Both the position numbers and the translations under genes were made by a program. A stretch of DNA of 64,000 nucleotides from an uncultured Lentisphaerota bacterium (GTDB lineage Bacteria; Verrucomicrobiota; Kiritimatiellia; RFP12; UBA1067), in NCBI GenBank assembly GCA_900320225.1, contig ONRL01000038.1, positions 5,698-69,697 of the forward strand, read 5' to 3'. The notes under the pieces are model-generated. The model saw nothing but the letters and a program-made list of their open reading frames with translations. It did no database searches and was not told the DNA's origin. Each line of letters begins with the position of its first letter. Within the stretch, counting starts at the first letter, position 1. Positions 1 to 64,000 of this stretch are shown here, one piece after another.

Positions 1-1
1 T

Positions 2-709
2 GACCCTAAAACCTCCCATTCTCCTAAAGCGTCCCAGACACCCTCCCCAAAAGCCGTTCAGCCTCCTCAATCCCCCACGCCCCCCGATCCGACGGAACCC
101 ACGGCTCCCATGTACATGGGAAGACGCGTCGTGGGACTTTCCGCAACCACCAACGCGGACGGGACGGTGGTGGAGCGCATCAGGACAGACGACGGCAAGC
201 TCCACTCGAAGGTGTACTCCGTTGCCGAGCCGGTATTGACAACCCGTACGGATCAGCTGCTTGCGATGGCGGTCGAGGGAGATGGGAACGGCCCGCCGAT
301 GCCTGCCGCGACGAAGGCCGACGAGCAGCAGTTCCTGGAATCGCTCAAGAAGCCCATCGAGATACTCGAGACCGACACTCCGGACGTCCGCGCGCTCAAG
401 GAGAAGGTCATACAGGCGCGCGCGGACATGGTGGAGCTGCTCGCGCAGGGACGCGGCTTCTCGGAGGTTCTTGCGGAACACCAGAAGCTCCAGGCGGAAA
501 ACGCCGCCGTGAGGCGAGACGTGGCGAAAGAACTTCGGTCGCTTATGGATTCCGGCGACACGGCGGCGGCGCTGGAGTACCGCAAGCGCATGAATGCCGC
601 GCTCGAGCAGATGGGCATCGCCCCCCTGACGACCGCGATAACTGAGGAAGAACGCGCGGAGCGCGCAGAACGCAGGCGCGCCAGCCGGAAAGAACGGCTT
701 GGCAAGTAG
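2..709 (+). CDS. Family-A envelope protein, C-terminal part (5' end outside window)
   Basis: Frame is open from nt 2; a Pro-rich stretch (..SPKASQTPSPKAVQPPQSPTPPDPTEPTAP..) precedes listed ORF 110..709. C-terminal half aligns by eye with products of 7042..8058 and 13932..14924 (FLESLKKPIEILETD / FLKSLETPIVIDPED; LEQMGIAPL / LEARGIAPM). Followed by an S270 paralog as in the other cassettes. Confidence 0.7.
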   Translation, partial: DPKTSHSPKASQTPSPKAVQPPQSPTPPDPTEPTAPMYMGRRVVGLSATTNADGTVVERIRTDDGKLHSKVYSVAEPVLTTRTDQLLAMAVEGDGNGPPMPAATKADEQQFLESLKKPIEILETDTPDVRALKEKVIQARADMVELLAQGRGFSEVLAEHQKLQAENAAVRRDVAKELRSLMDSGDTAAALEYRKRMNAALEQMGIAPLTTAITEEERAERAERRRASRKERLGK

Positions 710-787
710 GCGGCGGGCGTTCCGCTGTCGGCAATCCTGGCAGCGCATCCCAACCGCAAGTCAGACATCATAACGGAGAACACGAAC

Positions 788-1648
788 ATGAAGACAAAAA
801 CGATGGTAACGGCGATTGCGCTTTTCTGCGCAATGGCTGCGGAACCTCTAGTAACGATGGCACAATCGGCCCCGCCGCCCCCTCCACCACCCGGCATGAG
901 CGTGGGGGCAAACGCGCCGGACGGAAGCGGAGCCCCGCAGCAGAGGCGACGGAGGCGCAAGATGCTGACGCCCGAACAGCAGATGGAGAAATTCGGTGGA
1001 TTCGTGGAGCCGGCCTACAGCGGCAAGTTCCTCTACTTCATGGATTTGCAGGGACGGATTCCGGCATCGGCCGTCGAGTGGGTGACCGAGCAGGTGCGCA
1101 TCGCCCTCTCGCTCCCAACACGTATCGAGCGGAAAGCAACGGGGACGCAGATCCCCACCACCCTGTCGCCGGACGCAGGCGGCATGATCTCAGTCGTTGA
1201 CATTGATGGCGAGCCGTCGCTTCTCGTCGCCCCCGACAACGGCTGGGCGCGCGTGAACGTCGCCGCGCTTGCGGTGGACGGCGCATCGGCGGAGGTGCTT
1301 GAGGCGCGGGTCAAAAAGGAGTTGTGGCGGGCGTTCGTCATATTGTTCGGAGGCGGCAATTCGCTCAACGACTTTGACGTGATGCGTCCCATACGCACGC
1401 TGAAGGATCTGGATGCCTGCAAAACTCTAGTTTCGTCGCCGGAACCCTTCAACGCGATGCTGAACGGCGCGAAGGCGGCCGGGATCACGCCCGTGCGTCG
1501 CACGACGTATCTCAACGCGGTGCGGCTCGGCTGGGCACCTCCGCCTACGAACGAATACCAGAAAGCCATGTGGGAAAGGGTCAAGGCCGACAAGGAGCGC
1601 GGGCCGACGAACCCGATCACCATCCAGCCGCCGAACGCGAAGAAGTAG
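788..1648 (+). CDS. Secreted protein, family S270 (copy I)
   Basis: 286-aa ORF with signal-peptide-like N-terminus (MKTKTMVTAIALFCAMAAEPLVTMAQS). Paralog of 8055..8864 and 13111..13935 (LLVAPDNGWARVNVAAL; C-terminal KERGPTNPITIQPPNAKK shared with copy III). No catalytic motif recognised. Confidence 0.8.
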   Translation: MKTKTMVTAIALFCAMAAEPLVTMAQSAPPPPPPPGMSVGANAPDGSGAPQQRRRRRKMLTPEQQMEKFGGFVEPAYSGKFLYFMDLQGRIPASAVEWVTEQVRIALSLPTRIERKATGTQIPTTLSPDAGGMISVVDIDGEPSLLVAPDNGWARVNVAALAVDGASAEVLEARVKKELWRAFVILFGGGNSLNDFDVMRPIRTLKDLDACKTLVSSPEPFNAMLNGAKAAGITPVRRTTYLNAVRLGWAPPPTNEYQKAMWERVKADKERGPTNPITIQPPNAKK

Positions 1649-1684
1649 GGCGTGGGCTCCACCTGCACATACCGGCGTCAACGG

Positions 1685-2338
1685 CTACGCCCACGCGGGC
1701 GGGCGGTGGATCGTGCGGCCGTTGGGGAGCGGCACCACGTCCGGCAGCTGGCACCGCGCCGGCAGGTCGCGGGGGATGTGCGCGTAGTAGGAGGCGTGGT
1801 ACATGAGGTCAGATGGCCTGTCGCTTCTTGGATTGTACACCAGAACTGGCTTTTTCAACTCAAAGCGGACAATGTCAATTGGGGCTATGTAGTCGGAGTC
1901 GCCGGTGATGAGTACATAGCAATCCGCATTATTCCTGAATGCGTCGGCAAGAAAGGCGGAGGTCAGATTGACATCAGACCGCTTTTCCTCGAATTTCATT
2001 ACGTGAGCCATTCCGTCTCGCGATTTTCGGCACGACTTGCATTCCTGCGTAACGTGTGGAAGCCATATCTTGTTTCGATTGTAGTAGCCTTCCACGACAC
2101 GGACAAGCGGTTGTGCCGCAAGTGCCTGGAGATAGATGTCCTGTCGTGCGACCGCTTGTGCATCATACGGATATGGACGTATGCGAGCAGTGAAGAAATT
2201 GATGGCAACAACGTCATGTCCGTCGCGAAGCAACCTTCTCACAAGCGTGGCGGGATCAAGCCATCTACAGGACGGGTTTCCATGGAGAAGGCCATAGTAG
2301 AGGTTGAATCCATCGATATATGCAATGGTTTTCTTCAT
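1685..2338 (-). CDS. NYN-domain (LabA-like PIN-fold) putative ribonuclease, copy I
   Basis: ATG at 2338 (listed ORF begins at in-frame TTG 2356). IAYIDGFNLYYG N-terminus and VLITGDSDYIAPI acidic motif are typical of NYN/LabA (PF01936-like) proteins. Paralogs at 9851..10522 and 12415..13074. Visibly AT-richer than flanks. Confidence 0.85.
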   Translation of the reverse strand: MKKTIAYIDGFNLYYGLLHGNPSCRWLDPATLVRRLLRDGHDVVAINFFTARIRPYPYDAQAVARQDIYLQALAAQPLVRVVEGYYNRNKIWLPHVTQECKSCRKSRDGMAHVMKFEEKRSDVNLTSAFLADAFRNNADCYVLITGDSDYIAPIDIVRFELKKPVLVYNPRSDRPSDLMYHASYYAHIPRDLPARCQLPDVVPLPNGRTIHRPPAWA

Positions 2339-2443
2339 CGTATCCAGAAACTGCAAGGGCCTCTCGCCTTTCGGCTTGAGGCCCTGCCCCGCATCGCCAG
2401 AGGCTCACGGTCGGATGTGAACCCATCAAGGGGTTCGTGGGGT

Positions 2444-2472
2444 AGTGTATCAAATCGATGGGTGGTGCGCAA
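2444..2472 (-). promoter_or_regulatory. Putative promoter of NYN copy I (TTGCGC-N17-TACACT on minus strand)
   Basis: The reverse complement reads TTGCGC (2472..2467), a 17-nt spacer, then TACACT (2449..2444). The same architecture occurs upstream of the other NYN copies and of rpmE, smc, the tRNA clusters and the U32 gene. Confidence 0.5.
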
Positions 2473-2490
2473 GGGGGGATTTGGGAGAAA

Positions 2491-3372
2491 ATGAAATTCA
2501 CTTACACATATCGCTCATCCGACGGCGAGCGGCACACGGCCGAGATCGAGGCCGAGAGCCGCGACGCGGCTTTCGCGAAGGTGCGCAGCGAGCTGGGCAT
2601 CAAGCCGATCAAGGTGGTGGCGGCAGGAGATAATGCGACTGATGAAGGAAGCGGCAAGAGTGCCGCTTCCCCGAGGTGGGGAGTCGTTCCTGTCATCGCT
2701 CTTATCGTTACCATCGCTCTTATCGCTCTGGTCGTGTGGTGGTGGTTGAGCGGTCGCGGGGCGACCGCTCCCGCGCAAGAGCCGGCCGCCTACACGGTGA
2801 ACACGCCCCAAGGACCTGTTACGCTGCGCGTGGCCGAGCCATTGCCCCGCCAGATGATACCGGGCAACCGACAGCGGATTGAGGACGACCGCGACAATGT
2901 CTTCACAAACGCCGCAGAAAGGCTGTTGGCGCGTTTCGCAGAACCGGGGCGGGCTGTTGCCGCACCTAAGGGCGAGCAGCCCACGGAGGCCGATTTTGCG
3001 GCCTGCCTGCGCGAGCCGATCCGCGTGGCGTCGAGCGAACTCACCGAGCACATCGACCTTAAGCGGATCGTGTCGGGCATGAAGCGCGAGATGCGGGCGT
3101 ACATCGCCGGAGGCGGTACCATCGACGGTTATCTCGCCGAGCTGGAGAAGCGCCAGAAGCTGGAGGTTTCGTACCGCGAGCGCGCGGAGCAGAAGCTCAA
3201 CGCCATTTTGAACGGGCAAGATGCCCGTTCTCCCAGCGGGCGAGATTCCTTGAAGGCCGCCTACGCCTACTGGCTCAAGGCCAACGCGCAACTTCAGGCG
3301 ATGGGCATCTACCCGCTCGCCCTGCCAGATACTCTCCGCTCCTACCAGATGAGCCTCGACATCGAGGAATAG
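2491..3372 (+). CDS. Family-B bitopic envelope protein (copy I)
   Basis: Start MKFTYTYRSSDGERHTAEIEAESRDAAFAKVRSELGIKPIKV, then one hydrophobic helix (VVPVIALIVTIALIALVVWWWL) and a C-terminal domain ending ..QAMGIYPLALPDTLRSYQMSLDIEE. Close paralog of 11154..12266 and more distant paralog of 8864..9673. Confidence 0.85.
   Translation: MKFTYTYRSSDGERHTAEIEAESRDAAFAKVRSELGIKPIKVVAAGDNATDEGSGKSAASPRWGVVPVIALIVTIALIALVVWWWLSGRGATAPAQEPAAYTVNTPQGPVTLRVAEPLPRQMIPGNRQRIEDDRDNVFTNAAERLLARFAEPGRAVAAPKGEQPTEADFAACLREPIRVASSELTEHIDLKRIVSGMKREMRAYIAGGGTIDGYLAELEKRQKLEVSYRERAEQKLNAILNGQDARSPSGRDSLKAAYAYWLKANAQLQAMGIYPLALPDTLRSYQMSLDIEE
2647..2670. repeat. H1 hairpin repeat (GGAAGCGGCA-AGAG-TGCCGCTTCC)
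   Basis: Perfect 10-bp inverted repeat with a 4-nt loop followed by CCGAG. Lies inside the family-B copy I coding sequence (encodes ..GSGKSAASPR..). Confidence 0.9.
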
Positions 3373-3440
3373 GCTACTAGTTGTAGTTGGGTTAACGGCG
3401 GTTATCGAAAGGAGGCCAAAAAGAAAACCTATTCCTCATG

Positions 3441-3470
3441 TTGACTGCCATGATAGAATTATGATATAAT
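3441..3470 (+). promoter_or_regulatory. Sigma70-like promoter of the antitoxin gene (TTGACT-N18-TATAAT)
   Basis: TTGACT 3441..3446 and TATAAT 3465..3470 in an AT-rich spacer. AAGGAAG RBS precedes ATG 3499. Confidence 0.6.
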
Positions 3471-3498
3471 TCAGTCATCAAAATCAAAGGAAGATTCC

Positions 3499-3762
3499 AT
3501 GTTTGCAACGCAAATAAGACCCGTAACTGACTTGCGGAATCGCTATTCCGAAGTGGAAAGCGATTTGCAGCGCGGACCTGTCGTCCTGACAAAGAACGGC
3601 TATGGCGCGTCCGTACTTGTCAGCATCAGCCTTTACGACAAGCTCATGGCAAAGCAGGCACTTTATGAAGCCATTGCGAGGTCAGAGGCAGAAATCGATG
3701 CAGGAGAGGGACTTGACGCAAAATCTGCACTTGCGAAGATGAGGGCTACGCTTCATGTATAG
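3499..3762 (+). CDS. Phd/YefM-type antitoxin
   Basis: 87 aa. N-terminus IRPVTDLRNRYSEVESDLQRGPVVLTKNGYGASVLVSISLYDKL matches the Phd/YefM antitoxin pattern. Its stop overlaps the start of a ParE/RelE-like ORF. Confidence 0.8.
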   Translation: MFATQIRPVTDLRNRYSEVESDLQRGPVVLTKNGYGASVLVSISLYDKLMAKQALYEAIARSEAEIDAGEGLDAKSALAKMRATLHV

Positions 3763-3913
3763 GGTCGTCATCTCGCCGTCAGCCAATGCCGACTTGTTCA
3801 ACTCGCTCAATTACATCGCCTACAAACTGGGGAATCCACAGGCTGCGACACGACTTGCGGACGGCATTGAAAGGTGCTATGCACATCTTCCATGCGCTAC
3901 AGAACTACCTTGA
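3755..3913 (+). pseudogene. ParE/RelE-family toxin, 3'-truncated remnant (52 codons)
   Basis: My translation is MYRVVISPSANADLFNSLNYIAYKLGNPQAATRLADGIERCYAHLPCATELP*. This is a typical ParE/RelE N-terminus (..A..DL..I..YI......AA..L...I) of about half normal length. ATG 3755 overlaps the antitoxin stop. A degenerate palindrome and a convergent gene follow. Confidence 0.6.
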
Positions 3914-3946
3914 GACTCTCAAAGGCGAAGTCTGATCGCGTTGCTT

Positions 3947-3975
3947 GCGAAAACAGTTGCTGACCTGTTTTGACA
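3947..3975. repeat. Degenerate copy of the CAAAACAGGTC/GACCTGTTTTG palindrome
   Basis: GCGAAAACAGTTGCTGACCTGTTTTGACA. The right arm is intact and the left arm degenerate. Lies between the convergent toxin remnant and the ATPase gene. Confidence 0.6.
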
Positions 3976-3983
3976 ATTTGTTC

Positions 3984-5201
3984 TCAAGCCCCTAAAGCGG
4001 CCAAGGGAACGGCGTAGAAGCCGTTGCCGAAGCGCAACGTCTTGTTGCCGGAATAGAGGACGATTCCGGTAAAAGGCGTCTTGGCGATGTTTTCCGCAAA
4101 CCACTTGAGATGGCGGAAGTCATCCGTAGAAGCCTGTCCCGCCTTGACCTCAACGCCGAGCAATGCGCCGTCCTTTCGCTCGACGATGAAATCGATTTCG
4201 CGCTTGCGGTTGTCCCTGTAGTGCGAGAGGCTGTACCCGCCTTCAGCCTCGGAAATCGCGGCCAGTTGCTGATACACCCATGTCTCGACGAGTTTGCCAC
4301 TCCTGTTCTCGTCCATGTACACGTCGTCCTCGTTCCACCCAAGGACGTTTGCCGCGAGCGCGGAATCCGTTGCAATCCACTTTTCGCGTTTTCCGATCAT
4401 GTCGTAGTCGCTCTTCGTCCACGCGGACACGCTGTCGAAAATGTAAAGGGCCTTCATTGCCTCCATGTAGTTCTGCGCCGTCACCTTCGATATCGCAGCC
4501 TTTGACGCCAGTTCCTCCATTGCGAAGAATTGCGCCGTGTGGGCAAGAAGCCACAATGCGACGGAACGCAGTTCAGGAAGCTTGCGGATTTCCGTCACGT
4601 CCTTGACATCTTTCTCAAGAAGATCGTCCAGATAGACTTCGAACCACTCGCTCCTGGCGTCTGGCGAGTAGGACTGGATTTCCGGGTAGCCGCCGCGAAA
4701 AGCCGCGTGGATCAGGTCCCTTCGTGAAAAGTCACCGTAAAAGGAGTCGAAGTCCCCCGCAAAGGCCCGGCGAAGGAAAAACGGCGGATGGCCGTAGATT
4801 TCCCCTAGGGACAGCGTCCGAAGCCGCACTCTGCCGAGGCGACCGGCGAGCGAGTCCTTGACGGCCTTTGCAAACCGGAGATTCGCGCTTCCAGTGAGGA
4901 GATACTGGCCCGGCGACTGGTCCTTGTCCACGACCATTTTGATCGAATCAAGGACGTCGGGCACCTTTTGCACCTCATCTATGACAATCGACTCGCCATT
5001 GGCATGCTGCACAAATCCGTTCGGGTCGCTTTGGGCGACACCCCGCACCAACTTGTCGTCGAACGTATATCTCCTCGCATGGGGCAAGTCAACCATTCCG
5101 GCAAGGGTCGTCTTGCCGGACTGCCTCGCACCGGTGAGATTCACGCCACGGCGAACCTTCATCATGGCGCTTAACCGAGATGTCTGCCATCGTTCAATCA
5201 T
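3984..5201 (-). CDS. AAA-family ATPase (AAA_14 + DUF4143-type)
   Basis: 405 aa. Walker A in ..LTGARQSGKTTLAG.. and Walker B-like ..ESIVIDEVQKVPD... The overall layout is typical of the widespread ATP-binding DUF4143 family. Confidence 0.85.
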   Translation of the reverse strand: MIERWQTSRLSAMMKVRRGVNLTGARQSGKTTLAGMVDLPHARRYTFDDKLVRGVAQSDPNGFVQHANGESIVIDEVQKVPDVLDSIKMVVDKDQSPGQYLLTGSANLRFAKAVKDSLAGRLGRVRLRTLSLGEIYGHPPFFLRRAFAGDFDSFYGDFSRRDLIHAAFRGGYPEIQSYSPDARSEWFEVYLDDLLEKDVKDVTEIRKLPELRSVALWLLAHTAQFFAMEELASKAAISKVTAQNYMEAMKALYIFDSVSAWTKSDYDMIGKREKWIATDSALAANVLGWNEDDVYMDENRSGKLVETWVYQQLAAISEAEGGYSLSHYRDNRKREIDFIVERKDGALLGVEVKAGQASTDDFRHLKWFAENIAKTPFTGIVLYSGNKTLRFGNGFYAVPLAALGA

Positions 5202-5254
5202 CGTGCTGGTTTCCGCTGAAACACAAGCATTATACCAAGCCCCTGTAAAAATGG

Positions 5255-5307
5255 CAAGTAGGAACGTGTAAAAACGTCAAGTAGACAGGTGCAAAATCTA
5301 CAAGTAG
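5255..5307. repeat. Three CAAGTAG direct repeats at 23-bp spacing (iteron or operator-like)
   Basis: CAAGTAG at 5255, 5278 and 5301, directly upstream of the ATPase start (5201, minus strand). Confidence 0.5.
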
Positions 5308-5654
5308 GCGACATCTCAATTAGAACATCATCTCGCGAATCGGTCTCAATCGCCACTAAAAATGCCCCAAAAATCAGACTTGTTTTACCCCCCAGTTTTG
5401 TATTCATGTCCATACATCAGGTGGATGTCCCCTGTGTACGCGACATCACTTAAATAGCAATAATCGAAGTTGCCGGCAATGTAAATGACATTTTGCGAGG
5501 ATTGGATTGCAAATGAGATTACGGCGCGGAACAACTATTTCCTCTCTCTGCCCCCCAGAGCAAAAAACTTGGGAAGACCGGTTGTGAAACTTGGACTTCG
5601 GGAAGTGCCCGAAGCAAAGAAGAACGCCGGTTGGAACAGGAAAGGAAAAGAAAA

Positions 5655-6365
5655 ATGAAGAAACTTATGTTTGTCGCGGCCGTTGCCGCAGCCTTCGCCG
5701 CATCGGCGGACGGCCTTCAGTCCTCCAACACGGTGGGCTATGGCCAGAACGGCCTTCGGTTTGGCTACAGCCTTGTGACTCCTCAGTTTACGGGTATCGG
5801 TGGCACTGCGCTTTCTTTGGACGCATTGCAAGGCGTTGGTTCAGATGCTTCTGATAATGTGAACTTGGCAATGGTTGACGAATACGGCGCTGCGATTACC
5901 ACGTATACTTGGAATGACTGGGCTGCTGCCGAACCGTGCTGGGTTGATGACTCGTACGCACCAGTGTCGGATGTTACTGTCTCTGCCGGTCAGGCCTTCT
6001 GGACGGGCGGCTCTTCAAGTGATCAGTTGATCCGGTCTGCGGGTGAAGTTTGCTTCCAGGATGTTGTCGTTTCTCTCCGCTTTGGTTATACCTTGGTCGG
6101 TAATCCATTCCCTGTTTCACTTGCATTGCAGGATATCGTTGCAGGCGGTGATGAGGCGTCCGACAATGTTACCATGGCCACAATTGACGAATACGGCGCC
6201 GCAATCACCACATACACTTGGAATGATTGGGCCGCAGCTGAGCCGTGCTGGGTAGATGACTCCTATGCGCCTGTTACGGATGTGACGTTTGCGCCTGGCG
6301 AGGGCCTCTGGACGGGTGGCTCAAATAATTCTCAGTTTGTGCGGTTCCCTGCTCCGGAACTGTAA
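5655..6365 (+). CDS. Secreted protein with internal tandem domain duplication (DUP family, copy II)
   Basis: Start MKKLMFVAAVAAAFAASA (signal peptide). Two ~95-aa repeats both contain ..DEYGAAITTYTWNDWAAAEPCWVDDSYAPV... Paralog of 15581..16242. Confidence 0.8.
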   Translation: MKKLMFVAAVAAAFAASADGLQSSNTVGYGQNGLRFGYSLVTPQFTGIGGTALSLDALQGVGSDASDNVNLAMVDEYGAAITTYTWNDWAAAEPCWVDDSYAPVSDVTVSAGQAFWTGGSSSDQLIRSAGEVCFQDVVVSLRFGYTLVGNPFPVSLALQDIVAGGDEASDNVTMATIDEYGAAITTYTWNDWAAAEPCWVDDSYAPVTDVTFAPGEGLWTGGSNNSQFVRFPAPEL

Positions 6366-6413
6366 GAATTTTGGTGTGTGGCATTGTGCCGCGCATTGAA
6401 TAAAAAAAGGAAA

Positions 6414-6887
6414 ATGAAAATGAAAAAAGTAGTTATTGTGTGTGCGTTGGCGTTTATGGCCTTTGCCGCGAACGCTGCGTCTGTGAAGTGGAATGCCGCC
6501 AACATCTATGGTAGTGATGGTACGACGAAGTTTTCTGGTGTCGTAACTCTCTATTGCACAGAGTTGTCTGACTTCAAGTCAGAAGTAACAGCGTCTAATG
6601 GTGCTGTTCCGGCGACTACCGTAGCGTTGCCAGATTCGGCAGGCGGAACGACGAAGACCTTCTACTTCGTGTTTACCGACAATGGCAAGACCTTCACATC
6701 CGCAGAAAAATCTGTTGCCATTCCTGCGACGGCATCAGCTGGTGTCGCGAATTTTGGCAACATGCAATCGGCAACGCAGAATGCCTCAAACTGGAGCGGC
6801 GGCGGCGGTGACATTCCCGAACCGACGAGCGGTCTCCTGCTCCTCGTGGGTGCGGGCATGCTCGCGTTGCGCCGTAAGCAGAAGTAA
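6414..6887 (+). CDS. PEP-CTERM sorting-domain protein (copy II)
   Basis: Signal peptide MKMKKVVIVCALAFMAFAANA. The C-terminus IPEPTSGLLLLVGAGMLALRRKQK has the PEP motif, a TM helix and a basic tail. Paralog of 15062..15532. Confidence 0.9.
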   Translation: MKMKKVVIVCALAFMAFAANAASVKWNAANIYGSDGTTKFSGVVTLYCTELSDFKSEVTASNGAVPATTVALPDSAGGTTKTFYFVFTDNGKTFTSAEKSVAIPATASAGVANFGNMQSATQNASNWSGGGGDIPEPTSGLLLLVGAGMLALRRKQK

Positions 6888-6908
6888 GTAAGGCGTAATG
6901 CCCGAGGG

Positions 6909-6945
6909 AACGCCCGACCGCTTGTGCGGGCGGGCGTTTTCCTTT
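6909..6945 (+). terminator. Hairpin plus T-run between the PEP-CTERM gene and the family-A gene
   Basis: AACGCCCG..CGGGCGTT stem with inner CCGC/GCGG pairing, followed by TTTTCCTTT. An analogous element occupies the same position in cassette III. Confidence 0.5.
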
Positions 6946-7041
6946 GGGATATTCATTTGTCGTCTGTCTTTTGTCCTCTGTCCCGCCTGGGGACGGACAG
7001 AAGACGAAGGGCAGAAGATAGAGGAAGACTGGAAGCCCCCA

Positions 7042-8058
7042 ATGACATTCACAGTAACATACCGCGACAAGGACGGCGCATTACGCGAGGAGTGTGTCGA
7101 GGCCGCGAATCGAGCCGAGTGCGTGGCCGCGTGCAAAGAGCGCGGGATTGTGCCGACGGGCATCCGCGAGGGGCGAACTTCTGTTCGTCCGAGAAGCGGC
7201 AGCGCCGCTTCTCGGAGCGCGCAGCAGATCGGAAAGACCAAGCTTATCGCGGCCGTCGTGATTGCTGCCGTGACGTGTGGCATTGGCATTGCGTGGTGGC
7301 TGTGGCCACGAGCCGAACCCCAGCAGGAGGTTCGCCAGCAGCCCAAGAAAGCTGTGACGCCTCCTCCCGTAAAACGGCAGCCCAAGGTCTTAGAACAACC
7401 CTCTCGACCAGCGGAAACGAATGTCGCGCCAACGCCAGAACCAGTCAAGATCGATCCCAATGCACGGCCTGAAAAGGTGGGGGAGACGGTCAACGGCTAC
7501 ATCAAGTTGCCGTCCGGGAGGCTTCATAAGGTGAGAGGGGTCGTGACGAACGACGTCGCGCAGGCCACGCGCGGGAAATATGCCATTTTCGAGCACAACT
7601 GCGAGAATGAAATCGCGTGTTACCTCTCGCTCAAGCCCGGCGACGCGATCTTCGGGACGATGAAGTACAATGGAAGATTCAAGAAAGAATTCCTCAAGTC
7701 GCTGGAAACGCCAATTGTCATAGATCCAGAAGACTCAGACGAGGTCAAGGAGCTGAAACGGAATGTCCGCGACGCCAAGATCCAACTGAAGACTGCGATG
7801 GACAACGGCGAGGACATCGAGAAGATCATGGCGGACACGCGTCGGGAACTGCAGGACCTTGCACGTTACAAGATGGATCTCACGCGGCATCTGCATGACA
7901 TGCGCCATGACGGGAAACTTACGACCGTCGAGGATTTGCAGGACGCAGTCGACGCCGCCAACAAGATGCTGGAGGCCAGAGGAATCGCCCCGATGAAATT
8001 CGGGCCGCTCGTCCGCCAGAAGATGTTGATGGAACTTGAAAAGGAACAGAAGAAATGA
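7042..8058 (+). CDS. Family-A bitopic envelope protein (copy II)
   Basis: Start chosen at MTFTVTYRDKDGALREECVEAANRAECVAACKERGIVPTGI by homology to 13932..14924. One TM helix (LIAAVVIAAVTCGIGIAWWLW), a Pro-rich linker and a C-terminal domain. ATGA overlap with the next gene. Confidence 0.8.
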   Translation: MTFTVTYRDKDGALREECVEAANRAECVAACKERGIVPTGIREGRTSVRPRSGSAASRSAQQIGKTKLIAAVVIAAVTCGIGIAWWLWPRAEPQQEVRQQPKKAVTPPPVKRQPKVLEQPSRPAETNVAPTPEPVKIDPNARPEKVGETVNGYIKLPSGRLHKVRGVVTNDVAQATRGKYAIFEHNCENEIACYLSLKPGDAIFGTMKYNGRFKKEFLKSLETPIVIDPEDSDEVKELKRNVRDAKIQLKTAMDNGEDIEKIMADTRRELQDLARYKMDLTRHLHDMRHDGKLTTVEDLQDAVDAANKMLEARGIAPMKFGPLVRQKMLMELEKEQKK

Positions 8059-8864
8059 AGCGCTTGACTTTGGTTGCGGCCCTTTTAGCCGTGGCATTTG
8101 TGGCGGCGGTCGAGCCGCCGCCGTTCGACATCCACAAGAAGGCGGTCACTCCTGAGGAGAAGGCTCAGCGCAAGGCCTATTTCGAGAAACGCTTCCTCGA
8201 ACACACCGGCGGCAGGATTCTGCGGCCCGGCACGCGAAAGGGGACGGTCTACTACATCAACTGCCAGAAGCGCGCGCAGGCGGATTGGCTGGAGGAGTCC
8301 CGCGATTACATGGCCGGATATTCCAAGTTCAACGTGGCAATCAAAGACGGCGAGTTTGACCTCGCCGCCCCGAAGGTGGAGGGCAATGCCTCGTTGTTCG
8401 TGGTGGATGACGAAAAGTTGCCGCCGATCCTCGTGGCACCGGAGAGTCGCTGGGCAATCGTGAACGTCGCGCCATTGGCGAAGGATGCGAAGCCCGCCTT
8501 CTTCGAGGCTCGGGTCAAGAAGGCGCTGACGCGAGGTTTCTGTTTTCTCTGCGGAGCCAGCAACTCGCAGTTTCCACGTGCGCTGACAGGTGGCGTGACG
8601 GGGCCTGCTGACCTCGACAAGTTCCCCGACTACCGTCTCCCGGTTGACATCGAGAAACGCATGGCTTCATACATGGAACCCTTCGGCGTGACGCCGGCGG
8701 TGATGGCGACATACCGGCAGGCCTGCAAAGAGGGGTGGGCGCCCGCACCCGCCAATGACTACCAGAAGCAGGTTGCCGAAGCCATCGCGAAGGAGAAAGC
8801 CGAGACCCTGAAGGGACCGAAGTCTCCACGAAAGATTGTATTCGACCCCAAGAAGGGTGAGTAG
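8055..8864 (+). CDS. Secreted protein, family S270 (copy II)
   Basis: 269 aa with signal peptide MKRLTLVAALLAVAFVAA. Shares ILVAPESRWAIVNVAPL and ARVKKALTRGF with copies I and III. Confidence 0.8.
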   Translation: MKRLTLVAALLAVAFVAAVEPPPFDIHKKAVTPEEKAQRKAYFEKRFLEHTGGRILRPGTRKGTVYYINCQKRAQADWLEESRDYMAGYSKFNVAIKDGEFDLAAPKVEGNASLFVVDDEKLPPILVAPESRWAIVNVAPLAKDAKPAFFEARVKKALTRGFCFLCGASNSQFPRALTGGVTGPADLDKFPDYRLPVDIEKRMASYMEPFGVTPAVMATYRQACKEGWAPAPANDYQKQVAEAIAKEKAETLKGPKSPRKIVFDPKKGE

Positions 8865-9673
8865 TGAGATTCGTCTACGAGTACCGGACGAGCGACAACG
8901 TTCGGCATGACGGCGAAATCGCGGCGACGGACCGCGAAGCTGCATTCCGGGCCTTGAAGGAAATCGGAATCAGGCCTGGGCGTCTGGAAACGGCGCCGGG
9001 CTTCTTTAACAAGTACCTTGGGAATTGGAAGCTTCGGTTGGCGGCAATTGGCTTCTTCGCCGTGACGGCCGTGGGGGTGTCCCTTCCCTTTGTCAGCTCT
9101 TACTTTGTCGGCACGCGCGAGGAACAGGCCGTTCCGCCTGCTCCAGTCACGGAGACGTCCCTCTATGTTGATGAAAACGGCTTTGCGAAGCCGATCGAGC
9201 GTCGTCAGATATGGGGCGATGAAGCCGTGATCTCTGCCGCCGCCCGACAAAACTGGCGCGTGATCTTTTCTAATCCGGGGGAGCGGCTTCTTGCGCTCTT
9301 CGCCGAGCCAGGCATGAAACTTTCGATGTTGCCTCGTCTGCCGGACTCACTCCAGGAAGACATGGAGAAAGCCCTGCGCACGCGACTGACCATTTCACCT
9401 GACGAACTGGACGAGTATCGGCAGATGAAGTGCATAGTCGAGGGCATGAAAGCGGAACTCCGCGACTACCTTGCCGCAGGCGGAAACTTGGCGGGATACA
9501 TCAAACGACTTCAGGCGAGGCAGAACGAGGAAGTTGCATTTCTTGAGAAGGCGCGTGTGGAATTGGAAAAGCAGATCGAATCCGGTGCCGATCCAGTTAC
9601 TGCCTGGCAGGAGATGAACAAGCGCATCCGGGAACAGGGGCTTCCCGCGTTGCCGATGCCAGGGCTCAACTGA
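8864..9673 (+). CDS. Family-B-like bitopic envelope protein (copy II, divergent)
   Basis: GTG start overlaps the TAG of the upstream gene by 1 nt. MRFVYEYRTSDNVRHDGEIAATDREAAFRALKEIGIRPGRLE head, a TM helix, and a C-terminal region aligning with family B (ERLLALFAEPG.., ..LRDYLAAGGNLAGYIKRLQARQ..). Confidence 0.8.
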   Translation: MRFVYEYRTSDNVRHDGEIAATDREAAFRALKEIGIRPGRLETAPGFFNKYLGNWKLRLAAIGFFAVTAVGVSLPFVSSYFVGTREEQAVPPAPVTETSLYVDENGFAKPIERRQIWGDEAVISAAARQNWRVIFSNPGERLLALFAEPGMKLSMLPRLPDSLQEDMEKALRTRLTISPDELDEYRQMKCIVEGMKAELRDYLAAGGNLAGYIKRLQARQNEEVAFLEKARVELEKQIESGADPVTAWQEMNKRIREQGLPALPMPGLN

Positions 9674-9768
9674 GCATGGCAACCCCATTTTCAGAAAACA
9701 CATAGGTGAAGTAGGCACTTTCCTCGCCGGTCGACAGCAGCGGGATGGCTGCCCAATTGTTTCACTCC

Positions 9769-9798
9769 CTCGATGTCGAGGGCCATCTGGTAGGAGCG
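9769..9798 (-). pseudogene. Fragment of a family-B gene 3' end
   Basis: CTCGATGTCGAGGGCCATCTGGTAGGAGCG is nearly identical to the 3' end of 11154..12266 (..RSYQMxLDIE.. on the minus strand). No ORF is attached. Confidence 0.6.
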
Positions 9799-9850
9799 CC
9801 TTCCTATGCGTTCACAGCCGCTTCGATGCGCTTGCGGCCGCAAAGGAGCA

Positions 9851-10522
9851 TCAAGGCGTCTGGGACGGTGGCATCCATGCCACCGGACATTGGATGGTTC
9901 TGCCGTCTGCTGTCACGAACGAATCGGGCAGACGGCAGCCTGCGGCAAAGCCCTGAGGGATGTTACGGTAAAAGGTTGCGTAGCGGCGAAGTTCGTTGCA
10001 GATGCTCATCTGCGGGTTGAAGACAAGGACAGGAACCCCTATATGGTAACGGACGGTCTTCACTATGGGTGCGAGATCGGTGTCGCCAGAGATGAGAACA
10101 AGGCTGTCGGCGCGTCGTTCGTAAGCATCGCGCAGCATTGCATCAGCGATGTTTACATCTGTCATCTTTTCCGTGATACGAAGCACCTTGATGCGACCGT
10201 CGCTCCGTCTTTTGCCGCAGGACGTACAGGGTTCACGGACAGGGGTGAGAAGTTCGGCCTGTTCGCGATAGCGGCCTTCGATGATTTCGACGAGAGGACG
10301 ATTGGCAAGCGCTTTGAGATATTGTTCCTGCCGTTGGGCGTGGTGCTGGTTCGGGGTTTTGTCGATTACGCGAGACGTGAAGTACTTGATGGCGACGATA
10401 ACATGGTCTGGTTTGAGAAGTTTGGAGGAGAAGGTCTCAAGATCAAGCCATTTGTTGTCGGTACCGCGAAGTTGTCCATAGTAGAGGTTACTGGCATCGA
10501 TGTAGATGATTGTGTTTTTCAT
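9851..10522 (-). CDS. NYN-domain putative ribonuclease, copy II
   Basis: Start taken at MKNTIIYIDASNLYYG (10522). VLISGDTDLAPIVKTVRYHIGVPVLVFNP motif present. The listed ORF extends upstream through a duplicated, decayed NYN 5' fragment. Confidence 0.85.
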   Translation of the reverse strand: MKNTIIYIDASNLYYGQLRGTDNKWLDLETFSSKLLKPDHVIVAIKYFTSRVIDKTPNQHHAQRQEQYLKALANRPLVEIIEGRYREQAELLTPVREPCTSCGKRRSDGRIKVLRITEKMTDVNIADAMLRDAYERRADSLVLISGDTDLAPIVKTVRYHIGVPVLVFNPQMSICNELRRYATFYRNIPQGFAAGCRLPDSFVTADGRTIQCPVAWMPPSQTP

Positions 10523-10622
10523 TGATTCCTCCTGAAAGTGCAAGAGCCGGGCTTGCGCCCGGCTCCGCGCCGCCTCCCCGAAAGTCGGCGGGTTAAACGC
10601 CCCGTCATTGGGGGCAGTTGGA

Positions 10623-10651
10623 AGTATACCAAAGATAGTGGCGGCGCGCAA
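10623..10651 (-). promoter_or_regulatory. Putative promoter of NYN copy II (TTGCGC-N17-TATACT, minus strand)
   Basis: The reverse complement reads TTGCGC (10651..10646), a 17-nt spacer, then TATACT (10628..10623). A GAGCCGGGC-GCAA-GCCCGGCTC hairpin and a GGAGG RBS follow. Confidence 0.5.
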
Positions 10652-10675
10652 GGGGCCACTCGAAAAATTCGGCAA

Positions 10676-10723
10676 TCCATCGATATATGCAATAGATTTC
10701 TTTATCGTATCCTGAAACTGCAA
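10676..10723 (-). pseudogene. Decayed 5' fragment of a NYN gene
   Basis: Encodes ..QFQDTIKKSIAYIDG, matching the copy I N-terminus (QFLDTMKKTIAYIDG), but the ATG is mutated to ATA and homology stops after 16 codons. Confidence 0.6.
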
Positions 10724-10810
10724 AGGCCTCTCGCCTATCGGCTTGAGGCCCTGCCCCGCATCGGCAGAGCCTCACGGTCGGATATCAACCCTTTAACGGG
10801 TTCGGACGGT

Positions 10811-10839
10811 AGTGTACCACATCGCAGGGCATGGTGCAA
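10811..10839 (-). promoter_or_regulatory. Orphaned NYN-type promoter (TTGCAC-N17-TACACT, minus strand)
   Basis: Same box sequences and spacing as at 12285..12313. It now drives only the NYN 5' fragment. Confidence 0.4.
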
Positions 10840-10903
10840 GGGGGTGTGCAAAAAAAGAGGAAGTTCACACCAGGTTAGAATTTCATTTTTTTCAATTACC
10901 CCC

Positions 10904-10932
10904 TTGCGGACGGGCAAGGCATGTGGTATCAT
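10904..10932 (+). promoter_or_regulatory. Putative promoter upstream of the Abi remnant (TTGCGG-N17-TATCAT)
   Basis: CCCCCTTGCGG..TGGTATCAT, the same pattern as the promoters upstream of rpmE and the tRNA cluster. Confidence 0.4.
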
Positions 10933-11000
10933 ATCGTCATCTCAACCGCCTCGCCTCTCTGCCGTAAGGCATGATGCGCGTATTTGGCGGTTACTTTTTT

Positions 11001-11149
11001 ATGCCGACACCAAACCGTACCAATCCATTGAACAGCAAATCGCTTTGCTGGAGAGTCGCGGTTTGGCGATTGATGTCGACGCAGATGTCGCCAAGCGGTT
11101 CCTTGCGAACGTGAACTATTACCGCCAAAACAGGTCTGACCTGTTTTGA
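11001..11149 (+). pseudogene. Abi (abortive-infection, Abi_2/AbiD-F-like) gene remnant
   Basis: The frame encodes ..TKPYQSIEQQIALLESRGLAIDVDADVAKRFLANVNYYR.., the characteristic N-terminus of Abi_2 proteins. It is out of frame with ATG 11001 and is cut off after ~45 codons where the palindrome at 11126 begins. Confidence 0.6.
11126..11148. repeat. REP-like palindrome CAAAACAGGTC-T-GACCTGTTTTG
   Basis: Perfect 11-bp arms. Lies between the convergent Abi remnant and family-B copy III. Confidence 0.9.
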
Positions 11150-11153
11150 CACT

Positions 11154-12266
11154 TTACTCGTCGATGTCGAGGGACATCTGGTAGGAGCGGAGGGCGTCGG
11201 GCAGGGCGAGCGGGTAGATGCCCATCGCCTGAAGCTGCGCGTTGGCTTTCAGCCAGTAGGCGTAGGCGGCCTTCAGGGAATCTCGCCCACTGGGAGAACG
11301 GGTATCTTTCTCGTTCAACATGTCGTTGAGCTTCTGCTCCGCGCGCTCGCGGTACGAAACCTCCAGCTTCTGGCGCTTCTCCAGCTCGGCGAGATACTGC
11401 TCAACCGTGCCGCCTCCGGCGATGTAGGCCCGCAGTTCGCGCTTCATGCCGGTGACGATGCGTTTGAGGTCAACCACCTCCGTGAAGTCCGTCGAGGCGA
11501 TGCGGATCGGCTCGCGCAGGGCGGCCTCGAAATCGGCCGGTATCGGCCGCGCCGCATGTGAAGCGGCGAGAGCGCCGCTTCCCCGAAGGGTACCGACGTT
11601 GGATGAAGCGCCGCCTCCCCGAGGGGAAGCCGACTCTCGGGGAAGCGACACTCCTGTCGCTTCACCCGGCGCGAGGGTCGCCGGTGGTGTCTCAAGAGTC
11701 GCGGGCGGCTGCCGCCCTGGCTCGGCATAGCGCGCGAGCCACCTCTCGGCCGCGAATTTGAACACGCCGTTGGTCGGTTGGGATTTCGCCTCGCTGGAAG
11801 AAAGGGCATCGCGCCCGTTCATCGCTCCTTCAATTCTTCGCCTGTCGCCCGGTATCATCTGGCGGGGTAATGGCTCGGCCACGCGCAGTGTCACCGGCCC
11901 CTGCGGGGTCGTGACCGTGATCGGCTGGTCGGAGTTGGCTGCGGGCAATTCGCCGTTCGGGCGTCGCATCCACCACACCACGCCGCCGAGGACGGCGGCG
12001 AAAAGAACAACGGCCGCGACGAGGAGATTGCGCTTCTTGAATGAAGCGGCGAGAGCGCCGCTTCCCCGAGGGGAGCCGCTATTCGGGGAAGCGGCACTCT
12101 TGCCGCTTCCTTCATCAGTCGCATTATCTCCTGCCGCCACCACCTTGATCGGCTTGATGCCAAGCTCGGTCCGTATCTTGGCAAACGCCGCGTCGCGGCT
12201 CTCGGCCTCGATCTCGGCCGTGTGCCGCTCACCATCGGACGAGCGGTATGTGTAGGTGAACTTCAT
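11154..12266 (-). CDS. Family-B bitopic envelope protein (copy III, expanded by hairpin repeats)
   Basis: Start at MKFTYTYRSSDGERHTAEIEAESRDAAFAKIRTELGIKPIKV. Ends ..QAMGIYPLALPDALRSYQMSLDIDE. Longer than copy I because of segments containing four H1 repeats. Confidence 0.85.
   Translation of the reverse strand: MKFTYTYRSSDGERHTAEIEAESRDAAFAKIRTELGIKPIKVVAAGDNATDEGSGKSAASPNSGSPRGSGALAASFKKRNLLVAAVVLFAAVLGGVVWWMRRPNGELPAANSDQPITVTTPQGPVTLRVAEPLPRQMIPGDRRRIEGAMNGRDALSSSEAKSQPTNGVFKFAAERWLARYAEPGRQPPATLETPPATLAPGEATGVSLPRESASPRGGGASSNVGTLRGSGALAASHAARPIPADFEAALREPIRIASTDFTEVVDLKRIVTGMKRELRAYIAGGGTVEQYLAELEKRQKLEVSYRERAEQKLNDMLNEKDTRSPSGRDSLKAAYAYWLKANAQLQAMGIYPLALPDALRSYQMSLDIDE
11560..11581. 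repeat. H1 hairpin repeat
   Basis: GAAGCGGCG-AGAG-CGCCGCTTC followed by CCCGAAG, inside the family-B copy III CDS. Confidence 0.85.
11642..11663. repeat. H1-like hairpin repeat (variant arms)
   Basis: GAAGCGACA-CTCC-TGTCGCTTC preceded by CTCGGG, inside the family-B copy III CDS. Confidence 0.75.
12043..12064. repeat. H1 hairpin repeat
   Basis: GAAGCGGCG-AGAG-CGCCGCTTC followed by CCCGAGG, inside the family-B copy III CDS. Confidence 0.85.
12087..12110. repeat. H1 hairpin repeat (opposite orientation)
   Basis: GGAAGCGGCA-CTCT-TGCCGCTTCC preceded by TTCGGG. It is the orthologous copy of the repeat at 2647..2670. Confidence 0.9.
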
Positions 12267-12284
12267 TTTCTCACACATGCCCTC

Positions 12285-12313
12285 TTGCACCATGCCCTAC
12301 GATGTGGTACACT
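12285..12313 (+). promoter_or_regulatory. Putative promoter of NYN copy III (TTGCAC-N17-TACACT)
   Basis: TTGCAC 12285..12290 and TACACT 12308..12313. It lies 18 nt from the divergent family-B start codon (12266). Confidence 0.5.
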
Positions 12314-12414
12314 ACAACCGAACCCCTTGATGGGTTGCTAACCACCCGCTGAGCTACGGCAATGCGGTGCAGAGCCGGGCGTAAGTCCGGCTCTTGCCTT
12401 TTCGGGAAACAGTT

Positions 12415-13074
12415 ATGCAAAAGAAACAGACAATCTTCTACATAGATGGCTTCAACCTTTATCATGGTCTGTTGAAAGATACGCCCTCTCGCCAGTGGCT
12501 CGATCTTGAGCGTTTCGCAACATCCCTGCTCCCGCGTCTGGAAGAACATGATGTCGTCGCCATCAAATACTTCACGGCCCGAATCAAGTATAATCCCGCA
12601 GACCCGCAAGCCGCATTCAACCAAGACCGCTATCTTGATGTCCTTGGGACTTTCCCCAAGATCAAGATCATCGAAGGCTTCTACAAACGATTTCGGGTCA
12701 AGCTTCCTTTCGCGGCAGAACCATGCAAGAGCTGCGATAAGATGCCCTACGGTCTCGTATACCGCACGGTCGAGAAACGTTCTGACGTAAACCTTGCCAC
12801 TGAAATGATGGCCGATGTCATTCGCCGTGCCGCCGATACATTTGTCGTCATAAGCGGAGACGTTGATTTCGCCGCACCGCTTTGCTTCATCAGACATGAG
12901 GCTAAGTTGAGAACACTGGTCTTTAATCCACATGAAAAAGTGTGTGAGGAGCTTCGTCGCTTCACATCCTACTACAGGAACATCCCTCGCGACCTGCCGA
13001 CGCGGTGCCAGCTGCCGGACGTGGTGCCGCTTCCCAACGGCCGCACGATCCACCGCCCGCCCGCGTGGGCGTAG
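12415..13074 (+). CDS. NYN-domain putative ribonuclease, copy III
   Basis: ATG at 12415 (MQKKQTIFYIDGFNLYHG). VVISGDVDFAAPLCFIRHEAKLRTLVFNP motif present. The C-terminal ..RCQLPDVVPLPNGRTIHRPPAWA is identical to copy I. Confidence 0.85.
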   Translation: MQKKQTIFYIDGFNLYHGLLKDTPSRQWLDLERFATSLLPRLEEHDVVAIKYFTARIKYNPADPQAAFNQDRYLDVLGTFPKIKIIEGFYKRFRVKLPFAAEPCKSCDKMPYGLVYRTVEKRSDVNLATEMMADVIRRAADTFVVISGDVDFAAPLCFIRHEAKLRTLVFNPHEKVCEELRRFTSYYRNIPRDLPTRCQLPDVVPLPNGRTIHRPPAWA

Positions 13075-13110
13075 CCGACGACGCCGGTATGTGCAGGTGG
13101 AGCCCACGCC

Positions 13111-13935
13111 CTACTTCTTCGTGTTTGGCGGCGGAATCGTGATCGGGTTCGTCGGCCCGCGCTCCTTGTCGGCGCGTACCTCATCCCATATCTTCTGCTG
13201 AATGGCATCCTTGGGCTTTTCCGCCCAGCCTTCCTTGCATGCCTGCCGGTAAGAGACATAGATGGCAGGTGTGACGCCGATTGGCTCTAGGTACGGTGCC
13301 ATGCGCGCCACAACGTCCATCGAGAGGCGTTCGTCCGAGATGTGGTCAAGGTCTTCTGGCTTGTACATGCCACTGGTGAGCGAGCCGGGGAAGTTCGAAC
13401 TCATCGCGCCGCACAGGAGGGCGAACCCCCGCGACATCTCCTTGAGGACTCGTGCCTTGAAAAAGGCGGGGGCGGATCCCCTACCCGTCTTCAACGGAGC
13501 AACGTTCAGGACAGTCCACCTGTTCTCGGGGGCCGCCACAAGGGAAGGGAATGTGGGATCGTCAATAATGTAAAGAGAGGCATTCCCCTCAATTTTCGGG
13601 GACGGGAATGAGAACGTGCCGTCCCTGAGCGTGATCTGCAGGCGGGTTTCCTTTTTGAGGTACTCAATTGATCGCTCTAGGACTTCCTTCTCGGCGGCCT
13701 TCTGACAATTGACGATGGTAATCTCACCTTTCAGCGAGTCTTTCCGGACAAGCGTTCCTCCGGTACGCTCGTATTTCCGCTTCATCAGCCACTCCATACG
13801 GATCTTGCGCTCGGCCTCGTTGGTCGGCTTCGTGCGTGGATCGTACGGCTTCGCCTCGTCCGCCACCGCGCCGGAGGCCAAGCAGAATGCCACCGCGCAG
13901 AGCATCCATTTCCCGACTGTCATGTATCCGTTCAT
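13111..13935 (-). CDS. Secreted protein, family S270 (copy III)
   Basis: 274 aa with a signal peptide (MLCAVAFCLASGAVA). Contains SLVAAPENRWTVLNVAPL and ends KERGPTNPITIPPPNTKK. Confidence 0.8.
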   Translation of the reverse strand: MNGYMTVGKWMLCAVAFCLASGAVADEAKPYDPRTKPTNEAERKIRMEWLMKRKYERTGGTLVRKDSLKGEITIVNCQKAAEKEVLERSIEYLKKETRLQITLRDGTFSFPSPKIEGNASLYIIDDPTFPSLVAAPENRWTVLNVAPLKTGRGSAPAFFKARVLKEMSRGFALLCGAMSSNFPGSLTSGMYKPEDLDHISDERLSMDVVARMAPYLEPIGVTPAIYVSYRQACKEGWAEKPKDAIQQKIWDEVRADKERGPTNPITIPPPNTKK

Positions 13936-14924
13936 TTCTTGTTGTTCCTTTCTTCTTTTTCCTTCATGAGGAGTTCCATGCGTTTCCTGGTGATGGGACC
14001 GACCTTGAGCGGCGCGATTCCCTTTTCAGCCAGCAGGATGTTGGCCGCCTTGATGAAGTCCTCCACATCGTCGTCCGTCACGCCTTCCTTCTGCCGGTAT
14101 TCACTGAGCTCGTTCTGGAGGAGACGCTTGAAATTGTGCAATTCCTGCATTTCACGCCGGGTATCGAGCATGATCTGCTCGATGTCCTCGCCGCGGTCCA
14201 GCGCCGCCTTCAAGTTGATCTTGGTGTCACGGACGGCTTTCTTCAGTTCACGGGCGTATTCGTCGTCTTCGGGGCCGATGACGATCGGGGTCTCAAGGGA
14301 CTTGAGGAACTCCGCCTTGAAGCTCCCGTTGTAGCGAGGATCGCCCACCAACCCTTCTCCGGGTGTCATCGTGAGGAAGCACGCAATCTCGTTCTCACAG
14401 TGATGCTCGAATATCTCGTACTTGGAGACGCTGGTGCGCGACACGTCATTTGTCACCTCGCCCCTGATCCGGTGCAGGCGTCCGGACGGCAACTTGATGT
14501 AGCCGTTGACGATTTCGCCCACCTTTTCGGGACGGGCGTTCGGGTCAACCTTCACAGGCTTGGGTTCGACGGGTTTTGCCACGACGTTGGTTTCTGCCGG
14601 TTTCGGGCGCGGCTTCGGTGTGGCCGCCGGCTTCGGAGCGGCTTGTTTCTTTTGCACGGGTTTGGGAGCGGGAGTTGGCTGTGGCTTGGGCGACAGGAAG
14701 AACCATGCCACGCAGGCAATTATGACAACGACGGCAGCGGCGACGGCGCCCTTTATCCACGCGGGCCTGCGTGATGGAGACGCGACGTGCCCGCCCTCTG
14801 TGACGGAACGCGGGACGATCCCGCGCGCGCGGCACGAGGCAACAGCCGCCGCGCGGTCGGCGGCATCAATGACCTCTGTCGCAGGAGATCCGTCTTGCCT
14901 TCGGTATGTTACAGTAAACTTCAT
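13932..14924 (-). CDS. Family-A bitopic envelope protein (copy III)
   Basis: MKFTVTYRRQDGSPATEVIDAADRAAAVASCRARGIVPRSV head, TM helix (AVAAAVVVIIACVAWFFL) and a Pro/Lys-rich linker. The C-terminal domain is collinear with 7042..8058. ATGA overlap with the S270 gene. Confidence 0.85.
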   Translation of the reverse strand: MKFTVTYRRQDGSPATEVIDAADRAAAVASCRARGIVPRSVTEGGHVASPSRRPAWIKGAVAAAVVVIIACVAWFFLSPKPQPTPAPKPVQKKQAAPKPAATPKPRPKPAETNVVAKPVEPKPVKVDPNARPEKVGEIVNGYIKLPSGRLHRIRGEVTNDVSRTSVSKYEIFEHHCENEIACFLTMTPGEGLVGDPRYNGSFKAEFLKSLETPIVIGPEDDEYARELKKAVRDTKINLKAALDRGEDIEQIMLDTRREMQELHNFKRLLQNELSEYRQKEGVTDDDVEDFIKAANILLAEKGIAPLKVGPITRKRMELLMKEKEERNNKK

Positions 14925-14966
14925 GGCAATCCTCCCGTCTGAAAACGAGACTCTTGGGCGGTTGTG

Positions 14967-14997
14967 AAAAAGCCCACCCGCAATGTGCGGGCGGGCC
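14967..14997 (-). terminator. Hairpin plus T-run between the PEP-CTERM gene and the family-A gene (cassette III)
   Basis: The minus strand reads GCCCGCCCGCA-CATT-GCGGGTGGGC followed by TTTTT. Same relative position as 6909..6945. Confidence 0.5.
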
Positions 14998-15061
14998 TTT
15001 CTCTTAGTGGAACACGCAACTCGCGCATTCCAGAGCGGGTTGGCAACCCGTTCTATTAGAC

Positions 15062-15532
15062 TTACTTCTGCTTGCGGCGCAACGCGAGCATGCCAGCGCC
15101 CACGAGGAGTAGAAGCCCGCTCGTCGGCTCGGGAATGTCACCGCCGCCCCAGTTGCTGGCGTTCTGCGTAGCGGAGGCCATGTTGCCAAAACCAATGGCT
15201 GCAACATCAGAAGCCTGGGCAATTGCACTAACAGACTGCGAGGTGAATGTTTTGCCGTTATCCGTAATGGTAAAGTAGAAGTTATACTCATTACCCGCTA
15301 CAAATGCAGCATCTGAGAATTCAGTATTTGCAGCCTTAACCGCACCACTAGCGGCAGTAGCAGCTGCCGAGAATGACGCGACCTCAGCGCAATACAAAGT
15401 GACCGCACCAGACCACTTCGTTGTACCGTCGGAGCCATAGATGTTGGCAGCCGACCACTTAAAGGACGCCGCATTGGCTACTGTTGCAACCAAGGCAAGC
15501 GCCATAACAATCATTACTTTTTTCATTTTCAT
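15062..15532 (-). CDS. PEP-CTERM sorting-domain protein (copy III)
   Basis: Start MKMKKVMIVMALALVATVANA. C-terminus IPEPTSGLLLLVGAGMLALRRKQK. Shares SFKWSAANIYGSDGTTKWSGAVTLYC with copy II. Confidence 0.9.
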   Translation of the reverse strand: MKMKKVMIVMALALVATVANAASFKWSAANIYGSDGTTKWSGAVTLYCAEVASFSAAATAASGAVKAANTEFSDAAFVAGNEYNFYFTITDNGKTFTSQSVSAIAQASDVAAIGFGNMASATQNASNWGGGDIPEPTSGLLLLVGAGMLALRRKQK

Positions 15533-15580
15533 TTTCCTTTTTTTCCTATGTGTCACACAATGTGACACATTTGAAATTGT

Positions 15581-16242
15581 TTAGAGTTCCGGAGCTGGGA
15601 AACGAAGTGACTGGCTCGTGCTCTTGCCATACACCCAAAGGCCCTGGCCCGGCGCGAAGGAGACACCTTCAACCTTTTCAAAATCCTCATCCGCCCAGCA
15701 AGGTTCATCTGCAGTCCAGTCATTCCATGTATAGGTGCAACCGTCAACGGTACGTCCAGCAGCATCAAGGACATCCCCCTCGGGGATGATGTCATCAAGA
15801 TCAAGCGCAACAGGGAACGGATTACCCGTCGGGGTACCACCATTACGAAGCGTCACGATCACATCAGCGATACCAACCTGCCCACAGGAACGCAGACCTT
15901 GCGTGGTGGTTTTGCCATACACCCAAAGACCTTGGCCCGGCGCGAATGAGACGCCTTCAACTTTTTCAAAATCCTCATCCGCCCAGCAAGGTTCATCTGC
16001 AGTCCAGTCATTCCATGTATAGGTGCAACCGTCAACGGTACGTCCAGCAGCATCAAGGACATCGGGACAAGCGAATCCAACGAAATCGTGTTACCAGACA
16101 TCGGCGCGAACTGCGGAGTGACCATCGTGGCTCCGTTACGCAGATCACTCTGACCATAGCCGACCGTGTTGGCGGATTCAATGCCTTCGCCGAACGCGGC
16201 GAATCCTGCGGCAACCGCCGCTGCAAACATGAGTTTCTTCAT
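15581..16242 (-). pseudogene. DUP-family secreted protein (copy III), frameshifted
   Basis: ORF 15859..16242 (MKKLMFAAAVAAGFAAFG.. signal peptide) loses homology after ..SLDSLVP near 16061..16067. The homologous sequence (DVLDAAGRTVDGCTYTWNDWTADEPCW..) continues in another frame into ORF 15581..15922. Confidence 0.6.
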
Positions 16243-16263
16243 TTTTCGTTTCCTTTTCCGGGC

Positions 16264-16288
16264 GGTCGCGCAGGAGCGCGACCCTCCC
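16264..16288. repeat. H2 hairpin repeat (reverse orientation)
   Basis: GGTCGCGC-AGGA-GCGCGACC followed by CTCCC, in the 5' leader of the DUP copy III gene. Confidence 0.85.
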
Positions 16289-16418
16289 TTTTTTGCTCTG
16301 GGGGGCAGAGTGAAGAAATACGCTCTGTGTTGGAGAGGAGGGAAATTGGCCGAATCTGCTCCGGTGGCGAAGCCGGTGCGGGTAAAATATCCGCTTCACC
16401 ATAAAGAAAGGACAACAA

Positions 16419-17426
16419 ATGAAAGTGATACCAACCATCAAGATGGTTCTGGAAACCTATCCGAAGTTCGCCGCCATCGAGCGGATGAGGATGGAGAAGC
16501 CCTGCGAGAAGACCGTGGCGAGCGCCGTGAGCGGCACGCGGCGCCTGTGCGAGATCGGCGGCATCTCGCTCGACGAGCCGATCACCGTGTTCAACCGGAA
16601 GCAGCTCGAGCGCATCCTCGACCTCGCCCGGCTTTCGGAACTGAAGCCGATCTCCGTGTGGAGCTACCTCTACTCCCTGCGCAAGCTCTTCGCGAAATGG
16701 ACGCATCGCTACTACGCCGACAAGAAGTGGACGCTCCCGCAACTCGAGATGCCGTCGTGCCAGCGCCAGTCGCCGCGCTACATCCGCCCCGACACCACCA
16801 CCCTCGCCAAGGTCAAGGCGTGGTATCGCGGCCTTGAGGCGCGTTCGGATCCGCGCGAGTGGATCCTCGCCACGCTCATGCTGGAGTTCGCCATGCGCAA
16901 CGGCGACGCGGAACGCCTGCGCTGGTCGGATTTCCGTCCGGCAAGACAGTGCAATCACGGTGCGGACCAAAATGAGATTACGGTTCGTATGAAATCCAAT
17001 GACGGCAACGCGCGCATGGTTCTGTGCTACACGCCGCACAAGACGCGGCTCTCGTCGGGGCGTGTCGTCGCGTGGCCGGTCCATCCCGACATCTGGACGC
17101 GCCTGTGCGCCTACCACGACGGCGGCAGGTTCCGGAACAAGCGGAATGGCTGGGCGAAGAACGAAAGCCGGGATGCGCCGCTTGTCGTTCCGTGCGCGCG
17201 CGACGTGTACGTCCGACTTAACCGGGAATTGCGCACGAGCAAGATCTTCACCGGCTCGAAGGGCTGCTACGAGCTGCGCAAGATCTGCATTGACCACATC
17301 TACCAGAAGTTCGGGGCGGAGATGGCGTCGTCCATTAGCGGCGACGACATCCGCACGGTGATGCGCTACTACGCCGACCCGAGCGCAGTGAGCGTGGAGG
17401 GCGTGCGCGTGGTGGATCTGCTGTAG
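16419..17426 (+). CDS. Tyrosine-type site-specific recombinase/integrase
   Basis: 335 aa. ..LEFAMRNGDAERLRWSDF.. (box I Arg), ..TPHKTRLSSGRVV.. (Lys hairpin), ..YELRKICIDHIYQKFG.. and ..IRTVMRYYADPS (C-terminal Tyr) fit the phage-integrase family pattern. Confidence 0.7.
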   Translation: MKVIPTIKMVLETYPKFAAIERMRMEKPCEKTVASAVSGTRRLCEIGGISLDEPITVFNRKQLERILDLARLSELKPISVWSYLYSLRKLFAKWTHRYYADKKWTLPQLEMPSCQRQSPRYIRPDTTTLAKVKAWYRGLEARSDPREWILATLMLEFAMRNGDAERLRWSDFRPARQCNHGADQNEITVRMKSNDGNARMVLCYTPHKTRLSSGRVVAWPVHPDIWTRLCAYHDGGRFRNKRNGWAKNESRDAPLVVPCARDVYVRLNRELRTSKIFTGSKGCYELRKICIDHIYQKFGAEMASSISGDDIRTVMRYYADPSAVSVEGVRVVDLL

Positions 17427-17455
17427 TTGCAAAACAGGTCTGACCTGTTTTGCAA
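17427..17455. repeat. REP-like palindrome TTGCAAAACAGGTC-T-GACCTGTTTTGCAA
   Basis: Perfect 14-bp arms, immediately after the integrase stop codon. Confidence 0.9.
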
Positions 17456-17457
17456 GA

Positions 17458-17510
17458 ATTATCACGTGGATGTGAAGATTATCACGTGCGCGTGATAATT
17501 GTGTGATAAT
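17458..17510. promoter_or_regulatory. Cluster of TTATCAC / GTGATAA half-sites (operator-like) upstream of the RAYT gene
   Basis: ATTATCACGTG occurs twice (17458, 17478) and GTGATAAT twice (17492, 17503). This includes the inverted repeat ATTATCACG-TGCG-CGTGATAAT. GGTATACT -10 at ~17549..17556; ATG at 17595. Confidence 0.45.
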
Positions 17511-17594
17511 CATGTGATTTTCATGTGAAGATTTTCATGCGGCCTTTCGGTATACTGCTGGCGTCTCTAACAGCCAAAAGAAAGGACAAGTAGT

Positions 17595-18725
17595 ATGTCG
17601 AATTCAAACAGTAGAAACAAGGAAGTTGAAACGGTTCACCATCTCACGAGCCGCATAGCGCATCGGGTCTACTTTCTCAAGGAATGTGAACGAAACGATT
17701 TTCTCGAGATCGTGCGCCGAGCTGCGGATTTCGCTGGCATTAAACTTCTAGGTTGGTGTGTCATGTCGAATCATTTCCATCTCCTTGTTCATTTGCCCGA
17801 GCGAGTCGAGGTCTGTGAGTCGGAGGTCTTGAGACGTTACGGCGTACTGAAGGGGAGGGCGGCAGCCGAAGAAATTGAAAAGTCATTCGTGACATGGCGT
17901 AAGGATGAGGTCAATGGTGAGGCGAGGGTCACGGCGTGGCTTGAATCGCAACGTCGCCGCATGTATGACGTTGGAATCTTCATGAAGATCGTCAAGCAAT
18001 GGTTCACGGAGGAGTACAACAAGCGTAACGGCCACTGCGGTACGCTTTGGGAGGCCGTGTACCATGATCGAGTGGTGCCTTTTGAAATCAAGGCCATGTC
18101 AGAATGCCTTGGATACATTCATTTAAACCCGATTCGCGCGGCCGTGACGGACAGGTTTGACGGATATGCGTGGAGCAGTTATGCCGCGTTCTGCCGTGGG
18201 GACGAAGTTGCAATTGAGGGAATGCGCTTTATCTACGGGGAGGAATGTTCCGCCGAAGAAATGTCCCAGATGCATGAGGAACTCCTTGAGTGTCTGTTGG
18301 AGAAGGAGAAGTTGCGCCGTGCTGCCGAGATCGTCAGAAGGCGGGCGGCGGGGTATGAAATGCCGGCAGACCCGCTCACCACAGAGGCATACCTTCGTCA
18401 GGCTGCTATGCGACTTGAGGAGATTCGGCTTGAGTCAATGCGTTTGCGGGAGGAGAGGATGTTGCCCTTGTCGCGAGTGAAGAAGAGAGACCACCGTGAA
18501 CGAGAAGTCATTGCCGCTCTGACCTTGAATCCGAGTGCGGACGTGAAAGACCTCTCCAACTACCTTGCAATCCCTGTAAGAACGGCTTACGATTTACTTC
18601 AGAAAATGGAATCCAAAGGCCTTGTCATGCATACAGATCGTGGAGGTTTCTGGACAATGTTGCAAAACAGGTCAGACCTGTTTTGCCGGTTTGGGGACGC
18701 CGGGAAAATTGCAAAACAGGTCTGA
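17595..18725 (+). CDS. IS200-like Y1 transposase-domain protein (REP-associated tyrosine transposase-like) with C-terminal HTH-like extension
   Basis: HUH motif in ..CVMSNHFHLLVHLPE.. and the catalytic-Tyr motif ..CLGYIHLNPIRAAV... The C-terminal ~70 aa (..LSNYLAIPVRTAYDLLQKMESKGLVMH..) look like a winged HTH. The ORF ends inside the downstream palindromes. Confidence 0.8.
   Translation: MSNSNSRNKEVETVHHLTSRIAHRVYFLKECERNDFLEIVRRAADFAGIKLLGWCVMSNHFHLLVHLPERVEVCESEVLRRYGVLKGRAAAEEIEKSFVTWRKDEVNGEARVTAWLESQRRRMYDVGIFMKIVKQWFTEEYNKRNGHCGTLWEAVYHDRVVPFEIKAMSECLGYIHLNPIRAAVTDRFDGYAWSSYAAFCRGDEVAIEGMRFIYGEECSAEEMSQMHEELLECLLEKEKLRRAAEIVRRRAAGYEMPADPLTTEAYLRQAAMRLEEIRLESMRLREERMLPLSRVKKRDHREREVIAALTLNPSADVKDLSNYLAIPVRTAYDLLQKMESKGLVMHTDRGGFWTMLQNRSDLFCRFGDAGKIAKQV
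18662..18686. repeat. REP-like palindrome GCAAAACAGGTC-A-GACCTGTTTTGC
   Basis: Perfect arms, within the last codons of the RAYT ORF. Confidence 0.9.
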
Positions 18726-18737
18726 CCTGTTTTGCAA
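18709..18737. repeat. REP-like palindrome TTGCAAAACAGGTC-T-GACCTGTTTTGCAA
   Basis: Identical to 17427..17455 and 22 nt from the previous copy. Confidence 0.9.
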
Positions 18738-18935
18738 CTTTCGGCGGGGAAATATGGTATAATATGCCGCGTGACGAAGGTAGCGACAGACCCGTTTCTC
18801 GAAGTGACCGATCCCGGCGAGGCCATCGGGCTCTGGAGTCGGCCGGCCCGCTACGAGGTGAAGATCGCAGTACGGCAGGAACCGGTCAGGCCTGATTGCC
18901 GGAGGAGGAGCGGGTTTCGAAATGGAGTGTTTCAC

Positions 18936-20018
18936 ATGAAAGAGTATGGAAACGGATGTTTCTTGAAACGCGCAGGACGAGTTGCCGCAGTTGCGTGTGG
19001 CATTGTCTTGCTTTTGGTTGTCGCCGGATGCGCGACGGCGCCGGAGCTGTCGCTCTGGCGCGACGAAGCGCCGGCGAAGAAGGCGTTGCTGGAGTACGTG
19101 GAGGCCGTGACGGACACAGGATCGCCCGACTACATCCCCCCGGCGGCGCGCGTGGCCGTGTTCGACTTCGACGGCACGCTCTTCTGCGAAACCGATCCCA
19201 CCTACTTCGACTGGTTGCTGTTCGAGCACCGCGTGCTGGACGATCCGTCCTACAAACCCACGGGCGAGCAGCGCCAGGCCGCCATCGCCTCGCGCACGCG
19301 CACGTCCATCCCGGGCCTCACGCCCGACCGCGAACGGCTGATCGTGGAGGTCTACAAGGGGATGACGCTTGACGAGTTCGCCGCCTACGTGCGCGCGTTC
19401 ATGGAGGAGCCGCAGCCCGGCTTCACGGGACTGAAGCGCGGCGCGGCGTACTACCTGCCGATGCTGGAGGTCGTGAAACTGCTGATGGCGAAGGATTTCC
19501 GCGTGTACGTGTGCAGCGGGTCGGACCGTCTGCTCCTGCGCGAGGTGGTGCCGCCCGTGATCGACTTGCCGCCGGACCGGCTCATCGGGTCCGACAGCGC
19601 GATCGTCGCGCGCGGGCAGAACGGACGCGACGGCCTCGCCTACACGTACCGTCAGGACGACGCGCTCGTGATGGGCGGGAAGAGCGTGATCAAGAACCTG
19701 CAGATGAACAAGGTGCCTGCGATCATCCGCGAAATCGGCGTGCAGCCCGTGCTCGCCTTCGGCAACAGCTTCTCCGACGCGAGCATGCTCAACTACACGC
19801 TCTCGCGCAACCCGCACAAGGCGCTCGGGTTCATGCTCCTCTGCGACGACACCGAACGCGAGTACGGCAATCTGGCGAAGGCGCGGAAGGTGCGCGAGGC
19901 CTGCGGGCCGAACGGCTGGATTCCGGTCTCCATGAAGGACGATTGGACGACGATCTATGGTGACGGCGTGAAGCGGAAGGAAGCGGCAGGAGTGCCGCTT
20001 CCCCGAGAAAAGAAGTGA
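18936..20018 (+). CDS. HAD-superfamily hydrolase lipoprotein
   Basis: Start at MKEYGNGCFLKRAGRVAAVACGIVLLLVVAGC (lipobox). HAD motif I VAVFDFDGTLF, motif II-like VYVCSGSD and motif IV-like AFGNSFSDASM. The listed ORF start 18732 lies in the RAYT flank. Confidence 0.75.
   Translation: MKEYGNGCFLKRAGRVAAVACGIVLLLVVAGCATAPELSLWRDEAPAKKALLEYVEAVTDTGSPDYIPPAARVAVFDFDGTLFCETDPTYFDWLLFEHRVLDDPSYKPTGEQRQAAIASRTRTSIPGLTPDRERLIVEVYKGMTLDEFAAYVRAFMEEPQPGFTGLKRGAAYYLPMLEVVKLLMAKDFRVYVCSGSDRLLLREVVPPVIDLPPDRLIGSDSAIVARGQNGRDGLAYTYRQDDALVMGGKSVIKNLQMNKVPAIIREIGVQPVLAFGNSFSDASMLNYTLSRNPHKALGFMLLCDDTEREYGNLAKARKVREACGPNGWIPVSMKDDWTTIYGDGVKRKEAAGVPLPREKK
19979..20002. repeat. H1 hairpin repeat
   Basis: GGAAGCGGCA-GGAG-TGCCGCTTCC followed by CCGAG. 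It forms the last codons (..EAAGVPLPREKK*) of the HAD lipoprotein ORF. Confidence 0.9.
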
Positions 20019-20027
20019 GGCAGTATC

Positions 20028-20570
20028 ATGCACGCAACGCTGGCAGATGTCATCGCCGACACGGCGCAGAACTCCATCGAGGCGGGGGCGAAACACGTCA
20101 CGCTCACGCTCGTCGAGGACGGCACGACCATCGCCGTCACGATCAAGGATGACGGGAAGGGCATGGACGAGGCCACGCAGGCGCGCGCCTTCAATCCGTT
20201 CTACACCGAGGCGGGAAAGCATGACAAGCGGAAGGTGGGCCTCGGTCTGCCGATTCTCAAGCAGCTGTGCGAGTCAACGGACGGCGCGGTGAGCCTCACG
20301 TCGCAGAAGGGCGTGGGCACGGAGCTCCGCTATTCCTTTTCCGCCACGCACATCGACTTGCCGCCGATGGGCGACCTCGCCGAAACGGTGTTGATGCTCT
20401 TCAACTATCCCGGTGATTTCGACCTCACCTTCACCCACCGGAAAGGCACGGAAGAGTATTCCATCTCCCGCCTTGAGCTCGCCGACGCCGTGGGCGGGTT
20501 GGAATCCATCGAGGGGATTTCCCTCGCCCGCGAGTTCCTTCAGTCGCAGGAATCAGCGCTAACAGCTTGA
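20028..20570 (+). CDS. GHKL (histidine-kinase-like) ATPase domain protein
   Basis: 180 aa. N-box-like ..AQNSIEAGA.., G1 ..KDDGKGMD.. and G2 ..VGLGLPI... No HisKA domain is present. Confidence 0.7.
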   Translation: MHATLADVIADTAQNSIEAGAKHVTLTLVEDGTTIAVTIKDDGKGMDEATQARAFNPFYTEAGKHDKRKVGLGLPILKQLCESTDGAVSLTSQKGVGTELRYSFSATHIDLPPMGDLAETVLMLFNYPGDFDLTFTHRKGTEEYSISRLELADAVGGLESIEGISLAREFLQSQESALTA

Positions 20571-20664
20571 AAACGGCACTAACTGGGAAAACGGCCATAT
20601 TGGAGGCTGAAAAGGCGAGATAGGTGTTGGTGAGATTACGGTGCGGAACGGTCGAGCCTTCAAC

Positions 20665-20689
20665 GGGAGGGCCGCGCTCCTGCGCGGCC
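20665..20689. repeat. H2 hairpin repeat
   Basis: GGGAGG-GCCGCGC-TCCT-GCGCGGC, intergenic. Confidence 0.9.
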
Positions 20690-20744
20690 GCCCGGCGCGA
20701 GGTGCGCCAGTGAGATTATGGTGCGGAACGGTCGAGCCTTCAAC

Positions 20745-20769
20745 GGGAGGGCCGCGCTCCTGCGCGGCC
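20745..20769. repeat. H2 hairpin repeat
   Basis: Identical to 20665..20689 (second unit of the 80-bp tandem repeat). Confidence 0.9.
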
Positions 20770-20832
20770 GCCCGGCGTAAGGTGCGCCGGTGAGATTATG
20801 GTGCGGAACGGTATGAAAGAAAGGATAATAAA

Positions 20833-22500
20833 ATGAGAACAGGACAAATTGGGTGGCGGTCTGTTGTTGTGGCCGCTGGATGCGGCATGATGGCATTGGG
20901 TGCCATTTCGGGAACGGTCGAAACGACGCCCGTTGCCCGGATGGAACTGCGTGCGAAGGGCGAGATCCGGAAACGCGATCCGGGCATCTTCGGCGACTAC
21001 TGGTGGGCCAACCGCTTCCTGAACCACCGCGAGCAGGTCGCGCGCCTCAACGGACGGCCGGTGGACGTGGTTCTCGTGGGCGATTCCATCATGCACTACT
21101 GGGAGTGGCGGCACCTCGCGAAGTGGTCCGCGTTGACGAACGGCCGGACGGTCCTCAACCTCGGCTACGCAGGCGACCGCACGCAGCACGTCCTCTGGCG
21201 CATCGAGCACGGCGAACTGGATGGGTTCACGGCGAAGAACGTCGTCCTCATGATCGGTACGAACAACAACTCCTCTGACAATACCGACCCCGCCAACGTC
21301 GCCAAGGCCATTGAGGAGATCATCGCGCGGATCCGCGAAAAGCAGCCCGGCGCGCAGATCATCCTCCATCCCATCTTTCCGCGCGGCGCGTCCGCCGACT
21401 CGAAGCGCCACGCCGCCGCGCGCGCGCGGAACGACAGGACGAACGTTCTCCTGAAGGAATTCGCCGCCGCGCACCCCGAGGTCACATGGGTGGACTTCAA
21501 CGACAAGCTGGTCGATTCGACGGGTTGGGTGCCGCGCACGATCATGGCGGACGAGATCCATCCGACCGACGCCGGCTACGACCTCTGGCTGGAGGCGCTC
21601 CTGCCGCATCTGCGCGACGACCGCGTGCCGCTGGCGGATCCGTTCATCCTGTACGAGAAGGGAACCTACTACGCCTACGGCACCCATTCGCGCGTCGGCA
21701 TCACCGTGGCGACGTCCACGGACCTCGTGCATTGGAAGATGGACCAGGGGCGGTCCAAGGACGGGCTGGCGCTTCATATGGACGATTCGTTTGGGACGAA
21801 GTTCTTCTGGGCGCCGGAGGTCTACCGCGTGGACGGACGGTACGTGATGTACTACTCCGCCGAGACGCACGTGTGCGCGGCGACGGCGGACAGTCCGCTC
21901 GGCCCGTTCCGTCAGGCGGAGAAGAAGCCCATCCTCGAACGGCGCGGCATCGACAACTCGCTCTTCATCGACGACGACGGGCGGACATGGATGGTGTACG
22001 TGCACTTCGACAAGGGGAACGTCGTCTGGCTAACGGAGATGGAGAAGGACGGTCTGCACGCCAAGCCCGGCACGGCCCGTATGGTGCTGCGCGCCGAGAA
22101 GGGGTGGGAGATGATGAATCCGCGCTGCTCCGTCACGGAAGGTCCGTTCATCGTCAAGATCGGCGGCACGTATGTGCTCACCTATTCCGCGAACGACTAC
22201 CGCGACCGCGACTACGCCGTGGGCGTGGCGACGGCGCGGAGCCTCGAGGGGCCGTGGACGAAGTACGCCGGCAACCCGATCCTCCGTCGGCGCTTCGGCC
22301 TCGTGGGCGTGGGGCACCACTCCCTGTTCAAGGATGCGGACGGCAAGTGGCGGATCGTGTTCCATGCGCACAACGGCGGGGGCAAGGACACCATCCATCC
22401 TCGCTGCATGTACATCGCCGGGATTGACTTCAAGGCGGTGGACGGCGTGCCGGTGCCGGTTGTGGACGACAACCTTATCCGTTGCGTGGACACGCATTAA
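20833..22500 (+). CDS. Fusion protein: SGNH/GDSL esterase domain + glycoside hydrolase family 43-like domain
   Basis: The N-terminal half has VVLVGDSIMHYW (GDS block), ..GYAGDRT.., ..IGTNN.. and ..DEIHPTDAGYD.. (DxxH). The C-terminal half has ..DPFILYEKGTYYAYGT.., ..FWAPEVYRVDGRYVMYYSA.. and ..TEGPFIVKIGGTYVLTYSAND.., typical of GH43 five-bladed propellers. Confidence 0.8.
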   Translation: MRTGQIGWRSVVVAAGCGMMALGAISGTVETTPVARMELRAKGEIRKRDPGIFGDYWWANRFLNHREQVARLNGRPVDVVLVGDSIMHYWEWRHLAKWSALTNGRTVLNLGYAGDRTQHVLWRIEHGELDGFTAKNVVLMIGTNNNSSDNTDPANVAKAIEEIIARIREKQPGAQIILHPIFPRGASADSKRHAAARARNDRTNVLLKEFAAAHPEVTWVDFNDKLVDSTGWVPRTIMADEIHPTDAGYDLWLEALLPHLRDDRVPLADPFILYEKGTYYAYGTHSRVGITVATSTDLVHWKMDQGRSKDGLALHMDDSFGTKFFWAPEVYRVDGRYVMYYSAETHVCAATADSPLGPFRQAEKKPILERRGIDNSLFIDDDGRTWMVYVHFDKGNVVWLTEMEKDGLHAKPGTARMVLRAEKGWEMMNPRCSVTEGPFIVKIGGTYVLTYSANDYRDRDYAVGVATARSLEGPWTKYAGNPILRRRFGLVGVGHHSLFKDADGKWRIVFHAHNGGGKDTIHPRCMYIAGIDFKAVDGVPVPVVDDNLIRCVDTH

Positions 22501-22562
22501 CTATTGACCCATGCGGGGAAATCGGCTATACTCCAAACGTAAACTTTCAAAGGCAAATTGCA

Positions 22563-23744
22563 ATGAAACGAATCGCCCTGCTGTTTAGCGCCGTCGCCAT
22601 CGTGTGCGGCTGCTCGACGACGAAGTCCGCCGCTCCGTGTGCGGAGACGAAACCCCAAGCCGCTTGTACGGCGTCGTCATCTCCGGCATCGGCAGTCGCG
22701 CCCCTCAAGGTGGGCGTGTACGCCGACCAGGGGCCGGGCGGCATCGGCGCGGTGGAGTGGTTCCGTCTCGTGGACGAGTCGCCCGAGATGGAGCTGCACC
22801 TCCTGGACGGCGCGGCCGTGCGCGCGGGCGCGCTGGACGGCCTGGACCTCCTCGTGATGCCGGGCGGCAGCAGCATGACCGAGTTCGATTCGCTCGGCAC
22901 GAACGGCGTGGAGCGGATGAAGGCGTTCGTCCGCAACGGCGGCGGCTACGTGGGCACGTGCGCGGGGTGTTGTCTGCTGATGGACGGCCCGAAGAAGCGC
23001 GCGCGGATGATGCCGTGGAACAGCTCCGGCGCGGAGAGTCACACGATGTTCCCCACCATCAACCTCAACGCGAAGGGCGCGAAGGCGCTCGGCCTCAAGG
23101 CGGGCCCGCACGTCATGCGCTACCACGGCGGGCCGTTCCTGCAGCCCACCACGAACGTGATCGCGGACGCGCACATGGAGATCTGGGGCACGTTCGACGC
23201 GGAGGCCACCTTCAAGGGCCGGATCAATCCGAAGAAGCAGATGTACGGCTCCGGCGCCATCGTGGGCGGCACCTACGGCAAGGGCCGCGTGTTCGTCACG
23301 TCCGCCCACCCCGAGTACTTCAACGGCACGCTCTACGTTATCGAGGCCGCGCTCAAGTACGTCACGGGCCGCACGATCACCTTCCCGCCGCGCACGCGCG
23401 CGCCGCGCGTCCTCTCCGTGGGCTTCCTCGCCAAGGGCATCAGCGGCGTGAAGACGGCCGAGACCGCCGTGGCGCTCGCGCGGGCGAAGGACCTCGATCT
23501 CGTCCTCATCGACCTAGACGGCATCGCTCGACGCCGGATGGACAACATCGACGTGCTGGTGGTGCCGAGCGCGGTCTTCGTGAAGAACAAGAAGGTCTCC
23601 GAGGCCATCTCCGCGTTCACGGCGCGCGGCGGCAAGGTCGTCTACTGCAGCCTTGGCGCGAAGGACGCCCCTGCCGGCGCGGTGGTCAGTACGTCCGGCG
23701 ACGCGGTCGTCGAGGCGGTCCGCAAACTTTTCCCCACACATTAA
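22563..23744 (+). CDS. Lipoprotein with class-I glutamine-amidotransferase-like (BPL_N / DJ-1-like) domain
   Basis: Start MKRIALLFSAVAIVCGC (lipobox). ..LKVGVYADQGPGG.., ..LDLLVMPGGSS.. and ..FVRNGGGYVGTCAGCCL.. resemble the GATase1-like fold. Confidence 0.6.
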   Translation: MKRIALLFSAVAIVCGCSTTKSAAPCAETKPQAACTASSSPASAVAPLKVGVYADQGPGGIGAVEWFRLVDESPEMELHLLDGAAVRAGALDGLDLLVMPGGSSMTEFDSLGTNGVERMKAFVRNGGGYVGTCAGCCLLMDGPKKRARMMPWNSSGAESHTMFPTINLNAKGAKALGLKAGPHVMRYHGGPFLQPTTNVIADAHMEIWGTFDAEATFKGRINPKKQMYGSGAIVGGTYGKGRVFVTSAHPEYFNGTLYVIEAALKYVTGRTITFPPRTRAPRVLSVGFLAKGISGVKTAETAVALARAKDLDLVLIDLDGIARRRMDNIDVLVVPSAVFVKNKKVSEAISAFTARGGKVVYCSLGAKDAPAGAVVSTSGDAVVEAVRKLFPTH

Positions 23745-23771
23745 CAACAAACAGAAAAAAGGAGTTCAATC

Positions 23772-24716
23772 ATGGATTTCATGAGTACCGTCAAGGGTTC
23801 CCTGCTTGAGGGCTTCTACCCCAAGGGCTGGGACATGGCGAAGATCGACCGCTGCTGCGCGAACCGTCCGGCGGACGCCGGGAAGCGCCAGCCGTTCTGG
23901 AACAAGGACTTCAAGCCGCTTCCCTGCGCGGACGTGGCCGAGTTCGACGTGAAGATGGGCCACGAGATCGCGAACGAGATCCGCAAGGCCAAGGAGGCCG
24001 GGCGCAAGATCGTGTTCATCCTCCCCGTCGGGCCGATGGGCATGTACAAGTGGGCCGTCTACTTCCTGAAGGAGTGGAACGTGGACTGCAAGCACGTGTG
24101 GTGCTTCAACATGGACGAGTGGGCCGACGCGAAGGGCAACACGCTCGTGGGCGACGCCTCCTTCCAGTACGCGATGGAGCAGGCGCTCTACAACCCGCTC
24201 GGCAAGCTCACCGTGCCGAAGGACCACCGCAACTTCGCCACGAAGGACAACCTGCCGACGTATCCGAAGAAAATCGCGGCCCTCCGCGCCGAGGGCGCGC
24301 GCCTCGTGCTCGTGTACGGCATCGGCCGCATGTGCCACATCGCGTTCTGGGAGCCGATGATCGGCGGCGAGTTCTCGAGCGACGCCGCGTGGCTCAAGCA
24401 GCCCTACCGCATCGGCGTGAAGCTCCACCCGCTCACGATCGAGCAGAACGCCATCACCTCGTTCAAGAGCCGCACCACGCTCGTGCCGTGCCGCGCGAAC
24501 ACGATGGGTCCCGGCATCATGTTCCAGGCCGACTGGGCGATCGGCGGCGCGGACGGCGCGCTCTCGCGCGGCATGCAGTGGCAGGGCATGTCCTTCTGGA
24601 TGACGCTCCGCTACGGACCGAGCCGCTGGGTGACCTCCAGTTGGATCCCCACGCTGCCGGGACGCCTGTTCTACCTGTCCGAGCTGGCGGGTCCGCTCGT
24701 CGCCGAGGCGAACTGA
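23772..24716 (+). CDS. NagB/6-phosphogluconolactonase-superfamily sugar-phosphate deaminase/isomerase-like protein
   Basis: ..[14 protein letters not shown].., ..CFNMDEWAD.. and ..[15 protein letters not shown].. parallel the LPTG / FNxDEY / GIGxxGHIAFNEP blocks of NagB. Confidence 0.65.
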
Positions 24717-24729
24717 GGAGGGAACCGAG

Positions 24730-25587
24730 ATGGCCGGCGTGGACGCGGAACGGATCGGCGTGTGCAGCTGGAGCTACCAGCGCCCGCTGCGTGAGGTCGC
24801 CGACGAGATGGCGAAGATCGGCGTGAAGGGCATCGACCTCGCCCTCACGCCCTTCGTGGCGCCGGACGGGCGGCACGGCGTGGAGGAGGGCGAGGAGGCG
24901 CTCGCGTTCGCGAAGGCGCAGTTCGCGAGCGGCGCGTGGCGTCTCTTCGCCACGATGATCTCCTTCCCGCAGGAAGACTACTCCACGCTCGACACCATCC
25001 GCAAGACGGGCGGCGTGGTGCCGGACGACTGCTGGCCGCGCAACCGCGAGATCGCGGCGGCGGCGGCCGAGCTGTCCGGCACCCTCGGCGCGCCGTACAT
25101 GCTCTTCCACGCCGGCTTCCTCGACGAGTCGAACCCCGCGGCCTACGCCGCGTACGTGGAGCGCGTCTCCTTCGTGCGCGACGCCTGCGCGCGCGCGGGC
25201 GTGCAACTGATCCTCGAATCCGGCCAGGAGACGGCGGAAGACCTCGCGCGCTTCCTGCGCGACGTGCCCGGCCTCTACGTCAACTTCGACCCCGCGAACA
25301 TGATCCTCTACGGGAAGGGGCGTCCGATGGAGGCGCTCGAGACGCTCGTGCCGTGGATCCGGAAGATCCACGTGAAGGACGCGGACGCGACCGCCGTGCC
25401 GGGCACGTGGGGCACGGAGCGTCCGTGGGGCGAAGGCCAGGTGGGCGGTGCGGCGTTCATCGATGCGCTGAACGGCCTCGGCTTCACGGGAAACATGACA
25501 ATTGAAAGAGAAGGCGGAGACGACCGCGTGGGCGACATTGCCCGCGCCGCCGCGCGCCTGCGGGAGGGCCGCGCTGCCGCGCTGTAA
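24730..25587 (+). CDS. Xylose-isomerase-like TIM-barrel protein (sugar phosphate isomerase/epimerase family)
   Basis: 285 aa. ..YMLFHAGF.., ..LILESGQETAEDLARFL.., ..VNFDPANMILYG.. and ..IHVKDA.. are typical of the AP_endonuc_2 family. Confidence 0.8.
   Translation: MAGVDAERIGVCSWSYQRPLREVADEMAKIGVKGIDLALTPFVAPDGRHGVEEGEEALAFAKAQFASGAWRLFATMISFPQEDYSTLDTIRKTGGVVPDDCWPRNREIAAAAAELSGTLGAPYMLFHAGFLDESNPAAYAAYVERVSFVRDACARAGVQLILESGQETAEDLARFLRDVPGLYVNFDPANMILYGKGRPMEALETLVPWIRKIHVKDADATAVPGTWGTERPWGEGQVGGAAFIDALNGLGFTGNMTIEREGGDDRVGDIARAAARLREGRAAAL
25562..25584. repeat. H2 hairpin repeat, degenerate
   Basis: GGGAGGGCCGCGCTGCCGCGCTG. It forms the last codons (..LREGRAAAL*) of the TIM-barrel ORF. 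Confidence 0.6.
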
Positions 25588-25591
25588 AATC

Positions 25592-25616
25592 GGGAGGGCC
25601 GCGCTCCTGCGCGGCC
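25592..25616. repeat. H2 hairpin repeat
   Basis: GGGAGG-GCCGCGC-TCCT-GCGCGGC, intergenic. Confidence 0.9.
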
Positions 25617-25633
25617 GAATCAGGAGATCTGAA

Positions 25634-26338
25634 ATGAACGTATTGGCAATTGGCTGTCATCCAGATGACGTGGAAATCGCGTGCGCGGGCACGCTCGCGA
25701 AATGCGTGAAGCGCGGCGACCGCGTGGTGACCGCGCACCTCTGCACGGGGTCGCTCGGCCACGTGGTGATCCCGCCGGAGGAACTCGTGCCCATGCGCGC
25801 CGCCGAGGCGCGCGCCGCGGGCAAGCTCGCCGGCATCGAGGTGCTGGACGGCTTTTTCGGCGACCTCGACATCTACGCCGACAACGCGGAGAGCCGCAAC
25901 AAGGTGGTGGAGGTGATCCAGTACGCGCAGCCGGACGTGATCATCACCCACAACCCCGACGACTACATGCCGGACCACACCGCCACCTCGAAGCTCGTCT
26001 TCGACGCGGCGTTCACGGCCACGCTGCCGAACTGGCCCTCGAAGACGCGCAAGGCCGCGAAGCTCGTGCCGATCTACTACATGGACACGCTCGCCGGCGT
26101 CAACTTCGTGCCAGAGGAATTCGTGGACATCACGGACGAGATCGACCTCAAGATCCAGATGCTCGAGTGCCACCACTCGCAGCTCGACTGGATGCGCGAG
26201 CACGACGGCATCGACTTCGCGGACATGGTGCGCACCTGCTCACGCTACCGCGGCTACCAGTGCGGGGCCGCCTACGCGGAGGGCTTCCGGATGTGCAAGG
26301 CCTACCTGAAGGGCACCACGCGCCGTCTGCTGCCGTGA
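25634..26338 (+). CDS. PIG-L (LmbE-like) family deacetylase
   Basis: Start MNVLAIGCHPDDVEIACAGTL.. (the PIG-L signature HPDD). ..IITHNPDDYMPDH.. present. The listed ORF start 25502 runs through the H2 repeats and is rejected. Confidence 0.85.
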   Translation: MNVLAIGCHPDDVEIACAGTLAKCVKRGDRVVTAHLCTGSLGHVVIPPEELVPMRAAEARAAGKLAGIEVLDGFFGDLDIYADNAESRNKVVEVIQYAQPDVIITHNPDDYMPDHTATSKLVFDAAFTATLPNWPSKTRKAAKLVPIYYMDTLAGVNFVPEEFVDITDEIDLKIQMLECHHSQLDWMREHDGIDFADMVRTCSRYRGYQCGAAYAEGFRMCKAYLKGTTRRLLP

Positions 26339-26362
26339 TACGCCGGGAAAGGGGAATGCTCC

Positions 26363-28228
26363 ATGGGAAAGTTGTTGGCATGCGTCGCGGGTGCGGTTCT
26401 GGTAACCGCTGCGCGTGCTGGTAGCGCCACAGCGGATTTCCGGGACAAGGCCAGCGGGGTGGATTGGGATCTGGGCGGTACGGAATACCATGCCGAGCGC
26501 GGCCGGAAGTTCCCGGCCGACGCGGCCGCCGTGCTGGCGAGCCCGCAGTTCGTCGGCAGCGTCACTTCCGTCACGTTCGTGGCGTCGATTACGACGTCGA
26601 GCAGCCCCGCACCCGAATTCGGCGTCTGGGCGGGCGCGGACCCCGCGTCGGCGACTCTTGCGGACGTCTTCACGATCTCGAAAACAAACGACCGCTTCAC
26701 GAACACGCTGGCGTTCGCGGCGGCGGATGCCGTGCACGCGGTGAAGTTCACGTGCAGCCGCAACGGCAACGACAGGACAAACCTGTACGTAGAACGCGTC
26801 ACGGTGCGGTGGGCGGGCGGACCGTTCGGCGTGCCGGGCGACTTGGAAGCGAGCAACATGTCGTCCAATTCGTTCACCGCCTCGTGGAACGCGGTGGAAG
26901 AGGCCGAGGGGTATGCGCTCCGCGTCTGGCAAGAGGTGGCCGTCCCGCGATCCGGCGACGACGTGTGGAGCGAGTCGTTTGGGGGATTGGCGGAATCCTT
27001 CTTCGACGTGCCGGGCTGGACGGGCCACAACTTCCGGCGCCCGAGCAACCATGAAGGGATCGTTCAGGTCGGGACGTCGTCCAGTACCGGCACCGGGGCG
27101 TTGCTGTCGCCGGCGATTCCCGCCGAATTGGGGATGAAGCTTGTGGTGGAGGGGCAATTCCCCGATCGTGCCACGGGGACGATGCCCGTGTGCCTCGTCA
27201 GGGGTGACACGACGAATCTCCTTGCGGACGTCGCATTCGGCAAATCGCCGAAGACGGTGGAGATTGACCTTCCCGCGCTCACGGCGGAATGCCAGCTGCT
27301 GTTCAGTTCGCCGACAAACGGCGCCGACAGGCGCGTCTGGCTTGATTCGGTGGCGGTGGTTTCAAACTATGTCGCGGCGGGCGTGGCGGAGGTGGCCGTG
27401 CCGGGCTGGGAGGCCTACGCCACGACGACGACCTCCGTCGACGTCACGGGACTTTCGACGGGCGAATACTACTGGGCGGTGCAGACGGTCGTCGGCGCCG
27501 AGCGATCGGCGTGGTCGGCGCCGTGCCCCGTGTTCCTGGAGGACGCGGCCGTACGCATGATTCCGCTCACGAACCGGGAGTGCGTCTACACGAACGACTG
27601 GGACTGGTTGGGCGCCCATGACAGCGTCTGCACGAACGGCATAGTAGGGCTGGGGTTGTTGGCGGCCAAGTCTAAGGCCGCGTGGAACGGCAATCTGACC
27701 TCCGTGACGAACGGGCACAAGTTCACGCTGGGTGGTTTCTACTCACAGGCGATGGCGGATGCGTCCGACCGCGCGTTCGTGATGCGCGCGACGGGCGAAG
27801 ACGACCATGTGCTGACCGTGACGGTCGTGAACAACGGAAAAACGGCAATTGAGTCATTTGACATTTCCTACCTCGGCGTCCAGACTTTCGACGGCGCGAC
27901 AAACGCCCCGCCGCGCCGTCTGGAAGCAGCGTGGTGCACGGCAACGGCGGCGACGTATCCAGACCCCTTCGCGGCAGAAGGTTGGACGGCTGCGCCGGAT
28001 CTTGATTTCGCTGAGTTGTCTTCCGTCAAGGCCGGCCCCGTATTCTTGACAACCGGGATCCATGGCGTAATCACGCTGGAACCGAAGTTGGAGCCGTGCA
28101 GGGTGTTCTCGTTCCGTCTCAAGCTCGCCAAGGGATCAAACGCGCCTGCGCTGGGAATTGACAACCTGCGCCTCGCGGCCACGTTCGCACCGCCGGAAAA
28201 AAGACCCACTTACGTGATCTTCAGGTAA
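26363..28228 (+). CDS. Large secreted protein with FN3-like modules (function unknown)
   Basis: 621 aa. N-terminal hydrophobic segment, then ..SNSFTASWNAVEEAEGYALRVW.. and ..VDVTGLSTGEYYWAVQTV.. (FN3-like). It stops 2 nt before a REP-like palindrome. Confidence 0.7.
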   Translation: MGKLLACVAGAVLVTAARAGSATADFRDKASGVDWDLGGTEYHAERGRKFPADAAAVLASPQFVGSVTSVTFVASITTSSSPAPEFGVWAGADPASATLADVFTISKTNDRFTNTLAFAAADAVHAVKFTCSRNGNDRTNLYVERVTVRWAGGPFGVPGDLEASNMSSNSFTASWNAVEEAEGYALRVWQEVAVPRSGDDVWSESFGGLAESFFDVPGWTGHNFRRPSNHEGIVQVGTSSSTGTGALLSPAIPAELGMKLVVEGQFPDRATGTMPVCLVRGDTTNLLADVAFGKSPKTVEIDLPALTAECQLLFSSPTNGADRRVWLDSVAVVSNYVAAGVAEVAVPGWEAYATTTTSVDVTGLSTGEYYWAVQTVVGAERSAWSAPCPVFLEDAAVRMIPLTNRECVYTNDWDWLGAHDSVCTNGIVGLGLLAAKSKAAWNGNLTSVTNGHKFTLGGFYSQAMADASDRAFVMRATGEDDHVLTVTVVNNGKTAIESFDISYLGVQTFDGATNAPPRRLEAAWCTATAATYPDPFAAEGWTAAPDLDFAELSSVKAGPVFLTTGIHGVITLEPKLEPCRVFSFRLKLAKGSNAPALGIDNLRLAATFAPPEKRPTYVIFR

Positions 28229-28230
28229 GT

Positions 28231-28256
28231 GTCAAAACAGGTCGACCTGTTTTGAC
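28231..28256. repeat. REP-like palindrome GTCAAAACAGGTC/GACCTGTTTTGAC
   Basis: Perfect 13-bp arms with no central nucleotide. Confidence 0.9.
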
Positions 28257-28367
28257 AGTTTTTGATCTCGCGCGCATGAAACGGCAGGAAGAAATGTTGC
28301 AAAAAGGTGTCAGACGGCACACGTGCCGCGGCCTAACACAGATGAATTGGTAAACAGGAGACGAGCC

Positions 28368-28793
28368 ATGAACAACATCCGAATCATCTACATGGTTGTG
28401 CTGGCCCTTGTGGGCTCGGCCGCCTTTGCCGATACCTACCGCGACGCGATGGGGCGCAACCGCGGCACCTCGACCACGGATCGCTACGGCAAGACGACCT
28501 ACCGCGACTCCATGGGGCGCACCCAGGGAACGTCCTCCACGGACCGTTACGGCAAGACGACCTTCCGCGACGCGATGGGCCGCAATCAGGGGAGCGCCTC
28601 CACGGACAGTTACGGCAAGACGACGTTCCGCGACTCGATGGGGCGCACGACTGGTACGGCCACGACGGACAGCTACGGCAAGACAACTTATCGCGACTCG
28701 ATGGGCCGTGTGACATGCACGGCCACGAAGGACAGCTCCGGCAAAATCACCTATCGCGACGCAATGGGCCGTACGATCGGCACCCAGAAATAA
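28368..28793 (+). CDS. Small secreted protein made of ~6 tandem 20-aa repeats (YD-repeat-like)
   Basis: Start MNNIRIIYMVVLALVGSAAFA, then TYRDxMGRxxGTxxTDxYGK repeated with a 60-nt period. Confidence 0.75.
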   Translation: MNNIRIIYMVVLALVGSAAFADTYRDAMGRNRGTSTTDRYGKTTYRDSMGRTQGTSSTDRYGKTTFRDAMGRNQGSASTDSYGKTTFRDSMGRTTGTATTDSYGKTTYRDSMGRVTCTATKDSSGKITYRDAMGRTIGTQK

Positions 28794-28839
28794 CGAAACG
28801 ATCCACGCATCGCGCCAGATATGCTATACTAATGGCGCT

Positions 28840-29547
28840 ATGAAAAAGTGGACAGTTGCAACTTTCAGGGCCGCGAAGGGCGTGCGCAAGCTTGGCTGCT
28901 GCACGGCGTACGACGCGTGCTTCGCGCGCCTGGCCGATGAGGCGGGCGTGCCGTGCATCCTCGTGGGCGACTCGATGGGCATGGTGTCGCTCGGCTACGC
29001 CACCACGCTTCCCGTGTCGATGCAGGAGACGCTCTCCGCCACGGCCGCCGTGGCGCGCGCGGCGAACTGCCTGAAGGCGGGCGCGGACGGCGTGAAGCTC
29101 GAGGGCGGCGCGCGCGTGTGCGGGCTCATCCGCCGCATGACCGAGGCCGGCATTCCCGTGCTCGCGCACGTGGGCATGACGCCGCAGAGCGTGAACGCCT
29201 ACGGCGGCTTCAAGACGCAGGGCAAGACGCGCGAGGCCGCGCTGCAGGTACTCGAGAACGCGAAGGCCGTGGAGGCCGCGGGCGCGTTCGCCGTCACGCT
29301 CGAGTGCGTGCCGGACGAGCTGGCCGCGGAGATCACCGCTGCGTTGAAGATCCCAACGGTCGGCATCGGCGCAGGGCCCGTGTGCGACGCGCAGTGGCTC
29401 GTGATGCATGACCTCCTCGGCCTCAACGAGGGGCACGTGCCGTCGTTCGTCAAGCGGTACGCGAACCTCGCCGCCGACGCGAAGAAGGCCTTCGCGCAGT
29501 ACGTGGACGAAGTCGCGTCCGGCACCTTCCCCCCGCCCCGGCGGTGA
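28840..29547 (+). CDS. panB: 3-methyl-2-oxobutanoate hydroxymethyltransferase (PanB), with an internal ~25-aa gap relative to canonical PanB
   Basis: ..CTAYDACFARLADEAGVPCILVGDSMGMV.., ..GVKLEGG.., ..HVGMTPQS.., ..LECVP.. and ..IGIGAG.. are collinear with E. coli PanB as I recall it. The ..LLxADxPFxSY.. segment is missing. Confidence 0.85.
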   Translation: MKKWTVATFRAAKGVRKLGCCTAYDACFARLADEAGVPCILVGDSMGMVSLGYATTLPVSMQETLSATAAVARAANCLKAGADGVKLEGGARVCGLIRRMTEAGIPVLAHVGMTPQSVNAYGGFKTQGKTREAALQVLENAKAVEAAGAFAVTLECVPDELAAEITAALKIPTVGIGAGPVCDAQWLVMHDLLGLNEGHVPSFVKRYANLAADAKKAFAQYVDEVASGTFPPPRR

Positions 29548-29548
29548 C

Positions 29549-31981
29549 ATGCGGCTTCTGGCGGCCATCTTGCTGACTGCTGGGACGGCGTTCGGCGCGA
29601 CGGACGTGACGTTCCTCATGTGCTACAGTCCGCAGATCCTCCGCTTCACGGCGGCGCATCCCGAAATCCGTCCGTTCAAGTGGGGCGGCCTCACCCTCCC
29701 CGGCGGCGGCGGACGCGCCGCGTTCATGCTCGCGCTCGCGGGCGGCACGGCGCCGGACGTCTACAAGGCCTGGTTCCACATCCTGCGCCACGACATCGAC
29801 GAGGGGTTCTGCCATCCGCTCAACGAATGGCTCGGCGACGACGCGGACGGCGACGGCAAGCTCTCCGACGCCGAAGCGAAGTGGCCCGGCTGGAAGGACG
29901 TGCCGCAGCTCTGGCGTGACGTGGCGACGAAGGAGGGCAAGGTCTATGCCGTCCCCACGCCCGGCTTCGCCTATTACGGCATCGTCTACCGCAAGGACCT
30001 CGTGAAGGCGGCCGGCCTCGACCCCGAGAACCCGCCGCGCACGTGGGATGCGTTTGCCGACTGGTGCCGCAAGCTCACGTTCGCGGACAAGACGATCCCC
30101 GGTGCGACGGTGCAGCGCGGCCAGCGCGCGTTCGCGATCGAGAACCGTCCCTGGGGTTTCCTGCCGTGGGTGGGCGCGGCCGGCGGAGATGTGATTAGAA
30201 TGGGGAACGGGGAACGGGGAACGGGGAACGGGGAACGGGGAATGGGGAATGGGGAACAAACCTGGGAGGCGTGCTTTGATTCGCCGGAGTGTTTGCGCGC
30301 GGCGAAGTTTCTGCAGGGGCTGATCGCGGACGGCGTCGTGCGCGCGCTGCCGCAGCTTTCGATGTCGAACGAGGTCGCGGACATGTTCGTGAACGGCGAG
30401 ATCGTGAGCGTGTTCGGCGGCGAGGATCTCGTGGTGTACCTCACGGAACGGCTCAATTTCCCGTCCGAGCAGATCGGTCTCATGCCGTTTCCGGCGGCGG
30501 ACGAGAACTGTCGTCCGGTGCTTCAGGCGCACAAACACTTTTACGCGATGACGGAAGGCGTGGGGCGGCGTCCGAAAGAGGAGCGCGACGCGGTGTGGGC
30601 GTGCGTGGAGCAACTTGCGTCCGGCGAGGTATATGACGAGACGGTGCGCAAGAACGTGGCGGAGGGTCGTGCGCGGTGGTGTCTGCCGGCCGACCTCAAG
30701 CGCCTCGGTTTCGACGAACACCTCGCGGAGGTGCCGCCCGGCATCCGCCAGATGTACGACGACCTCGCGGCGGGTCGCATCCGCGCGGTGACGGAGCCGT
30801 ACATGGGGTTCTGGCAGGCGGCGAGCGATCTCGTGAGCCGTCGGTTCCTCGGCATCCTCCTCAGCGACGCGGGAAAGGACCTCGACTGCGCCGCCGCGCT
30901 GAAGTCGATCTCGGACGACGCGAACCGCGGGCTTATGTTCGATGCGGACAAGGAGCGCATTGAAAAGGCGCGTCCCGTGGCGCGCGTGGTGCTCGGCGTG
31001 CTGGTGATCTGCGTGCTCGCGTGTGTCTGGCTCGTCATCAAAGCGGGAGGGTCGCGCTCCTGCGCGACCGAAAAGTCGGGAGGGTCGTGCTTGTCGCGAC
31101 CTCTGAGTCGGCGGTTGCTCCCTTGGCTCTTTCTTTTACCCGCGATCGTTTCCATCGCGCTGTGGAGCTACTGGCCGCTCGTGCGCGGCGCGCTGATGGC
31201 GTTCCAGGACTACCGCATCGTGGGCGCGGGCACGTGGGAGGGGCTGGACAACTTCATCCGCGTGGCGTCCGACCCCGGCTTCTGGAAGGCGTGGGGGCGC
31301 ACGCTCCAGTACGTCGTGATCACGCTTGCGCTCGGATTCGTCTCGCCGATCATCCTCGCCTTGTTGCTGAGCGAGATTCCGCGCGGGAAGGTGTTCTTCC
31401 GCACGGTCTACTTCCTGCCGCATCTCACGAGCGCGCTCGTGGTCACGCTCATGTGGAAGATGATGTTCGATCCCACGGAGAACGGCATGCTCAACCAGGC
31501 GCTCGCGTGGTTCGGCGTGGGACGGCACGCCTGGCTGCAGGATCCGGCGTGGGCGATGACGTGCTGCATCCTGCCGGGCGTGTGGGCGGGGATGGGCACG
31601 GCGTCGCTGATCTACATCGCGGCGCTCGGGTCGCTGCCGCCGGACTACTACGAGGCGGCGGCGATCGACGGCGCGGGCATCTTCGCGCGTTTCCGGCACG
31701 TGACGCTGCCGCAGCTCCTGCCGCTCATGGTGATCAACTTCGTGGGCGCGTTCATCGCGGCGTTCCAGGGCATGGGATCGATCTTCCTCCTCACCTTCGG
31801 CGGACCGGGCGACGCGACGAACGTGCTCTCGCTCGTGATCTGGAAGGAGGCCTACAACAACCTGCGCTTCTCCACGGCCACGACGATGGCGTGGTTTCTC
31901 GGCACCGCCCTCATCGCGTTCACGTACCTCCAGATACGTTTCCTCCGCCGTGTCGAGTTCCGCCAGGCCGCCGCGAACTGA
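29549..31981 (+). CDS. Fusion: ABC-transporter solute-binding domain + TM linker + MalF/UgpA-type permease domain
   Basis: ATG at 29549 (MRLLAAILLTAGTAFGA signal). An SBP-like ~480 aa is followed by a TM helix (VVLGVLVICVLACVWLVI), a linker containing two H2 repeats, and a six-TM permease with the EAA motif (YEAAAIDGAGIFARFRHVTLPQL). Confidence 0.75.
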   Translation: MRLLAAILLTAGTAFGATDVTFLMCYSPQILRFTAAHPEIRPFKWGGLTLPGGGGRAAFMLALAGGTAPDVYKAWFHILRHDIDEGFCHPLNEWLGDDADGDGKLSDAEAKWPGWKDVPQLWRDVATKEGKVYAVPTPGFAYYGIVYRKDLVKAAGLDPENPPRTWDAFADWCRKLTFADKTIPGATVQRGQRAFAIENRPWGFLPWVGAAGGDVIRMGNGERGTGNGERGMGNGEQTWEACFDSPECLRAAKFLQGLIADGVVRALPQLSMSNEVADMFVNGEIVSVFGGEDLVVYLTERLNFPSEQIGLMPFPAADENCRPVLQAHKHFYAMTEGVGRRPKEERDAVWACVEQLASGEVYDETVRKNVAEGRARWCLPADLKRLGFDEHLAEVPPGIRQMYDDLAAGRIRAVTEPYMGFWQAASDLVSRRFLGILLSDAGKDLDCAAALKSISDDANRGLMFDADKERIEKARPVARVVLGVLVICVLACVWLVIKAGGSRSCATEKSGGSCLSRPLSRRLLPWLFLLPAIVSIALWSYWPLVRGALMAFQDYRIVGAGTWEGLDNFIRVASDPGFWKAWGRTLQYVVITLALGFVSPIILALLLSEIPRGKVFFRTVYFLPHLTSALVVTLMWKMMFDPTENGMLNQALAWFGVGRHAWLQDPAWAMTCCILPGVWAGMGTASLIYIAALGSLPPDYYEAAAIDGAGIFARFRHVTLPQLLPLMVINFVGAFIAAFQGMGSIFLLTFGGPGDATNVLSLVIWKEAYNNLRFSTATTMAWFLGTALIAFTYLQIRFLRRVEFRQAAAN
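30202..30257 (+). repeat. Heptanucleotide microsatellite (GGGGAAY) x 8 inside a CDS
   Basis: Eight contiguous units (five GGGGAAC, two GGGGAAT, one GGGGAAC) encode ..MGNGERGTGNGERGMGNGE... Confidence 0.95.
31045..31069. repeat. H2 hairpin repeat (variant arms)
   Basis: GGGAGG-GTCGCGC-TCCT-GCGCGAC, inside the SBP-permease linker (..GGSRSCAT..). Confidence 0.85.
31078..31101. repeat. H2-like hairpin repeat (variant)
   Basis: GGGAGG-GTCGTGC-TTGT-CGCGACC, 8 nt after the previous copy, inside the same linker (..GGSCLSRP..). Confidence 0.7.
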
Positions 31982-32102
31982 CGGCGGGGAATGCGCGGGG
32001 AATCGGATAAGACAACCATCCCGGGGACGACGAGACATTCATGAACGACGTCTACCATGCGAGTGACTAAATCAAACCACGCTCTTCAAGGTGCGTGGAC
32101 AG

Positions 32103-32131
32103 TTGACTTTGTGCCGAGGAGGTTGTATCAT
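32103..32131 (+). promoter_or_regulatory. Putative promoter of the U32 peptidase gene (TTGACT-N17-TATCAT)
   Basis: TTGACT 32103..32108 and TATCAT 32126..32131. ATG at 32160. Confidence 0.5.
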
Positions 32132-32159
32132 ACGTGCGCTTTGGCAAGGATAGGAGCAC

Positions 32160-33398
32160 ATGCACAAACCTGAAATACTCGCGCCGGCGGGGGACATGAC
32201 GTGTCTGCAGGCCGCGCTTGACGCGGGGGCGGACGCCGTGTATCTCGGGCTTGAGGCCTTCAACATGCGCGCGCGGGCTTCCGCGAACCTCACGCGCGCC
32301 GAGCTGCCCGAGGCGTCGCGCCGGTGCCGCGAACGGGGCGTGAAGCTCTACCTCGTCCTCAACACGATCGTGTTCGAGGACGAGCTGGCGGCGGTGGAGG
32401 ACATGATCCTTTTCGCGAAACCCTACGCCGACGCGTTCATCGTCTCGGACTGGGGCGTGATCGCGCTCTGCCGCAAGCACGGCGTGGCGTTCCACGTCTC
32501 CACGCAGATGAGCTGCTCCAACTCATCGGCGGCTACATTCCTCAAGGCGCAGGGCGCGTCACGCGTGGTGCTCGCCCGCGAATGCACGCTTGCCGAGGCG
32601 GCGCGGATTGCGAAAACGGCGGGCATCGAAATCGAGACGTTCGTGCACGGCGCGCAGTGCGTGGCGGAAAGCGGTCGCTGTCTGCTCTCGCACGACGCCT
32701 ACGGCTGCAGCGCGAACCGGGGCGAGTGCCACCAGCCGTGTCGACGCCGGTTCCTCGTGAAGGCGATCGACCGCTTCACGGACAAGGACGGCAACCCGAT
32801 CCACGACGCGGACGCCGAATTCACGGTGGAGCCGCATACGGTCCTCTCCGCGAAGGACCTCTGCTCGCTGCCGTTCGTGGACAAGCTGATGGCGGCGGGG
32901 ATCGCGAGCTTCAAGATCGAGGGGCGCGCGCGGAACGCCAACTACGTGAAGACCGTGACCGAGGCGTACCGCGAAGCGGTGGACGCCGTGGCGGACGGCA
33001 CGTTCACGCCCGAACTGGCCGAGCGGCTCGTGGAGAAGACGAAGACGGTGTTCCACCGCGAGTTCTCCACGGGGCTCTACTTCGGGCGTCCGGGCGCTGA
33101 CCAGTTCACGGACGCGGAGGACTCCGCGGCGAAGACGGTGAAGCGCCACGTGGGCGTGGTGATCGACTATTTCCTCAAGGCGCGGATCGCGCAGGTGAAG
33201 ATCCAGGACCATTCGGTGCGCGTGGGCGACGTGCTGCAGGTACACGGCCCCACCACGGGCGTGCAGGAGTTCCCCGTCGCCTCCCTCCGTCGTGACGACG
33301 AGGTGCCGGAGGTGGCCGAGAAGGGTACGTGGGTCACGTTCCCCGCGCCCCGTTGCCGCGTGGGCGACAAGGTTTTCTTCGTCGAGCGCAAAGGGTGA
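32160..33398 (+). CDS. Peptidase U32 family protein
   Basis: MHKPEILAPAGDMTCLQAALDAGADAVYLG.., ..VKLYLVLNTIV.. and ..ETFVHGAQCVAESGRCLLS.. are typical of U32 (YhbU/RlhA-like) proteins. Confidence 0.85.
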   Translation: MHKPEILAPAGDMTCLQAALDAGADAVYLGLEAFNMRARASANLTRAELPEASRRCRERGVKLYLVLNTIVFEDELAAVEDMILFAKPYADAFIVSDWGVIALCRKHGVAFHVSTQMSCSNSSAATFLKAQGASRVVLARECTLAEAARIAKTAGIEIETFVHGAQCVAESGRCLLSHDAYGCSANRGECHQPCRRRFLVKAIDRFTDKDGNPIHDADAEFTVEPHTVLSAKDLCSLPFVDKLMAAGIASFKIEGRARNANYVKTVTEAYREAVDAVADGTFTPELAERLVEKTKTVFHREFSTGLYFGRPGADQFTDAEDSAAKTVKRHVGVVIDYFLKARIAQVKIQDHSVRVGDVLQVHGPTTGVQEFPVASLRRDDEVPEVAEKGTWVTFPAPRCRVGDKVFFVERKG

Positions 33399-33494
33399 TG
33401 CGACATTTTTGTCGCATCGGACGCGATTTGGGGTTGCGCGCGGGGCGGGGGCGTGCGATAATAGGGGCGTTCTCGACCAGGAAAGGACATCGAC

Positions 33495-33956
33495 ATGAAA
33501 GAAATCGAAGGAAAGCTTGCGGCCAAGGGCCTGAAGATCGCGCTCGTGGCGAGCCGGTTCAACTCGTTCCTCGTGGAACAGCTGGTGAAGGGCGCGGCGG
33601 ACGCGTTCAACCGCCTCGGCGGCGACGCTGCGGGGCTCGTGCTCGTGCGCGTGCCGGGCGCCTACGAAATCCCGCTGACGGCGAAGAAGCTCGCCGCGTC
33701 GAAGAAGTTCGACGCCGTGGTGGGCCTTGGCGCGGTCGTGCAGGGGGCCACGCCCCACGCCGCGCTCATCAACGAGACGACGGCGCGCGCGTTCACGGAG
33801 ATCGCGCTCGAGACGGGCGTGCCGGTGGTGGACGGCGTGGTGAGCGCCGAGAACCTCGAGCAGGCGGTCGAGCGCTGCGGCACGAAGCAGGGCAACAAGG
33901 GCTTCGCCGCGATGCAGGCGGCGATCGAGCTCGCGAACGTCCTGAAGCAGATTTGA
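33495..33956 (+). CDS. ribH: 6,7-dimethyl-8-ribityllumazine synthase
   Basis: 153 aa. ..IALVASRFNSFLVEQL.., ..VPGAYEIPL.. and ..GAVVQGATPH.. match the RibH pattern. Confidence 0.9.
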   Translation: MKEIEGKLAAKGLKIALVASRFNSFLVEQLVKGAADAFNRLGGDAAGLVLVRVPGAYEIPLTAKKLAASKKFDAVVGLGAVVQGATPHAALINETTARAFTEIALETGVPVVDGVVSAENLEQAVERCGTKQGNKGFAAMQAAIELANVLKQI

Positions 33957-33987
33957 GAAAACAACTAAAGCAAAGAAGGAAAGTAAA

Positions 33988-35220
33988 ATGGCAGTTAAGA
34001 AAGTCGCGTTTCTGACGGCCGGCGGCCTCGCGCCGTGCCTCAGTTCCTCGATCGGGTTCCTGATCGACGCCTACACGAAGACGGCGCCGGACGTGGAGAT
34101 GATCGGTTACATCAACGGCTACATGGGCCTCCTGAAGGGCGAGTCCATCCCCGTGACGCCGGAGGTCCGCAAGAACGCCCTCATCCTCACGCAGCATGGC
34201 GGCAGCCCGATCGGCAACAGCCGCGTGAAGCTTACGAACGTGAAGGACTGCGTGAAGCGCGGCCTCGTGAAGGAAGGCGAGGACCCGCTCAAGGTGGCGG
34301 CCGACCAGCTCGTGAAGGACGGCGTGGACGTGCTGCACACGATCGGCGGCGACGACACGAACACGACGGCGGCGGATCTCGCGGCCTACCTTGCGAAGAA
34401 CAACTACAAGCTGATCGTGGTGGGCCTCCCGAAGACGATCGACAACGACGTCTACCCGATCAAGCAGTCCCTCGGCGCCTACACGGCGGCGGAGGAGGGC
34501 GCGCAGTTCTTCGCCAACGTCGTGAAGGAGAACAGCGCCAACCCGCGCTCGCTCATCATCCACGAGGTCATGGGCCGCAACTGCGGCTGGCTCACGGCGT
34601 TCACCGCGATCTACTATACCCGCATGCTCAAGCGCCGCATCAAGTTCCTGCCGGAGTTCGGCCTCACCCGCGAGCGCCAGTCGATCCACGCGGTGTACGT
34701 GCCCGAGTCGCGCGTCAACTTCGCGTCCGAGGCCGAGCGCCTGCGCAAGGTCATGGACAAGTACGACTGCGTGAACATCTTCGTGAGCGAAGGCGCCTGC
34801 GTGAAGGAGATCATCAAGGAGATGAAGAAGCGCGGCGAGGACGTCCCGATGGACGCCTTCGGCCACCCGCGCCTCGACAAGGTGAACGTGGGCCAGTGGT
34901 TCGCGAAGCGCTTCGGCGAACTTCTGGGCGCGGAGAAGACCCAGGTGTTCAAGAGCGGCTACTACGCCCGCTCGGCCGCGCCGTGCAAGAAGGACCTCGA
35001 TTTGATCAAGGCCTGCGCCGAGAAGGCCGTCGAGTGCGCCCTCGCGGGCGTCGGCGGCGTCGTGGGCAAGGACGAGGAGAACCACAACGAGCTTCGCGCG
35101 TGCGAGTTCGACCGCATCAAGGGCGGCAAGCCCTTCAACGTGCGCAACTCGCGCTTCCGCAAGCTGCTGTCCGCCATCGGCCAGCCGCGCCCGCGCAAGA
35201 CCCGCGTTGTGAAGAAGTAA
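33988..35220 (+). CDS. pfp: Pyrophosphate-dependent 6-phosphofructokinase (PfkA family, PPi type)
   Basis: ..FLTAGGLAPCLSS.., ..IGGDDTNT.. (Asp instead of Gly) and ..LPKTIDNDV.. (Lys instead of Gly) are the residues associated with PPi dependence. ..MGRNCGWL.. also present. Confidence 0.85.
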   Translation: MAVKKVAFLTAGGLAPCLSSSIGFLIDAYTKTAPDVEMIGYINGYMGLLKGESIPVTPEVRKNALILTQHGGSPIGNSRVKLTNVKDCVKRGLVKEGEDPLKVAADQLVKDGVDVLHTIGGDDTNTTAADLAAYLAKNNYKLIVVGLPKTIDNDVYPIKQSLGAYTAAEEGAQFFANVVKENSANPRSLIIHEVMGRNCGWLTAFTAIYYTRMLKRRIKFLPEFGLTRERQSIHAVYVPESRVNFASEAERLRKVMDKYDCVNIFVSEGACVKEIIKEMKKRGEDVPMDAFGHPRLDKVNVGQWFAKRFGELLGAEKTQVFKSGYYARSAAPCKKDLDLIKACAEKAVECALAGVGGVVGKDEENHNELRACEFDRIKGGKPFNVRNSRFRKLLSAIGQPRPRKTRVVKK

Positions 35221-35242
35221 ACATCAGCCGGAGTTCAAGAAA

Positions 35243-35923
35243 ATGGCAGAAGAGAAAAAGCCGCTGACGCGCGGCGTCGTGATTGAGTTCGACTTCACGG
35301 CCATCGACGGGGGCCAGATCCTGTTCGAGACCGCACAGAAGATCCTCGCCGCGAAGGGCGTGGACCTCACGATCAAGCTGGAGGCCCTGCACCTCTCCGG
35401 AGGCAACTACCAGGGCGGGCTCGCCGAGCTGTTCCGCGCGCTCGACAAGAAGTGCGACGCCGCCGCGACGGCGCGCGACCTGCACGACGCGTTCGGCAAG
35501 GCGCTGACCGCGAAGGCCGTCGCCGCCGTGACGCCCGGCCTCAAGGCCTTCATCACCGCGCTGGTGGAGAGGGACGTGAAGGTGGTGATCGCAACCCGCT
35601 CGGACCTTGAGACGCTCCGTCCCGCGTTCGAGGGCTTCGACCCCGAGAAGGTTGTCCTCTACGCCGAGCCGTCGATGACGTACGGCAACGGCAAGTGGGA
35701 TGCCTGGCGCCGCGCCTGCAGCCAGAACGGCCTCGTGGACGTCCTGACGGTCGGCGTGACCGGCAGCGGCAAGGGCGTGAAGTCGGCTCTCGTGGCCGGC
35801 ATGAGCGCGATCGCCATCCTGCACGACCATGTGGCGTACCAGGACTTCGGCGGCGCCGACGTGGTGGTGGACTCCTTCAGCGCGAAGCTCGCCGACGAGG
35901 CGTTCCGCATGCTGCACATGTAA
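35243..35923 (+). CDS. HAD-like fold protein with degenerate catalytic motifs
   Basis: ..VVIEFDFTAIDG.. aligns to HAD motif I but reads FDFTA rather than FDxDG. ..VVIATRS.. is motif II-like. ..GVTGSGKGVKSALVAGM.. aligns to motif IV without the acidic residues. Confidence 0.5.
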   Translation: MAEEKKPLTRGVVIEFDFTAIDGGQILFETAQKILAAKGVDLTIKLEALHLSGGNYQGGLAELFRALDKKCDAAATARDLHDAFGKALTAKAVAAVTPGLKAFITALVERDVKVVIATRSDLETLRPAFEGFDPEKVVLYAEPSMTYGNGKWDAWRRACSQNGLVDVLTVGVTGSGKGVKSALVAGMSAIAILHDHVAYQDFGGADVVVDSFSAKLADEAFRMLHM

Positions 35924-35925
35924 CG

Positions 35926-36726
35926 ATGACAGGCATCGAAAGACTGCATTCCATCATGGTCCGTCTCCGCGATCCGGAGACGGGCTGTCCGTGGGACCGC
36001 GTGCAGACGCTGTCTTCCCTCAAGCCCTGTCTGCTGGAGGAGACGTACGAGCTCCTGTCGGCGATGGACCGCCCGGAGGACCGCGCGAACTACGTGGAGG
36101 AGCTCGGCGACGTGCTTCTCCAGATCATGTTCCAGTGCGTCATGGCCGAGCAGGAGGGGACCTTCTCGTTCGACGACGTGGCAAACGCGATCTCGGACAA
36201 GCTCGTCCGCCGCCATCCGCACGTGTTCGGCGACGTCGTGGCGAAAGACCCCGCGACCGTTCTGAAGAACTGGGAGCAGATCAAGCAGCAGGAGCACAAG
36301 AAGGAGACGCGGCACAGCGCGCTCGACGGCGTGCCCGCCGCGCTTCCCGCGCTCCTGAAGGCCCAGCGCACGGCCGAGAAGGCCGCGCGCGTGGGCTTCG
36401 ACTGGAAGGACGCCTCCGGCGTGGTCGACAAGGTCAACGAGGAACTCGGCGAATTGCGCGAGGCCGTGGCCGAACGCGCGAGCGAGAACCCGGAAGATTC
36501 CGTCCACGTGAAGGAGGAACTGGGCGACCTGCTCTTCGCCGTCACCAACTACGCGCGCCACCTCAAAGTGGACGCCGAGAGCGCGCTCGAGGGCACCACC
36601 GCGAAGTTCGCGCGGCGCTTCCGCGCCGTCGAGGCTGCCGCGAAGGCGCAGGGACGCGACCTCAAGTCGATGACGCTCGCCGAGATGGACGCGCTGTGGG
36701 AAGCGGCGAAGAAAGATGAAAGTTGA
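35926..36726 (+). CDS. mazG: Nucleoside triphosphate pyrophosphohydrolase MazG
   Basis: ..CPWDRVQTLSSLKPCLLEETYEL.., ..EELGDVLLQI.., ..RRHPHVF.. and a second EELGDLLF repeat give the tandem MazG-domain layout. Confidence 0.9.
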   Translation: MTGIERLHSIMVRLRDPETGCPWDRVQTLSSLKPCLLEETYELLSAMDRPEDRANYVEELGDVLLQIMFQCVMAEQEGTFSFDDVANAISDKLVRRHPHVFGDVVAKDPATVLKNWEQIKQQEHKKETRHSALDGVPAALPALLKAQRTAEKAARVGFDWKDASGVVDKVNEELGELREAVAERASENPEDSVHVKEELGDLLFAVTNYARHLKVDAESALEGTTAKFARRFRAVEAAAKAQGRDLKSMTLAEMDALWEAAKKDES

Positions 36727-37585
36727 GGTCATAGAGCCTCATGGTTTTTGCATGGGTGTGAGGACGGCCGTCGAGAAAGCCTCTCGCACCCTTTCGCTTT
36801 CTTCTGGGAAGGCCGTTTACTGCCTCCACGAACTCGTGCACAACGAGCAGGTCGTGGCGGACCTGAAGGCGCGGGGTCTGCGGTTCGTGGAGTCGCTGGA
36901 CGAGGTGCCCGACGGCGCGACCGTGCTGTTCAGCGCGCACGGCGTGGCGCTTGCGGTGCGCGCGGAGGCGCAGCGGCGGGAGCTCGCGGTGGTGGATGCG
37001 ACGTGTCCGTTCGTGGCGCGCGCGCACCGCGCCGTGCGCGATTTCGCCGCGCGCGGCGTGCCGGTGGTCGTGGTGGGGCGGCCCGAGCACGCGGAAGTGC
37101 GCGGCGTGATGGGGGCGTGCGACGGCGCGCGCGTTGTCAGCACGCCGGAAGAAGTGGCGGCGTTGCCTTTCCCCGATGGCCCCGTGGGGGTTGTGTGCCA
37201 GACGACATTGTCGTCTGGGACCGTACGTACCGTGCTGGACGCGTTGCGCGCGCGCTATCCGCATCTGGAGACGCCTCCGGCGGCAGACGTCTGCACCGCG
37301 ACGCGCGATCGGCAGCGCGCGGTGGCGGACTTCGTGTGCGGCGGCGGCGACGGCGTGCTCGTGCTTGGCAGCATAGGCAGCTCGAACACGAACCGGCTCG
37401 TGGAGGTCGCCCGGGCGGCGGGTGCCGCGTTCGCGGCGCGGGCGGGGACGCTTGAGGAGATACGTGCGCTTGATTTCGCGGGCGTACGCCGCCTCGGCGT
37501 CACGGCGGGCGCATCCACCCCCGAGGATTTCTTCCGATGTGCCGTCGCCGCGCTTAATGGGCAGCGGAAGGGTTCGCGTGTCTGA
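36716..37585 (+). CDS. ispH: 4-hydroxy-3-methylbut-2-enyl diphosphate reductase
   Basis: ..GFCMGVRTAV.., ..HELVHN.., ..SAHGV.., ..DATCPFV.., ..VCQTT.. and ..GSSNTNRL.. are IspH/LytB hallmark blocks including the three Cys ligands. Confidence 0.9.
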   Translation: MKVEVIEPHGFCMGVRTAVEKASRTLSLSSGKAVYCLHELVHNEQVVADLKARGLRFVESLDEVPDGATVLFSAHGVALAVRAEAQRRELAVVDATCPFVARAHRAVRDFAARGVPVVVVGRPEHAEVRGVMGACDGARVVSTPEEVAALPFPDGPVGVVCQTTLSSGTVRTVLDALRARYPHLETPPAADVCTATRDRQRAVADFVCGGGDGVLVLGSIGSSNTNRLVEVARAAGAAFAARAGTLEEIRALDFAGVRRLGVTAGASTPEDFFRCAVAALNGQRKGSRV

Positions 37586-37612
37586 GCGTCTGATTTTTTT
37601 GAATTTTCCCCC

Positions 37613-37641
37613 TTGCGTGGACGGCGAAGGTCTGATATACT
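37613..37641 (+). promoter_or_regulatory. Putative promoter of the tRNA cluster (TTGCGT-N17-TATACT)
   Basis: CCCCCTTGCGT..TGATATACT. The first tRNA starts at 37667. Confidence 0.55.
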
Positions 37642-37666
37642 ATTTGCCGTTTTCACGACACCAAGT

Positions 37667-37742
37667 GCGAGCTTAACTCAGTTGGTAGAGTGCCACCTTG
37701 CCAAGGTGGTTGTCGAGGGTTCGAGTCCCTTAGCTCGCTCCA
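37667..37742 (+). tRNA. tRNA-Gly (anticodon GCC)
   Basis: Manual cloverleaf: acceptor GCGAGCT/AGCTCGC, D arm ACTC..GAGT, anticodon arm CCACC-TTGCCAA-GGTGG, T arm GAGGG-TTCGAGT-CCCTT, encoded CCA. Confidence 0.9.
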
Positions 37743-37768
37743 TTCATGGGGTTGTGGAAGCCGTGAAT

Positions 37769-37844
37769 GGGAGCATAGCTCAGCTGGTAGAGCAAGTGAC
37801 TCTTAATCACTGGGTCGTGGGTTCGAATCCCTCTGCTCCTACCA
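37769..37844 (+). tRNA. tRNA-Lys (anticodon CTT)
   Basis: Acceptor GGGAGCA/TGCTCCT (G-U at 1:72), D arm GCTC..GAGC, anticodon arm AGTGA-CTCTTAA-TCACT, T loop TTCGAAT (one T-stem mismatch), encoded CCA. Confidence 0.85.
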
Positions 37845-37859
37845 TTCATAAGCGGTTGC

Positions 37860-37935
<76 letters not shown>

Positions 37936-38003
37936 ATTCCTGCCAATGCTTGCCGGAGGGTTCGGCGTTTGGCATTTCTCCATCTAAAAAGCTTGAATCG
38001 GGA

Positions 38004-38032
38004 TTGCGGACGGGGCGCGATTTTGGTATCAT
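38004..38032 (+). promoter_or_regulatory. Putative smc promoter (TTGCGG-N17-TATCAT)
   Basis: TTGCGG 38004..38009 and TGGTATCAT with TATCAT at 38027..38032. ATG at 38063. Confidence 0.5.
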
Positions 38033-38062
38033 ACGTGCTTTAGGAAACCAGCGTCTTAGGCA

Positions 38063-41000
38063 ATGTACCTCAAGCAGTTGGACATACTCGGCTTCAAGTC
38101 CTTCGCGGACCGCACCCGGCTCACGTTCGAGCCGGGCATGATCGCCATTGTCGGACCCAACGGCTGCGGCAAGTCGAACGTGTCGGACGCGATCCGCTGG
38201 GTGCTCGGCGAGCAACGTCCCACGGCGATCCGCTGCTCGAAGCTCGTGGACGTGGTGTTCAACGGCACGGACACGCGCAAGCCGCTCGGTATGGCCGAGG
38301 TGTCCATCACGTTCGCCGACTGCGAGAAGGAGCTCGGCACCGAGTACCATGAGGTCACGGTCACGCGTCGCGTCTACCGTTCCGGCGAGGGCGAATACTA
38401 CCTCAATAAGGTGCGCTGCGGCCTGAAGGACATCAAGCGCCTCTTCATGGGCACGGGCATCGGCACGTCCTCCTACTCCGTGATGGCGCAGGGCCAGATT
38501 GACGCGATCCTCTCCTCCAAGCCCGAGGACCGCCGCGCCGTGTTCGAGGAGGCGGCCGGCATCACGAAGTTCAAGGCCGACCGCAAGGAGGCGATGCGCA
38601 AGATCGACCAGACCGAGCAGAACCTCCTGCGCGAAGGGGACGTCCTGCGCGAGATGAAGCGCCAGATCGGCTCGCTCCAGCGTCAGGTCGGCAAGGCGAA
38701 GCGCGCCAAGGAGCTGCGCGACGAACTGCGCGGCCTCGACATTTTCCTCTGCAAGGGCAAGATCCAGTATTTCAACCTCGCGCTCGAGGGCAACGCCCAG
38801 AAGCAGCGCGAGACGGAGCAGGCCATCATCGACCTCACGGCGGACGTGAACGCCGCCGAGAGCGGCACGCAGCAGGTGCATGCGGACATGCACGCGCTCG
38901 AGGAGCGCCTCGGCGCGCTCGCCACGGAGGCGGCGGCCGCGGACAGCGCCTACGCCCGCGCGCGCGAGGTGATCGGCGTCAACGAGCAGCGCATCGCCGA
39001 GTACCGCGCGTGGCGCGACCGCGATGGCCGGGAGATCGACGTCACCCGCCAGCAGCTCGACGAGATCGGGATGCAGACGGAGTCGCTCCAGCAGAAGACC
39101 GCGCTTCTGGAGGAAGGCGTCGAAAGCGCACGCGAGGCGCTGGCAGATGCCGAGGCGGCGTTCGGCGAGTCGTCCGCGAAGATCGACGCGCTGCGCCAGG
39201 GCCTGCAGCAGGGACGGTTCGAGTCCGTGGCCTGCGACCGCCATGCGGCCGAGGTGCGCGACGAGATCGCCCGCCTGGAGAACCAGGCGCGCGAGGTGAT
39301 TCTGAAGCGCGAACGCCTGACGAGCGAGGAGGCGCAGCTCCAGGCGAGCGACGCCGAGGCACAGAAGAATTTGGCGGACGTCGAGGCGCGCCTCGCGTCC
39401 GCGAAGGCGGCCGAGGCCGAGGCGGCGGAGCGGTCCCAGGCCGCGTCCGACGCGCTCGCGGCCCTGCGCGAGGAGATCGCCGAGGCGCGCGACCACTTGG
39501 GCGAGATGCAGACCGCCGCGGCCGAGAAGGGCGCGCAGCTGGAGATGTTGAAGGACGAGACGGCCGCGAAGGCCGTGCTCGAGAACGTGTTGCAGGATGT
39601 TTCGGGCGACGTGCGGATCATCGCGGTCGAGACCGGACGCGAAGGCGCCACAGCTGTGGCGGCGGGCGACCGGCTCGTGGACCACCTCGCGCTTTCGGAG
39701 ACCGACCGCGAGACGGCGGACCGTCTGCTCGGCGACGTGGTGCTCGTGGACGGCGAAGGCGGGAAGTGGACGCCTTCCACGGCCGTCGCTCCGTCGTCCG
39801 GCCACCGATCGCCGATCACCGAGGCGGAGAACGAGCTGGCGGACCTGCGCGACCGCATTGCGCGCGCGAAGGAGACGCTCGAGACGGGCGCGGCGCGCAC
39901 CATCGCGCTCACGGACGAGGCGCGCGCGGCCGAGGAGCGTCTCACGGCGGCGCGCCGCGGCGCGGCGCAGGCCGAGGGCGAGCACGGGACCGTCGCGCGC
40001 GACGCGGCGGCCGTGAAGGCGCGTCTCGAGGCGGTGTCAGCCGAGCTGAAGGCGGTCCTCGCGGCCAACGCCGGCGACGACGCGCGGCACGGCGAGCTCG
40101 AGCAGGACCTCGAGGCGACGCTCGCGAAACGCGACGCGCTGATGGAGCGCACGGCGCAGCAGCAGGACGAGCTGCAGCGCGTGGAGATCGCGCACGCCGA
40201 GGAGAGCCGCAAGCTCACCGAACGCCGCATCACGGCGGCGCAGATGGAGAACGAACTCCAGCTCACGGCGCAGCAGGGCGCGGACGCCGCGCGCCGGCGC
40301 GAGGAGCTCCAGAAGATGATCGAGGGGCGCGAGGCCGGCATTCGCGGGTACGAGGAATCGATCCAGCGTCTGCAGGACGAGACCGTGGAACTGATGGGCT
40401 CGCTGGACGAGCTGAAGGAAAAGGCGTCCGCGATCCACGGCCAGGTGGAGGAGGCGCGGGCCTCGCGCGGCGAGCTGCAGGCTCGGCTCTCCGCTGCGGA
40501 GGGCGCGGTGGGCGCGAAGCGCACCGCGCTCGACGAGGCGCGGACGTTCAAGGGCAAGCTGGAGGTCGCGGCTACCGAGGCGTCCATGCGCCGGCAGAAC
40601 GTGTACGACCACCTGAACCAGGAGTACGGACTCGACGCGCAGGCCGTGTTGCGCGAGCCGGATCCCGACTGGGGCAAGGGACGCGAGGCGCCGCCGCAGG
40701 AGGAGCTTGAGTCCCGCGTGAACGAGCTGAACGCGCAGATCGCCGCGCTCGGCCCCGTGAACATGGTGGCCATCGACGAATTTCGCGAACTCGAGGAGCG
40801 CTACACGCGCGAGAAGGCGCAGGAGGCGGACCTCCTCGCCGCGAAGGAGCAGATCCTCGCGCTCATCACGAACCTGAACACGAAGTCGAGCGAGATGTTC
40901 CGCACCACCTTCGAGCAGGCGAACGAGAATTTCCAGCGCATGTTCACGAAGCTGTTCAACGGCGGCGAGGCGCGCCTCGTGCTGCTTGAGAACTCCGAGG

Positions 41001-41380
41001 ACCCGCTTGAGTGCGGCATCGACATCATCGCGCGTCCGCCCGGGAAGCGTCCGCAGAGCGTCACGCTCCTCTCCGGCGGCGAGCGCACGATGACGGCCGT
41101 CGCGTTGCTGTTCGCGATCTTCATGATCAAGCCCGCGCCGTTCTGCATGCTGGACGAGCTCGACGCGGCCCTCGACGATGCGAACATCGGCCGTTTCGTG
41201 GACGCCCTGAAGGACTTCCTCGACCGGTCGCAGTTCCTCATTATCACGCACAACCAGCACACCATCGCGGGCAGTGACCTCGTCTACGGCGTGAGCCAGC
41301 AGGAGAAGGGCATTTCGCGCATCATCTCGATGCGCCTGGCGGACATCGGCGTGAAGCCCATGCCGGACGAGAAGTCGTAG
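38063..41380 (+). CDS. smc: Chromosome segregation protein SMC
   Basis: MYLKQLDILGFKSFADRTRLTFEPGMIAIVGPNGCGKSNVSDAIRWVLGEQ (Walker A head), long coiled-coil Ala/Glu-rich arms, and a C-terminal ..LSGGERTMTAVALLFAIF..FCMLDELDAALD.. (signature and Walker B). Confidence 0.95.
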   Translation: MYLKQLDILGFKSFADRTRLTFEPGMIAIVGPNGCGKSNVSDAIRWVLGEQRPTAIRCSKLVDVVFNGTDTRKPLGMAEVSITFADCEKELGTEYHEVTVTRRVYRSGEGEYYLNKVRCGLKDIKRLFMGTGIGTSSYSVMAQGQIDAILSSKPEDRRAVFEEAAGITKFKADRKEAMRKIDQTEQNLLREGDVLREMKRQIGSLQRQVGKAKRAKELRDELRGLDIFLCKGKIQYFNLALEGNAQKQRETEQAIIDLTADVNAAESGTQQVHADMHALEERLGALATEAAAADSAYARAREVIGVNEQRIAEYRAWRDRDGREIDVTRQQLDEIGMQTESLQQKTALLEEGVESAREALADAEAAFGESSAKIDALRQGLQQGRFESVACDRHAAEVRDEIARLENQAREVILKRERLTSEEAQLQASDAEAQKNLADVEARLASAKAAEAEAAERSQAASDALAALREEIAEARDHLGEMQTAAAEKGAQLEMLKDETAAKAVLENVLQDVSGDVRIIAVETGREGATAVAAGDRLVDHLALSETDRETADRLLGDVVLVDGEGGKWTPSTAVAPSSGHRSPITEAENELADLRDRIARAKETLETGAARTIALTDEARAAEERLTAARRGAAQAEGEHGTVARDAAAVKARLEAVSAELKAVLAANAGDDARHGELEQDLEATLAKRDALMERTAQQQDELQRVEIAHAEESRKLTERRITAAQMENELQLTAQQGADAARRREELQKMIEGREAGIRGYEESIQRLQDETVELMGSLDELKEKASAIHGQVEEARASRGELQARLSAAEGAVGAKRTALDEARTFKGKLEVAATEASMRRQNVYDHLNQEYGLDAQAVLREPDPDWGKGREAPPQEELESRVNELNAQIAALGPVNMVAIDEFRELEERYTREKAQEADLLAAKEQILALITNLNTKSSEMFRTTFEQANENFQRMFTKLFNGGEARLVLLENSEDPLECGIDIIARPPGKRPQSVTLLSGGERTMTAVALLFAIFMIKPAPFCMLDELDAALDDANIGRFVDALKDFLDRSQFLIITHNQHTIAGSDLVYGVSQQEKGISRIISMRLADIGVKPMPDEKS

Positions 41381-41409
41381 GCGTCCATGAGACGCCGGAA
41401 AGGAAAAGA

Positions 41410-43734
41410 ATGAAATTGCATAACTTCCCGTACGTGCTGGGAATGTCGGCGCTTGCCCTCTTCTCTTTCGTGGCGGACGGAGCCGAAGTGAACGCCTGGG
41501 CGTTTAAGGATCTCCGCGCGTGGGCGCGCGAAAAGGACGCCGTGAAACTGGTGAAGTTGTCCGACGGCGCCTTCGAGGTGCGGCACACGGGCGGCGCGGA
41601 CTGGTGCGTGAACGGCTGCCCGCAAATCGCGGTGAAGCACGGCGACGTGTTCGAGCTCTCCTGCGAGACGGAGCCGCTCGCGGACATGCCCGACTCGCGT
41701 ACCGTCTGCATGAGCGTGATCCTGCGCGACGCGAAGGGCGTGGAGGTCTCCTGGTCGTACGGTGAAGGGCATGCGAAGCCCGGTCAGCCGATCCAGACGA
41801 CCTTCATGGTGCCACGGGACGTCGCCACGGTCCAGCCGCGCGTGCTGGGCCACGGCGTGACTGCGGCGCGCGTGCGGAACGTGCGCGTCACGCGGACGGG
41901 CAACGCCCTGCCGAAGTCCGGGCTGATCGAGTCCTGCGCCTTCGCGAACGGGTCGCTGCGCGGCCGCGTGTGCGGCGCGGGCTTCGAGGTGGAGGATGTG
42001 CGCACGGGACGCACGTGGAAGCCGGCCGTCGGCTCGCGGTGGGCGGTCGAGGAGCTTTCGCGGCAGCAGGACGCGGACGGCTCCGTCCGCGCCACGTTCA
42101 TCAACCCCGAGACGATGAAGTGCTGGAAGGCGATTTACCGCGTGGAGAAGGACCGTCCGGAAGTGCTCGTGACGCTGGAGGGCGAAGGGACGATGACCTC
42201 GCCGTTCGCCTATCCGGCGGCGTTCGCCTCGCGGAAGGGCGACCGGCTCATCGTGCCGTTGAACGAGGGCATCAGCTATCCGGCGGACGATCCCGACGGC
42301 GTGCCCGGACGCCTGATCGCGTATGGCGGGCATGGCATCTGCATGGCGTTCTTCGGCGTGCAGGACGATGCGACGGGCGCGGGCTGGATGGCGATCCTCG
42401 AGACGCCGGACGACGTGGCGATGGTGGCGCGGCGCGACGCCGAGACGCAGCTGTGGACGCTCGGCCCGAGCTGGGAGGACCAGAAGCGGCAGTTCGGCTA
42501 CGCGCGGCGCATCCGCTACGTGTTCCTCGACAAGGGCGGGTACGTGGCGATGTGCAAACGCTACCGCGCGCACGCGAAGGCGATCGGCAAGTTCAAGTCA
42601 TTCAGCGAGAAGGTGAAGGAGCGTCCGCTCGTGGACCGCCTCCTCGGCGCGCCGAACGTCTGGTGCTGGGAGAAGGACAAGATCGCCGTCGCGAAGGAGC
42701 TGAAGGCGTCGGGCATCGACCGCTTCCTCTGGAGCGCGGGCGGAAACGAGGCGCAGGTCAAGTTCCTCTCGGAGATGCCGGACGTGCTCGTGGGCCGGTA
42801 CGACATCTACCAAGACATCTACCACCCCGAACAGCTCAAGAAGCTCGGCTGGAAGAGTGGCTGCAACACGGAGGCGTGGCCGAAGGACATCATCTGGAAC
42901 AGCGCCAACTCGAACGACTGGCGGCACGCGTGGGGCGTGAAGGCGAAGGACGGCACGTGGACCCACTGCGCGATGATGTGCGACAGCGTGGCGCCCGCCT
43001 ACGAGCGGCGCAACGTGGCGAAGAAGCTGAAGACGAAGCCGTACAACACGCGGTTCATCGACACGACCGTCGCCGCGCCGTGGCAGACGTGCTGGAACCC
43101 GGCCCACCCGATGACGCGCTCAGACAGTCGCCACTGGAAAATGGAGCTTCTGCGCATCCTCGGCGACGAGTTCCACCTCGTCGTCGGCAGCGAGACGGGG
43201 CACGACGCGAGCGTGCCGTTCTGCGACTACTACGAGGGCATGCTCTCGCTCGGGCCGTACCGCGTGCCGGACTCCGGGCGCAACATTTCGCAGGTCTGGA
43301 CGAACGTGCCGCCGCGCGTGGCGAAGTACCAGGTGGGCGAGAACTACCGCCTGCCGCTCTGGGAGCTCGTGTACCACGAGTGCGTGTGCGCCCACTGGTA
43401 CTGGGGCGACTACAACAACAAGCTACCGGACATCTGGTGGAAGCGTGACCTCTTCAACGTCCTTTACGGCACGATGGGCATGTACATCTTCAACAACCGC
43501 CAGTGGAAAGAGGACAAGGAGAAGTTCGTGCGCAGCTACCGCATCACCTCGCCCGTTGCGCGCGCGACAGGCTACAGCGAGATGCTCGACCACCGCATCC
43601 TCTCCCCGGACCGAACGGTACAGCAGAGCCGCTTCGCGGACGGCACGGTCGTGACCGTCAACTTCGGCGACGCGCCGTACTCGCTCCCGGATGGCACGAC
43701 GCTTGCCGCCCGCTCCCACCGCGTCACGCCCTAA
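41410..43734 (+). CDS. Secreted protein, possible glycoside hydrolase (function uncertain)
   Basis: 774 aa with signal peptide (MKLHNFPYVLGMSALALFSFVADGAEV). The functional guess rests only on size, Trp/Tyr-rich C-terminal blocks and a glycan-enzyme-rich context. Confidence 0.6.
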   Translation: MKLHNFPYVLGMSALALFSFVADGAEVNAWAFKDLRAWAREKDAVKLVKLSDGAFEVRHTGGADWCVNGCPQIAVKHGDVFELSCETEPLADMPDSRTVCMSVILRDAKGVEVSWSYGEGHAKPGQPIQTTFMVPRDVATVQPRVLGHGVTAARVRNVRVTRTGNALPKSGLIESCAFANGSLRGRVCGAGFEVEDVRTGRTWKPAVGSRWAVEELSRQQDADGSVRATFINPETMKCWKAIYRVEKDRPEVLVTLEGEGTMTSPFAYPAAFASRKGDRLIVPLNEGISYPADDPDGVPGRLIAYGGHGICMAFFGVQDDATGAGWMAILETPDDVAMVARRDAETQLWTLGPSWEDQKRQFGYARRIRYVFLDKGGYVAMCKRYRAHAKAIGKFKSFSEKVKERPLVDRLLGAPNVWCWEKDKIAVAKELKASGIDRFLWSAGGNEAQVKFLSEMPDVLVGRYDIYQDIYHPEQLKKLGWKSGCNTEAWPKDIIWNSANSNDWRHAWGVKAKDGTWTHCAMMCDSVAPAYERRNVAKKLKTKPYNTRFIDTTVAAPWQTCWNPAHPMTRSDSRHWKMELLRILGDEFHLVVGSETGHDASVPFCDYYEGMLSLGPYRVPDSGRNISQVWTNVPPRVAKYQVGENYRLPLWELVYHECVCAHWYWGDYNNKLPDIWWKRDLFNVLYGTMGMYIFNNRQWKEDKEKFVRSYRITSPVARATGYSEMLDHRILSPDRTVQQSRFADGTVVTVNFGDAPYSLPDGTTLAARSHRVTP

Positions 43735-43778
43735 CCTCGCCATTTGCATATCGGCGGGGATTTGGTAAAATACCAGCC

Positions 43779-45449
43779 GTGAAGTTACACCCGATAGTTG
43801 AACGCCTGCTCGAAAAACGGGGCATCGGCGCGGATGAGCGTGAGGAGTTCCTCGATCCGTCGCTTGCCCGATTGACGTGCGTGGATGCGCTGCCGGGCGT
43901 GCGGGAAGCCGTGGCGGTGATTTTGCCGTTCGTGCGCGACAGGCGCGAGATCGTCGTGTACGGCGACTACGACTGCGACGGCGTGTGCGCGAGCGCGATC
44001 CTCGTCACGGCCCTGCGCCGTCTCGGCGCCACGGCCGATGCGTTCGTCCCCGACCGTTTCACCGAAGGCTACGGCCTCACCGCCGCCGCGATCACGCGCC
44101 TCTTCGCCGAACACCCCGGCGTGCAGCTCGTGGTGACGGTGGACAACGGCATCTCGTCCGCGCGCGAAGTCGCCGCGATCAAGGCGCGCGGCGTGTCGGT
44201 GGTGGTGACCGACCACCATCTGCCGGGCCCGGAGCTTCCCGTTGCCGACGCGCTCGTCAACCCGCGCGTGGCCGCCGCGTCGGGCTGCGAGAACCTCTGC
44301 GGCGCGGGCGTGGCGTTCTTTCTCGCCGGCGCGCTCGTGCAGGCCGCAGAGGCGGAGGGGCTTTACGACGGTGGCAAGTTCGCCGCGCCCCTGCTCGTGC
44401 TGGCGGGCCTCGCCACGGTGGCGGACATCATGCCGCTCCGCGGCCAAAACCGCATTCTCGTGGCGCAGTCGCTCGCGTACTTCTGGCGGTGCGCGCCCCT
44501 CGGCTTGAAGGAGCTCATGCTCTCCGCCTCACGCACGGCCACTTCCGCGCCGAGCGCCCGCGACTACGGGTTCCAGCTTTCGCCGCGCATCAACGCGACA
44601 GGCCGGTTGGAGAGCGCGGCCCTCGCCTACAACCTCCTGATGGAGTCGGACCGCGAGGTGGCGCGCAACCTCGCCGTGCGCGTGAACGGCATCAACGGAC
44701 GGCGCCAGACGGAGGAGCGCGAACTCGCGTTCGCGTTGCAGAGCCAGATTGCGTCCGGTCGCCCCGCCTGCGTGGCGCGCCTGGACAAGGGCAACCTCGG
44801 CGTGGTCGGCATCGTCGCGGCGCGCGTGATGGAGCGCCTCGGCGTGCCGGTGGCCGTGGCGGTGGGGGAGTCGGACAGCAGCGTGACGGGTAGCGTGCGC
44901 GCGCCCGACGGCTACAACGTGCATGACGCGCTGACGTCCGCCGCCGACGCGCTCGAGCGTTTCGGCGGCCATGCGGCGGCTGGCGGATTTACGGTGAAGG
45001 CGGGGCGGTTTGAGGATTTCCGCCGGCTTTTCACCGAGGCGTGTGCGGCGCAGTACGCGGCAGACCGCGAGGCGATCGAATGCGCAAAGGCGATGGAGCC
45101 CGACCTCTGGATCGAACCCGGCGACCTCTCGCTGGAGCTGTACGACGCGTTGCGCGTGCTCGAGCCGTTCGGCGAGGGCAACGCGGAGCCGGTGTTCGGT
45201 TTGCGCGGCGTGCGTTTCTCGGACGCGAAGCCGATCGGCTCGGAAGGGCAGCACGCCACCTTCGCGTTCGTCAACAAGTCGATTCCGCGCGCCGTGTGGT
45301 GGAACCACGGGCGGGACGTGGAGGCGATCCGCGCGCACGACGTGCCGCGCGACGTGCTTTTTACGCTGCTGGAGTCTGACTACGGCGGCGACCCGCACCT
45401 GGAACTGAAATTGCTGGACGCGCGCGTCGCCGCGTCCGGAACGGATTGA
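43779..45449 (+). CDS. recJ: Single-stranded-DNA-specific exonuclease RecJ
   Basis: GTG start. ..IVVYGDYDCDGVCASAIL.., ..FVPDRFTEGYGL.., ..VTVDNGISS.. and ..VVVTDHHLPG.. are DHH-family RecJ motifs I-IV. Confidence 0.9.
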   Translation: MKLHPIVERLLEKRGIGADEREEFLDPSLARLTCVDALPGVREAVAVILPFVRDRREIVVYGDYDCDGVCASAILVTALRRLGATADAFVPDRFTEGYGLTAAAITRLFAEHPGVQLVVTVDNGISSAREVAAIKARGVSVVVTDHHLPGPELPVADALVNPRVAAASGCENLCGAGVAFFLAGALVQAAEAEGLYDGGKFAAPLLVLAGLATVADIMPLRGQNRILVAQSLAYFWRCAPLGLKELMLSASRTATSAPSARDYGFQLSPRINATGRLESAALAYNLLMESDREVARNLAVRVNGINGRRQTEERELAFALQSQIASGRPACVARLDKGNLGVVGIVAARVMERLGVPVAVAVGESDSSVTGSVRAPDGYNVHDALTSAADALERFGGHAAAGGFTVKAGRFEDFRRLFTEACAAQYAADREAIECAKAMEPDLWIEPGDLSLELYDALRVLEPFGEGNAEPVFGLRGVRFSDAKPIGSEGQHATFAFVNKSIPRAVWWNHGRDVEAIRAHDVPRDVLFTLLESDYGGDPHLELKLLDARVAASGTD

Positions 45450-45460
45450 AGGAGAATGAC

Positions 45461-48209
45461 ATGACCCTGCGAACCATCCTGACCACTTTTGTCGCGCTTC
45501 TGGCCTGCGGAGCCTTTGCGGCCCACACGGACGCGCCGCCCGGGCGCTACGACTACACCGCGAAGGTGGCGGCGGCAGGAGCCGCCGGCAAAGCGGCCGC
45601 GACGAAGAGCAACGAGCCGGAAGAGGCGCTCGCGCTCGCCGACCGCACCTACGCCTACGTGGCGAAGACGCTCGGCGAGGCGGCGCTCAAGGACGAGAAG
45701 GCCGAGCTCGAGGCGGACCGCACGTGGCTCGCCGCCGCGAAGACGGAGCGCGAGCGCAAGACGGTGGAGAAGGAAATCCGCCGCCTGCGCCGCCACATCC
45801 TCTTCCGCCATCCCGACCTCCAGTTCAAGAAGCTGCTGGCCGTCCAGCGCGGCATCCCGTATTCGCGCGAGAACCACATGGTGGACCAGTACCTCGGCCG
45901 CTGGAGCCGTCCGGGCCCCGGCCTCGTCGTGCTCGAGAACTGGCAGACCGCGCCGAAGAAATCCTCCCTGCTCGGCGACAAGCTGCCGACTGGCACGGTG
46001 ATCAACCCCGACCTCCACTGGAACGCGGACCGCATCCTCTTCTCGTTCTGCGACCACACGGCGAAGCCGCCGGCGGACGCGCAGAAGCTGAAGGTGCCCG
46101 AGGTGATCGTGCGCGACGACCCGTGGGTGAAGAAGGTCGATCCCGCGCACCCGATCTACGGGCCCGGCTACAAGGCGGGCGGCGAGCGCGCCGTCGCCCA
46201 CCGCCGCTACTTCATCTACGAGTGCGCGGCGGACGGCAGCTGGGTGCGCCAGGTGACGGGCTGCCCCGGCGACCCGATGGAGACGCAGGGCGGACGCCAG
46301 ACCGCGATGATCGAGGACATCGACCCGTGCTACCTGCCGGACGGCGGGTTCGTGTTCTCGTCCACGCGTGGACAGAACTACGGCCGCTGCCACTGGGGCC
46401 GCTACGTGCCCTCGTTCCTCCTCTACCGCGCCGACGCGGGCGGGAAAAACATCCGCCAGATCTCCTTCGGCGAGGCGAACGAATGGGAGCCTGCCGTGAT
46501 GAACGACGGCCGCATCGCCTACACGCGCTGGGACTACATCAACCGCCACGCCGTGTGGTTCCAGTCGCTCTGGGCCACGCGCCCCGACGGCACGGCCGTC
46601 TCGCACGTCTACGGCAACTATTCCGAGGACATCGGCGTCGTCACCGAGACGAAGGCGATTCCCGGCTCGCGCCTCCTCCTCTGCACGGCGAGCGCGCACC
46701 ACAACATCACGAGCGGGTCGCTCTTCCTGCTCGACCCGAGCGTGGGCGAGGACGGCCTCAAGCCCGTCACGCGCGTCACGCCCGAGGTGCCGTTCCCCGA
46801 GAGCGAGGGCTGGAACACGCCCGGCGCCTACTGCTCGCCGTTCCCCGTGAACGACACGCTCTTCCTCTGCTCGTACTCGGACGAGACGCTCGGCTATCCC
46901 GACTACCATCCCCGCCACCGCCGCGAGGAGTACATGGCCGCGTGGCCGTCGCCGGCCGCGTTCGGCATCTGGCTCGTGGACACGCTCGGCGGCCGCGAGC
47001 TCATCTACCAGGATCCCGAGATCTCCACCTTCAACCCGATCCCGCTCGTGAAGCGTCCGATGCCGCCCGCGCTCGTCTCCACCCTGCCGCCGCCCGACAA
47101 GGCGCCGGACACGGGCCTCTGCTACGTGGAGAACGTGTACGACTGCCGCTCCGAGCTGCCGAAGGACTCGATCAAGTGCCTGCGCATCAACAAGCTCGAC
47201 GTGATGGGCGCGTGCCGCCGCGAGACGCTCAACCAGCACGACGACCTCGACCTCCACAAGGAGTTGCTTGGCACGGTGCCGGTGGCCGCCGACGGCTCGG
47301 CGCAGTTCCGTATCCCGGCGGGCGTGCCGATCCAGCTGCAGGCGGTGGACACGAACGGCGTGGCGGTGTTCACGATGCGCTCGTTCATCTACGCGCAGAA
47401 GGGCGAGGTGCAGGGCTGCACGGGCTGCCATGAGAACAAGTTCAAGAGCGGCGCGGCGAAGTACGCGGTGCAGAGTCCGGCCGGCCGCACCACGTACGAC
47501 CCGAAGCCCGAAGTCGACCTCGGCTACACGCCTCGGCTACACGGGTCCGTTCAGCTTCACGAAGAGCGTGCAGCCGATCTTCGACAGGCACTGCATTTCC
47601 TGCCACGGGCTCGGCGAGGGGCGGCGTCCCGCGTTCTCGCTCGTCGGCACGAACGGCGTCTACAACCTCATCAAGCGCAAGCAGATCTCGTTCGTGGCGA
47701 GCTACCGCGAGACGCGCGAGTCGAAGCCCTACGACTACTTCGCGGCGGCGAGTCCGCTCTGGAAGAAGGTGAGGCGCGGACACGGCGGCGCGAAGCTCTC
47801 CAAGGACGAGCTCCAGACGCTCGCGCTCTGGATGGACCTCAACGTGACGGAGTTCACCGTGGGCGGCGGCTACTCGTGGAACCGTCCGGAGTCGCGCGAG
47901 GCCGATCCGGCCGGCGAGGCGGCGCTGCGCGCGGCCGTGAAGGAGGTCCTGGGCGAGAAGGTCGCGGCGCAGCCGTTCGACGCGCTCGTGAACCGCGGCA
48001 TGGAGGAGCGGAGCCGCGTGCTGTGGCTCGTGAAGCCCGAGGACCGCGACCGCTTCCTGACGCTCGTCAAGGCGTCGCTCAAGCCGAAGCCCGCGCATGA
48101 CATTCAGGGCACCTGCGGACGCGACGACGCCTGCGAGTGCAACTCCTGCTGGATCCGCCGCGGCGGCTACAACGACCCGAAGCGTCTCCAGCCCACGAAA
48201 ATTCGCTAA
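45461..48209 (+). pseudogene. Secreted beta-propeller-like protein with two CxxCH motifs (C-terminal PSCyt1-like), disrupted by a frameshift
   Basis: ORFs 45446..48100 and 47268..48209 join into one collinear protein if one copy of the 13-bp duplication at 47518..47543 is removed (..EVDLGYT|GPFSFTKSVQPIFDRHCISCHG..). ATG 45461 follows an AAGGAG RBS. Signal peptide MTLRTILTTFVALLACGAFA. CTGCH and CISCH motifs present. Confidence 0.7.
47518..47543 (+). repeat. Perfect 13-bp tandem duplication (CCTCGGCTACACG x 2)
   Basis: 47518..47530 equals 47531..47543, read directly from the sequence. Confidence 0.95.
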
Positions 48210-48218
48210 AATCCCCCC

Positions 48219-48247
48219 TTGCAAGTGGGCGCGAGATTAGGTATAAT
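48219..48247 (+). promoter_or_regulatory. Putative rpmE promoter (TTGCAA-N17-TATAAT)
   Basis: CCCCCCTTGCAA 48219..48224 and TATAAT 48242..48247. ATG at 48279. Confidence 0.6.
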
Positions 48248-48278
48248 ATCAACTCAATTTTTTTGGAAAGGTTAGATC

Positions 48279-48485
48279 ATGAAAGAAGGCATCCATCCGA
48301 AGTACGGCGACGCCACGATCACGTGCGCGTGCGGCAACGTCATCCACACCCGCTCCACGAAGCCGGAGATGCAGGTGAACACCTGCTCCGCGTGCCACCC
48401 GTATTTCACGGGCCAGAAGACGATGGTTGATACGGAAGGCCGCGTCGACATGTTCAAGAAGCGCTACGCGAAGTTCGCGAAGTAA
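48279..48485 (+). CDS. rpmE: 50S ribosomal protein L31
   Basis: MKEGIHPKYGDATITCACGNVIHTRSTK..CSACHPYFTGQ.. is the L31 signature with a CxxC zinc ribbon. Confidence 0.95.
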   Translation: MKEGIHPKYGDATITCACGNVIHTRSTKPEMQVNTCSACHPYFTGQKTMVDTEGRVDMFKKRYAKFAK

Positions 48486-48509
48486 GCCGGTTCGCAAGAC
48501 CGGGTCTGC

Positions 48510-48546
48510 GGCGCCGCCTCCCCAGGTGGCGCCTTTCTGTTTTTTA
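48510..48546 (+). terminator. Rho-independent terminator after rpmE
   Basis: GGCGCCGCC-TCCCCA-GGTGGCGCC stem-loop followed by TTTCTGTTTTTTATT. A smaller hairpin CCGGT-TCGCAAG-ACCGG precedes it at 48487..48503. Confidence 0.8.
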
Positions 48547-48652
48547 TTGGCGGTTGTGACAGCCCTGATGAGCGTTGGGGTACCGTCGGGGGATGCGTCT
48601 GTCAGAGGTTGAGCAGCGTGCGGGACCGTGAGATTTTGGTATACTATGCCGC

Positions 48653-49717
48653 ATGGACACATTGATACTCACCGGATGGGGATGGAGCGAATATGCCGTG
48701 GCGGCCGCCGCTGCGCTACGGGCGCTGAATGGCCAGGCCGCGGTGCTCGGCATGAGCAAACGGCGTCTGCCGGAGTTCATGGAATCTGAGGGCGCAAACT
48801 GGAAACGCATATTCTTGATCGGGCTCTCGCTCTCCGGAAACGAGGATCGCCTTGCGGTGGCGCTGAAGGATCTGCGGCACCGCACGGAGGTCACGTGGAT
48901 CAGCGGACTTCCGATGTCTGAAAGCCAGGCGCGCGAGATCGCCCCGCTCCTGAAGGCGCACGTCTTCGGCGGCGGGCCGTTCAACGGCTCGCTCGTGAAG
49001 GCCGTCGGAACGGTGTTCAAGACCGACGTCTCGGACCTGTTGCCCTTCGCCTTTGAGGGGAACAAGATTCCCAAGACCGTGCCTCCCTACCACGAGCTCA
49101 TCGCGGCGGCCATGTACGCCTACCGCAACTACCAGGACAGGGACTCCTATTCGACCGCCATCCGCTACCTGGCCAGCGGCGTCGCCGAGGAGGCGTGGAG
49201 CGGCGAGATGCGGCATCTCGTTGCGCATTACCGCCGTTACGGCAACCGCGAGCTTGTCGGAAAGGGGCGGAAGATGAAGGAGCTGCGCGACGAGATCGCG
49301 CGCGTGGCCGTCCACCCGGAGGCGCGCGTGCTGATTCTCGGCGAGAGCGGCACGGGAAAGGAGACGGTTGCGCTGCAGATCCACACGAAGTCGCCGCGGC
49401 GCAACGAGCCGTTCTACGCCTTCAACTGCGCAAGCGTGACGCCCAACCTGCTTGAGAGCCGCTTCTTCGGACACGAGAAGGGCGCGTTCACGGGGGCGGA
49501 GAGGCGCGAAGACGGGCTCTTCCTGCTGGCCGACGGCGGCACGCTCTTCCTCGACGAGATCGGCGAGCTTCCCCTGGAGGCGCAGGGCGTTCTTCTGCGC
49601 GTGCTCGAGGGCGGGCGCTTCATGCGCGTGGGCGGCCGCGAGGAGATCAAGACCGACGTGCGGCTCGTCACCGCCACGAACAGGAACTTGCCATTGCTTG
49701 TCCGGCAGGGAAGGTAG
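48653..49717 (+). CDS. Sigma-54-interaction (AAA+ EBP) domain protein, truncated within the AAA+ domain (possible pseudogene)
   Basis: ..[11 protein letters not shown].. (Walker A), ..[10 protein letters not shown].. (GAFTGA loop) and ..[12 protein letters not shown].. (Walker B). It stops at ..LLVRQGR*. A shifted frame continues ..GKVDFRYRL.. (like GRFREDLYYRL) up to the convergent prfA stop. No HTH domain. The N-terminal ~200 aa are unrecognised. Confidence 0.7.
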
Positions 49718-49766
49718 ATTTCCGCTATCGGCTTACCATGGAGAAAAAGTGGCGTCTTTCTTGTCT

Positions 49767-50858
49767 TTAGGCCGTTGGGGCGGACTGGGAAAGCGCGGTG
49801 GTGATGCGTTGGTCGACGTCACGGGCGCGCAGGGCGTCCAGCACGGGGTCGAGCGCGCCCTCCATCACGCGGTCGAGCGAGTAGAGCGTGAGGTCCACGC
49901 GGTGGTCCGTGAGACGGTTCTGCGGGAAGTTGTAGGTGCGGATGCGCTCCGAGCGGTCGCCCGACCCGCGCAGGGAGAGGCGGTTCGCCCCCACCTTCGC
50001 CTCTTCCTCGCGGCGGCGCTGGTCGAGGATGCGGGCCTTGAGCGTGGCGAGGCACTTTTCCTTGTTGCGTTGCTGGCTGCGCTCGTCCTGGCACTGCGCC
50101 ACGAGGCCCGTGGGCAGGTGCGTCATGCGGATGGCGGAGTAGGTGGTGTTCACGCCCTGGCCGCCGTGTCCTCCCGCGCAGAAGATGTCGATGCGCAGGT
50201 CCTTCTCGGGGATGTCGATGTCGTCGTCCGCCTCGTCCGCCTCCGGGAACACGATCACCGTGGCGGCGCTCGTGTGGATGCGCCCCTGCGCCTCGGTCTC
50301 GGGCACGCGCTGCACGCGGTGTCCGCCGCTCTCGAAACGGAACGCGCCGTAGGCGCCGTCGCCCTCTACCGTGAAGAGGATTTCCTTGTAGCCGTCGAGG
50401 GAGGTCTCGTTCGCGCTCATCACGTTGACCTTCCAGCCGCGCGTCTCGCAGTAGCGGGAGTACATGCGGAAAAGGTCGCCCGCGAACAGCGCGGCCTCGT
50501 CGCCGCCCGTACCCGCGCGCACCTCGAACACGGCGTTGCGTCCCTCCAGCGGGTCCGGCGGCAGCAGACCCGCCAGCACGGCGCGCTCCGCGTCTGGCGC
50601 CTCGGCCTCGAGCCGTTCCAGCTCCTCCTTGGCCATCGGACCGAACTCGGGGTCCTCCAGAAGCGCTTTGTTCCCGTCGATGTCGTCCAGCAGCTTGAAG
50701 TAACGCGTCGCGGCGGCTTCCAGCTTGCGCAGCGCGGCGTGCTCCGACACAACGGCGCGGTAGCGCTTCGCGTCGGCAATGACGGCGGGGTCGCCCATGG
50801 CGGACTCCACTTCGCGGAGCCGTCCCAGTACGTTGGCTATCTTTGACTTCTCTATCAT
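49767..50858 (-). CDS. prfA: Peptide chain release factor 1
   Basis: Start at MIEKSKIANVLGRLREVE... ..RVPETEAQGRIHTS.. (PxT tripeptide region) and ..GGHGGQGVNTT.. (GGQ motif). Confidence 0.9.
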   Translation of the reverse strand: MIEKSKIANVLGRLREVESAMGDPAVIADAKRYRAVVSEHAALRKLEAAATRYFKLLDDIDGNKALLEDPEFGPMAKEELERLEAEAPDAERAVLAGLLPPDPLEGRNAVFEVRAGTGGDEAALFAGDLFRMYSRYCETRGWKVNVMSANETSLDGYKEILFTVEGDGAYGAFRFESGGHRVQRVPETEAQGRIHTSAATVIVFPEADEADDDIDIPEKDLRIDIFCAGGHGGQGVNTTYSAIRMTHLPTGLVAQCQDERSQQRNKEKCLATLKARILDQRRREEEAKVGANRLSLRGSGDRSERIRTYNFPQNRLTDHRVDLTLYSLDRVMEGALDPVLDALRARDVDQRITTALSQSAPTA

Positions 50859-50901
50859 GCGGTTGGGCGATAGTATACCATAATTTTCCGTCGGCAACCA
50901 C

Positions 50902-50930
50902 TTGACGGCGCGGCAAGGAGGTGGTACACT
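50902..50930 (+). promoter_or_regulatory. Putative promoter of the tRNA-Ser/tRNA-Gly pair (TTGACG-N17-TACACT)
   Basis: TTGACG 50902..50907 and TGGTACACT with TACACT at 50925..50930. The tRNA starts at 50947. Confidence 0.55.
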
Positions 50931-50946
50931 ATCACCCTGCTTTCAC

Positions 50947-51036
50947 GGAGAGGTGGCAGAGCCTGGTTGAATGCACATGACTCGAAATCATGCATACCGC
51001 AAGGTATCGGGGGTTCGAATCCCTCCCTCTCCGCCA
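50947..51036 (+). tRNA. tRNA-Ser (anticodon CGA)
   Basis: Acceptor GGAGAGG/CCTCTCC, anticodon arm CATGA-CTCGAAA-TCATG, long variable arm (ATACC-GCAA-GGTAT), T loop TTCGAAT, encoded CCA. Confidence 0.9.
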
Positions 51037-51038
51037 AG

Positions 51039-51112
51039 GCGGGCGTAATTCAATGGCAGAATAGGAGCTTCCCAAGCTTCTTACGTGGGTTCGATTCCCA
51101 TCGCCCGCTCCA
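51039..51112 (+). tRNA. tRNA-Gly (anticodon CCC)
   Basis: Acceptor GCGGGCG/CGCCCGC, D arm ATTC..GAAT, anticodon arm GGAGC-TTCCCAA-GCTTC, T arm GTGGG-TTCGATT-CCCAT, encoded CCA. A T-run follows. Confidence 0.9.
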
Positions 51113-51133
51113 TTTTTTTGTCCGGAGAGAGTC

Positions 51134-51790
51134 ATGGCCGTCCAGATCCTTCCATCACTGCTCGCCGCCGACTACGGCGCGCTGGCCGCGGACATCGCGC
51201 GTGCCTACCAGTCGGGTGCCGACGCGCTCCATCTGGACATCATGGACGCGCACTTCGTGCCCAACCTCTCGTTCGGGCCGGACGTCGTCTCGCTCTGCCG
51301 CCGCGTGGAACCCGCGTTCTACCGGCACGTGCACCTGATGATGACGCGCCCCGACCTCTATCTTGAAGTCTTCGCAAAGGCCGGCGCGCAGACGATCCAG
51401 ATCCACGTGGAGGCGGACTGCGACCTCCATGTCGAACTTCCGCGCATCCGCGCGCTCGGCGCGCGCCCGGCCATCGTGCTGAACCCCGAGACGCCCGTGG
51501 AGGCCGTCTACCCCTACCTCGCCCTCTGCGACGAGGTGCTCGTGATGACCGTCCACCCCGGCTACGGCGGGCAGTCCTTCATCGCGGACTGCCTCCCGAA
51601 GGTCGCCGCGCTCCGTGCGCGCGCGCCGCACCTCGACATCATGGTGGACGGCGGGGTGAACGCCCAGACCGCGCTCGACGCGGTACGCGCCGGCGCGAAC
51701 CAGCTGGTGGCCGGCAGCTTCCTCTTCAAGCAGGCGGACATGGCTGCCGCCGTTTCCGCCCTCCGTGCCGCCTGCGACGCCGCATGCTGA
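51134..51790 (+). CDS. rpe: Ribulose-phosphate 3-epimerase
   Basis: ..ILPSLLAADYGAL.., ..LHLDIMDAHFVPNLSFG.., ..MTVHPGYGGQSF.. and ..VDGGVN.. are Rpe signatures. Confidence 0.9.
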   Translation: MAVQILPSLLAADYGALAADIARAYQSGADALHLDIMDAHFVPNLSFGPDVVSLCRRVEPAFYRHVHLMMTRPDLYLEVFAKAGAQTIQIHVEADCDLHVELPRIRALGARPAIVLNPETPVEAVYPYLALCDEVLVMTVHPGYGGQSFIADCLPKVAALRARAPHLDIMVDGGVNAQTALDAVRAGANQLVAGSFLFKQADMAAAVSALRAACDAAC

Positions 51791-54468
51791 CCCTGCACCT
51801 GGACATCATTTCCGAAGAAGCGGCAAGAGTGCCGCTTCCCCGAACGGCCGCGTTCCGCGGGGAGCGGCCTGCGGGGTTGGAAGGAACCCCCGAGCCGCTT
51901 GTGGGGGATGAACTGCTGGAGGCGGTGCGCGAGGTGGTGTGGTTCAAAGATGAGGTTCTGCTGGAAGGGGATCGTGCCGTTCCCTCCATGCAGAACCTCC
52001 TGATGTTCCTCTCCGACGTGCGGACGCGCCGCTTCAAGGCGGGCGTGTTCCTCGGAGACGACGTGCGGACGGCGGCCGAGACTTTTCGCGCCGCCGCGCG
52101 CACCGTCGCCGATGGTGCGTACTTGCCGCATCTCGTGGAGGAGGGCGACGGCTTCGCCGCGAGGTGGTTGCCGCTTGACGCGTCGCACGGCGCGTTCTTT
52201 GTGCGGCTCGTGGACGGTCTCGCGCGCTTCGGCGGGCGCACGCCGCTCGAGACGGGCGCGGTGCGTCCCGATACGGTGCACGATGCCTGGTTGCACGCGC
52301 TCCGCAGCGACAACGGACGCGTGGCATGGCCGGATGAAGGCGAGATCCGCATGCTCATGCACGACCTCGCCGTGTGGCGCGCGCCGCTGCGCATCTCCGC
52401 CGCCGACCGCGCCGCGCTGCGCTTCTCCCTCGAGCCGCCTGCGGCCGAAGATGGTACGTGGCGGCTACGCCTCGCGTCCGCGCCCCGCACGCGCGCGGGA
52501 CTCGTCTCGCTTGGCCAGGCCGCCTCCCTCTTCCCGCCGCTTGCCGCGCTCCACGGCACCGAGGCCGAACTCGACCGCGCGGCGGCGGAGTCGTTCCTCC
52601 GTACGGGCGCGCAGGCGCTTTCCGCCGCCGGCTACGCGGTGGACCAGCCGCCCGGCTTGCTCGGCGAACACATCGCCGCCGAGGCCGACCTCACGCCCGT
52701 TTCCGATGCGCCGTCCGCGCCCGTCACGACGAAGCTCACGATCCGCGTGGACGGACAGGTCGTCAGCGAGCAGGAGATCAAGTTCCTCCTCGACCAGAAT
52801 TCCCCGTTCGTCTATTTCCGCGACCACTGGATCGAGGTCGACCGCGCCGTGTTGCGCGAGGCTTTGCGCGCGCTGCGCGACGTGAAGGGGAAGAAGGTGC
52901 CCGTCCACGACGCGATCGCGCTCGCCTTCGGTCTCCGCCGCGCCGGGGGACTCCGCGTGGACCACGTGCGCGCGCACGGCTGGCTGCGCGGTCTCCTCAA
53001 CGAACTGCGCGGCGAGGAACGTTTCCGCGTGCTGGAGGCGCCCGCCGACTTCAACGGCACCTTGCGCGACTACCAGTTGCGCGGCACGAGCTGGCTTGCC
53101 TTCCTCGCGAAGTGGGGGTTCGGGGCGTGCCTGGCGGACGACATGGGCCTCGGCAAGACGGCACAGGCGATCGCCTTCATCCTCCACCGCCGAGCCCCGC
53201 GTCCCGCGCTCGTCGTGGCGCCGGTCTCGGTGACGACGAACTGGACGCGCGAGCTCGCCCGCTTCGCGCCGTCGCTGAAAGTCTACCTCCACCAGGGACC
53301 GGAGCGTTTCATGGGCAGCGCCTTCAACAAGACCTGCCGCGAGGTGGATGTGGTCGTGACGGGCTACGCCCTCTTCGCGAAGGACTTCACGCTCTTCGCC
53401 GAGAATGTGTTTTCGGCACTCGTGCTCGACGAGGCGCAGACGGTCAAAAACCCCGACACGCGCATCTCCCGCGCCGTCCGCGCGCTCAACGTGCCGGTGC
53501 GCGTGGCACTGACCGGCACGCCGCTCGAAAACAGCGCGGACGACCTCTGGGCGCTGGAATCCTTCCTCAACCCAGGGCTGCTCGGCGAGCGACGCGCGTT
53601 CGCCGACGCCTTCACGCGCGCGCTCCGCACGGACGCCCACGCCGGCGCGGCGTCGCGTCTCCGGCACATCCTCGAGCCGTTCATGCTCCGCCGCCTCAAG
53701 ACCGACCCCGGCATTGCCGCCGAACTCGGCGACCGGCGCGAAATCCGCGAGTGGTGCACGCTTGACCCACGCCAGCGCGCGCTCTACGAATCGGCGCTCG
53801 CCACGTTCCGCGCAGAAATGGCCGAGGTGGCGGACTCCCGCGTCCGCAACACCCGCCAAGGCCGCGTGCTCGCGTTGCTCACCAAGTTGAAGGAAATCTG
53901 CGATTCCGCCGCGCTCGTGGAGGGCGGCGGCGACGCGGACGGCGGGAAGGTGCGTCGCCTCGACGAGCTGCTCGATTCGATCTTTGACGCGGGCGAAAGC
54001 TGTCTCGTGTTCACGCAGTACGCGCGGATGGGACGTCTCCTGCGCGCGCATCTGCAGGAGCGGTTCGGCCGCCGGTTCCCGTTCCTGCACGGAGGCCTCA
54101 CGCCCGGACAGCGCGAGGAGGAGATCGCCGCGTTCAACGGCGATCCCGAGCCGAACGCGTTCATCCTCTCGCTGAAGGCGGGCGGGTTCGGCCTCAACCT
54201 CACGCGCGCGACGCACGTGATCCACTTCGACCGCTGGTGGAACCCCGCCGTGGAGAACCAGGCCACGGACCGCGCGCACCGCATCGGACAGCTGCGCGAC
54301 GTGTTCGTGCACCTGTTCATCTGCGCGGGCACGCTGGAGGAGCGCGTGGACGAGCTGCTGGAGTCGAAGCGGCACCTGGCGGGCGAGATCGTGGGCAGCG
54401 GCGAGTCGTTCCTGCTGAAGATGTCGGAACAGGAGTTTGAAAGGATGGTGTCGCTCGATGGGGAGTAG
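51784..54468 (+). CDS. SNF2-family helicase (DEAD/H-like ATPase + helicase C)
   Basis: ..LRDYQLRGTSWL..CLADDMGLGKTAQAIAF.. (motif I), ..VLDEAQTVKN.. (motif II), ..LTGTPLENS.. and ..LKAGGFGLNLTRATHVIHFDRWWNPAVENQATDRAHRIGQ.. (motifs V-VI). Confidence 0.9.
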   Translation: MLTLHLDIISEEAARVPLPRTAAFRGERPAGLEGTPEPLVGDELLEAVREVVWFKDEVLLEGDRAVPSMQNLLMFLSDVRTRRFKAGVFLGDDVRTAAETFRAAARTVADGAYLPHLVEEGDGFAARWLPLDASHGAFFVRLVDGLARFGGRTPLETGAVRPDTVHDAWLHALRSDNGRVAWPDEGEIRMLMHDLAVWRAPLRISAADRAALRFSLEPPAAEDGTWRLRLASAPRTRAGLVSLGQAASLFPPLAALHGTEAELDRAAAESFLRTGAQALSAAGYAVDQPPGLLGEHIAAEADLTPVSDAPSAPVTTKLTIRVDGQVVSEQEIKFLLDQNSPFVYFRDHWIEVDRAVLREALRALRDVKGKKVPVHDAIALAFGLRRAGGLRVDHVRAHGWLRGLLNELRGEERFRVLEAPADFNGTLRDYQLRGTSWLAFLAKWGFGACLADDMGLGKTAQAIAFILHRRAPRPALVVAPVSVTTNWTRELARFAPSLKVYLHQGPERFMGSAFNKTCREVDVVVTGYALFAKDFTLFAENVFSALVLDEAQTVKNPDTRISRAVRALNVPVRVALTGTPLENSADDLWALESFLNPGLLGERRAFADAFTRALRTDAHAGAASRLRHILEPFMLRRLKTDPGIAAELGDRREIREWCTLDPRQRALYESALATFRAEMAEVADSRVRNTRQGRVLALLTKLKEICDSAALVEGGGDADGGKVRRLDELLDSIFDAGESCLVFTQYARMGRLLRAHLQERFGRRFPFLHGGLTPGQREEEIAAFNGDPEPNAFILSLKAGGFGLNLTRATHVIHFDRWWNPAVENQATDRAHRIGQLRDVFVHLFICAGTLEERVDELLESKRHLAGEIVGSGESFLLKMSEQEFERMVSLDGE
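51816..51837. repeat. H1 hairpin repeat
   Basis: GAAGCGGCA-AGAG-TGCCGCTTC followed by CCCGAAC, at codons ~11-18 of the SNF2 ORF (..EEAARVPLPR..). Confidence 0.9.
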
Positions 54469-55267
54469 GCATTATCCAGTGCGCGTGACGCGGAACGCGT
54501 TCGGCATCCGCGCGCAGGACCTGCGCACGCTTGCGCGCGGTACGTGGTGGGCGCGCCGGTGGATCGCCGCGCTGGAGGCGATGCGCCTCGGCGCGCGCTT
54601 CGGGCGCGGGCGGCAGTATGCGGTGAGCGGACAGGTGACGGACCTCGTGGCGGAGGGGGCGCACGTGTCGGCGTCGGTCGTCGGGTCGCGTCCCGACCCC
54701 TACCGCGTGACGCTCGACTTCACGGCGGCGGAGGGGCCGGCGCGGGAGCGGATCGCGGAGGCGATCCGCGCGCAGCCGATGACTCTCGGACGCCTTCTCG
54801 CGGGCGACCTGCCGATCGAGGTGGGCGAACTGTTCCGCGCGGAGGGGATCCCGCTCTTCCCGCAGGCCGAGCCGCGCGGGAAGACGCCGGAGGGCAAGAT
54901 GGTCTGGGACGTCGTGATGCGGTGCAGCTGCCCGGACTGGTCGCGTCCCTGCAAGCACATGGCGGCCGTGCTGCTGCTCCTCGGCGAGGAGGTGGCGCGC
55001 CGTCCGGCGACGCTGCTCGCGCTGCGCGGCGTGGACGTGGAGGCGTTCGTGCCGCCCGACGAACCGGACGCGCCGGAAACGTACGCCGTGCCTGAAACGG
55101 ACTCCGCCCACGTGTCCGGCGGCGCGATGCTCATGCGGCGGCTGGGCGCGGTGCCGTACTGGCGCGGCACGGCGCGGTGCGTCGAAACGCTGGAGAAGAT
55201 GCAGATCCGCGCAGGGACCGTTGCCCGCGAAGGCGCTTCCGGCAATTCCATCGACCTGCGCGTGTGA
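54458..55267 (+). CDS. SWIM zinc-finger protein
   Basis: ..VVMRCSCPDWSRPCKHMAAVLLLL.. is a CxC..CxH SWIM motif. Its start overlaps the end of the SNF2 gene. Confidence 0.8.
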   Translation: MGSRHYPVRVTRNAFGIRAQDLRTLARGTWWARRWIAALEAMRLGARFGRGRQYAVSGQVTDLVAEGAHVSASVVGSRPDPYRVTLDFTAAEGPARERIAEAIRAQPMTLGRLLAGDLPIEVGELFRAEGIPLFPQAEPRGKTPEGKMVWDVVMRCSCPDWSRPCKHMAAVLLLLGEEVARRPATLLALRGVDVEAFVPPDEPDAPETYAVPETDSAHVSGGAMLMRRLGAVPYWRGTARCVETLEKMQIRAGTVAREGASGNSIDLRV

Positions 55268-55313
55268 GGACCGAAATGTGGTATAATAACGTGACACAGA
55301 CAGGGAGGCAGAA

Positions 55314-56396
55314 ATGAATTTCGAGAAAACGATGCGACTTTTCCTCTGCGGGGCGATGGCGCTGGCCGTGGCAAGCGGCGGCGCGGCGGAGCGTCCGCTG
55401 CGCGGACCTTTTCCGTTGCTCGTCACGCCGTGGACGGCCGACGCCCAACTGGACGTGCCCACGCTCGTGAAGGAGGCGGCGTTCGTGAACCGGTGCGGAG
55501 CGGGCGGCGTGATCTGGCCGAGTGCCGCCGAGGTGCTGGGCAACCTTTCGATGGACGAATACCGCCGCGGACTCGACGCGCTCGCGGCGCGGGCCGCGCG
55601 TCCCGACTTCAAGGCGCGCCTCACGGCGGTCTGCCCCGGGCGGTCGTCGGCGGAGGCCCTCACGCGCGCGCGCCTCGTGAATGAACTGCAGAAGAAACAC
55701 AACGTCGAGATGGCGCTGCTGGCGCGTCCGCCGGACAACGCGACGAACGAGGCCGCGATCGTCGCGCACTACCGCGCGCTCGGCGAGGTGGCGGAGTGCC
55801 CCGTGATCATCCAGACGTACAACGGCAAGAGTCCGCAGCAGTCCGTCGCCTCGATCGTCGCCCTCGCGAAGGAGTTCCCGCAGGTGTACGGCTGGGTGAA
55901 GGAGGAGTCGCCGGGCGGGCTCGTGAACGGGCGCATGGCGGAGCTCGTGGCGGCGAAGCCCGCCATCAAGACGGTCTTCAGCGGCTGGGGCGCGAAGGGC
56001 TGGCTCTACCAGGGACGGCGCATCGGCACGGAGGGCGTGGTGACGCAGCGCGCGCCCTACGCGGACCTGCTCGTCTACATCTGGAAGCGCATCGAGAACG
56101 GCGACGCGGACCATACGCTCATGGACGCCTACTCGAAACTGCTCCTCATGTACAACCTCGGCGATACGTTCGGCAGTAACAGCGACAGCATGCGTGGTCC
56201 GCACCTCTACGTGCTGCAGAAGCGCGGCATCTTCACCAACCGCCTCACGCGCGTGCACGCGCCGAAGGGCGCCAAGGGCAAGAAATGGGAGATGAAGGAT
56301 GTACCGCTCTCGGATCTCGAGAAGGCCGAAATCGACGCCCGCCTCGAGGCGCTGAAACCCTATTTGCTCAAGGGCGAGATCTGCCCGCGCGATTGA
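55314..56396 (+). CDS. Dihydrodipicolinate synthase/N-acetylneuraminate lyase family (class I aldolase) protein with N-terminal signal-like segment
   Basis: ..FPLLVTPWTADAQLDVPTLVKEAAFVNRCGAGGVIWPSAAEVLGNLSMDEY.. and ..YGWVKEESPG.. (putative Schiff-base Lys) resemble DapA-family blocks. Confidence 0.65.
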   Translation: MNFEKTMRLFLCGAMALAVASGGAAERPLRGPFPLLVTPWTADAQLDVPTLVKEAAFVNRCGAGGVIWPSAAEVLGNLSMDEYRRGLDALAARAARPDFKARLTAVCPGRSSAEALTRARLVNELQKKHNVEMALLARPPDNATNEAAIVAHYRALGEVAECPVIIQTYNGKSPQQSVASIVALAKEFPQVYGWVKEESPGGLVNGRMAELVAAKPAIKTVFSGWGAKGWLYQGRRIGTEGVVTQRAPYADLLVYIWKRIENGDADHTLMDAYSKLLLMYNLGDTFGSNSDSMRGPHLYVLQKRGIFTNRLTRVHAPKGAKGKKWEMKDVPLSDLEKAEIDARLEALKPYLLKGEICPRD

Positions 56397-56409
56397 AAAC
56401 GGAGATGAA

Positions 56410-57192
56410 ATGGCACTTAATGAACAGTCTGTTGTAGCCGTGCACGAGGACGCGGGGCCGGGGTACCGGTTCCTCGTTCTGGAAGCCCCCCAGCTCGCCG
56501 CGGTGCTCGTGCCGGGCCAGTTCGTGCACGTGCGCGTGCCGGGGCTGGAGACGACGGCCCTGCGCCGTCCCTTCAGCGTGTTCGACGCGGACGCAGGCCG
56601 CGTGACGCTGCTCTACAAGGTCGTGGGACGCGGCACGGCGGCGCTTGCGCATGTGCGGCCGGGCGACGCGGTGGAGGTGATGGGCCCGCTCGGACGCGGT
56701 TTCCCGACTGCTCCAAAGGGCGTACCGCTCCTCGTGGGCGGCGGCTACGGCGTGGCGCCGCTCCACTTCCTCGCAAAGCGGTTGAAGGACCCGCGCGCGG
56801 TGCTGTTCGTGGGCGGGCGCACGAAGGACGACCTGCTCGCGCTCGATCGCTTCGCCGCGCTCGGCGTGGAGGTGCGCGTCGCGACGAACGACGGCAGCGC
56901 GGGCGCGAAGGGCTTCGTGACGGGTCCGCTCGACGAGGCGCTGGACGGCCTGCGCGCCCGTGGCGAGGCGTATGAGCTGTTCACGTGCGGGCCGGACGGT
57001 TTGCTGAAGGCCGTGGCCGACCGCGCGCTCGCGGCGGGGATGCCGGGCTGGATCTCGATGGACCGCCACATGGTCTGTGGCGTCGGCGCGTGCTTCGCGT
57101 GCATCCAGAAAGTGCGCCGGGCGGGCAAGATCTTCAACGCGCGCTGCTGCATGGACGGACCGGTATTCAAGGCGGAGGAGCTGGTATGGTGA
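56410..57192 (+). CDS. pyrK: Dihydroorotate dehydrogenase electron-transfer subunit
   Basis: ..RRPFSVF.. (FAD-binding RxxS), ..LVGGGYGVAPL.. and a C-terminal ..CGVGACFACI..CCMDGP.. 2Fe-2S cysteine cluster. Confidence 0.9.
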   Translation: MALNEQSVVAVHEDAGPGYRFLVLEAPQLAAVLVPGQFVHVRVPGLETTALRRPFSVFDADAGRVTLLYKVVGRGTAALAHVRPGDAVEVMGPLGRGFPTAPKGVPLLVGGGYGVAPLHFLAKRLKDPRAVLFVGGRTKDDLLALDRFAALGVEVRVATNDGSAGAKGFVTGPLDEALDGLRARGEAYELFTCGPDGLLKAVADRALAAGMPGWISMDRHMVCGVGACFACIQKVRRAGKIFNARCCMDGPVFKAEELVW

Positions 57193-58112
57193 ACATGGCG
57201 GTGGACCTGGGCGGGCTGAAGATGCGCACGCCCGTGACGACGGCAAGCGGCACGTTCGGCTACGGCGCCGAGTACGTGGGCATGGTCGACTATTCCAAGC
57301 TCGGCGCGGTGACGGTAAAGGGCGTCCGCATGGATCCCTGGCCCGGCAACGAGATGCCGCGCCACGCGGAGGTGCCGGGCGGGCTCGTGAACGCGATCGG
57401 GCTGCAGGGACCGGGCGTGGATGTGTTCGCGGCCCACTACGTGCGGCATTACACGCGGCAGGTCGGAGAGAACGCCCCGCCGCTCATCGTCAACATCTGG
57501 GGCGGGTCGGTGGAGGAGTACGCCGCCGTGGCGCGCCGGATCACGGAGGCCGTGAATTCCGTCATCGGCGCTTTGGAGATGAACGTGAGCTGTCCGAACG
57601 TCAAGGCGGGCGGGCACACGTTCGGACAGGACCCGAAGGTGCTGTACGAGGTCGTGTCGGCCGTGCGCGCGGCCACGACGCTGCCGCTGCTCGTCAAGCT
57701 CGCGCCGAACGTGCCGTCGATCGCGCCCTACGTGAAGGCGTGCGAGGACGCGGGGGCGGACGCCCTCTCGCTCATCAACACGATTCCCGCGATGGTGATC
57801 GACATCGAGACGCGGCGTCCGGTGCTCGCGAACCGCACGGGCGGCCTTTCCGGCCGGTGCGTGCATCCGGCGGCGGTGAAGCTCGTCTACGACGCGCACA
57901 ACGTCACGAAGCTGCCGATCCTCGCGATGGGCGGCATCTACGAGGCGAAGGACGCGATCGAGTTCTTCCTCGCGGGGGCGACGGCGGTGGCCGTGGGTAC
58001 CGCGACCTTCACCGATCCGGGCGTCATTGCGTCCGTCCACGACGGCCTGGTCGCCTACTGTGAACGCCACGGATTCACCTCCGTCGCGGAGTTGACCGGC
58101 GCCTTGGCGTGA
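57186..58112 (+). CDS. pyrD: Dihydroorotate dehydrogenase (class 1B) catalytic subunit
   Basis: ..TASGTFGYG.., ..VNAIGLQGPG.., ..EMNVSCPNVK.., ..LSLINT.. and ..GGLSG.. are PyrD class 1 motifs. Overlaps the end of pyrK. Confidence 0.9.
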   Translation: MVNMAVDLGGLKMRTPVTTASGTFGYGAEYVGMVDYSKLGAVTVKGVRMDPWPGNEMPRHAEVPGGLVNAIGLQGPGVDVFAAHYVRHYTRQVGENAPPLIVNIWGGSVEEYAAVARRITEAVNSVIGALEMNVSCPNVKAGGHTFGQDPKVLYEVVSAVRAATTLPLLVKLAPNVPSIAPYVKACEDAGADALSLINTIPAMVIDIETRRPVLANRTGGLSGRCVHPAAVKLVYDAHNVTKLPILAMGGIYEAKDAIEFFLAGATAVAVGTATFTDPGVIASVHDGLVAYCERHGFTSVAELTGALA

Positions 58113-58136
58113 TCTGCTTCACGACCTCGGAGGTGG

Positions 58137-58757
58137 ATGCCACGATACGACATGAGAATCAGCGAGAAGAATCTGCTGCGGTTGGCAGAGTGCGCTCGCA
58201 ACGGGCGGGTGGTCGTGTTCGACACGGAGACAACCGGTTGCACCACGTATGACGAAATCTGCCAGATCGCCGCGGTCGAGTACGTGAACGGCAAGCTTTC
58301 GCGCACATTTGCGCGCTACATCTGCCCGACGTGCGAGATGAACCCGTTCGCGGAGATGGTGCACGGTCTGTCACTTGATTTCCTGCACGAACACGGCCTC
58401 GAACCGGAAGAGGCGATGCGGCAGTTCTTCGAGTTCGTGGGCGACGACGTGCTGCTCGTCGCGCACAACGCCACGTTCGACATGCGGATGGTCCGCCAGG
58501 AGTGCCGGAAGTTCGGCCTCGCGTTCGCGCCGCAGGACGTGGAGACGTGCGATACGCTCGCTCTCTCCCGCCGGCTGCGTCCGGACCTGCCCAGCCACAA
58601 GCTCTCGTACCTCATCGGCGCGCTGGATATCGACGGCGTCAACAGCCACGACGCCCTCGACGACGCCCTCGCCTGCGCCGGCGTTTTCTTCACGTTTCTT
58701 AAACAGGTTGCAAAACAGGAACAGCGCAGAGCCACGGACTGCGGATTTTTGGTATAA
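58137..58757 (+). CDS. DEDDh 3'-5' exonuclease (DnaQ / DNA polymerase III epsilon-like)
   Basis: Exo I ..VVFDTETTG.., Exo II ..LVAHNATFDMRM.. and Exo III ..HDALDDALA... Confidence 0.85.
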   Translation: MPRYDMRISEKNLLRLAECARNGRVVVFDTETTGCTTYDEICQIAAVEYVNGKLSRTFARYICPTCEMNPFAEMVHGLSLDFLHEHGLEPEEAMRQFFEFVGDDVLLVAHNATFDMRMVRQECRKFGLAFAPQDVETCDTLALSRRLRPDLPSHKLSYLIGALDIDGVNSHDALDDALACAGVFFTFLKQVAKQEQRRATDCGFLV

Positions 58758-58767
58758 TCTCTTTCAA

Positions 58768-59349
58768 ATGAAGACGATCATGACGAAATCGGACATCCGG
58801 AACTTGATGCGCACGCGCCGACGGGAGGTCGATCCCGAGGAGCGCGAGGAGGCGTCGGCGGCGATCTGCGACGCCGTGTGGGCGCGCGCCGACGTGCAGG
58901 CGGCCGTGGCGGCGAAGCATCCGTTCGCGGTGTACCTCGCGAACGACGACGAGATCGACCTCGCGCCGCTCGTGGAGCGACTCTGGGCGGCGGACGTGGC
59001 GGTGGCCGTGCCGTACTGGCACGCCGAGTCGGGCACGTACCGTCTTGCAATCTACACGAACGCCTCGACGCTGGTCGAGGGGTTTCACGGCATCATGGAG
59101 CCGGCGGAGACGTACGACATCGCGCCGTGCGACATCGGCGTGTGGATCGTGCCGGGCCTCGCGTTCACGCGCGACGGACGGCGGATCGGGTACGGCGGCG
59201 GCTGGTACGACCGGTATCTTGCGGTTGCGGCGCCCGACGCGGTCGCGCTTGCCGTCGCGTATCCGTTCCAGATCCTCGACGACGTGCCGACGGATCCGAA
59301 CGACCGCCGCGTGACCGACGTGGTAACGACAAGGAGCGATGACGAATGA
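58768..59349 (+). CDS. 5-formyltetrahydrofolate cyclo-ligase
   Basis: ..IRNLMRTRRREV.., ..GIMEP.. and ..VPGLAFTRDGRRIGYGGGWYDRYL.. are MTHFS family signatures. Confidence 0.85.
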   Translation: MKTIMTKSDIRNLMRTRRREVDPEEREEASAAICDAVWARADVQAAVAAKHPFAVYLANDDEIDLAPLVERLWAADVAVAVPYWHAESGTYRLAIYTNASTLVEGFHGIMEPAETYDIAPCDIGVWIVPGLAFTRDGRRIGYGGGWYDRYLAVAAPDAVALAVAYPFQILDDVPTDPNDRRVTDVVTTRSDDE

Positions 59350-61265
59350 AGAAGACGATGATTACGATGATTGCGGTCGCGGCAAGCGCGACCCTCTCGG
59401 CGTTTCGGCCGCCGGCCGTGCCGCTCGTGTCGGTGGAGCCGCACTTCAGTCTGTGGAGCCGGGCCGACCGGCTCTACGACGTGGACACCACGCACTGGGC
59501 CGGCGCCGTCCAGCCGCTGACCGTGCTCCTCGAGGCGGACGGCGTGACCTACCGCCTCTGCGGACGCGGCGACGGGCGCGGCGTGGAGATGCCCGTGCTG
59601 CCGCAGGTTTCGTGCCGCGTGGGCGCGACCGTGACCTCCTACCGCTTCGCCGACGGGAAGGGCCTCTCCGCCGAGGTGGATTTCACGACTCCGCGCCTGA
59701 CGGACGACCTCGACGTCTTCTCGCGTCCGGTCACCTACCTCACCGTGCGCGTGGCCGGGGCGAAGAACACCACCGTGAAGGCCACCATCTCCGCGTCGTT
59801 CGCCACGAACGACGACAAGGCGAAGATGACGTGGGAGACGCGCTCCGTGGCGGGCGTGCAGGATGTTTCCGTCGGCCGCGCCGAACAGACCCCGTTCTCC
59901 GTTCGCGGCGACCGCAAGCGCGCCGACTGGGGCCGCGTGCATCTTGTGGGCCCGTTTGGAGCGGAAGGTTGCACCACCTACATCCTCGCCTACGACAACG
60001 TGAAGAACGTGCGTTTCTTCGGGACGGAGCTGGTGGACTGGTGGCGGCGCGGCGGCAAGTCGTTCGACGCGATGCTCGCCGAGGCCGTCCGCGACGCGCC
60101 GGCGCTCGAGGCGAAATGCCGCGCGTTCGACGACGCCTTCCGGCGCGACATGGAGTCGGTCGGCGGCGCGAAGTACGCCGCGATCGCGGAGCTCGCCTGG
60201 CGTCAGAGCTTCGCCGCGTGCGCGTTCGTGGCGAACGCGGACGGCGAGCCGTTCTTGATGTCCGCCGAGAACGGCTCCGGCGGCATGATCGGCACGACGG
60301 ACGTGTTCTACCCGCAGCTGCCGCACCTGCTGCTGACGAGCCTCACGCTCGCGAAGGCGACGCTCGCCCCCACGTGCATCTACGCCGCGTCCGACAAATG
60401 GCCCTATCCGTACGCCCCGCACGACCTCGGCCTCTACCCCGTGGCGGAAGGGCAGTACTACGGCATGAAAAAGGGGCAGTCCGTCGGCGGCGGCACGGAC
60501 GACACGTTCCGCATGCCGGTGGAGGAGTGCGGCAACATGCTCATCGCGCTCGCGGCGGTGGCGAAGGCCGAGGGGAACGCGGATTTCGCGGGACGCTGGT
60601 GGGGCGAGGTGACGAAGTGGGCGGAGTACCTCACGAAGTTCGGTTACGATCCCGGCAACCAGCTCTGCACCGACGACTTCGCGGGACATCTCGCGCACAA
60701 CGCAAACCTTTCGATCAAGTCGATCATGGCGCTCGCCTCGTACGCGCTGATGGCGGAGATGCGCGGGGATCGCGCGACGGCCGAGAAGTACCGCGCGCTC
60801 GCCGCGTCGATGGCGCCGCGCTGGATCGAGGCGGCGAAGGGCGGCGCGCACGGCGGCGGACGTATCGCCTTCGACCGGCCCGGCACCTGGAGCCTCAAGT
60901 ACAACCTCGTGTGGGACCGTCTCCTCGGCTTCAACCTCTTCCCGAAGGAGGTGGCGGAGGCGGAGCTGCGCGTCTACCGCCAGGTGGCGGGCCCCTACGG
61001 CGTGCCGCTCGACTGCCGCAAGACGTACACGAAGTCCGACTGGCTCGTGTGGTGCGGCGCGCTGATCGGCAAGACCGAGGACCTCGCGTTCCTGTGCGAC
61101 GGCATCTACCGGTTCCTCGACGAGACGCCGGACCGCGTCGCGTTCAGCGACTGGTACATGACGGATTCCGGCCTCTTCCGCGGCTTCATCGCGCGGAGCG
61201 TGGTGGGCGGCGTGTACATGCCCGCGCTCTTCCGCGACGACCTCGTGAAGAAATACAGGAAGTAG
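59346..61265 (+). CDS. Glutaminase-A-like (DUF4965/DUF1793-type) six-hairpin glycosidase-fold protein, secreted
   Basis: Signal peptide MKKTMITMIAVAASATLSA. ..FRPPAVPLVSVEPHFSLWS.. is the typical N-terminus of this family. Confidence 0.65.
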   Translation: MKKTMITMIAVAASATLSAFRPPAVPLVSVEPHFSLWSRADRLYDVDTTHWAGAVQPLTVLLEADGVTYRLCGRGDGRGVEMPVLPQVSCRVGATVTSYRFADGKGLSAEVDFTTPRLTDDLDVFSRPVTYLTVRVAGAKNTTVKATISASFATNDDKAKMTWETRSVAGVQDVSVGRAEQTPFSVRGDRKRADWGRVHLVGPFGAEGCTTYILAYDNVKNVRFFGTELVDWWRRGGKSFDAMLAEAVRDAPALEAKCRAFDDAFRRDMESVGGAKYAAIAELAWRQSFAACAFVANADGEPFLMSAENGSGGMIGTTDVFYPQLPHLLLTSLTLAKATLAPTCIYAASDKWPYPYAPHDLGLYPVAEGQYYGMKKGQSVGGGTDDTFRMPVEECGNMLIALAAVAKAEGNADFAGRWWGEVTKWAEYLTKFGYDPGNQLCTDDFAGHLAHNANLSIKSIMALASYALMAEMRGDRATAEKYRALAASMAPRWIEAAKGGAHGGGRIAFDRPGTWSLKYNLVWDRLLGFNLFPKEVAEAELRVYRQVAGPYGVPLDCRKTYTKSDWLVWCGALIGKTEDLAFLCDGIYRFLDETPDRVAFSDWYMTDSGLFRGFIARSVVGGVYMPALFRDDLVKKYRK

Positions 61266-61303
61266 ACTGGCAAGATTGATTTTAACGAACAGGAGGAATG
61301 AAA

Positions 61304-64000
61304 ATGACAAGGAAAATATCGTGTTCCATTTCTCTGTGGGCGACAGGAGCGTTCATTGCCCTCGCCGGTGCGCTGTCTGCGGCGACCGTCACGGAAGATG
61401 AGGCGCGTGCAGCCGCGTCCGCATTTATTCTGGCCGATCCTGTCGGTTCTGCAGTCTTGCGCGGACGGACGGTCTCCACGGTGTTCGAACGTGATGGACT
61501 CTGGATTGCCGCACTTTCGCCCTCTGGGCACGTTATTCTGAGCGGAAGCGACCTGGCCGACCCGATCGTGGGCTTTTCCACGAATGACTTCGCGGAGCCG
61601 GACCCGGATTCCCCGGCGTACACCTACCTCGCGGGAATCAGCGCTTCGCTCGCGGCGCAGGAGGCGAATGGTGGCGTGCGCCACGCCCGATGGAATCGTT
61701 TGCTTGGCGGCGGAACGAACCTGAAGCTCATGGCGGCAGCCATTGAATCCCCGGAAACAGTCGTGATTCCGCCGTTCCTGCAGTCGCACTACAACCAATG
61801 TCAGCCTTACAACGACTACGTGCCCGTGTACAAATCGAGCACCAATGACCTAGGTTCCTATCGTGGGCGCTGTCCGTGCGGATGCGTGGCCACCGCCGCC
61901 GCGCAGGAATTTCGGCATTTCCGCTGGCCTGCGCGAATTGATCGCGTCGATTCCTTCAACCATTCCTTCACGGACACCAACAATGTCGAGACGGCGTTTC
62001 CGCTCCGCTTCGACGGGCATCTTCCAATTGACTGGGGGTCGCTCGAAGATGACTACGTCTCCTATGCCAGCTATTGTGTGACGAACTATTATCCAGGCGG
62101 AGGATACAGTTGGGGGTGGAGGTATGATTATGATCTGCGCGGTTTTGTTGACGAGTCCGTGCGTTATCCCATCGCTCGTCTTGTCCTGTTTGCGGACGTG
62201 CTCGCGAGAATGTCGTTCAAAAGCGGCAGTTCCAGTGCGAACTACGGTACGGTTGCGAACAATGCGTCTGAATGGTACGTCAAGGGCGAATGGGTTGACA
62301 TGGTTGATGGCGCAGAACGCATCAAGAACGACATTCTCGCCGGCGTTCCGTGCCAGGTCTCCATTGGCGCATACAACGAAAACAATGTGCGATACAAAGG
62401 GCACGAAGTTGTGGCACATGGTTGGGCGGAGTCCGGCTCCATACAATACTTGTACATAAACTTTGGCTGGGGCGGTTCGAACGACGGCTACTACAATCTC
62501 GCAGACAATATTCAGGACTACCAGGAAAAGCAAGTACTTGTCGGGCACTACCCGCGCGCGAAGCCTCAGATCGACCCGTTGCCGAAAGTATGTGGCACGA
62601 GCCTCTCGCTGAATTGGCATTTCCCCGACTTCTACACGAACAAACTTTCGGGATTCACGGTGTCGATTTCCAGAAACGCGACGACGCCAACGACCTTCCT
62701 CGACGATTTCTCCGCATCGACAGGTGTGTCGTCCTCTGAGGCTGGCATATACGTCACAACCGACAGCGCCGGTTATGACGACAACCTTCTGTTCACTAAA
62801 CCTACAGCCGCCGGAACCTATACGTTTCCCGGTTCCTACACGCTTACATCTGCATCTGTGTTGACATTTAAATTGTACAGCTTCGCAGCACTTGGTGCCG
62901 TGTATCAGATTGAGGCGCGTTTTAATGGCGGGGATTGGACGCCACTTTGTACACCCACGCTGAAAGCAGACTGGGGGGCATCTGGATGGAGCACGGAACG
63001 CATCTATCTCGGTTCGTATGGTGGGCAGACGGCGCAATTCAGAATCCGCAACAGCCACAGCGGTTCATATTACCCGCAAGACGAGAGCAGAATCCAACTT
63101 GACGATTTCCGTGTCACAGACGTGCTTGCGCCTGTCGCCCCGGAGACGCTGACCGTCGGCAAGACGGCGCGCAGCGCCTCGCTGAGCGGGTTTTCGGGCG
63201 GAGCGACGTACTCGTTCACCGTCACGCCGAACATCTCCGGCGCCCTTGTTGACGGCGAGACATCAGAATCCGTTTCGACAGCTATCGCCGGAACAAGGAA
63301 TACTCCGATTCCCGGCGAACAGTCGTATTCGTCCCAGAACCTCGTGTTCTCCACGACAGACACAAGCGGCACATGGTCGTATGCAGGTACTGCTGTTGAC
63401 GATACAACGGTACTCCATCGCAACAATTGCTCCGTCTCCGCTGTGATTAGCGGAAGCCTCACGGCGACATCAACGCTGACATTTGATTGGAGTACGTACA
63501 ATTATTACGGGAACGGATCGGATACGCTCTCCGTAGCTTTTATAGCGGCTGATGGAACGCAGACGACTTTATGGAACATTTCCAACTCTGCCGATGCTTC
63601 GCGTCAATCGGTTAACATCTCGTTGGGTAGTTTGGCGGGACAGTCTGGCACTGTGAAGCTTTCCTACACGCATAGTGGTTCATATTATACTTCATCAGAT
63701 GCCGGCGGCAGGTTTTACGCTCCACGAATCACCAATGTCCTTGTCCCGTCCGTTCCTGCCGTGGCGTGGGAGACGGAGACGCTGACGGCGCTCGGAACGC
63801 CGGAAATCCGCTCCGTCTCTTCCGTGTCTGAGGGCTTCTACAGCGAGTGCGGTCTGGGGACGACGACTTTCTCCGTGACCTGCTCCGAGAGCGTCACGAG
63901 CTTGCAGGCGCTGCCGAGCCACTTGGCGCTTGTCGGTGACAACGACGTGACCGTCACGCCTCGGGGCAATGGCCGGTTCACGGTCTCCGTCACGCCGAGC
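61304..64000 (+). CDS. Peptidase C10 (streptopain-like cysteine protease) with long C-terminal extension; 3' end outside window
   Basis: Not in the ORF track because it is unterminated. My translation from ATG 61304 (AGGAGG RBS at 61291) is open to nt 64000. Signal peptide, then a Spi-like prodomain (..EDEARAAASAFI..), ..QSHYNQCQPYNDYVP.., catalytic Cys in ..CGCVATAAAQEF.. and His in ..GHEVVAHGW... Visibly AT-richer than neighbouring genes. Confidence 0.8.
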   Translation, partial: MTRKISCSISLWATGAFIALAGALSAATVTEDEARAAASAFILADPVGSAVLRGRTVSTVFERDGLWIAALSPSGHVILSGSDLADPIVGFSTNDFAEPDPDSPAYTYLAGISASLAAQEANGGVRHARWNRLLGGGTNLKLMAAAIESPETVVIPPFLQSHYNQCQPYNDYVPVYKSSTNDLGSYRGRCPCGCVATAAAQEFRHFRWPARIDRVDSFNHSFTDTNNVETAFPLRFDGHLPIDWGSLEDDYVSYASYCVTNYYPGGGYSWGWRYDYDLRGFVDESVRYPIARLVLFADVLARMSFKSGSSSANYGTVANNASEWYVKGEWVDMVDGAERIKNDILAGVPCQVSIGAYNENNVRYKGHEVVAHGWAESGSIQYLYINFGWGGSNDGYYNLADNIQDYQEKQVLVGHYPRAKPQIDPLPKVCGTSLSLNWHFPDFYTNKLSGFTVSISRNATTPTTFLDDFSASTGVSSSEAGIYVTTDSAGYDDNLLFTKPTAAGTYTFPGSYTLTSASVLTFKLYSFAALGAVYQIEARFNGGDWTPLCTPTLKADWGASGWSTERIYLGSYGGQTAQFRIRNSHSGSYYPQDESRIQLDDFRVTDVLAPVAPETLTVGKTARSASLSGFSGGATYSFTVTPNISGALVDGETSESVSTAIAGTRNTPIPGEQSYSSQNLVFSTTDTSGTWSYAGTAVDDTTVLHRNNCSVSAVISGSLTATSTLTFDWSTYNYYGNGSDTLSVAFIAADGTQTTLWNISNSADASRQSVNISLGSLAGQSGTVKLSYTHSGSYYTSSDAGGRFYAPRITNVLVPSVPAVAWETETLTALGTPEIRSVSSVSEGFYSECGLGTTTFSVTCSESVTSLQALPSHLALVGDNDVTVTPRGNGRFTVSVTPS

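Follow-up and report, generated by a model that had tools for sequence, protein, structure and literature searches.

A Y1 HUH protein with a winged-helix tail and its flanking palindromes: a probable REPtron/TIRtron-type system of rumen and gut Kiritimatiellia

The pairing of RAYT proteins with palindromic repeats is well known in Proteobacteria. The window analyzed here, a stretch of 64,000 nucleotides from an uncultured member of the Kiritimatiellia, carries a gene for a Y1 HUH protein framed by perfect palindromes, and a sequence-only reading had proposed that this gene is RAYT-like and disseminates them. This raises the question of whether the gene and the palindromes form a single system and, if so, to which of the known kinds it is related. 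Our analysis favors, with a probability of about 0.62, a REPtron/TIRtron-type system of rumen and gut Kiritimatiellia. This answer is built on the class and fold of the protein and its conserved catalytic residues, on the gene-palindrome architecture and the compensatory evolution of the palindrome arms, and on genome-specific subfamilies, doublets and two insertion polymorphisms.

The Y1 protein and its winged-helix tail

The Y1 hallmarks pointed out in the sequence-only reading could be located precisely. SNHFHLLV covers residues 58-65, with H60 at nt 17772-17774 and H62 at nt 17778-17780, its NHFH motif (N59-H60-F61-H62) corresponding to residues 59-62 (nt 17769-17780), and GYIHLNPIRA holds Y174 (nt 18114-18116), the stretch Y174-IHLNP spanning nt 18114-18131. 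Other motifs are W152-E153 and W193-S194-S195 (WSS). NHFH, WE, YIHLNP and WSS are invariant in 40 homologs, and such constancy at the HUH, Tyr and WSS positions speaks for a functional nuclease. The HMM search suggested earlier gave a match to Pfam Y1_Tnp on residues 16-74 (28.3 bits, cut-off 23). The best NCBIfam match is the equivalog model REP_Tyr_transpos (NF047646), at 55.2 bits and thus below its cut-off of 80, and transpos_IS200 (NF033573) reaches 16.1 bits for a cut-off of 55. About 1,100 clusters (50% identity) match the long Y1 protein at E <= 1e-10; a PDB sequence search returned no significant match, and the matches of a plasmid search are all below 25% identity.

The AF2 model of the protein (pLDDT 86) has as its closest PDB structure 4er8_A, the E. 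coli RAYT-REP complex (E = 7e-4, TM of 0.68 normalised to the target), followed at ranks 2-30 by the TnpA proteins of ISDra2 and IS608. These data support the assignment of the protein to the class-2 (RAYT-type) Y1 HUH proteins, whose signature Y-x-x-x-N-P is as defined in PMC6006769. The C-terminal extension with an HTH-like end, also noticed from the sequence, takes in the model the form of a helical linker (residues ~204-311) followed by a winged helix (~317-355) with H-H-H-E-E topology. Pfam TrmB matches residues 302-347 (26.2 bits, cut-off 25.6), and the tail of the model has structural matches to MarR, CggR and FeoC. The tails of this protein and its homologs match TrmB, HTH_24, MarR_2 and HTH_IclR, and those of more distant relatives are Fic-like_C or PadR winged helices. 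The final ~20 residues are encoded by the palindromes and are not conserved. Furthermore, about one third of 118 homologs end in Val, 15 of these in K-Q/E-V, which is consistent with a GTC codon followed by a TGA stop at the palindrome center, an arrangement confirmed in the DNA of the window and of two other loci (L004 and L076).

Palindromes in the window, across lineages and in other genomes

The repeat has in the window the general form TTGCAAAACAGGTC-W-GACCTGTTTTGCAA, and its copies are listed in Table 1. The bracketing described earlier, with one copy upstream and two downstream of the gene, was recovered with a shift of 2 nt for the first downstream copy (previously placed at 18662), as were the more distant copies, the one formerly placed at 28231 starting at 28230. 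The 14-mer at <=2 mismatches occurs 11 times in the window for 0.26 in shuffles, and the 23-mer 4 times for 0.00; 573 kb of DNA from related rumen Kiritimatiellia, chosen regardless of the repeat, hold no copy at <=3 mismatches.

Table 1. Coordinates of the nuclease gene, the palindrome copies and associated features in the window
Feature	Position	Strand	Description
RAYT-like Y1 HUH nuclease gene	17595..18725	+	376 aa; ORF confirmed
C-terminal winged helix-turn-helix segment	18474..18659	+	residues ~294-355; Pfam TrmB, HTH_24, FeoC; AF2 topology; structural matches
Conserved 5' region of the nuclease gene	17457..17555	+	inverted repeat, short direct repeats, -10-like box
Upstream palindrome TTGCAAAACAGGTC-T-GACCTGTTTTGCAA	17427..17455	.	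perfect, 14-nt arms, central T
First downstream palindrome	18660..18688	.	perfect 12-nt arms, central A; ORF reads through as LQNRSDLFC
Doublet linker, CGGTTTGGGGACGCCGGGAAAA-like	18689..18708	.	20 nt; related linker between doublet copies in RUG10619
Second downstream palindrome	18709..18737	.	perfect, 14-nt arms, central T
Solo copy	11126..11148	.	11-nt arms; between convergent ORFs 10538..11149 (+) and 11154..12293 (-)
Solo copy, TGTCAAAACAGGTC abutting GACCTGTTTTGACA	28230..28257	.	14-nt arms, no central base
Decayed copy GCGAAAACAGTTGC-T-GACCTGTTTTGACAA	3947..3976	.	by the 3' end of the AAA_14/DUF4143 gene 3984..5201 (-)
Half-site TTGCAAAACAGG	58708..58719	+	12 nt; within the 3' end of an RNase T-like gene

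The upstream copy lies 140 nt before the nuclease ATG, and folds as single-stranded DNA into a hairpin of 13 bp closed by a loop of 3 nt (-13.6 kcal/mol, z = -6.2); 8 further assemblies of the species carry it unchanged. Downstream, the center of the second copy (GTC-TGA-C) provides the stop codon of the nuclease ORF, and the entire 18660-18737 doublet folds into a single long hairpin (-35.5 kcal/mol). The 28230 copy, identical in 7 assemblies of the species, is the only one in the window with a T-run after the stem; the 3947 copy folds no better than shuffles, and the half-site could be a remnant or have arisen by chance. The earlier statement that several ORFs end inside the repeat holds for the nuclease and for ORF 10538..11149, whose TGA is within the right arm of the 11126 copy. 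Two other ORFs stop just short of a copy, the one of 335 aa (TAG at 17424-17426) 1 nt before the upstream palindrome and the one of 621 aa (TAA at 28226-28228) 2 nt before the 28230 copy. The description of 10538..11149 as an Abi remnant could not be confirmed, this ORF having no match in Pfam or NCBIfam.

The 8 positions on either side of the arms show no base preference, and the copies have no conserved tetranucleotide foot of the GTAG type. In some lineages (L080, L182 and L184) GTAG does occur, though only as an internal or terminal part of the arms, and the GGGGWSAS motif is absent from the flanking repeats. An Rfam search returned tRNAs only. The 5' region of the nuclease gene contains a second inverted repeat, ATTATCACG-N4-CGTGATAAT (17478-17499), unrelated to the palindrome, and a -10-like GGTATACT at ~17548-17555. 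This region is conserved upstream of a 72%-identical homolog (L036) and is a putative operator or promoter.

The same architecture recurs outside the window. Indeed, in nine independent lineages whose proteins share 50-100% identity (window, L036, L037, L060, L004, L042/L070, L076, L080, L182 and L184), the nuclease gene is bracketed by lineage-specific palindromes, one upstream and another overlapping the stop codon. The center GGTC-W-GACC is unchanged throughout and the arms change in a compensatory fashion, as in L182 and L184, where CAGGTC/GACCTG has become TAGGTC/GACCTA. At outer arm positions 1 to 4, complementarity is kept in 63, 63, 62 and 52 of 67 distinct copies (20-39 in shuffles), with three to six pair types at each position. 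In L076, L080, L182 and L184, the two flanking copies are the only ones seen within 12-21 kb. The bracketing in nine lineages, together with the class-2 motifs and the 4ER8 match, bears out the RAYT-type architecture proposed from the window alone. As for base composition, the gene is GC-poorer than its neighbors in the window and GC-richer in L004, so no consistent signal of horizontal transfer emerges.

Dispersed copies form small families. A total of 75 palindrome loci were found, ~60 of them from roughly 25 Kiritimatiellia genomes with 1-14 exact copies each (exact-core copies counted among species representatives). These copies belong to genome-specific subfamilies, namely ATGCG/TGAG in JAZLJP, GAG/TGTC in RUG10619, TTGAT in RGIG6720, TGGG in RUG12478 and TTGC/TGTC in the window, and one 21-nt core recurs without change in roughly 25 species, at many non-homologous loci. 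The REPIN-like pairs that the sequence-only reading had suggested looking for do recur: RUG10619 has conserved-linker doublets at 3 loci, the linker being TACCGTGCTGCGGGGAAAACC in three doublets of L036 and L022. According to a rough classification with a crude GC3-based gene caller, which over-extends ORFs in G+C-rich DNA, the copies are mostly intergenic and near gene 3' ends without being confined to convergent gene pairs; intragenic copies were re-checked singly with Pfam. Most intergenic copies are ~0-40 nt from a stop codon.

Several comparisons bear on the history of individual copies. Current activity is conjectural, since comparison of 7-8 assemblies of the species gave no polymorphism of any copy. 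The central base, T or A in a ratio of 43:34, allows no conclusion as a strand marker given that ratio and the difference between the orthologous copies of L059 and L071. At the 28230 site, comparison does not inform on insertion either way: an 87% relative (P0122) has an intergenic gap of 62 nt for 139 nt here, P0123 is a mosaic allele with an identical 3' end, and L181 has another downstream gene. The paralogs at 3372 and 11154 are uninformative about insertion, their homology stopping exactly at the stop codons. Finally, L042 starts with the palindrome and L070 ends ~115 nt beyond it with identical flanking sequence, so that one gene is apparently split over two contigs of the same MAG.

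Palindromes inside genes

At least seven copies lie in frame within real genes, among which are genes for two GT4 glycosyltransferases and a TPR protein as well as the nuclease gene itself. Two cases document insertion by presence and absence. In a surface-protein gene, L023 differs from its L076 homolog by 33 additional nt, which correspond to the whole palindrome and to 11 additional aa. Of the ortholog clusters of a HemN-like gene, 37 carry the insertion and 57 are empty, with junctions read in the DNA. The event is an insertion with replacement (+30, -3 and -12 nt) rather than a clean paste, a point against the REPtron/TIRtron-type reading. In L059, this gene encodes 5 aa more than its close orthologs, a comparison that overturned the view of no net insertion obtained with the HemN and NocN structures as length rulers. 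These presence/absence cases and the in-frame copies argue against a pure terminator or operator role of the palindrome. Furthermore, the palindrome is stop-free in five of the six combinations of frame and orientation, the sixth being that of the nuclease gene's own stop codon.

Some copies extend beyond the core in a manner specific to their locus. Indeed, perfectly paired, locus-specific arms of 17-26 nt are found in 15/68 copies, and in the HemN-like gene the right outer arm aligns with native codons and the left outer arm is its reverse complement, without native counterpart. Both patterns would be explained if the Kiritimatiellia clade had a distinct Y1 system in which insertion of the hairpin core (21-29 nt) is coupled to fold-back (template-switch) copying. 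The adjacent target would then be copied into an inverted target duplication instead of the usual direct one. Given its mostly stop-free frames, the element would in addition repeatedly supply host proteins with short in-frame peptide insertions such as KTGQTCF, KQVRPVF and NRSDLF. We consider this variant unlikely.

The favored explanation, its rivals and the known systems

In the REPtron/TIRtron-type reading, the gene would encode a single-copy class-2 Y1 HUH single-stranded DNA nuclease of the RAYT/TnpA-REP type, framed by its cognate palindromes. When the DNA is single-stranded, for instance at replication forks, the palindrome would fold into a hairpin of 13-16 bp with a C-W-G triloop, which the enzyme would recognize through the invariant center GGTC-W-GACC. 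Tyr174 and the HUH metal site would cut and rejoin the DNA at the hairpin foot, and whole palindromes, single or as linker-joined doublets, would be placed at a low rate at new sites, mostly just 3' of genes and in some instances in frame within them. Such a mechanism would account for the match between the small subfamily of each genome and the copies flanking its own gene. Of the original proposal that the gene disseminates the palindrome, dispersal itself stands, with the subfamilies and the two demonstrable insertions; we infer that it is this protein and not another factor that moves the repeat, presumably by catalysis on a single-stranded substrate with cleavage positions at the hairpin foot. 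The winged helix may serve autoregulation or targeting by binding the palindrome or ATTATCACG-N4-CGTGATAAT in double-stranded form.

The same observations can be read in other ways. The whole cassette (17427-18737) might be an autonomous transposon of the IS200/IS605-like or TIRtron type, with the palindromes as its ends and the solo copies as footprints or abortive products, instead of elements moved in trans by a domesticated gene. Such mobility is suggested by the genomic context of the gene, which differs between all lineages examined, by its GC3 of 0.59 in the window, where neighboring genes have 0.84-0.87 and the gene lies at the edge of a low-GC region, by a relative (L083) with downstream genes 91-95% identical and no nuclease gene at this locus, by the many homologs that lie on contigs of 1-3 kb, as repeats do, and by the status of Bertels group 1 as the most IS-like group of RAYTs (PMC5581495). 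Within a species, however, the context is fixed: the exact window protein is indexed in 74 contig blocks, the 22 contigs that were read share one neighborhood, shown for 8 loci, P0101 and P0103 are each always in their own single context, and none of the loci examined from the same genome has the gene a second time. A search for an empty site by means of the downstream HAD gene gave true close orthologs in 2/80 loci (L083 and L084). L083 has a wholly different upstream region, with an AAA_14/DUF4143 ATPase gene, and is therefore not a clean empty site. Moreover, the inserted units seen are bare palindromes of 33 nt and not of gene length, no tnpB-like neighbor appears in any locus table examined, and the YIHLNP motif (Y-x-x-x-N-P and not the IS200 Y-x-x-x-Q) and the low score with the IS200 model speak against an ordinary IS200/IS605 TnpA, the grouping that the sequence-only reading had named as contrary to its proposal. 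An autonomous transposon is thus doubtful, if still worth considering.

Quite improbable in our view is that the palindrome is a double-stranded operator for a dimeric winged-helix tail, the flanking copies serving autoregulation, the dispersed ones forming a small regulon or titration sites, and the HUH domain having another role or none. The MarR/TrmB-type winged helix and the perfect two-fold symmetry, typical of dimer operators, fit this idea, as do the position of the upstream copy between the -10 box and the start codon in L076, L182 and L184 and the TGGTATAAT box within or abutting the right arm in L060, L042 and L070. In the window, however, the upstream copy is ~95 nt upstream of the -10-like box and the position of the other inverted repeat (17478-17499) suits an operator better. 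Complementarity kept at variable arm positions is explained by selection for a hairpin and not by operator recognition, the copies lie at gene 3' ends and in frame in coding regions rather than at promoters, and the invariant nuclease residues point to catalysis. Finally, the palindromes could act as bidirectional intrinsic terminators or as mRNA-stabilizing 3' hairpins next to a Y1 gene only by coincidence, an explanation to which we give hardly any credence. It would draw on the proximity of intergenic copies to stop codons, the A4/T4 tracts in the arms, the 28230 copy, which passes a terminator scan, and the known action of classical REPs on mRNA 3' ends. Yet a T-run follows the full stem in only 1/6 window copies, pairing continues past the T tract, which termination does not need, and the copies inside ORFs do not conform to the purely terminator-like behavior at convergent gene ends that had been named as the contrary outcome. 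In addition, terminators do not evolve as a 21-nt core shared by so many species at non-homologous loci, and an association with the gene in 9/9 lineages cannot be incidental. A secondary, exapted effect of the palindrome on transcripts is possible.

We found no report in the literature of RAYT-palindrome pairing in the Kiritimatiellota or with this protein architecture. The present system would extend REP/RAYT-type systems to this PVC-related phylum of abundant uncultured rumen and gut bacteria, and to a large group of long Y1 proteins ending in a winged helix, for which a published survey gave no associated repeats (PMC6006769). With its invariant center, freely co-varying arms and very few copies, it offers a tractable experimental pair, suited to asking how a perfect hairpin is recognized when it has no GTAG foot and what is gained from the DNA-binding tail. 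Rates of insertion and rules of target choice might likewise be derived from naturally occurring in-frame polymorphisms such as those of the HemN-like gene. On the practical side, the repeat breaks metagenome assemblies, as in L042/L070, and adds spurious tails to gene calls.

Among known systems, the IS200/IS605 TnpA proteins (IS608 and ISDra2) have in common with the present protein the HUH/Y1 fold and, as we suppose for the latter, the recognition of hairpins at element ends in single-stranded DNA. They differ by their Y motif, by tnpB, by being multi-copy where a single context per species is seen here, and by having distinct left and right ends where both flanks are here the same perfect palindrome. 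The doublets resemble REPINs (Bertels and Rainey 2011, PMC3116915), being pairs of repeats ~50 nt apart with a conserved linker that form one long hairpin at several loci. Unlike in REPINs, singlets predominate and population sizes are tiny; each palindrome unit is itself symmetric, so the inverted orientation of REPINs cannot be defined.

Compared with the REPtrons of E. coli, Stenotrophomonas and Marinomonas, including those with perfect-palindrome REPs (PMC3333891, PMC3479197 and PMC8266576), the system shares the HUH motif with a single catalytic Tyr in Y-x-x-x-N-P and a fold matching 4ER8, an apparently single-copy gene bracketed by its own palindromes that co-evolve with the protein, and dispersed copies, some in doublets, mainly just after genes and occasionally inside them. 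Several features nevertheless differ, of which the missing foot, the copy numbers, the equivalog score and the motif set count against the favored reading. The copies have no GTAG or other conserved foot and form a perfect palindrome in which a single central base is unpaired, classical REP/REPIN populations, which number hundreds (typically >100, extragenic), exceed the 1-14 exact copies found here per genome by one to two orders of magnitude, and the protein, from the phylum Kiritimatiellota, is twice as long owing to the helical linker and winged helix, is under the RAYT equivalog cut-off and has the motifs of subclass 2.1.

This subclass of Quentin (PMC6006769), which corresponds to the TIRYT/TIRtron systems (Di Nocera et al. 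2013, PMC3733652) and to the Bertels group 1 RAYTs (PMC5581495), is the one that the protein fits by its sequence motifs, namely NH[YF]H, W[EQ], Y[IV]HLNP and SS in Table 1 of PMC6006769, and its members are likewise long proteins with a C-terminal HTH. As in TIRtrons, the flanking inverted repeats may be self-complementary, run into the 3' end of the gene and belong to moderately abundant families, the flanking 16-mers of group 1 RAYTs occurring ~12 times on average (PMC5581495). On the other hand, the tail is a MarR/TrmB/IclR-like winged helix and not Bac_DnaA_C, HTH_23 or HTH_28, the flanks lack the GGGGWSAS carried by many TIRs, and the repeats accompany the gene in 9/9 lineages, whereas no REP-like sequences were reported near subclass 2.1 genes (PMC6006769). 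Since this subclass contains most TIRYTs (PMC3733652), the name "TIRtron-like" is as apt for the Kiritimatiellia system as "REPtron".

Nuclease gene and its palindromes

The Y1 HUH gene described in the sequence-only reading is real: the open reading frame 17595..18725 (+) encodes 376 aa and contains both N59-H60-F61-H62 and Y174-IHLNP. Its product scores 28.3 bits with Pfam Y1_Tnp over residues 16-74 (cut-off 23) and 26.2 bits with a TrmB-type winged helix over residues 302-347 (cut-off 25.6). The top NCBIfam model is REP_Tyr_transpos, at 55 bits and under the equivalog cut-off of 80, and the NCBIfam IS200 model reaches 16 bits for a cut-off of 55. A search of 5.8 billion proteins returned 573 relatives, the best 120 of which are 54-100% identical and mostly ~355-360 aa long, the few named ones among these 120 being from Kiritimatiellia. 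Across an alignment of 40 homologs, the HUH motif, W152-E153, Y174-IHLNP and W193-S194-S195 never vary, and the final ~20 residues of the window protein show no conservation. The AlphaFold model built from this alignment is confident (pLDDT 86, pTM 0.79); its closest solved structure is the E. coli RAYT with a REP hairpin (4ER8; TM 0.68, target-normalised), followed by the ISDra2 and IS608 transposases, and its tail matches the winged helices of MarR, CggR and FeoC. HMMER, run exhaustively on 1.84 billion representatives, gave ~25 full-length clusters at 50% identity and, for a wider family having the N-terminal ~215 residues in common with the nuclease, 1,117 clusters at E <=1e-10; other C-terminal winged helices (Fic-like_C, PadR) are present in six of eight sampled members of this wider family.

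Scanning one genome per species for the 21-nt palindrome core identified 75 loci, ~60 of them in ~25 rumen or gut Kiritimatiellia MAGs and the others single chance or terminator-like matches in other phyla. Nuclease homologs adjoin a core copy in loci L036, L037, L060, L004 and L042/L070, and each of these, imperfect copies being allowed, has a copy over the stop codon as well as one or two before the gene. Four more distant homologs with surroundings (L076, L080, L182 and L184) are each bracketed by their own version of the palindrome (table). The bracketing first noticed in the window is found in nine lineages. The GGTC-W-GACC centre is unchanged in all nine, and beside it CAGGTC/GACCTG becomes TAGGTC/GACCTA, with both sides altered. 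Across these lineages the pairing of gene and palindrome is conserved, and the two co-evolve. Furthermore, Val is the last residue in about one third of 118 full-length homologs, 15 of them ending in K-Q/E-V, as fits a GTC codon and then a TGA stop at the centre of the palindrome; this arrangement was verified in the DNA of the window, L004 and L076. L060 and L063, labelled Alistipes onderdonkii and Muribaculaceae, respectively, have 66-67% G+C and the Kiritimatiellia-type core palindrome, L060 also carrying the nuclease gene, and are probably mis-binned contigs in public assemblies.

Palindrome copies in the window, flanking versions in distant homologs and arm subfamilies
Feature	Locus or genome	Position	Sequence
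Palindrome	window	17427-17455	TTGCAAAACAGGTC-W-GACCTGTTTTGCAA
Palindrome	window	18660-18688	TTGCAAAACAGGTC-W-GACCTGTTTTGCAA
Palindrome	window	18709-18737	TTGCAAAACAGGTC-W-GACCTGTTTTGCAA
Palindrome variant	window	11126-11148	
Palindrome variant	window	28230-28257	
Decayed copy	window	3947-3976	
12-nt half-site	window	58708	
Flanking palindrome	L076 (protein P0101)		AATATTGAAAAT-AGGTC-W-GACC...
Flanking palindrome	L080 (protein P0103)		GTAGAAAGCAGGTC-T-GACCTGTTTTCTAC
Flanking palindrome	L182 (protein P0118)		TGTCAAASTAGGTC-A-GACCTASTTTGACA
Flanking palindrome	L184 (protein P0038)		AAACATCAAAAAGTAGGTC-T-GACCTACTTTTTGATGTTT
Arm subfamilies	JAZLJP		(A)TGCG and TGAG
Arm subfamilies	RUG10619		GAG and TGTC
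Arm subfamily	RGIG6720		(T)TGAT
Arm subfamily	RUG12478		TGGG
Arm subfamilies	window		TTGC and TGTC

Hairpin character and dispersal of the repeat

Shuffles of the window gave essentially no palindrome matches, and another 573 kb of related DNA, retrieved for a different purpose, contained no copy with up to 3 mismatches. Folded as single strands of DNA, the perfect window copies form stems of 10-13 bp closed by loops of 3 or 4 nt (-9.2 to -13.6 kcal/mol, z ~-6), and the 18660/18709 doublet folds as a single long hairpin (-35.5 kcal/mol). The search constrained no more than the 10 innermost nt of each arm, yet in 67 distinct Kiritimatiellia copies the four arm positions beyond these are complementary in 63, 63, 62 and 52 copies (20-39 in shuffles), with 3-6 pair types at each. 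By this measure of arm pairing, the repeat behaves like a hairpin. Its consensus is TG-NN-AAAACAGGTC-W-GACCTGTTTT-N'N'-CA, with no conserved base outside the arms in the Kiritimatiellia copies and a centre that is always an A:T pair (plus strand 43 T, 34 A). Perfectly paired arms of 17-26 nt, with locus-specific outer parts, occur in 15 of 68 copies where chance predicts ~1. One copy (L045 358-400) has a tandemly doubled arm, AAAACAGGTC-T-GACCTGTTTT-T-GACCTGTTTT-CTCAA, and looks slipped or half-repeated.

The palindrome is also dispersed beyond the gene, as the sequence-only reading had supposed, with 14 exact-core copies in JAZLJP, 8 in RUG10619, 6 in RGIG6720 and then 4, 4, 4, 3 and 1-2 per genome. 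Arm subfamilies are particular to each genome (table), and in both JAZLJP and RUG10619 the one flanking the gene is also the dispersed one. Doublets, which that reading had also raised, accompany the gene in the window, in L036 and in L037, with centres 48-51 nt apart; in RUG10619 three loci have the doublet, with a conserved ~21-nt linker. A module of ~185 nt, which contains the inverted repeats ATTGTTCACAAAT / ATTTGTGAACAAT, stands directly next to palindromes at two RUG10619 loci (L036 ~1390-1575 and L017 ~5360-5545; 86% identity) and could represent a larger unit of composite or MITE type.

In the window, G+C is 0.54-0.60 between 2000 and 20000, compared with 0.63-0.71 elsewhere; three palindrome copies lie inside this stretch, as do many ORFs without a Pfam or NCBIfam match. 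A gene for an AAA_14 + DUF4143 ATPase (3984-5201, -) stands beside the decayed copy, another adjoins the nuclease homolog in L076/L077 (L076 8083-9414), and a third takes the place of the nuclease gene in the relative L083 (455-1798); this recurrence may be coincidence or may mark variable regions. The oppositely oriented ORFs 2458..3372 and 11154..12293 have 3' ends 90% identical over ~290 nt (3079-3371 and, in reverse complement, 11153-11447), a likeness that ends precisely at the stop codons, and the palindrome follows only one of them. Finally, P0123 (L178-L180 compared with window 26363-28400) is only 68% identical overall to the 621-aa window protein, yet the 3' end and the DNA beyond it, palindrome included, are identical to the window; this suggests an allele of the same species that is mosaic or recombining.

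Insertion into genes and alternative readings

In L023, a 1,484-aa ORF with an FGE-sulfatase domain reads through a copy, and the sole gap in its otherwise colinear alignment with the L076 homolog is 32-33 nt, corresponding to the entire palindrome GTTGATAAAACAGGTCAGACCTGTTTTATCAAC and to 11 additional aa. A HemN-like radical-SAM gene has an in-frame copy in L059 and L071; its orthologs comprise 37 filled clusters (...RVPLKQWKTGQTCFPLF-EFTV) and 57 empty ones (...KDALAPLLDENT-EFTV), and DNA of filled and empty alleles shows a gain of 30 nt and a loss of 3 and 12 nt. The protein loop that holds the palindrome is a hot spot for insertions: in other orthologs (P0368, P0374-P0376, P0384 and P0387), TRPYPTLSDP-type tandem repeat expansions lengthen it from 24 to 35-55 aa. 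In the palindrome of this gene, the right outer arm lines up with native codons (CCC CTT CTC vs CCA CTG TTT), and the left one is its reverse complement, without native counterpart. Fold-back copying of the target flank at insertion would be one account of this; because it is drawn from one locus and a Pro-Leu match, we regard it as quite improbable. Other in-frame copies are found in a TPR protein, in inter-domain linkers of two GT4 glycosyltransferases, independently since the reading frames differ, and within the L004 nuclease gene itself (891-911, ...YGEVC-ENRSDLFS-QMEACH..., within the variable loop that follows the WSS motif). The Tyr motif of this L004 protein is YINLNP. Read directly from its sequence, the palindrome has a stop codon in only one of six frame-orientation combinations.

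An obligatory terminator cannot be reconciled with these intragenic copies. A T-run follows only the 28230 copy, and intergenic copies, by rough classification, lie near 3' ends yet between tandem, convergent and divergent genes. As for an operator, complementarity at freely varying positions is a requirement of a hairpin and not of such a site, and a better operator candidate for the winged helix is ATTATCACG-N4-CGTGATAAT at 17478-17499, another inverted repeat that is unrelated to the palindrome and situated after its upstream copy and before a -10-like box. The segment 17457-17555 also contains the direct repeats ATTATCACGTG and GATTTTCATG, two of each, and its conserved counterpart precedes the L036 homolog (72% identical); it is a candidate operator, possibly for the nuclease's own winged helix. 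Extended -10 boxes TGGTATAAT recur beside palindromes (window 18755-18763 and 58749-58757; L060 5206-5218; L042 22-31; L184 ~9740-9750). In L060, L042 and L070 the box belongs to, or directly adjoins, the right arm of the upstream palindrome, and in L184, L076 and L182 a -10 box is found immediately upstream of that palindrome. It may be, therefore, that palindrome copies carry promoters or affect them.

Whether the gene is domesticated or an insertion sequence was weighed from its contexts. The contig collection lists the exact window nuclease in 74 blocks, and the 22 contigs read present one neighbourhood (335-aa gene, nuclease, HAD, kinase-like ATPase, GH43), the three flanking palindromes being identical in eight assemblies; P0101 and P0103 also have one context each. 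A pattern of this kind is RAYT-like. That the cassette is IS-like or a TIRtron is unlikely, and this reading is kept because the context differs in every lineage, the nuclease GC3 is 0.59 for 0.84-0.87 in its neighbours, the window is a lower-GC region at 2-20 kb, and L083, 91-95% identical downstream, lacks the gene. Upstream of window position 18918 the DNA of L083 is different.

Comparison with known Y1 systems

In the literature collection searched, no paper connects REPs, IS200 or tyrosine transposases to Kiritimatiellae. The nuclease has the same motif set (NHFH / WE / YIHLNP / SS) as subclass 2.1, for which the Y1 survey of Quentin et al. did not find REP-like sequences (PMC6006769); this subclass corresponds to Bertels' group 1 (PMC5581495) and includes most 'TIRYT' proteins of Di Nocera et al. 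(PMC3733652). Perfect-palindrome REPs are already established for REPtrons (PMC8266576), TIRtrons have self-complementary, moderately abundant repeats overlapping the gene 3' end (PMC3733652), and group 1 RAYTs have ~12 occurrences of flanking 16-mers (PMC5581495). Compared with these three systems, the Kiritimatiellia nuclease has a tail of a different type, and its palindrome is without a GTAG or GGGGWSAS motif, has a single-base centre, is very low in copy number and resides in a different host phylum.

Follow-up and report, generated by a model that had tools for sequence, protein, structure and literature searches.

Contingency loci typically show mixed ON and OFF states, and SSR switches have, to our knowledge, been worked out almost entirely in a few pathogens. 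Among the closest described systems are the intragenic heptanucleotide tracts of H. influenzae, namely (AATTTTG)14 inside hmw1a and (AACAACC)8-13 inside an HI1369 homologue (PMC2651432). G-rich heptamers have been described in Xanthomonas (GGGAATC) and Nostoc (GGGGA(C/T)T), together with tandem heptanucleotides in cyanobacteria (PMC4692102), while TAACTGA heptamer direct repeats occur in marine Beggiatoaceae and in some cyanobacteria and Bacteroidetes (PMC4679880). A general excess of heptanucleotide long SSRs in prokaryotes emerged from a 2007 survey, as that survey is summarised in two papers (PMC4679880, PMC4692102), along with the proposal that 7 nt corresponds to the DNA segment held by the polymerase.

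The locus analysed here lies in a window of 64,000 nt (the whole stretch of DNA under analysis) from a rumen Kiritimatiellae MAG of an uncultured bacterium, where eight heptanucleotide units are found within the gene for an SBP-permease fusion. It resembles the H. influenzae tracts in that a 7-nt unit lies in an ORF, unit number differs from strain to strain and frameshifted alleles consistent with slippage occur. In contrast to those tracts, it belongs to an uncultured commensal of the rumen, the gene encodes a nutrient ABC importer and is not a surface or restriction-modification gene, the tract sits at codon 218 of 810, the ON state strongly predominates, three-unit in-frame variants form the main class and the unit sequence differs between close strains. 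Like the Xanthomonas and Nostoc heptamers, its 7-nt units are G-rich and have the potential to form G4, and in the clade DNA, as in those systems, arrays are numerous, copy numbers are very different between close relatives and convergent inverted array pairs occur; whereas those heptamers are mostly intergenic and under-represented in ORFs, the window array is translated, and the clade employs many units with no single dominant one. In line with the 2007 survey, tandem repeats of period 7 far outnumber those of any other period across 1.13 Mb of clade DNA, although that work is, in its published summaries, a genome census, and the present case concerns one codon position with array turnover. 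TAACTGA repeats likewise form heptamer arrays near gene starts or ends that are occasionally translated, giving 7-aa repeats in the stop-free orientation; unlike the window array, they are built from a single invariable unit that contains stops when read forward, have a proposed regulatory role and have no described ON/OFF alleles.

The array and its host gene

The true start of the gene is likely the ATG at 29549, in an ORF that opens at 29408; from this start the product is 810 aa long, the same as database product P0001. The features referred to below are as follows.

29549..31981, + strand: SBP-permease fusion gene, 810 aa, with a signal peptide, SBP domain, extra TM helix, cytoplasmic linker and MalF/UgpA/AlgM1-type ABC permease
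29696..30502, + strand: SBP_bac_1 domain (PF01547), aa 50-318, by Pfam
30194..30265, + strand: complete hypervariable insert (72 nt, IRMGNGERGTGNGERGMGNGEQTW), bordered on its two sides by the invariant ..GAAGGDV and EACFDSPE..
30202..30257, + strand: heptanucleotide array, (GGGGAAC)5(GGGGAAT)2(GGGGAAC)1, 56 nt, 8 units
30953..31120, + strand: extra TM helix and cytoplasmic linker, the second heptamer-array hot spot in relatives, array-free in the window
31373..31954, + strand: BPD_transp_1 (PF00528) permease core with EAA loop, aa 609-802, by Pfam

The eight-unit tract that the earlier note had placed at 30202-30257 is borne out by the letters and by TRF, which reports 30198..30257 with period 7, 8.6 copies, 94% matches and a score of 99, the top score among the window's repeats with short units (periods up to 23); it is also the sole strong heptamer array that TRF detects in these 64 kb. 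Read from 30200, the register is ATGGGGA, then five copies of ACGGGGA and two of ATGGGGA. Nine matches to GGGGAACGGGGAAC with at most two mismatches occur in the window, seven of them within the tract, against 0.8 expected, and none of 100 shuffles reached nine. The unit, being 7 nt long, is not a multiple of 3; its eight copies are in frame with an ATG codon at 30200, MGNGERGTGNGERGMGNGEQ being read inside ORF 29408..31981, and correspond to aa 219-237 of 810. Since these residues fall within the Pfam SBP_bac_1 match at aa 50-318, the tract lies in the SBP domain, as had been claimed. No Rfam family overlaps the tract.

The product combines an SBP_bac_1 fold with a MalF/UgpA-type permease bearing an EAA loop, which makes it a component of a CUT1-type ABC sugar importer. 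NCBIfam yielded UgpA/MalF-like matches, all under the equivalog cut-offs, PDB profile matches were to AlgM1, MalF and SugA, and the nearest folds found by Foldseek for the SBP model were oligosaccharide SBPs. The gene is isolated, neither an NBD nor a second TMD adjoining it. GlnPQ and OpuA of Gram-positive bacteria are SBD-TMD fusions of ABC importers, and the present protein likewise has its binding domain covalently fused to the permease; it differs from them in that its SBP, of CUT1 type and oligosaccharide-like, forms the N-terminal part and is joined to the permease by an extra TM helix, and in that the gene stands alone.

A full-length AF2 model built with 17 close homologues was unusable (pLDDT 42.7), and the model employed covers the SBP only (aa 17-467), with more diverse rows (pLDDT 77.8, pTM 0.81). 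In this model beta strands at aa 216-219 and 238-241 bracket the array-encoded loop, the pLDDT of which is below 50, and the tract would accordingly encode the tip of a beta-hairpin in the binding domain, with a loop modelled as disordered. The SBP domain that carries it is probably periplasmic.

Variation at the hairpin among relatives

Across 120 homologues the flanks are invariant and the site that they enclose is hypervariable; relatives have 18-159 nt at the insert position, either as a short non-repeat turn or as heptanucleotide arrays built from at least seven different units. Those without an array, which include many lineages, show a short R-x-x-A-D-G-x-W turn at the hairpin, while the arrays comprise ACGGGGA/ATGGGGA, CCACGAA, CACCAAG, GTTAAGA/GTGAAGA, GGAAGAG, ATGTCGA, GTGACGA and ATGCAGA. 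The reading frame was maintained in all 92 loci read as DNA without ORF bias (89 loci plus L135-L137), at least 23 of which carry arrays. At the second hot spot, in the TM helix and linker, the relatives were in frame in 126 of 126 cases.

A comparison of strains and MAGs confirms that unit number does vary, GGGGAAY arrays of 4, 5, 6, 8 and 14 units being found among relatives. Insert lengths peak at 8-10, 17 and 24 aa and are quantised in 7-aa steps, equivalent to 21 nt or three units; GGGGAAY alleles are 17 or 24 aa long and GTGAAGA alleles 15, 22 or 33 aa, while CCACGAA-type inserts of 51, 72, 75, 93, 120 and 159 nt differ in steps of about three units. These clusters, together with the in-frame GGGGAAY alleles of 5, 8 and 14 units, uphold the expectation that a three-unit change produces only a 7-aa length variant. 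The birth of an array is apparent in L045, which equals L058 plus three ATGGGGA units added to a single copy, the aligned segments being nearly identical (199/200 and 96/99 nt).

Heptamer repeats are in excess throughout the clade, and the tract is one case among them. In the 1.13 Mb examined there were 99 period-7 arrays as against 20 each for periods 8 and 9, and in 809 kb of flanks outside the gene there were 35 as against 8 and 9, respectively. Away from the gene, most arrays lie between genes or at the ends of genes, and the window array, being translated, departs from the predominantly intergenic placement of prokaryotic heptanucleotide long SSRs. At one intergenic array with identical flanks, L087 differs from L099 and L120 by one unit, and convergent inverted array pairs were seen in L137, L124, L015, L125 and L008.

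Several explanations of the arrays were rejected. Independent assemblies reproduce them (e.g. L003/L023/L056 and window/L135), which speaks against an assembly artefact; contamination by telomere-like or ciliate repeats was discarded because the unit is a different one and a conserved ORF surrounds the tract; and the variation is in length and repeat units, not the A-to-N substitution of a diversity-generating retroelement. A 40-60-fold k-mer depth over the array is no measure of copy number in this MAG, as those 31-mers also turn up in sequencing runs from many unrelated organisms and in dozens of contigs whose flanks are unrelated. In Logan k=31 contigs the perfect 41-nt run produces a graph loop and contigs stop within the array, and unit counts are consequently not readable from that source.

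Frameshifted alleles

Simulated gain or loss of one or two units in the window gene gave truncated products of 238-262 aa, and any frameshifted allele loses the permease core and the C-terminal part of the SBP domain. A search with a 255-aa query, aimed at products of that length, recovered three natural OFF alleles (L140, L141 and L147), whereas an earlier search with a 123-aa query bearing the predicted OFF tail returned 63 candidates and no OFF allele. L140 holds four units (44 nt) and the predicted out-of-frame tail, and differs from the five-unit ON allele L001 by a single 7-nt gap, with no mismatch in 2,837 nt. L141 holds six units (58 nt) and is OFF, while its twin L146 holds 14 and is ON; their flanks are 100% and 99.6% identical and their lengths 56 nt apart. 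L147 has a CCACGAA array in an 89-nt insert and is also OFF. Downstream of the tract all three remain open to the contig ends, for 425, 269 and 466 codons, respectively. The earlier claim that gain or loss of one or two units frameshifts the gene is thus sustained both by simulation and by natural alleles (L140, L141).

All alleles derive from metagenome assemblies and a miscount of units in a contig is formally possible, against which the arrays (28-42 nt) are far below both the k of the assemblers (87, 141) and the read length. Some candidates were dropped as SSR OFF alleles, being possible contig-end or misjoin errors: L142, whose long array at the end of its contig contains an in-frame TAG, and the products P0122, P0159, P0160, P0158 and P0180, which are deleted or chimeric. 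The ON/OFF pairs on otherwise identical backgrounds come from sister lineages; the window's own lineage yielded no OFF variant, with eight units each in the window, L135 and P0124, and among the 92 loci sampled without ORF bias none was OFF. Slippage thus appears, from the alleles compared, to yield natural ON and OFF states with ON strongly predominant.

Slippage, selection and alternative readings

Near-identical relatives differ by gains and losses of units, mostly in threes, which leaves the gene on, and at times in numbers that break the frame and turn it off; the tract is accordingly a genuine mutational on/off element of a kind already described. We consider it probable, at roughly 0.7, that a permissive loop on the surface of the binding domain here harbours a hypermutable heptanucleotide microsatellite, at which in-frame alleles persist and all others are OFF. 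Units of 7 nt would be gained or lost by slipped-strand mispairing, and a change of three units (21 nt) would make the disordered GNGERG[TM] loop longer or shorter by 7 aa, altering loop length alone since the unit is translated in each of its three phases; such alleles would be those that persist. Any other change would shift the frame, translation stopping 8-21 codons on, and leave a 238-262-aa stump without the C-terminal SBP part, TM anchor or permease, so that the transporter would be OFF. We infer that slippage is the mechanism, that the stumps are non-functional and that selection for ON is strong.

Whether such a tract is a phase-variation switch, as the earlier note had proposed, is answered in part: changes in unit number and frameshifted alleles on identical backgrounds are present, whereas ON predominates. 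A true adaptive contingency locus, at which stochastic and reversible ON/OFF switching of the transporter benefits the lineage (for example through escape from a phage or toxin entering via the transporter, or the cost saved when substrate is absent), is an unlikely alternative. As in such loci, a unit that is not a multiple of 3 lies in an ORF, its number differs between close strains, and ON and OFF alleles share identical backgrounds with the downstream ORF intact; arrays recur at the hairpin codon in many lineages, and the H. influenzae tracts are a precedent for intragenic heptanucleotide frameshifting (PMC2651432). What the locus does not display is a substantial OFF share (0/92) in a surface or host-interaction gene, the product being a periplasmic-type SBP with an inner-membrane permease and the tract lying mid-gene in the presumably periplasmic nutrient-binding domain. 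Moreover, many lineages lack the array, frame is kept throughout at the second hot spot, and heptamer arrays are widespread in the clade, most of them between genes. Further disrupted alleles at the hairpin (L143 carries a nonsense change, P0172 has lost 16 nt, and in L145 a truncated gene is followed by an rve transposase) would favour switching, but their clustering is an ascertainment effect, since the search was aimed at such product lengths.

Plain local slippage does not by itself account for the differing units at one site, the occurrence of one unit at two sites of the gene and the inverted array pairs (L137), and the three-unit birth from L058 to L045 requires frameshifted intermediates or a multi-step event. 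It is conceivable, if rather improbable, that the hairpin codon and linker are programmed hypervariable cassettes, in which arrays, besides slipping locally, are seeded, replaced and inverted by an active process (e.g. template switching or ectopic conversion between dispersed arrays) and low-frequency ON/OFF is used adaptively by rumen Kiritimatiellae. If this were true, it would represent a contingency system in a non-pathogenic gut commensal, acting on an orphan SBP-permease.

Selection on the array-encoded peptide itself, with loop length and sequence diversified as in antigenic variation so as to alter a binding-protein interaction, is very improbable: insert type does turn over strongly among genes with 87-100% DNA-identical flanks, and polar, charged or glycine residues abound in every array peptide observed, but the loop is modelled as disordered, its residues follow from whatever stop-free heptamer is present and translated in each phase, identical units are found in the cytoplasmic linker and in intergenic DNA, and a periplasmic domain of a diderm bacterium would be unexposed to hosts and most phages.

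The G-quadruplex motif noted earlier is present, with eight GGGG runs separated by 3-nt spacers (the sequence pattern being at least four runs of at least three G, 1-7 nt apart), and ViennaRNA with G-quadruplexes allowed predicts two stacked four-layer quadruplexes at -61.3 as against -2.9 kcal/mol. The motif is not conserved at the site: sister alleles at the same codon carry units unable to form G4 (CCACGAA, GTTAAGA, ATGTCGA, CACCAAG), so that what the site conserves is not G4 potential, which appears, on the units compared, to belong to the window's particular unit. That the tract acts mainly as a quadruplex in the coding strand or mRNA, modulating transcription, translation speed or mRNA stability with unit number tuning the effect, is highly implausible, even though the Xanthomonas and Nostoc heptamers form G4 in vitro (PMC4692102), as sister alleles have G4-incapable units or no array and multiples of four tracts are not conserved.

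Returning to the microsatellite in a permissive loop, the locus in this uncultured rumen PVC bacterium and its relatives presents, across public assemblies, a full allelic series, comprising absence of an array, array birth, three-unit in-frame growth and frameshifted alleles that differ from their ON twin by repeat units alone. For MAG annotation, such arrays break or misjoin metagenome contigs and split gene calls. The locus offers a natural and well-replicated means of measuring how reading-frame selection filters microsatellite mutation; it is also suited to asking whether commensals use contingency-type switching, and bears on why long bacterial SSRs are dominated by 7-nt units.

The tract and the loop that it encodes

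The repeat at 30202..30257 consists of five GGGGAAC units, two of GGGGAAT and a final GGGGAAC, and was reported by TRF as a period-7 array of 8.6 copies (30198..30257; score 99), being the top short-unit repeat and the sole strong heptamer array of the 64 kb window. A two-unit pattern with at most two mismatches matched 9 times against 0.8 expected, a count that 0 of 100 shuffles reached. The tract is translated in frame within ORF 29408..31981 as MGNGERGTGNGERGMGNGEQ, and the Pfam, TRF and ORF analyses together confirm the claim of an earlier note that a heptanucleotide array lies in the SBP coding region, inside the SBP_bac_1 domain. The start codon is likely the ATG at 29549, one base past the panB stop, yielding an 810-aa product identical to that of database protein P0001.

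Features of the SBP-permease gene and its surroundings
28840..29547: panB
29549..31981 (+): SBP-permease gene; Pfam SBP_bac_1 at aa 50-318, BPD_transp_1 at aa 609-802
32160..33398: U32 peptidase
33988..35220: phosphofructokinase
36716..37585: LytB/IspH
37667..37932: tRNA cluster, three genes
50947..51109: tRNA cluster, two genes

NCBIfam yielded UgpA/MalF-like matches, all sub-threshold, while PDB profile searches related the permease to AlgM1, MalF and SugA and the N-terminal half to sugar SBPs. The gene stands alone, with no ATPase or second permease adjoining it in the window; in relatives, its neighbours are again others (thioredoxin-like, VWA, PfkB). By its homologues and sequencing runs, the organism belongs with rumen and gut Kiritimatiellae MAGs. 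Nearly all relatives have approximately 10 residues that the window protein lacks close to the SBP domain's N-terminus (aa 26-30; ..CYSPQIL.. in the window as opposed to ..CYRPDHPEDPxTKQIL..). Elsewhere in the window, a 156-aa ORF (28323..28793, +) with a hydrophobic N-terminus and no Pfam match carries five tandem 21-aa repeats, TYRDSMGRxxGTxTTDSYGKT (63-nt period, 4.3-4.9 copies), and an 80-nt unit occurs 2.3 times at 96% identity at 20630..20812, apparently intergenic and upstream of an ORF from 20833. An Rfam scan of the window at the gathering threshold returned nothing beyond the two tRNA clusters.

Modelled with AF2 from 26 rows, among them homologues of 47-69% identity, the SBP domain (aa 17-467) reached a pLDDT of 77.8 and a pTM of 0.81, and was grouped by Foldseek with oligosaccharide-binding SBPs (7c6v, 5f7v, 5ci5, 1eu8). 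Strands 216-219 and 238-241 bracket residues 221-235, whose pLDDT is below 50 as against 81-95 for the adjacent blocks, a prediction which fits a disordered loop, encoded by the array, at the tip of a beta-hairpin.

Unit type and reading frame among relatives

A hypervariable insert (72 nt in the window, 30194..30265), differing in both length and sequence among 120 homologues (78-100% identity), is framed on its two sides by ..GAAGGDV[IV]R and WEACFDSPE.., neither of which varies. To compare this site at the DNA level, 134 loci were retrieved by peptide patterns outside the repeat, and hence independently of ORF calls, and the DNA between two anchors was excised. In distant relatives, at 60-75% DNA identity, the site is a short turn without repeats, e.g. 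VRRRADGSW; the rumen clade carries heptanucleotide arrays of many different units. The comparison of relatives proposed in the earlier note revealed variation in both unit number and unit type.

Heptamer units at the hairpin site
ACGGGGA/ATGGGGA (the GGGGAAY array): window, L135, L001, L041, L007
CCACGAA: L002, L055, L136, L137
CACCAAG: L008, L061
GTTAAGA/GTGAAGA: L058, L045
GGAAGAG: L060
ATGTCGA: L003, L023, L056
GTGACGA: L059
ATGCAGA: L005

Even the cluster of loci with flanks 87-100% identical to those of the window contains five very different inserts, unsorted by flank similarity. Locus L045 has three ATGGGGA units more than L058 on nearly identical sequence (199/200 and 96/99 nt in the aligned segments), and this alignment captures the birth of a GGGGAAT array out of ..GTGGGGAATGG. 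Between the same two loci, L045 (RUG10884) also bears a deletion of 76 nt (75-76 nt, the boundary base being ambiguous; region 1700..2000), located at no repeat, which shifts the frame approximately 400 nt downstream of the array. The insert of L137 contains an inverted pair, in which GTTCGTG is repeated about five times and then AACCACG fifteen times.

Insert length is divisible by three, with the same frame on both sides, in all 89 two-anchor loci as well as in L135-L137, and at least 23 of these in-frame loci hold arrays of at least 3.5 units. In the proteins, the distribution of insert length has its peaks at 8-10, 17 and 24 aa; inserts with GTGAAGA measure 15, 22 or 33 aa, those with GGGGAAY 17 or 24 aa. 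Lengths thus step by 7 aa, i.e. 21 nt or three units, as had been anticipated for three-unit changes. In an intergenic array with identical flanks, L087 differs from L099 and L120 by one unit, and one-unit steps therefore happen where frame is irrelevant, and three-unit steps dominate at the tract, presumably because selection keeps the frame.

The cytoplasmic linker which, with an extra TM helix, separates SBP and permease (window 30953..31120) is a second heptamer-array hot spot in relatives (L008, L010, L015, L059-L062, L065, L116, L117, L119), where the unit is in some cases one that other strains carry at the hairpin (CCACGAA, CACCAAG) and in other cases the arrays have inverted partners (AGTGCTT ... 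ACCAAGC). The window's own linker has no heptamer array, and all 126 informative loci keep this region in frame.

Frameshifted alleles

Simulated gain or loss of one or two units resulted in products of 238-262 aa ending in TNLGGVL* or KPGRRALIRRSVCARRSFCRG*. A 255-aa simulated product was employed as query, and the DNA behind the short N-terminal products returned was inspected. Locus L140 has four units (44-nt insert), its product P0125 ending in ..GMGNKPGRRVSTLRSVCVRRSFCRG*, with 425 more codons open in a different frame to the contig end; L141 has six units (58-nt insert) and 269 open codons downstream, and L147 a CCACGAA array (89-nt insert) and 466. Over 2,837 nt, L140 differs from the in-frame, five-unit L001 by a single 7-nt gap and 0 mismatches, while L141 is 56 nt, or eight units, apart from the in-frame, 14-unit L146, their flanks being 100% and 99.6% identical. 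These counts therefore give a GGGGAAY series of 4 (OFF), 5 (ON), 6 (OFF), 8 (ON) and 14 (ON), which fits a rule by which the frame is kept at unit numbers of 2 modulo 3. The frameshift proposed for one- or two-unit changes is thus seen both in simulation and in a natural allele, L140, one unit below L001.

Lineages without an array also yielded disrupted genes: a nonsense change at the hairpin in L143 (1024..1056; AAG to TAG, VRR*), the loss of 16 nt between GGCGG direct repeats at the hairpin in P0172, and, in L145 (375..2077), a gene stopping at IRCQVPA* at the hairpin, followed by an rve-family transposase; the clustering of disrupted alleles at this site is no evidence of a hot spot, because the search targeted that product length. 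In P0158, P0180, P0166 and P0175, the SBP sequence runs up to an array and then continues as another protein (e.g. a SNF2-type helicase C-terminus), reflecting either like arrays at other loci or assembler misjoins at arrays.

Heptamers in the clade and the nature of the tract

A TRF census of all loci and the window (1.13 Mb; arrays of at least 3.5 copies) returned 99 arrays of period 7, 20 each of periods 8 and 9, and five of period 6. Outside the gene (809 kb), the counts were 35 for period 7 as compared to 8, 9 and 4 for periods 8, 9 and 6; these arrays are mainly intergenic or at gene ends, with inverted pairs frequent. Such pairs, in which the second array is roughly the reverse complement of the first (L124 1563..1723; L015 5212..5345; L125 6668..6817; L110 2732..2907; L137 1909..2067), lie directly past stop codons, upstream of the gene and, in L137, within the coding insert; by analogy with convergent Xanthomonas repeats they could form long hairpins. 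GGGGAAC-like arrays with unrelated flanks occur in dozens of rumen-metagenome contigs, and a viral contig (L138, IMG/VR) carries GGGGAAC about eleven times in an intergenic array at 5294..5349. In runs X1-X4 and X73-X76, the k-mer depth of the array is 40-60 times that of its flanks, and far higher in some of them; array 31-mers are also present in runs of many unrelated organisms, and Logan contigs (k = 31) terminate or loop inside the array.

In many bacteria, heptamers outnumber every other class of long SSR, 7 nt having been proposed to match the DNA held by the polymerase; the G-rich heptamers of Xanthomonas and Nostoc, which are situated chiefly between genes and occur in convergent pairs, form G-quadruplexes in vitro (PMC4692102; PMC4679880). 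In the tract, the quadruplex motif described in the earlier note is present, and ViennaRNA, with quadruplexes permitted, predicts two four-layer ones at -61.3 kcal/mol as against -2.9 kcal/mol without them. Since the units of sister alleles cannot form such structures, this potential is a property of the GGGGAAY unit and not of the site.

Based on these findings, we conclude that the tract is a genuine coding microsatellite, prone to slippage and located in a permissive loop. Sister lineages do carry alleles in which the frame is shifted but the gene is otherwise intact, and these support, at the level of natural ON and OFF alleles, the candidate slippage switch of the earlier note. It is an intragenic heptanucleotide SSR, a kind already known from frameshifting tracts in H. 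influenzae (PMC2651432), and our literature search found no published link of Kiritimatiellae with heptamers. What is unusual here is that the type of unit turns over at a single codon, and that the host is an uncultured rumen commensal.
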